Shown here piece by piece: positions 1-13,558 of a stretch of DNA of 13,558 nt (position 1 is the first letter of the stretch; every line of letters starts with the position of its first letter). The stretch comes from Pseudobacteriovorax sp. (GTDB lineage: Bacteria > Bdellovibrionota_B > Oligoflexia > Oligoflexales > Oligoflexaceae). The notes beneath the pieces are model-generated. The model saw nothing but the letters and a program-made list of their open reading frames with translations. It did not search any database and was not told where the DNA came from. A program made the translations under genes and the position numbers. Location of the stretch: the NCBI GenBank assembly GCA_050293845.1, contig JBNKNM010000152.1, positions 1-13,558 on the forward strand, in the 5' to 3' direction.

Positions 1-82
1 CTGGGATTCCTCGAATTCCTGCCTCTGTTAGATTGCTTCCAGCGAGGCTCCCGAGTGTAAATAAAATATGGAAGAGTCGCAT
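1..82 (-). CDS. 5' part of an exported protein, truncated by the window edge (MRLFHILFTLGSLAGSNLTEAGIRGIP...)
   Basis: Not in the ORF track. The ATG overlaps the upstream TGA (TGATG at 84-80), GGGGGAAG lies just upstream, and the frame is open to the window edge. The N-terminus looks like a Sec signal peptide (basic residue, hydrophobic core, TEA cleavage site). Confidence 0.7.
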   Translation of the reverse strand, partial: MRLFHILFTLGSLAGSNLTEAGIRGIP

Positions 83-360
83 CACACTTCCCCCGAACAA
101 TAATCTACACTATCCCAAAAAGATTTTCCTTTCTCACCGAGAGCGTTGAGAAACAATCTCAAATCTGAACTTTCGGTTAGTCCTAGATCTGTGATAACCT
201 TCTCCTTTTGTTTCATTTCACAGCTTTTTGGTGTATCGGGGTCAGGATCATTTGAATCGGCACCATCATCAGGCGGAGCATTACCACTTCCACCACCACA
301 GGCCATCACTAATGATAAACATACTGATACATGCAAGTTCCTATTTTTCAGGGAAATCAT
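82..360 (-). CDS. Small putative lipoprotein (92 aa)
   Basis: Basic N-terminus, hydrophobic stretch and lipobox-like VMA-C followed by GGGSG and an Asp/Pro-rich linker. Overlaps both neighbouring genes. Confidence 0.7.
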   Translation of the reverse strand: MISLKNRNLHVSVCLSLVMACGGGSGNAPPDDGADSNDPDPDTPKSCEMKQKEKVITDLGLTESSDLRLFLNALGEKGKSFWDSVDYCSGEV

Positions 361-793
361 ATTTTACCTTTCCTGATGGATAAGTCAACTTGGTCCATTT
401 AATACCATTTTTATCAATCACCTCCGTTTCAAGAGGATCATCTACTTTTATTTTCTGGAACTTAATCTTGGCCGCCTTCATTTTTTTCTGCTCAACTTCT
501 AGGTCCGATGCAGTGATCTGCTCCAGAGTTGATTCGAAGCGATTTAGGGCATTTTCAATCTTTTCCTTTTTTGCTAGATCAATCTTCTCAACTTGATCTT
601 GTTTAGTTTCAAGATTTGGTTTCGGTGTGAAGCCATTTAGACTTTCCTCTGGTTCCTTTTCAACAATCATCGATGAAATAGCTATCTTCTCGTTAGGGCT
701 GGCGCTATCTTGATAAAAATTAGTGACAAATATGGCCACGATGCAAATTACCCCAGCTAAGAGTACTAGAACTGATTTTTTATTGTTTCTCAT
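341..793 (-). CDS. Hypothetical single-pass membrane-anchored protein with coiled coil (150 aa)
   Basis: MRNNKK followed by about 20 hydrophobic residues, a charged helical middle and a short beta-like C-terminus. Overlaps the upstream gene's stop. Confidence 0.8.
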   Translation of the reverse strand: MRNNKKSVLVLLAGVICIVAIFVTNFYQDSASPNEKIAISSMIVEKEPEESLNGFTPKPNLETKQDQVEKIDLAKKEKIENALNRFESTLEQITASDLEVEQKKMKAAKIKFQKIKVDDPLETEVIDKNGIKWTKLTYPSGKVKYDFPEK

Positions 794-1778
794 CTACTTG
801 CCCACCTATGGGAATATATGAAGAAACGCTCCCAAGATTAAATTCAAAAATCGTCGCCTTGTTGTCTTCAACACACTGATTAAAATCAAATTCTTTAAAA
901 ACTGAATCAACGTCTTTCAAACAGGAAATCCCAATACTTTTGAGCCACAATTGGGAATAGAGTTTTGATCCTCTAACATCATTGGTCCAATCGATGAAAG
1001 TTTTCTTTTTTAGTTCAATATCCTCTAGTTCTGCTGCATTAACAGTCATTTGTGAAACTAACATTAAAGAAAGTTCTTTTAATTCATATCTAGCCATTTT
1101 ATGCCATAAGCCTTGTTTTCCCCAAAATAATGGATAAAGAGCATTTTCAATAGCGACTTCGCGAGTCTGCTTGATTAGTTTTCCAACAGTAAAAAGCTGG
1201 ACTGCTTCCCTGGCATCTGATCTATACAATATTTCAGCAGCTTCTCCATCTTCGCAACCAGTATTTTGATAGTTATTCAACATTAGGGTTGAAATCCTAT
1301 GAGCAGCAGCAATAATTGCCCGTTGTTGAGCTTCTTGTTTTGGAAATGGGACATTGTCATCGAGAAGTTTAGCAGTAACTGTAAGATCTTCACTTTTAGG
1401 TAAACTTGACCAACATCGGAGAAAAGAAGCAATCATTGGTTCCGTTAGATAGTCATTATTTACACTCGTTTCAGCCCTTCGATATATTCTAATTTGATTA
1501 TAATTAGTGTATTGAAAAACCTCATGATCGAATCTCATAGCCAAGTCTTCTGAGTCAACTACTTTTCCCAGAAAGGTGTCGACAATATATTCCGAAAGTT
1601 GCTTAGGTATCTTCGCTTCAGTGTTCGCTAAGTTCTTATCAATAATCGATACATAAATCAGTGGAGGTGAATTTTCGGCTTCGGTGTAGTTTGCTTTAAA
1701 TCCGAATTGCTGATCAGATGCCATTACAGATGCAGAACAAAAGACAGAAAGTAGCAAAGAAAAGTGTAGCTTGTTCAT
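780..1778 (-). CDS. Hypothetical secreted protein (332 aa)
   Basis: Long ORF with a Sec-type signal peptide (MNKLHFSLLLSVFCSASVMA). AAGG lies upstream of the ATG. No family recognised. Confidence 0.85.
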   Translation of the reverse strand: MNKLHFSLLLSVFCSASVMASDQQFGFKANYTEAENSPPLIYVSIIDKNLANTEAKIPKQLSEYIVDTFLGKVVDSEDLAMRFDHEVFQYTNYNQIRIYRRAETSVNNDYLTEPMIASFLRCWSSLPKSEDLTVTAKLLDDNVPFPKQEAQQRAIIAAAHRISTLMLNNYQNTGCEDGEAAEILYRSDAREAVQLFTVGKLIKQTREVAIENALYPLFWGKQGLWHKMARYELKELSLMLVSQMTVNAAELEDIELKKKTFIDWTNDVRGSKLYSQLWLKSIGISCLKDVDSVFKEFDFNQCVEDNKATIFEFNLGSVSSYIPIGGQVDEKQ

Positions 1779-1817
1779 AACAAAACCTTTTATATTTAAG
1801 AGTTAATAAATTTATTA

Positions 1818-1839
1818 GAAGGTTGGGAAGCCAACCTCC
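1818..1839 (-). terminator. Intergenic stem-loop (partial terminator or mRNA stabiliser)
   Basis: Minus strand GGAGGTTGG-CTTC-CCAACCTTC forms a 9-bp stem with one G.U pair, 6 nt after the stop of the 618-aa gene. The tail is AT-rich but not a clean U-run. Confidence 0.5.
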
Positions 1840-1845
1840 AGTAAA

Positions 1846-3702
1846 TTAGAATATGTCTTCAAATCCATCATCATTGGTATGAGTAGAATCATCCGCATTT
1901 TCTTGACAATCTGAAAATGGATCATCTTCATCACACACTTGATTTTCAATTCCTGTCTCTGTATCAGGGTCTTTAGACATTCTTGTACTACAAGCAACGA
2001 TTGACGAATCGATTGCTCCCGCCAGCCTTTTGCGGCAGGTAATAGGGAAACCATCAAATCCGAATTCAACAAGATTTGTTACGTTGGAATAGCTCACCGT
2101 CTTATGAATCTCAACTGTATCAATACTGGATGTATCCTCGATCCTTGTATGCCAATAAAAATCTCGTGCCTCAGAAACAATACCAACTGCTAATGCCTGC
2201 CAACCACCTATCGAACCACGAGCCCAATCCATAACAACTGTTAGATAGTCAGTTTTTCCATTATTCTGCGATTGATTTGCATGTCTATCAATTTCGCTCC
2301 TAACATATGCCTCGTATTGACTCTTATTGAATTCCGAGCGTTGAACACGTTCGTTATACATTTGCTGATAAAATTTCTCTAAGTCATGTAGGATATGCCA
2401 AGCTGCTGAATCCATTCCTCCTTCCGTAATATTGATATCACAGTATTCTTGTAGATTGTCTGAACCATATTTAATTTTATTGTAGGTATCACCATCATAG
2501 ATAATTGCACCGTCTTTGACGTCAGCACGGCCTTTGGCCCACCAACCATTTTTAAATTTACAGTCAAATTTCCCTTTGAAATCAGGAATTGAAACCCTGG
2601 CGTCGCCTACAAAGGTGACTGGCAATACAACGGCGCCCATTTTTGCCAATGCACCTGTCCTCGCACCGATTTCTGTGTATTCTACGACTACGGAGCATGA
2701 TCTTGATCCGCCGCACTCTCCACGAAGTTTAGGACTTTCTGATGATCTATTAACATCTCTAATCATAGTCACAGAAGGCTTAAGAGAATTTTTTGAGATC
2801 TGCGCTGATGGTTTTACATATAGCTTCTTAAGGCCAAGGCCTTTGACTGTGACATCTGGTCGAAGTTGGCGATAGATTGCAAAAACTTCTTTGTGACCTT
2901 CATCAAGTCCAGATTCAAGAATGACTTGTCTTAATCCAAACTGACCATTAGCTGCAGTTGCTCTTAATTCGGCAATGCCTCTCATAACTTGTCGAGGAAC
3001 ATTAGAGTCTAACATCGTAGAAATTTCTGGAGTAGGAGCGATACCAAGCCTAGAGAATTGATAAGTCAACCTATCGACGATTTGAGACTGCAACCCTCCT
3101 AAAGTTGCAAATTCTTCTGCACCCGCATCGACGATTTTTCTTAGGTCTCGATCTAAACTAGCAAGCCTTGTCTGTAAGGCTTTTTTCAGATCTTTAAGGT
3201 TTTCTACAGTATCTGGACTAGTATTCGGATCTGCAATATCCTCTACAATGTTCTCGATTTGCTTCGAAAGAGCTTTTTTCTCTTTAGTCAGCTCGAAGAA
3301 TTTATTGAGGTCGTAGTTGAAGGATTCAGCTACTCTATCGGTTTCGTCAATTACTGTTATAGCCCATGTAGCAAACGCTTCTGCCCCGACTGTCTCACGA
3401 TCTTGATTGGGCGCAAGAAAAGGAGCTGCATAGAACGTCTTTTGGATTTTCCGATCTTCAATTTCTTTTGTTTCGCTTGGATTCTTATGATCGGGGAAAA
3501 ATGACATTTCATTAAGAGCCTCAACAAAATCAGTAATCTCTTCCGCCGAAAAGTCATAGTCGTCCTGCAAAGCTTCGATAGTCTTCTTGTCGATGGGAAG
3601 AAAATCCTTCTTGTCAACTGGAGCAGCATGTAAGCTAGTTCCAAATAGTAATGACATTGGTAAGATGCCGCGAACTAGTAATGACTGTTTAATACTTTTC
3701 AA
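1846..3702 (-). CDS. Large secreted hypothetical protein (618 aa): N-terminal coiled coil, Cys-containing beta-rich C-terminal half, acidic tail
   Basis: TTG start with a strong RBS (AGAGGAG). Signal peptide ends in SLHA. Heptad-like region around ELTKEKKALSKQIENI...LASLDRDL. All 8 Cys are in the C-terminal half, and the end is Asp-rich. Confidence 0.9.
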   Translation of the reverse strand: MKSIKQSLLVRGILPMSLLFGTSLHAAPVDKKDFLPIDKKTIEALQDDYDFSAEEITDFVEALNEMSFFPDHKNPSETKEIEDRKIQKTFYAAPFLAPNQDRETVGAEAFATWAITVIDETDRVAESFNYDLNKFFELTKEKKALSKQIENIVEDIADPNTSPDTVENLKDLKKALQTRLASLDRDLRKIVDAGAEEFATLGGLQSQIVDRLTYQFSRLGIAPTPEISTMLDSNVPRQVMRGIAELRATAANGQFGLRQVILESGLDEGHKEVFAIYRQLRPDVTVKGLGLKKLYVKPSAQISKNSLKPSVTMIRDVNRSSESPKLRGECGGSRSCSVVVEYTEIGARTGALAKMGAVVLPVTFVGDARVSIPDFKGKFDCKFKNGWWAKGRADVKDGAIIYDGDTYNKIKYGSDNLQEYCDINITEGGMDSAAWHILHDLEKFYQQMYNERVQRSEFNKSQYEAYVRSEIDRHANQSQNNGKTDYLTVVMDWARGSIGGWQALAVGIVSEARDFYWHTRIEDTSSIDTVEIHKTVSYSNVTNLVEFGFDGFPITCRKRLAGAIDSSIVACSTRMSKDPDTETGIENQVCDEDDPFSDCQENADDSTHTNDDGFEDIF

Positions 3703-3766
3703 TGTTATCTCCTCTAGTACAACCTTGACATGTTTTAATTAATGCACTACATATAAAATTGTTTTT

Positions 3767-3812
3767 AGGCACTCCTACAATGTTCACTGGCCGGTGGTCT
3801 GTAGGGGAGCCT
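3767..3812. other. Imperfect inverted repeat in the predicted 5' leader
   Basis: AGGC-A-CTCCTACA ... TGTAGGGG-A-GCCT with an inner CAC/GTG stem. Confidence 0.5.
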
Positions 3813-3894
3813 TCCCTTAAAAATAGATAGCCTTTAGTTCTTTCCTCCTTCCCTCATCACTACCTATATAAAAAGTTAGCGCTTATCCTGTATA

Positions 3895-3910
3895 AGCAAT
3901 CTTCGTGCCA
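3895..3910 (-). promoter_or_regulatory. sigma54 (RpoN) -24/-12 promoter
   Basis: Minus strand TGGCACGAAGATTGCT matches the consensus TGGCACG-N4-TTGCW exactly. It is intergenic, oriented toward the 618-aa gene and next to a sigma54 activator gene. Confidence 0.9.
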
Positions 3911-4118
3911 TTGGGAGCAGTCTTTTATCTACGATGATTAGGCTGATATTTGAGACAATTTGGATACAATTACCCTAAGAGGGGAGTCAGTTTAGATGGT
4001 AGCGCTCATAAATTTTGTTTCCCATCCGATTTTTGATAGATTTAAAGGAGAAACACCGCAGCAGCATATAAAATAAATGTGTCGCTATGCATGCTAAAGC
4101 TGTTTTCAAACTGAACCA

Positions 4119-4233
4119 ACGAAGAATTGATCAGCTATTACTACATGGCATGAATATTACTAATATTATAGGTGATTATAGAAGTAGAGAGTGACGAAAA
4201 ATTGTCAGTTTAGGACGAAGAATTGATCAGCTA
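4119..4233. repeat. 19-bp exact direct repeat plus a variant copy; candidate upstream activator sequences
   Basis: ACGAAGAATTGATCAGCTA occurs at 4119-4137 and 4215-4233. A variant, ACGAAAAATTGTCAG at 4194-4208, overlaps the palindrome TGAC-N8-GTCA (4192-4207). Confidence 0.75.
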
Positions 4234-5663
4234 GAATGGCTATTTATATTGTACTTTTTTAACTTGCTTTTAAGGGTATTGCGGTGGGTCCCTATTTTAT
4301 CTGCCGTTCTAGCTATGCTTTGGTAGTGTTTGAGGAAGTAAGACAACATGCTTTTCTCGATAGAATCCATAAGGTCCTTAAAAGAAACATTTTCTTCCAG
4401 TACTACTCCTAGTATCTTATTAAGAGCGCTTTCGATATCCGGATCATCGGTGAAAAACTTTTCTTGATGAGTTTGAACTCTCTGACCGGGTGCGAGCATA
4501 GTCCTATATTCTGGCAAAAGCTCATCTGAAATAAGCCCTCCCGTTAGGTCTGCTTGCAAGACCATGCTTTGTAGGACTTTAAAGAGCTGTCTGATGTTAC
4601 CTTGCCAATAGTATTTTTTACATTTTTCTGTCAAATCAGATATTACCTGAGTACTAATCTTAATATCTTCTTTTAAAAAGAATAGTTTGATTAGAGTTGC
4701 TATATCATTCAGTCTTTCACGTAACGGTAGTAGGTTTATTTCAGCTCCTAATAGCCTAGTTCGTAAATCTAGCAAGAATTCACCTTTATCTACCATTATA
4801 TCGAGGTCTACGCCCGTTGCTACTATAAGCTGAAATGTAGAAGATAAGGTTTTTGTATCGCCAAGTCGTTCATATTTACCATCATTAAGCACCCTGAGCA
4901 GGGTTCGTTGACAGGCCAAGGGTAAAACATGGATTTCGTCTAGAAACAAAATTCCTCCGTCGGCATCTCCGATATATCCATTGGTAGTCTTATCAGCTCC
5001 GGTAAAAGCACCCTTCCTATGACCAAAGAAAAGTGAAGGCACCATGTCTTTAGGTATATTGGCGCAATTTACAGGGATAAAAGGGATATTCTTGCCTTTT
5101 TCTAGCGCTTGCCGCTTTTTGTGGATTAACTTAGCAATTTCTTCCTTACCAGTGCCCGTCTCGCCAATGATCGTAGTGCATATCTTGGTTTTAATGGCCA
5201 ACTGGGCTGCCGTCTTCCTAATGCTATCATCAATAACTATCCCGTCTTCGAATTCAGGGGTGAATTTTACTGACTTACCGCTTGACTGAAGTTCCTTAGA
5301 GCTATAGGCAGACTCGACTGCTATCAGTACATCGTTTACATTTACGATTGGCTTTTTTAAGAAGTAGTGGCTACCAAGAGCGAAGGTCTTACGGTATACA
5401 TCGATACTAGGGCTGGCAGACATTGATATGACAAGAGTGTTAGGGTGAAACTCCTTTGCATACTTTATTAGATCAAAACCTTCAGTACCCTCAAGAGTTA
5501 GGTGGATATCTGTAAGAATGATATTGATTACTGAGTTCTCTAGGGCGGTTTTGGCCTCTTCAAGGGTTTTTACCGCGAAAACCGTATAGTGCCCTCTCAG
5601 GATTTTGGCATAGCGCTCGTTTTGGTTTTCAGCATCTTCAACAAGTAGAAGAGATTTTGTCAT
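4227..5663 (-). CDS. sigma54-dependent enhancer-binding response regulator (NtrC family: REC, AAA+, Fis-type HTH)
   Basis: REC motifs LLLVED, ILTD and LKKP; Walker A GETGTGKE; GAFTGA; Walker B LFLDEI; sensor II WQGNIRQL; C-terminal HTH SIARTADKIGTHRNTLKSKL. ATG at 5663 is preferred over the track's GTG at 5684 because the REC domain begins immediately after it. Confidence 0.95.
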   Translation of the reverse strand: MTKSLLLVEDAENQNERYAKILRGHYTVFAVKTLEEAKTALENSVINIILTDIHLTLEGTEGFDLIKYAKEFHPNTLVISMSASPSIDVYRKTFALGSHYFLKKPIVNVNDVLIAVESAYSSKELQSSGKSVKFTPEFEDGIVIDDSIRKTAAQLAIKTKICTTIIGETGTGKEEIAKLIHKKRQALEKGKNIPFIPVNCANIPKDMVPSLFFGHRKGAFTGADKTTNGYIGDADGGILFLDEIHVLPLACQRTLLRVLNDGKYERLGDTKTLSSTFQLIVATGVDLDIMVDKGEFLLDLRTRLLGAEINLLPLRERLNDIATLIKLFFLKEDIKISTQVISDLTEKCKKYYWQGNIRQLFKVLQSMVLQADLTGGLISDELLPEYRTMLAPGQRVQTHQEKFFTDDPDIESALNKILGVVLEENVSFKDLMDSIEKSMLSYFLKHYQSIARTADKIGTHRNTLKSKLKKYNINSHSS

Positions 5664-5767
5664 ATTTTTCGTCCCAAAAATCACATTTCAGATCGATTGA
5701 TAGAGAATAGTCTTTAAAGAGGTTATAGTTTGATTTGAGCCATAATCCTAAATAACGACTTTAAAAG

Positions 5768-5953
5768 TTAGTTAATCATTGATTTAGCTTTCTTTGTTTC
5801 TTGTACTAATTTTTGACTAACCTTTTCTAGCTTTTCGATGAATACGGGACCGCTTATTTCTCCTTCAGAACTTTCTGCTATGACGATTTGAAGTTCAATG
5901 ATGAGGTTTTCGGCATAATGTCTTAGACTTGAAATAGCTTTATTTTGGTTCAT
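5768..5953 (-). CDS. 61-aa helical protein, possible His phosphotransfer (DHp-like) protein
   Basis: ATGA overlap with the kinase stop and a purine-rich RBS (AAGGAAAGAG). Two amphipathic helices and a single His in LRHYAEN. The function is inferred. Confidence 0.65.
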   Translation of the reverse strand: MNQNKAISSLRHYAENLIIELQIVIAESSEGEISGPVFIEKLEKVSQKLVQETKKAKSMIN

Positions 5954-8676
5954 ATCTCTTTCCTTTGAACCCCCGCCATTAATGCTTCAGCTATATTGTC
6001 TTGCTTCATTAGAGTCTTTCGTACAAAAAAATCCATGTCATTGGTCTTTCCTATAGAACGGTCTGTGGACATTCCTACTGCAATAATCTTTGGAATTTTT
6101 TCCTTAGCATAGGATATGACTTTTAAACCTTCTGAAGGATCATCATACTCTTTGGACAAATGTATATCAGAAAGGAGGAAATCGTAAGGTTTAGAGTTTA
6201 AAAATTCTACAGCTTCGTCGTAGCTACCAGCAACATCACAGTTGATCATTTTCGCAGCTTGCTTTTGCATGAAATTCCTTTGAACCATTTCATCTTCGAC
6301 GATTAAAAGATATTTATCTTTAAGAGTTGCTTTAAAATTTATTAAACTCATCTTCTGGTTTTCCTCGATTGTATGCTTTTTATATGTCCCTAAGAGGCTA
6401 TTTAGGGCCTCAGAAGGCATCTTGGGTAAGACTCCTTTAAATACTCCCGGTTCCACTTCATTGGAACTGGAACACAGATATATAGGAACTTCCGGTGCCA
6501 AGTTCTTGAGATGAATTGCAACATCCATGCCTGTTTTCCCATCTTCAAGATAATAATCGGTTACAACCGCGGAAACTGTTTCAAAATAATTTGTAGCGCT
6601 AGCTACTTGCAAAAATTTGCCAAAACTTGTAAATACCTCACCTGAATTTGCATCTTTAAATAAGGCTTCCCATGCTGATGCGAGGATAGGGCTATCTTCG
6701 ACTACGACAATTTTACCTTGTATTTTAGGGGCGGAGCTTCCAGCTTCCAAGCGCATCTGGTCATCGCTTAAATTTAGGGCCGAGGCTAGAATTTTTAAAA
6801 GGTGAAGCCTTGTCATGGGTTTGGGAAGAAACAGATCAGCACCAGCTTTAAGGGCTTGAGACTGGTATTCTAGAGCTCCTCGGTTGGAGTGAATGCAGAT
6901 CTTTGCTTTTGGCATGTATTTACGGATGGCGGGCAAGGCGTCAAAGCCGTTAAAGTGACCTCTACCTAGGTCAACGTCAAGAATAACTACATCAAATTCT
7001 AAGTCACCAAGTTCGGCTATAACAGCTTCAGCACTTTCAAATTCCTCGACCTGTAGTTTATCCGCTAATTTCTCGCTTATCTCCATGTGACTTCTAAGGT
7101 GGCGCCTGTATATTGCTTCATCGTCAATGATGGCTACTTTTAGGTTGTTACCTGTGGCCTTTATAATATTATATTCGATCACCTGCTCTTCTGCAGAGTC
7201 TACTTCGGAGTGTTTAGCAATAGGGGAGTCTTCTATTTCTACTTTTATAGAAGCCGCCTTGAAATACTCTTGACTGGATCTTAGTAGCTGCACTTTACTA
7301 TCATCAATTTCGCCTGCCATCGGTAGAGTAAAGTAAAATTCTGTTCCTTTTTCTTCTGAAGACTCGCACCAGATTTTTCCACCGTGGGCTTCTACAACTT
7401 GTTGGGCTATGGCTAAACCTAGACCCGTGCCACCCTTTTTGCCCTTGGTGAAAAAGGCTTCGAAGAGTTGTTTTCGATCATCATCTGGTATATAAGTGTT
7501 GGAGTTTCCAAGGCAGATTTCGACTTTGTCGCCTTTTTCCTTGCTGTGAAACCAAAGCTCCCCTTTACCTTTCATATGTTCAACGGCATTACCGATAATA
7601 TTGGCAAAAACTCGTCCGACTTTTAATCGATTAACATTTACTTTATGGCTATGCTCTAATTTATATTGGATATCAATAGTGGCATCTTCATTAAAACGGA
7701 ATAGATTTTTTAAGGTTTCGTTAAGTATAGCTGATGTAGAGTCAGACTCAGCGATAAGTTCACTGTCTGTTTTTCCTACTTCCATAACATCTTGGATCAT
7801 ACCGTTGACGCTGTCTAGGGATGAAGAGATATCGGGAATGCTGTCTTTAAGTATTTTTTTGACTTGATCTGTATTTTTTGCTGTGGAAACTATTTCAATA
7901 AGAGCTGAGACTAAAGTGAAGGGCTTTCTTACATCGTGGGCTAACATCTGAGTTGTTTTGGCTATTGCACTCTGTCTTTCTAGATTTCTAACACTTTGAA
8001 ACAAACTAATTACCGATAATCTGATGGGATCAAATTCCACATACGGTGATATTAAACTAGCCCCGTGATTAACGTTAGTAACTTGAACAGAAAAGTCTTT
8101 AATTTCTTTCTCAATACCCTTAAATACATGTTTAGAAAGTACACTAGTAATTGAAAGAGCGATGATTAGGGTTGCAAATACTAGAAAAAATACGACCCAA
8201 CTAAAATCTTGTTGCTGTATTTCTAGGTATAAAAAATATCTTTGATTATTTCCACTGACAAAGTTAAATAAATAAGTAGGTTTATTCTCATTTAATCTAA
8301 AAAACACAGCTCTATTTTTCGTAAGCGATGCAAAATTACTTGAAATATCAAGTAATTTTTCTTCGCCTGGTATACGCTGAATTTCGTAGCCGTCATGAGA
8401 AAACACTCTAAATTGGGATAATCCGTGTAATTTTTTTTGGTTCAATATTTCAATTTTGGCATAACGAGGAGATGTTGTTCGAATTAATTTATCAAAATAT
8501 TTAACAACTGTTTCGGCTTTATATAAATAGACTTCTTCTTGTTTAAGGTTTTCAATATAGTAGTAGCCAATGGTGAGTATCATAGAAATAAAAAAGGAGC
8601 TAAGTCCTAAAATTCCTAAAAATGCACGAAATGAAACTTGATAAAGAGATTTTTTACTTATCTTCTGCAAAATCAA
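5950..8676 (-). CDS. Membrane hybrid sensor histidine kinase with three C-terminal receiver domains
   Basis: Two TM helices flank a periplasmic domain of about 120 aa. H-box MLAHDVRKPF (H247), N-box NIIGNA, F-box FEAFFT, G2 GTGLGL. Three REC domains: IIDDE/ILDVD/PKP, VVEDS/VTDYY/PK and IVEDE/LSDIH/RK. Confidence 0.95.
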   Translation of the reverse strand: MILQKISKKSLYQVSFRAFLGILGLSSFFISMILTIGYYYIENLKQEEVYLYKAETVVKYFDKLIRTTSPRYAKIEILNQKKLHGLSQFRVFSHDGYEIQRIPGEEKLLDISSNFASLTKNRAVFFRLNENKPTYLFNFVSGNNQRYFLYLEIQQQDFSWVVFFLVFATLIIALSITSVLSKHVFKGIEKEIKDFSVQVTNVNHGASLISPYVEFDPIRLSVISLFQSVRNLERQSAIAKTTQMLAHDVRKPFTLVSALIEIVSTAKNTDQVKKILKDSIPDISSSLDSVNGMIQDVMEVGKTDSELIAESDSTSAILNETLKNLFRFNEDATIDIQYKLEHSHKVNVNRLKVGRVFANIIGNAVEHMKGKGELWFHSKEKGDKVEICLGNSNTYIPDDDRKQLFEAFFTKGKKGGTGLGLAIAQQVVEAHGGKIWCESSEEKGTEFYFTLPMAGEIDDSKVQLLRSSQEYFKAASIKVEIEDSPIAKHSEVDSAEEQVIEYNIIKATGNNLKVAIIDDEAIYRRHLRSHMEISEKLADKLQVEEFESAEAVIAELGDLEFDVVILDVDLGRGHFNGFDALPAIRKYMPKAKICIHSNRGALEYQSQALKAGADLFLPKPMTRLHLLKILASALNLSDDQMRLEAGSSAPKIQGKIVVVEDSPILASAWEALFKDANSGEVFTSFGKFLQVASATNYFETVSAVVTDYYLEDGKTGMDVAIHLKNLAPEVPIYLCSSSNEVEPGVFKGVLPKMPSEALNSLLGTYKKHTIEENQKMSLINFKATLKDKYLLIVEDEMVQRNFMQKQAAKMINCDVAGSYDEAVEFLNSKPYDFLLSDIHLSKEYDDPSEGLKVISYAKEKIPKIIAVGMSTDRSIGKTNDMDFFVRKTLMKQDNIAEALMAGVQRKEI

Positions 8677-10132
8677 GATCGCTTATATCGATAGTTTCAT
8701 CATAAAATTTTACTCTTTCTGCGCTGATATTCTTAGTGAACAAAGCTATTGAAGAAAAATGCGCTAGAGGAAGATATAATCCTTCTTGTCCTGCATTTAA
8801 TAGCATTTCAGCTAATTTTTTATCTCTCTCAATATCATTTGTGATTTTCTTGAGTTTTATATATTGTTGCTGAATCAAATTATCGTAATCGGCTATAAAC
8901 TTGAACTGATTTTCGAGAACCATATTAAGCCAAATGACGGGAGAAGGATCAGCAGCGCCAAAAGTATATAAAAGAAAATCATACTTATCGTTTTCATTCA
9001 ATAAAGTAGATAAGCTTATTGGGATAAATTTTAAATTGACTCCGAATTTACTAACCGCATTTTTTATTTCGTTATTTATTGATTTGCGGCTTAAGCTAGC
9101 TACTTTGTAAATTTTCTTAGGAGAGAATGACTTTTTAGAGGTATGTTTAATTGGTCTATGCAAAATAAAGCCCGGAGGTTGTAGAGATTTGGCAAAATAA
9201 ACATTTTCAAAACGATCAAAAGTTATTGACTCTTTATCTAACTTTTCTCCCAAGTATCTTACAACATTTTTCCCTTCTTCTATGTTACTTGAAGTTGGGA
9301 TCATCAGTAGCACACGATCGATAGGCCTAGTCCAAAAATTGAATTTAACTTCAAGTCCTTTTAGGAGGCTCTTTTCGACAAAATTTTGGTCCATTATCAA
9401 ATTCGGCCATGCCGTTTCATTTAACAAATTTTTCAGATTAAGACCTTGATCCGGGAAATCTCGCATTCTTACAATTTGTGGCATGGATGCTCTATAATCG
9501 TAATAATTTCTATTAGAGGCCAGCGTTAGTTCTTCAGTGCTATGATGCTTAACATAATATGGTCCTAGTGAAATATCATTTCGTATAACGACCATCTCTT
9601 TATTAATTTGATCTTCTCGGATAATAGGTATAGTCGCTGCTGCTAAACGCTTGAATAGCTCAACTCCTGGCTCTTTTACGGCAAATTCGAATTTACTTGG
9701 CGACTTTATTATTAAGCCGCCTTTCAAAATCTCCGTGCTAAGGAGAGAAGATATACCATCGTACTGATTTGGCGCAACTTGTTTCAATCTACCCAAACTC
9801 AAGGCTATATCATTTGATGTAAACTCTTTTCCATCCGACCATCTGATATTATGATCAATTTCTAATAGATACCTTTTCGTTTGTTCATCGTATTTCCAAG
9901 AACTTAGTAGCTTACTTTCCGGCGTTGAGTCACCAGTTAGTTCAAACAAAGAATTAAATAGACAGAGAGTCAGATTGTATTCTGACATTGTATTAAAGTT
10001 TACAGGGTCGAAAGGCAACTTATACGAGTTGTAAATACGGATTTCGTTCATCTCCACTCGGCTTTCTGTCGCCAACGACCTTATAGGAGTGATAGCTACT
10101 ATCACTAAGATTACTAATTGTGCCCAATACAT
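8654..10132 (-). CDS. Family-5 extracellular solute-binding protein (OppA/DppA-like), with no permease genes adjacent
   Basis: Signal peptide, then the family-5 N-terminal pattern FDP...LFNSLF...LLSSW...IRWSDGKEFTSNDIALSL and GPYYV. RBS AGGA lies 8 nt upstream. Confidence 0.9.
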   Translation of the reverse strand: MYWAQLVILVIVAITPIRSLATESRVEMNEIRIYNSYKLPFDPVNFNTMSEYNLTLCLFNSLFELTGDSTPESKLLSSWKYDEQTKRYLLEIDHNIRWSDGKEFTSNDIALSLGRLKQVAPNQYDGISSLLSTEILKGGLIIKSPSKFEFAVKEPGVELFKRLAAATIPIIREDQINKEMVVIRNDISLGPYYVKHHSTEELTLASNRNYYDYRASMPQIVRMRDFPDQGLNLKNLLNETAWPNLIMDQNFVEKSLLKGLEVKFNFWTRPIDRVLLMIPTSSNIEEGKNVVRYLGEKLDKESITFDRFENVYFAKSLQPPGFILHRPIKHTSKKSFSPKKIYKVASLSRKSINNEIKNAVSKFGVNLKFIPISLSTLLNENDKYDFLLYTFGAADPSPVIWLNMVLENQFKFIADYDNLIQQQYIKLKKITNDIERDKKLAEMLLNAGQEGLYLPLAHFSSIALFTKNISAERVKFYDETIDISDLDFAEDK

Positions 10133-10299
10133 GATGCAGTTCCTGATTTTTGAATCATTATATCAGAAAAATCTTCCTGACATACATTTTGAGATGTATC
10201 AACCTTTTGGGAAGGCTTGCAAAGATTAATTTCACGTTCTTCGATTTGTGATTGTGGAGAAATAGTAGAAACAATAAATACAATAAGCTCAATAATCAT
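10114..10299 (-). CDS. 61-aa peptide, candidate YcaO substrate (RiPP precursor)
   Basis: Starts 11 nt after the YcaO stop with its own RBS (AAGGGA) and overlaps the binding-protein start. Hydrophobic N-terminus, acidic middle and C-terminal KSGTASCIGHN. Confidence 0.7.
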   Translation of the reverse strand: MIIELIVFIVSTISPQSQIEEREINLCKPSQKVDTSQNVCQEDFSDIMIQKSGTASCIGHN

Positions 10300-10310
10300 A
10301 AATAATCCCT

Positions 10311-11225
10311 TTACGGTAATGGATGTGGCTCCAAATTCGCATTGATAGAGTAACTTTTGTTTATATATTTAAATACATAGCTTGGCACGTCTTTTCCTAC
10401 CCATAGCTGAATAGCATCTTTACAAACAGCCTTTGTAATATAAGTAGGATTTCGACTTAATTCTATAACCTCTGGTTTCAAAGAAATCTTGCTATACTTT
10501 TTAACTTTTTTTTGAAAAAACCAAGAAGGAACCTGATGGTGATACCAGTATCTGGCATGATTAATGAGTCCGTCTGCCCAGTCATTTTTATTTGAAAGAC
10601 GCACGATATGTAAAGTATAGAAAGCTTCTGAAACTGCTTTATATACCGACTCTTCGGGATACTTCTTATACGCAGTTCCTACAATAAATCCACCCGTTTC
10701 TTGGTTAATTATTAAGGCTATTTTCACATCAATTGATGACAAATTTGTTGAAAGTATTTTCAACTTATGATTAATGCCTGACAAATAATTAATAAAGCTT
10801 CTTATACAATTGTATTTAGTTACGTCTTCGTCAAAAGGTGTTTTAGTCAACCAGTGTCTTAAAAAAGCATCACGTTCCAAAAGCTCTCTTATTGCCGCTT
10901 CACTACTTTTCCTTTGGTTTTCATGAGAGGCAACTCCATTTGACGATAATTTGCCAAACCTTTTTTTGTTTTCAAAACAACACTCTCTCTCCAGTAATTC
11001 ATTAATTGCTTTTAATTTAGCAAAACATTTTGATTCGTCTTCGCCGTATCCAAAGATCTTACCATAGATAGGGTGCTCGTATGAGACAATATAACGATTG
11101 CCTACCGGATCATTCTCACAAAGCGTAATCTTACCTAACTCTAAATTCGACTGCTTCCATTTAGCCAATACTTTAGAGTACTTTGGCCTTCTGAAGGGGT
11201 CGAATTTATTCATAAGTTTAAGCAA
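10311..11225 (-). CDS. YcaO-family ATP-dependent peptide backbone-modifying enzyme (compact, 304 aa)
   Basis: YcaO ATP/Mg motifs GYG...AKLKAINELLER, SSNGVASH...AIRELLERDA and GTA...VYKAVSEA. C-terminal PHPLP (PxPxP). RBS AGGGTG precedes the TTG. Confidence 0.9.
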   Translation of the reverse strand: MLKLMNKFDPFRRPKYSKVLAKWKQSNLELGKITLCENDPVGNRYIVSYEHPIYGKIFGYGEDESKCFAKLKAINELLERECCFENKKRFGKLSSNGVASHENQRKSSEAAIRELLERDAFLRHWLTKTPFDEDVTKYNCIRSFINYLSGINHKLKILSTNLSSIDVKIALIINQETGGFIVGTAYKKYPEESVYKAVSEAFYTLHIVRLSNKNDWADGLINHARYWYHHQVPSWFFQKKVKKYSKISLKPEVIELSRNPTYITKAVCKDAIQLWVGKDVPSYVFKYINKSYSINANLEPHPLP

Positions 11226-11808
11226 ATAATCACCCTATTTTGTGTGTATAGTATGCTGGCTAACTTTTGTGTCTCTACTATATTCATTTGTGATAGTCAA
11301 TATGAAATAGATGTTTCGCAGATTCTTGTTATGAAATTAACATTTTAAACTAAATTGGTCGTCAGCAACTTAATACTTCATTATCAATTAACATTTCTTA
11401 ATTGTATCTCTTACTCTGGATAACTCATTAATAAATTTAAATACATCTTTCAAACAGAAGCTTGCGAGATAGAACTGACTTACCTGTTTTACTTCTTATT
11501 GCGCTGCTGGGTCTGAAAAGGAGTTTATGAATGGTAAAATTTTTTTGATACTTTTCTCGGAAGATAGTTGGTTAATTTAGGTCCTTGATTAATCTTATTC
11601 CCATTTGACTCATACAGAGGACACATATACTCGTAAAAGTACGTTAGATACTGTTGATTTAGACGTAATACATTGGAAAGAAAATATCGCATCGGAGTGA
11701 GCACTCAATTTAGATAGTCAAGATTATCACTGACATGCAATAACCCCGACTAAATTCTCAATGTACCTACTTCCTTGCTAACGAGAAGAATGAGACCAAA
11801 ACCGCATT

Positions 11809-12093
11809 TTATGCAGCTTTTGTGTTTTCGAATGTCGATAATATTTCCCTAAAAGCCTCCAGTGCCGCTAGCGAAAGATCAAATCCCTCTGATACTGAAA
11901 AATCTTTAAGTTCCGCTGGTACTAAAGTTAGCCTACTGAACGCTTGAGACAATGCTTCACGAAAATCCTTGCTTTCAAAAAGCTTTAAAACATCGGTAAT
12001 TTGCAGTCCATCCCCCGAAACTTCCTTTCCAATTAGTACTCCTAGAGTTGTTATTAATGCAATAACATCCTGGGTTTCATTAATTCCGGCCAT
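11809..12093 (-). CDS. Phage-associated hypothetical protein (94 aa, helical, amphipathic)
   Basis: RBS GAGGT and last gene of the phage-like run. The pattern GINET...DG.QI.D...VPAELKD recalls small uncharacterised phage proteins (recollection, not verified). Confidence 0.75.
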   Translation of the reverse strand: MAGINETQDVIALITTLGVLIGKEVSGDGLQITDVLKLFESKDFREALSQAFSRLTLVPAELKDFSVSEGFDLSLAALEAFREILSTFENTKAA

Positions 12094-12100
12094 CTATACC

Positions 12101-12400
12101 TCACTTTAAATTATGTTGACTCCTATTAACGGAGTTTAAACTTACCGATTTTTCGAGTCGCTTCACAAGATCTGCTAAAAGTCTTAACAATAGAGCATTA
12201 TCTTTGGAAAATTTTTCAGACTCAGGAAGCTCAGCTATGATTTCTTTAATCTTTCTGTAAGCTGTGGCCGCCCTTGACCATTGCATCCATTTGCGGTGTT
12301 TGCTCCCACTAAGGCCCTGTGACTTAAATCTTGATTTCGGTAAACTGTGAGAATGGATCTCAGCGTAGTATTTAGAGTTCATAGTTAACTTTTTTACCAC
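12101..12400 (-). CDS. Basic hypothetical protein in the phage-like run (start uncertain: GTG 12400 or ATG 12382)
   Basis: Fills the gap between two co-oriented genes, with an overlap on one side and a 7-nt gap on the other. Confidence 0.6.
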   Translation of the reverse strand: MVKKLTMNSKYYAEIHSHSLPKSRFKSQGLSGSKHRKWMQWSRAATAYRKIKEIIAELPESEKFSKDNALLLRLLADLVKRLEKSVSLNSVNRSQHNLK

Positions 12401-13020
12401 AACCTTTTGTCGATTTCTGAATCTAGAGCACTAACAAAACGATTTTCCGCTGCAGAAGTCATTTTTTCTTTAGCTTTTTCACGCCTAAGCATAGATGCTA
12501 TAGAGGCGATAGTGCTGCGAATTATTAGCCATTTTCTATTTGTTTCCTTTGATTTCCAGACATGTAGCCTTGATCCCCTATCTTTCTGGATAAATTTCTT
12601 ATGAAAAATATAGGTCCGATGTCCCAGGGTAATGCCTACAACTTGTGTTCTTTTATCTCGCGGAATTCCCTTTTGTTTAATTGGTTTACGTTCAGAACTG
12701 AGGAATTTGATCGCTGAAAGACGTTTTTTGTTCGCAAACAGTTTTGAGGAGATGCCAGCTTCAATACCCCCGACACTTTTCACAAGACTAGTAGTAAGAA
12801 CAGAATCTACTGAAGGTTTTGAATAAGGATCTGCTGGCCCATATTTAGGACCTCTCCTAGGTAAGCCATATTTTTCTCTAGTAATCTCGCTGGAAACTTT
12901 TTTAGCGGCATTTATCGATTTATTTTGAGCATTTTTAATCGCTTGCAAATATGCTTTCATTCCCTCTTTCTTCAGCAGGAGAGGTAATTTTGATTTATCA
13001 AGTGAAAGCTGAATGTCCAT
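12394..13020 (-). CDS. Phage lambda gpZ-like (minor tail/neck) protein
   Basis: Very basic protein of about 208 aa with gpZ-like segments AIKNAQNKSINAAKK..SEITREKYGL, RLSAIKF and FIQ..RGSRLHVW, and a C-terminal helix ending LDSEIDKRL. The ATG overlaps the upstream stop (TGATG). Confidence 0.65.
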   Translation of the reverse strand: MDIQLSLDKSKLPLLLKKEGMKAYLQAIKNAQNKSINAAKKVSSEITREKYGLPRRGPKYGPADPYSKPSVDSVLTTSLVKSVGGIEAGISSKLFANKKRLSAIKFLSSERKPIKQKGIPRDKRTQVVGITLGHRTYIFHKKFIQKDRGSRLHVWKSKETNRKWLIIRSTIASIASMLRREKAKEKMTSAAENRFVSALDSEIDKRLW

Positions 13021-13346
13021 CAATTTTTCCGTTCAAGATGGGTCAATCTTTCCGATATGGCTTCCAAATTGCCATTAATCATTTCGAGAGATTTGGCATG
13101 CAGGTCGAGTTTTGCCGAGAGCTTATTGATACAGGATGTAAAATGCTGCAAAGACTGAATAAAGGATTCATAAGATCTATTATTTCGCTCTTCTACTTTT
13201 CCAATAGCTCTTTCAAGCCGCATTATGTCGCGATCGTATGTGGTTGGTGGTGGGGTGGGATTTTTACTGTCAAAATACATCCTGTAAATGAGGACGATAG
13301 CAACTAAAAAAGGGCCTCCTGTTTTAAATAGTTCAAGTTCGGCCAA
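13020..13346 (-). CDS. Small membrane protein, one TM plus coiled coil (holin/XhlA-like), 108 aa
   Basis: Start reassigned to TTG 13346, which has the RBS GGGAG upstream. N-terminal TM GGPFLVAIVLIYRMYF followed by a heptad-repeat C-terminus, in a phage context. Confidence 0.65.
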   Translation of the reverse strand: MAELELFKTGGPFLVAIVLIYRMYFDSKNPTPPPTTYDRDIMRLERAIGKVEERNNRSYESFIQSLQHFTSCINKLSAKLDLHAKSLEMINGNLEAISERLTHLERKN

Positions 13347-13395
13347 TTTCTTTCTCCCAACAAACCTCAACCTACATTGCCGGAACCATAATATA

Positions 13396-13557
13396 CTACT
13401 GGCGGCTATCGTGAGAAGACGAAGCTTTGCAGAAAATATTAAAAAATTCATTTATCTCTAGCGCTACGTAAACTTTGCTCCGGTTTCTTCGAAACGCTAA
13501 AATAGGTATTTCTTTTCCTGTTACATGACTTTTTGCTTGCTTTAATGCCTCCCAAAT
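13396..13557 (-). CDS. 3' end of a phage PD-(D/E)XK nuclease / Holliday junction resolvase-like protein (T5 D14-like)
   Basis: Not in the ORF track because the start is outside the window. Translation IWEALKQAKSHVTGKEIPILAFRRNRSKVYVALEINEFFNIFCKASSSHDSRQ* fits the family's C-terminal pattern (W.A..QA ... P....F.RNR....V). Confidence 0.75.
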   Translation of the reverse strand: MWEALKQAKSHVTGKEIPILAFRRNRSKVYVALEINEFFNIFCKASSSHDSRQ

Positions 13558-13558
13558 A

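What the first reader, a model, noticed from the sequence alone, without database searches (positions are those of the whole stretch)
7981..11225. GC step inside the kinase gene: a swappable signal-and-sensor cassette
By hand count, 6781-7980 (kinase core) is about 41% GC and 7981-8700 (sensor part) about 30%. The low level continues into the binding-protein gene (about 30% over 8701-9120). The step falls just before the H-box helix (NLE/RQSAIAKTTQMLAHD). Inference: YcaO, peptide, binding protein and sensor domain were recombined as a unit onto a resident kinase core. This parallels the hypervariable agrB-agrD-agrC segment that defines staphylococcal pherotypes.
Basis: partly seen in the sequence, partly recalled or inferred. 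Interest (0 to 1): 0.7.

Follow-up and report, generated by a model that had tools for sequence, protein, structure and literature searches.

The report
Mosaic sensor kinase with swapped-in signal cassette
The drop in GC inside this sensor-kinase gene marks the exact point where a one-of-a-kind sensing module (small YcaO enzyme, tiny cysteine peptide, binding protein, sensor domain) is joined to a kinase body that the same genome carries in at least four near-identical copies behind quite different sensing modules.

Summary
6781-7980 is 40.8% GC, 7981-8700 is 29.9% and 8701-9120 is 30.5%. GC3 also steps, 0.22 to 0.33, and the low sensor GC3 survives correction for amino-acid content (z -4.7). 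Only 4 of 1004 long genes show as large a GC step.

The step lies where DNA homology to four own-genome kinase paralogues begins (window 7958-7985). Downstream, three of the cores are 83-88% identical with unsaturated synonymous change. Upstream, nothing aligns.

Binding-protein and core trees conflict (p-AU 0.0009 and 0.011). One paralogue (C286) is a clean chimera. Its sensor is 62% identical to a G002 kinase whose core is only 29% identical.

YcaO, peptide ORF, binding protein and sensor share one closest relative, an Oligoflexales locus with the same gene order.

Which part moved is unsettled. These are paralogues in one genome, not shown pherotype alleles. The signalling role is inferred.

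Earlier notes of this scan describe the mini-YcaO/peptide/binding-protein/kinase module on other DNA. I found no paper on it.

The parts
10311..11225 (-). mini-YcaO enzyme (304 aa), first gene of the cassette
   Evidence: Pfam PF02624 scores 35.8 bits against a cut-off of 25.7. The AlphaFold model has pLDDT 87.8 and matches YcaO structures (LynD 4v1v, MJ1094 6pe3, McbD) at Foldseek probability 1.00, TMq 0.55-0.67. A profile of the family hits 6pe3 at E 1.2e-19. E76, E114, E117 and R118 are invariant, and the C-terminus reads PHPLP. There are 17 relatives among 5.8 billion proteins, the best at 37%.
10114..10299 (-). 61-codon ORF, candidate precursor or signal peptide (hydrophobic N-terminus, ...TASCIGHN end)
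   Evidence: AAGGG lies 8 nt before the ATG. A small ORF sits in the same slot between YcaO and the binding protein in 3 of 3 loci of this subfamily (window, L020 47 aa ...TGTCGVS, L077 49 aa ...TMTCRS). Each has a hydrophobic N-terminus and a Cys 3-5 residues from the end. It has no Pfam or PHROG family. Translation is not shown.
8654..10132 (-). periplasmic solute-binding protein, family 5 (492 aa)
   Evidence: PF00496 at E 1.4e-15, covering residues 71-229 only. It has an N-terminal hydrophobic segment at 2-24. The nearest relatives are L020 (35%) and L077 (37%). In the tree it is sister to L020 with support 100/99. Its C-terminal half belongs to the 30% GC trough.
7981..8676 (-). sensor part of the hybrid kinase (aa 1-232): two membrane segments, a periplasmic stretch of about 115 aa, and a linker
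   Evidence: Hydrophobic segments lie at aa 14-38 and 155-185. GC is 29.7% and GC3 0.22. The only relative among 61 genomes is G058:C206 (27%, E 0.0014). No relative was found among 5.8 billion proteins. HMMER against 1.84 billion representatives gave one other hit, a repeat protein judged spurious.
7936..7985 (-). junction zone: start of the DHp helix up to the phospho-His (SAIAKTTQMLAH, His247)
   Evidence: BLASTN homology to own paralogues ends at 7958 (C294), 7985 (C342), 7964 (C286) and 7965 (C146). In a 60-nt sliding window identity rises from 0.23-0.40 to 0.77-0.88 across this point. An unrelated core in G002 shares the same AIAQATQMLAHD stretch. A Logan contig of run X1 covers 7691-8849 with no difference.
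5950..7980 (-). kinase body: DHp, catalytic domain and three receiver domains (aa 233-908), the multi-copy 'core'
   Evidence: Pfam finds HisKA, HATPase_c and 3 Response_reg stretches. Own-genome copies: C294 83%, C342 85%, C286 85%, C146 57%. Among the first three and the window, pS is 0.46-0.60 and dS 0.7-1.2 over aa 233-460. Exchange tracts among the copies are significant (permutation p 0.0002; local incompatibility p 0.0005).
5768..5953 (-). conserved 61-aa protein between the kinase and the regulator
   Evidence: It is 49% identical to the gene in the same position in G002:C46 and 37% identical to a copy on C27. An invariant Arg-His lies at residues 11-12 in the 3 sequences. It has no Pfam family. 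A phosphotransfer role is only a guess.
4227..5684 (-). sigma-54-dependent response regulator (REC, AAA+, HTH)
   Evidence: PF00158 at E 2.6e-47, plus Response_reg and HTH_50/HTH_8. It is 45-47% identical to the regulator downstream of the G002:C46 and C44 kinases.
3896..3910 (-). sigma-54 promoter-like site (perfect TGGCAC-N5-TTGC) 194 nt upstream of the 618-aa gene
   Evidence: This is the only 0-mismatch match in the window. The count of matches with up to 2 mismatches (10) is near chance (mean 6.8). Function was not tested.
7986..11774 (.). single-copy, low-GC block (33.2%) lying between two multi-copy segments
   Evidence: One search gives the composition. One search shows everything at or below 7985 (kinase core) and at or above 11775 (prophage-like element) has 65-83% identical copies elsewhere in the genome, while nothing between them does.
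11775..13558 (-). end of a prophage-like element present in at least 5 copies in the genome
   Evidence: DNA copies lie on C35 (83% over 1779 nt), C423, C327, C206 and C4, with protein copies as well. The 209-aa product matches phrog_27, tail completion/Neck1, at E 1.6e-7. The C35 copy lies beside Rha, DnaC/IstB-like and phage PDDEXK genes.

Best explanation
The kinase gene is a mosaic made by recombination at the start of the DHp/H-box helix (window about 7936-7985).

Upstream lies an old, single-copy, AT-rich sensing cassette: mini-YcaO, a small Cys-peptide ORF, a family-5 binding protein and the kinase's membrane/periplasmic sensor. These four have travelled together.

Downstream lies a young, multi-copy kinase body (DHp, catalytic domain, three receivers). 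This genome has attached it to at least four unrelated sensing cassettes, and its copies still exchange sequence tracts.

The GC step is the compositional seam between the two histories. About 60% of it comes from amino-acid content and 40% from synonymous sites.

What is shown: the seam, the paralogous cores, the conflicting trees, a clean chimera in paralogue C286, and exchange tracts among the cores.

What is inferred:
- The conserved AIAQ(T/A)TQMLAHD stretch serves as the crossover point.
- For this locus the cassette is the newcomer (my odds about 0.6). For C286 the core is the newcomer.
- On function, the cytoplasmic mini-YcaO modifies the small peptide near its C-terminal Cys. The peptide is exported and bound by the binding protein, which signals through the matching sensor to the hybrid kinase, on to the sigma-54 regulator, and so to the sigma-54 promoter at 3896-3910. 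My odds for this functional chain are about 0.5.
For: - Seam: DNA homology to C294, C342, C286 and C146 ends at 7958-7985. The protein alignment turns from unalignable to 83-88% identical at aa 233-235.
- Different ages: core pS is 0.46-0.60 among the four close copies, against 0.83-0.88 (saturated) to C146 over aa 233-460. The sensors sit at forced-alignment level, 16-24% aa.
- Trees: the binding protein is sister to G058's with support 100/99, and its data reject the core grouping (delta lnL 297, p-AU 0.0009). The core data reject (window, G058) at p-AU 0.011.
- Chimera: the C286 cassette (methyltransferase, YcaO, binding protein, TfuA) is 57-64% identical to G002:C44 in the same order. The C286 sensor is 62% identical (149/242) to that locus's kinase, but the core only 29% (63/214), while it is 83% identical to the window's core.
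- Unit: YcaO, peptide ORF, binding protein and sensor all have their nearest relative in G058:C206. YcaO, peptide ORF and binding protein recur in L077.
- Exchange among cores: a C152-C286 tract of 32 concordant polymorphic sites (p 0.0002), and a local-incompatibility test at p 0.0005.
- Physical junction: a Logan contig spans 7691-8849 without a difference.
- Leaning for direction: core, 61-aa gene and regulator are syntenic with G002:C46. With the window's YcaO as query, weak matches (E 1.5e-8 to 2.5e-16) came from 3 of 21 same-family genomes. With the sensor as query, none of the 21 matched.
- Function: the YcaO fold and conserved acidic residues. In 80 metagenome loci, all 8 with a neighbouring binding protein or kinase are among the 16 with a short YcaO frame. 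Small hydrophobic-N-terminus Cys ORFs lie beside the binding protein in 5 of 5 loci that I read.
Against: - A GC-poorer sensor is not specific to chimeras. All five own copies show it (0.30-0.35 against 0.38-0.40). Relatives' kinases show steps of 0.005-0.05 in GC, and 2 of 4 show a GC3 step of at least 0.09. Composition alone is therefore weak evidence.
- The nearest cassette relatives are 39-42% GC, not 30-35%. No AT-rich donor is known, and the low GC may have arisen in place.
- The genome is a 741-contig MAG. C294, C342 and C286 end inside the core. C342 and C286 share exact 77-nt overlaps with the window, which are assembly-graph junctions. The link between this cassette and everything downstream of about 7690 therefore runs through repeats and could be mis-joined, which weakens the synteny argument for direction.
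- Core tree support for the four-copy clade is low (47/42), although path lengths are short.
- No experiment or transcript supports the peptide ORF or any binding step.
Confidence: 0.78

Rival explanations
1. The core is the mobile part. Each cassette sat at its own locus with its own kinase body. A single hybrid core type then spread over them by gene conversion or duplication, starting at the shared H-box motif. On this view the window's cassette is resident and its core is the newcomer.
For: This is what the C286 paralogue shows. Its cassette and sensor are orthologous to G002:C44 (57-64%), while its core is of the window type. Exchange tracts among the cores are significant. An unrelated G002 core carries the same AIAQATQMLAHD stretch, which is a ready crossover site. 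The cores are young and the cassettes old.
Against: The window's core is followed by the same 61-aa gene and sigma-54 regulator as in G002:C46. No window-type cassette was found with the sensor as query in 21 same-family genomes. With the YcaO as query, only weak matches came from 3 of the 21. The nearest relatives are in another family and on an IS-flanked contig.
Confidence: 0.35
2. There was no recombination. The step only reflects a membrane-rich, weakly constrained sensor drifting towards AT, next to a strongly constrained catalytic core of the same age.
For: 60% of the step lies in codon positions 1 and 2. Sensors are GC-poorer than cores across the family. Two other own-genome kinases show steps of 0.093-0.094.
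Against: The GC3 deficit remains after correction for amino acids (z -4.7). Core synonymous divergence among the paralogues is unsaturated, while the sensors and binding proteins are unrelated or belong to different clades. The C286 chimera also argues against it.
Confidence: 0.05
3. The four 'paralogues' are alleles of one locus in a mixed population (true pherotype-like variants, as in agr) that were binned into one MAG.
For: C342 and C286 merge with the window's sequence through exact 77-nt overlaps.
Against: The cassette's word depth in run X1 (9.2-9.6) equals that of the single-copy downstream part (8.2), rather than being a fraction of it. Extra contigs pile up only on 6552-7827 (contig depths are only a hint). 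The upstream flanks of the four contigs share no sequence. Estimated contamination is 1.2%. The same-genus genome G001 has 19 core matches.
Confidence: 0.08
4. The junction is an assembly or binning artefact.
For: The assembly is a fragmented MAG with repeat-broken contigs.
Against: The reading frame is continuous across the seam. The sequence from about 7272 to 7985 differs from every paralogue, so the seam lies in uniquely assembled DNA. A Logan contig covers 7691-8849 with 0 differences; it may rest on the same reads but comes from another assembler. The same architecture is seen in G058:C206.
Confidence: 0.03

Closest known systems
Lineage-specific expansion of histidine kinases with shuffling of upstream sensor domains (Alm, Huang, Arkin 2006, PMC1630713; I read passages of the abstract, introduction and the sections on domain shuffling, 'Anatomy of an LSE' and mechanisms)
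   Same: Recent paralogous kinase cores within one genome carry different N-terminal sensing regions. [quoted passage not shown]
   Different: Here the exchanged unit is not only a domain. It is a multi-gene cassette (enzyme, peptide ORF, binding protein, sensor). The seam is mapped to within about 50 nt at the H-box, and ongoing tract exchange among the cores is detectable. That paper left the mechanism open.
agr hypervariable region of staphylococci (agrB-agrD-agrC sensor half). My knowledge of it is recalled; I read no paper on it.
   Same: The variable block joins the signal-processing enzyme, the peptide gene and the sensor half of the kinase, and it ends inside the kinase gene before the conserved cytoplasmic part.
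   Different: No AgrB, AgrC-type or LytTR domains are present. An extra periplasmic binding protein is present. The variants are paralogues in one genome with unrelated cassettes (YcaO, YcaO+TfuA, HExxH), not diverged alleles among strains. No cross-inhibition or pherotypes are shown.
LuxP-LuxQ-LuxU-LuxO of Vibrio (recalled; papers seen only in the listing)
   Same: A periplasmic binding protein reports to a hybrid kinase, which relays to a sigma-54-dependent response regulator.
   Different: The binding protein is of family 5 (peptide type). No recognised Hpt protein is present, only a conserved 61-aa protein. The kinase has three receiver domains. The signal would be a ribosomal peptide.
CBP-ChiS of Vibrio cholerae (PMC12704726; only the listing and the start of the abstract were seen)
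   Same: A periplasmic binding protein without its own transporter controls a neighbouring sensor kinase. That ChiS is a hybrid kinase is my recollection, not from the listing.
   Different: The ligand there is chitin oligosaccharide. There is no enzyme or peptide gene in that unit, and no paralogous cassette set.
YcaO peptide-modifying enzymes (MJ1094 6pe3/6peu, M. kandleri YcaO 6ci7, LynD 4v1t, McbD 6gos)
   Same: The fold and central ATP-grasp-like region match. The acidic residues are conserved, and a Pro-rich C-terminus is present.
   Different: It has only about 300 aa. No E1-like, Ocin-ThiF or TfuA partner lies in this locus. It is embedded in a sensor operon rather than a biosynthetic cluster. 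Its chemistry is unknown.

Membership tests
YcaO superfamily (PF02624) | Sequence match to the family model above the curated cut-off | tested here: met
   35.8 bits against a cut-off of 25.7, covering residues 88-235. The family profile hits MJ1094 at E 1.2e-19 and six other YcaO chains.
YcaO superfamily (PF02624) | YcaO fold | tested here: met
   The model has pLDDT 87.8 and pTM 0.87. The 41 best Foldseek hits are all YcaO chains, with probability 1.00 and TMq 0.44-0.67 among those printed.
YcaO superfamily (PF02624) | ATP/Mg-binding acidic residues and the Pro-rich C-terminal motif (that these are the functional residues is recalled, not tested) | tested here: inconclusive
   E76, E114, E117 and R118 are invariant, and E79 and E200 are at least 90% conserved, in 18 sequences. 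The protein ends ...PHPLP. I did not map the residues onto a ligand-bound structure.
Azoline-forming (TOMM/LAP) or thioamide-forming YcaO systems | Partner protein (E1-like/Ocin-ThiF, or TfuA) and/or dehydrogenase in the locus | tested here: not met
   None of the 13 window proteins scanned shows such a domain. TfuA is present only in the paralogous C286 cassette.
agr-type quorum-sensing locus | AgrB peptidase, AgrD, AgrC-type kinase, LytTR regulator | tested here: not met
   Pfam finds YcaO, SBP_bac_5, HisKA/HATPase_c/REC and Sigma54_activat instead.
agr-type quorum-sensing locus | Variable block is allelic among strains (pherotypes) | tested here: not met
   The variants found lie on different contigs of one genome with unrelated upstream flanks. 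Runs X2 and X4 hold the same cassette. Few samples were available.
Kinase lineage-specific expansion with domain shuffling (Alm 2006) | Closest relatives of the kinase domain are paralogues in the same genome | tested here: met
   Own copies are 83-85% identical, against at most 54% in 60 other genomes of the order.
Kinase lineage-specific expansion with domain shuffling (Alm 2006) | Paralogues differ in their upstream sensing region | tested here: met
   The sensors are unalignable. The neighbours differ. The binding-protein tree is incongruent with the core tree.
LuxPQ/LuxU/LuxO-type phosphorelay | Binding protein + hybrid kinase + Hpt + sigma-54 regulator | tested here: inconclusive
   The binding protein, the hybrid kinase with 3 REC domains and the sigma-54 regulator are present. 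No Hpt domain was found. The 61-aa protein has a conserved His, but its role is unknown.

The most novel reading that the evidence does not exclude
This Oligoflexia bacterium runs an array of plug-in peptide-signal channels. Each channel is a self-contained cassette: an enzyme that marks a small exported Cys peptide, a dedicated binding protein, and a matching sensor. Each cassette is spliced at the H-box onto one common hybrid-kinase/sigma-54 chassis, and gene conversion keeps the chassis copies alike. New channels would be gained by swapping cassettes, some of them moving between lineages on mobile DNA. This would be a Gram-negative, multi-channel counterpart of agr-type pherotype diversification, but held within one genome.
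Probability: 0.3. Interest if true: 0.8.

Novelty: new variant of a known kind. Interest (0 to 1): 0.62.

Why it matters
The locus gives a nucleotide-level view of how bacteria rewire two-component sensing. A whole signal-plus-receptor cassette is joined to a reusable kinase body at the DHp/H-box helix. From recall, that is near the point that protein engineers use to build chimeric kinases.

It also shows that the copies of that body keep exchanging sequence, a mechanism that the classic survey of kinase expansions left open.

It adds an evolutionary argument that the mini-YcaO, the small Cys peptide, the binding protein and the sensor work together, since they are inherited as one unit. I found no paper on this module in three literature searches. 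Earlier notes of this scan describe it on other DNA.

If the peptide is a self-made signal, this would be a new kind of peptide signalling in Gram-negative-type predatory bacteria.

Tried and rejected
- A complex prediction of the binding protein (24-492) with the kinase's periplasmic stretch (42-157) gave no verdict (score 0.00). It says nothing either way.
- The sensor was searched in 5.8 billion proteins and by HMMER in 1.84 billion representatives. The only other hit, P0020, is an 85-aa-repeat protein whose score is summed over repeats, so I treat it as spurious.
- A metagenome scan with the YcaO alignment found no closer cassette (best 42% over 82 aa).
- The first genome-contig scan, with the 18-sequence alignment, was not possible because no stretch was conserved enough. 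I repeated it with 5 sequences.
- I looked for a conserved upstream flank shared by the paralogous loci, which a double crossover would need. None was found; only the core is shared.
- I looked for a tRNA or flanking direct repeats around the cassette. There is no tRNA, and only short chance-level repeats.
- I looked for a sigma-54 promoter in front of the YcaO gene. None lies on the minus strand in 11226-11775.
- I compared the C342 and C228 kinases for a shared sensor. They are only 24% identical from the second membrane segment onward, which is uninformative.
- I looked for a precursor ORF in the C286 cassette. The apparent gap is the unannotated N-terminus of its YcaO.
- The 618-aa and 332-aa downstream genes have no counterpart beside the G002 loci.
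- Runs X3 and X4 hold only small shares. They give no evidence of habitat or of absence.

Full report
WHAT IS THERE

The window is a whole contig (C152) of a 6.68-Mb, 741-contig genome. Completeness is 96.4% and contamination 1.2%. A relative of the same order is titled an Oligoflexales MAG.

All relevant genes are on the minus strand:
- a 304-aa YcaO-like protein (10311-11225);
- a 61-codon ORF (10114-10299);
- a family-5 solute-binding protein (8654-10132);
- a 908-aa hybrid histidine kinase (5950-8676), with hydrophobic segments at aa 14-38 and 155-185, HisKA, HATPase_c and three receiver domains;
- a 61-aa protein (5768-5953);
- a sigma-54-dependent response regulator (4227-5684);
- a 618-aa protein (1846-3702), preceded by a perfect TGGCAC-N5-TTGC site at 3896-3910.

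THE OBSERVATION

The step is also present at third codon positions, 0.22 in aa 1-232 against 0.33-0.35 in the DHp and catalytic parts. Position 3 carries 40% of the step.

With the genome's own codon usage, both parts should have GC3 of 0.36. The sensor has 0.213 (z -4.67) and aa 233-460 has 0.312 (z -1.47).

The step is rare:
- 0.4% of 1004 long ORFs show as large a GC rise, and 0.8% as large a GC3 rise.
- 0.19% of 7553 windows of 232 codons are as GC-poor.
- It is the largest among 32 own-genome kinases, although two others reach 0.093-0.094.

The change point falls at nt 8068.

The low level is not even across the cassette. 7986-9150 is 30.1% and 9151-11225 is 35.3%. The low block extends to about 11774 (33.2% overall), against 39.8% and 38.6% on its two sides.

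THE SEAM

A search of 61 genomes of the order with aa 233-908 found much closer copies in the same genome than anywhere else. C294 is 83%, C342 85%, C286 85% and C146 57% identical. The best elsewhere is 54%, in G002.

In the five-way alignment nothing aligns before window residue about 233. From SAIAKTTQMLAHD onward, the three closest copies (C294, C342, C286) are 83-88% identical to the window over aa 233-460, and C146 is 69%.

At DNA level the homology ends at window 7958, 7985, 7964 and 7965 for the four contigs. In 60-nt windows identity jumps from 0.23-0.40 to 0.77-0.88 there. The GC step therefore sits on the homology boundary.

DIFFERENT HISTORIES

Synonymous differences in the core among C152, C294, C342 and C286 are unsaturated (pS 0.46-0.60, dS 0.7-1.2 over aa 233-460). 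Against C146 they are saturated (pS 0.83-0.88 over aa 233-460). In the force-aligned sensors amino-acid identity is 16-24%.

The neighbours differ:
- C294 has a weak SBP-like gene and a 109-aa ORF.
- C342 has a binding protein and a 294-aa HExxH protein. That protein is homologous to the one in the C228 module.
- C286 has a methyltransferase, a full YcaO, a binding protein and TfuA.
- C146 has a binding protein only.

In a 12-locus tree the window's binding protein is sister to that of G058:C206 (support 100/99). The C342 binding protein is sister to C228's (100/99), although the C342 and C228 cores are unrelated.

The binding-protein data reject the core's grouping of the four close copies (delta lnL 297, p-AU 0.0009). 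The core data reject a (window, G058) pair (p-AU 0.011). Support for the four-copy clade in the core tree itself is low (47/42), but the paths are short (0.14-0.22).

A CLEAN CHIMERA NEXT DOOR

The C286 cassette has an orthologue in G002:C44 in the same gene order, at 57-64% identity. The C286 sensor is 62% identical (149/242) to the kinase of that locus. Its core is only 29% identical (63/214) to that kinase, while it is 83% identical to the window's core.

The two otherwise unrelated cores share the stretch AIAQATQMLAHD and diverge right after the His. This is direct evidence that sensors and cores have been re-joined at the H-box in this genome. It also suggests that the conserved motif is the crossover site, which is inference.

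THE CORES STILL EXCHANGE SEQUENCE

Identity among the copies is patchy. C152-C294 is 0.95-0.97 at core nt 360-450 but 0.61-0.73 at 600-720. C152-C286 is 0.58 at nt 270 but 0.92-1.00 from 600 to the contig end.

A permutation test on runs of concordant polymorphic sites gives p 0.0002 for C152-C286. A local-incompatibility test gives p 0.0005.

C342 and C286 end with exact 77-nt overlaps to the window, which are typical assembly-graph junctions.

THE CASSETTE AS A UNIT

With the YcaO as query, 9 of 61 genomes match. The best is G058:C206, at 34% over nearly the full length. The same locus holds the best binding protein (35%) and the only relative of the sensor among the 61 genomes (27%, E 0.0014). 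The gene order is the same.

A 47-codon ORF lies there between the YcaO and the binding protein. A third locus, L077 (a 7-kb MAG contig labelled Chryseolinea), has a YcaO (36%), a 49-codon ORF and a binding protein (37%), followed by IS66-like genes (the IS66 label comes from my reading of the ORF layout, not from a family search).

The three small ORFs share a hydrophobic N-terminus and a Cys 3-5 residues from the end: TASCIGHN, TGTCGVS and TMTCRS. Two metagenome loci with the order peptide, binding protein, YcaO, kinase also have small Cys ORFs with a hydrophobic N-terminus.

WHAT THE CASSETTE PROBABLY DOES (INFERRED)

The 304-aa protein is a genuine but miniature YcaO:
- Pfam scores above the cut-off.
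- Its family profile matches MJ1094 at E 1.2e-19.
- A confident model (pLDDT 87.8) matches YcaO structures at probability 1.00.
- Acidic residues are conserved, and the C-terminus reads PHPLP.

It is rare, with 17 relatives among 5.8 billion proteins, all unnamed.

In 80 metagenome loci that encode YcaO relatives, all 8 with a binding protein or kinase next door are among the 16 with a short YcaO frame. None of the 64 long ones has such a neighbour.

The simplest reading is that the enzyme marks the small peptide, the peptide is exported, and the binding protein presents it to the matching sensor. No step of this has been tested.

DIRECTION

For the window, core, 61-aa gene and regulator are syntenic with G002:C46 (68% in DHp plus catalytic domain, 49% and 45-47%). 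With the sensor as query, no relative was found in 21 same-family genomes. With the YcaO as query, only weak matches came from 3 of the 21. This leans towards the cassette as the newcomer.

For C286 the opposite holds. In addition, the link across 6832-7691 runs through repeats in a short-read assembly. I therefore leave the direction open, at 0.6 to 0.35.

CHECKS ON ARTEFACTS

A Logan contig of run X1 covers 7691-8849 with no difference. X1 may be the source sample, but the assembler is different. A second sample (X2) holds identical cassette pieces.

Summed contig depth is 9.2-9.6 on the cassette, 8.2 downstream and 28-43 on 6552-7827, where the paralogues' contigs also lie. This fits paralogues better than alleles, but contig depth is only a hint.

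COMPOSITION

All five own copies have GC-poorer sensors (0.30-0.35) than cores (0.38-0.40). Relatives show smaller steps. The nearest cassette relatives are 39-42% GC.

The seam is therefore real, but the low GC is not proof of a foreign donor. It may reflect AT-ward drift of a fast-evolving accessory block, selection or biased conversion keeping the core near the genome mean, or both. This is inference.

WHAT IS KNOWN

Kinase family expansion with shuffling of upstream domains is established (Alm et al. 2006, passages read). That paper left the mechanism open.

Three full-text searches found no paper that links YcaO or TfuA with a binding protein and a sensor kinase.

Earlier notes of this scan describe the mini-YcaO/peptide/binding-protein/kinase module, and once 'five mosaic copies', on other genomes. 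They are unchecked AI notes and not independent evidence.

VERDICT

The direction, pherotype-like allelism and the signalling function remain open.

Noticed in passing
window 11775-13558: The contig's right end belongs to a prophage-like element with at least 5 copies in the genome (C35 83%, C423, C327, C206, C4). The 209-aa product matches a tail-completion/Neck1 PHROG, and the C35 copy lies beside Rha, DnaC-like and phage PDDEXK genes. The paralogous contig C294 also has a multi-copy region with an S24 (LexA/CI-like) peptidase next to its cassette.
   Followed up: partly
window 3896-3910 (minus strand): A perfect sigma-54 promoter consensus lies 194 nt upstream of the 618-aa gene. That gene is the likely output of the regulator.
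   Followed up: no
window 5768-5953: A 61-aa protein between the kinase and the regulator is conserved in G002:C46 (49%) and on C27 (37%). It has an invariant Arg-His near the N-terminus. It may be a minimal phosphotransfer protein for the three-receiver kinase.
   Followed up: partly
L071 (G000:C286) 1536-5383 and L094 (G002:C44) 7941-11770: A different cassette type holds a methyltransferase, a full-size YcaO, a family-5 binding protein and TfuA (the thioamide-type pair) in front of a kinase. It is conserved at 57-64% between two genera.
   Followed up: partly
L070 (G000:C342) 2150-3034 and L033 (G000:C228) 3975-4895: A third cassette type has a roughly 300-aa HExxH protein with no Pfam family, instead of a YcaO, between the binding protein and the kinase. 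The two copies are 27% identical (E 2e-22) and are not YcaO-like by profile comparison.
   Followed up: partly
L034 (G000:C230) 1938-4754: A 938-aa kinase has a family-5 binding-protein domain fused as its N-terminal sensor. This supports a functional link between these binding proteins and kinases.
   Followed up: no
L077 1-7062: The closest YcaO/peptide/binding-protein trio outside the order lies on a 7-kb MAG contig labelled Chryseolinea. It sits between a transposase-like ORF and three IS66-like ORFs, with no kinase. This may be a mobile context. The IS labels are from my reading of ORF sizes and order, not from a family search.
   Followed up: no
ends of G000 contigs C228, C27, C342 and about 30 others: A dispersed repeat of about 76-77 nt (95-100% identical) sits at many contig ends and seems to break the assembly.
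   Followed up: no
G000:C27:2054-2719: A fragment resembling the kinase's receiver part (44%) is interrupted by four stop codons. It is probably a decayed copy.
   Followed up: no
G001 (same genus): G001 has 19 matches to the kinase body at E 1e-40 or better, but none above 47% identity. The family is greatly expanded in this genus.
   Followed up: no
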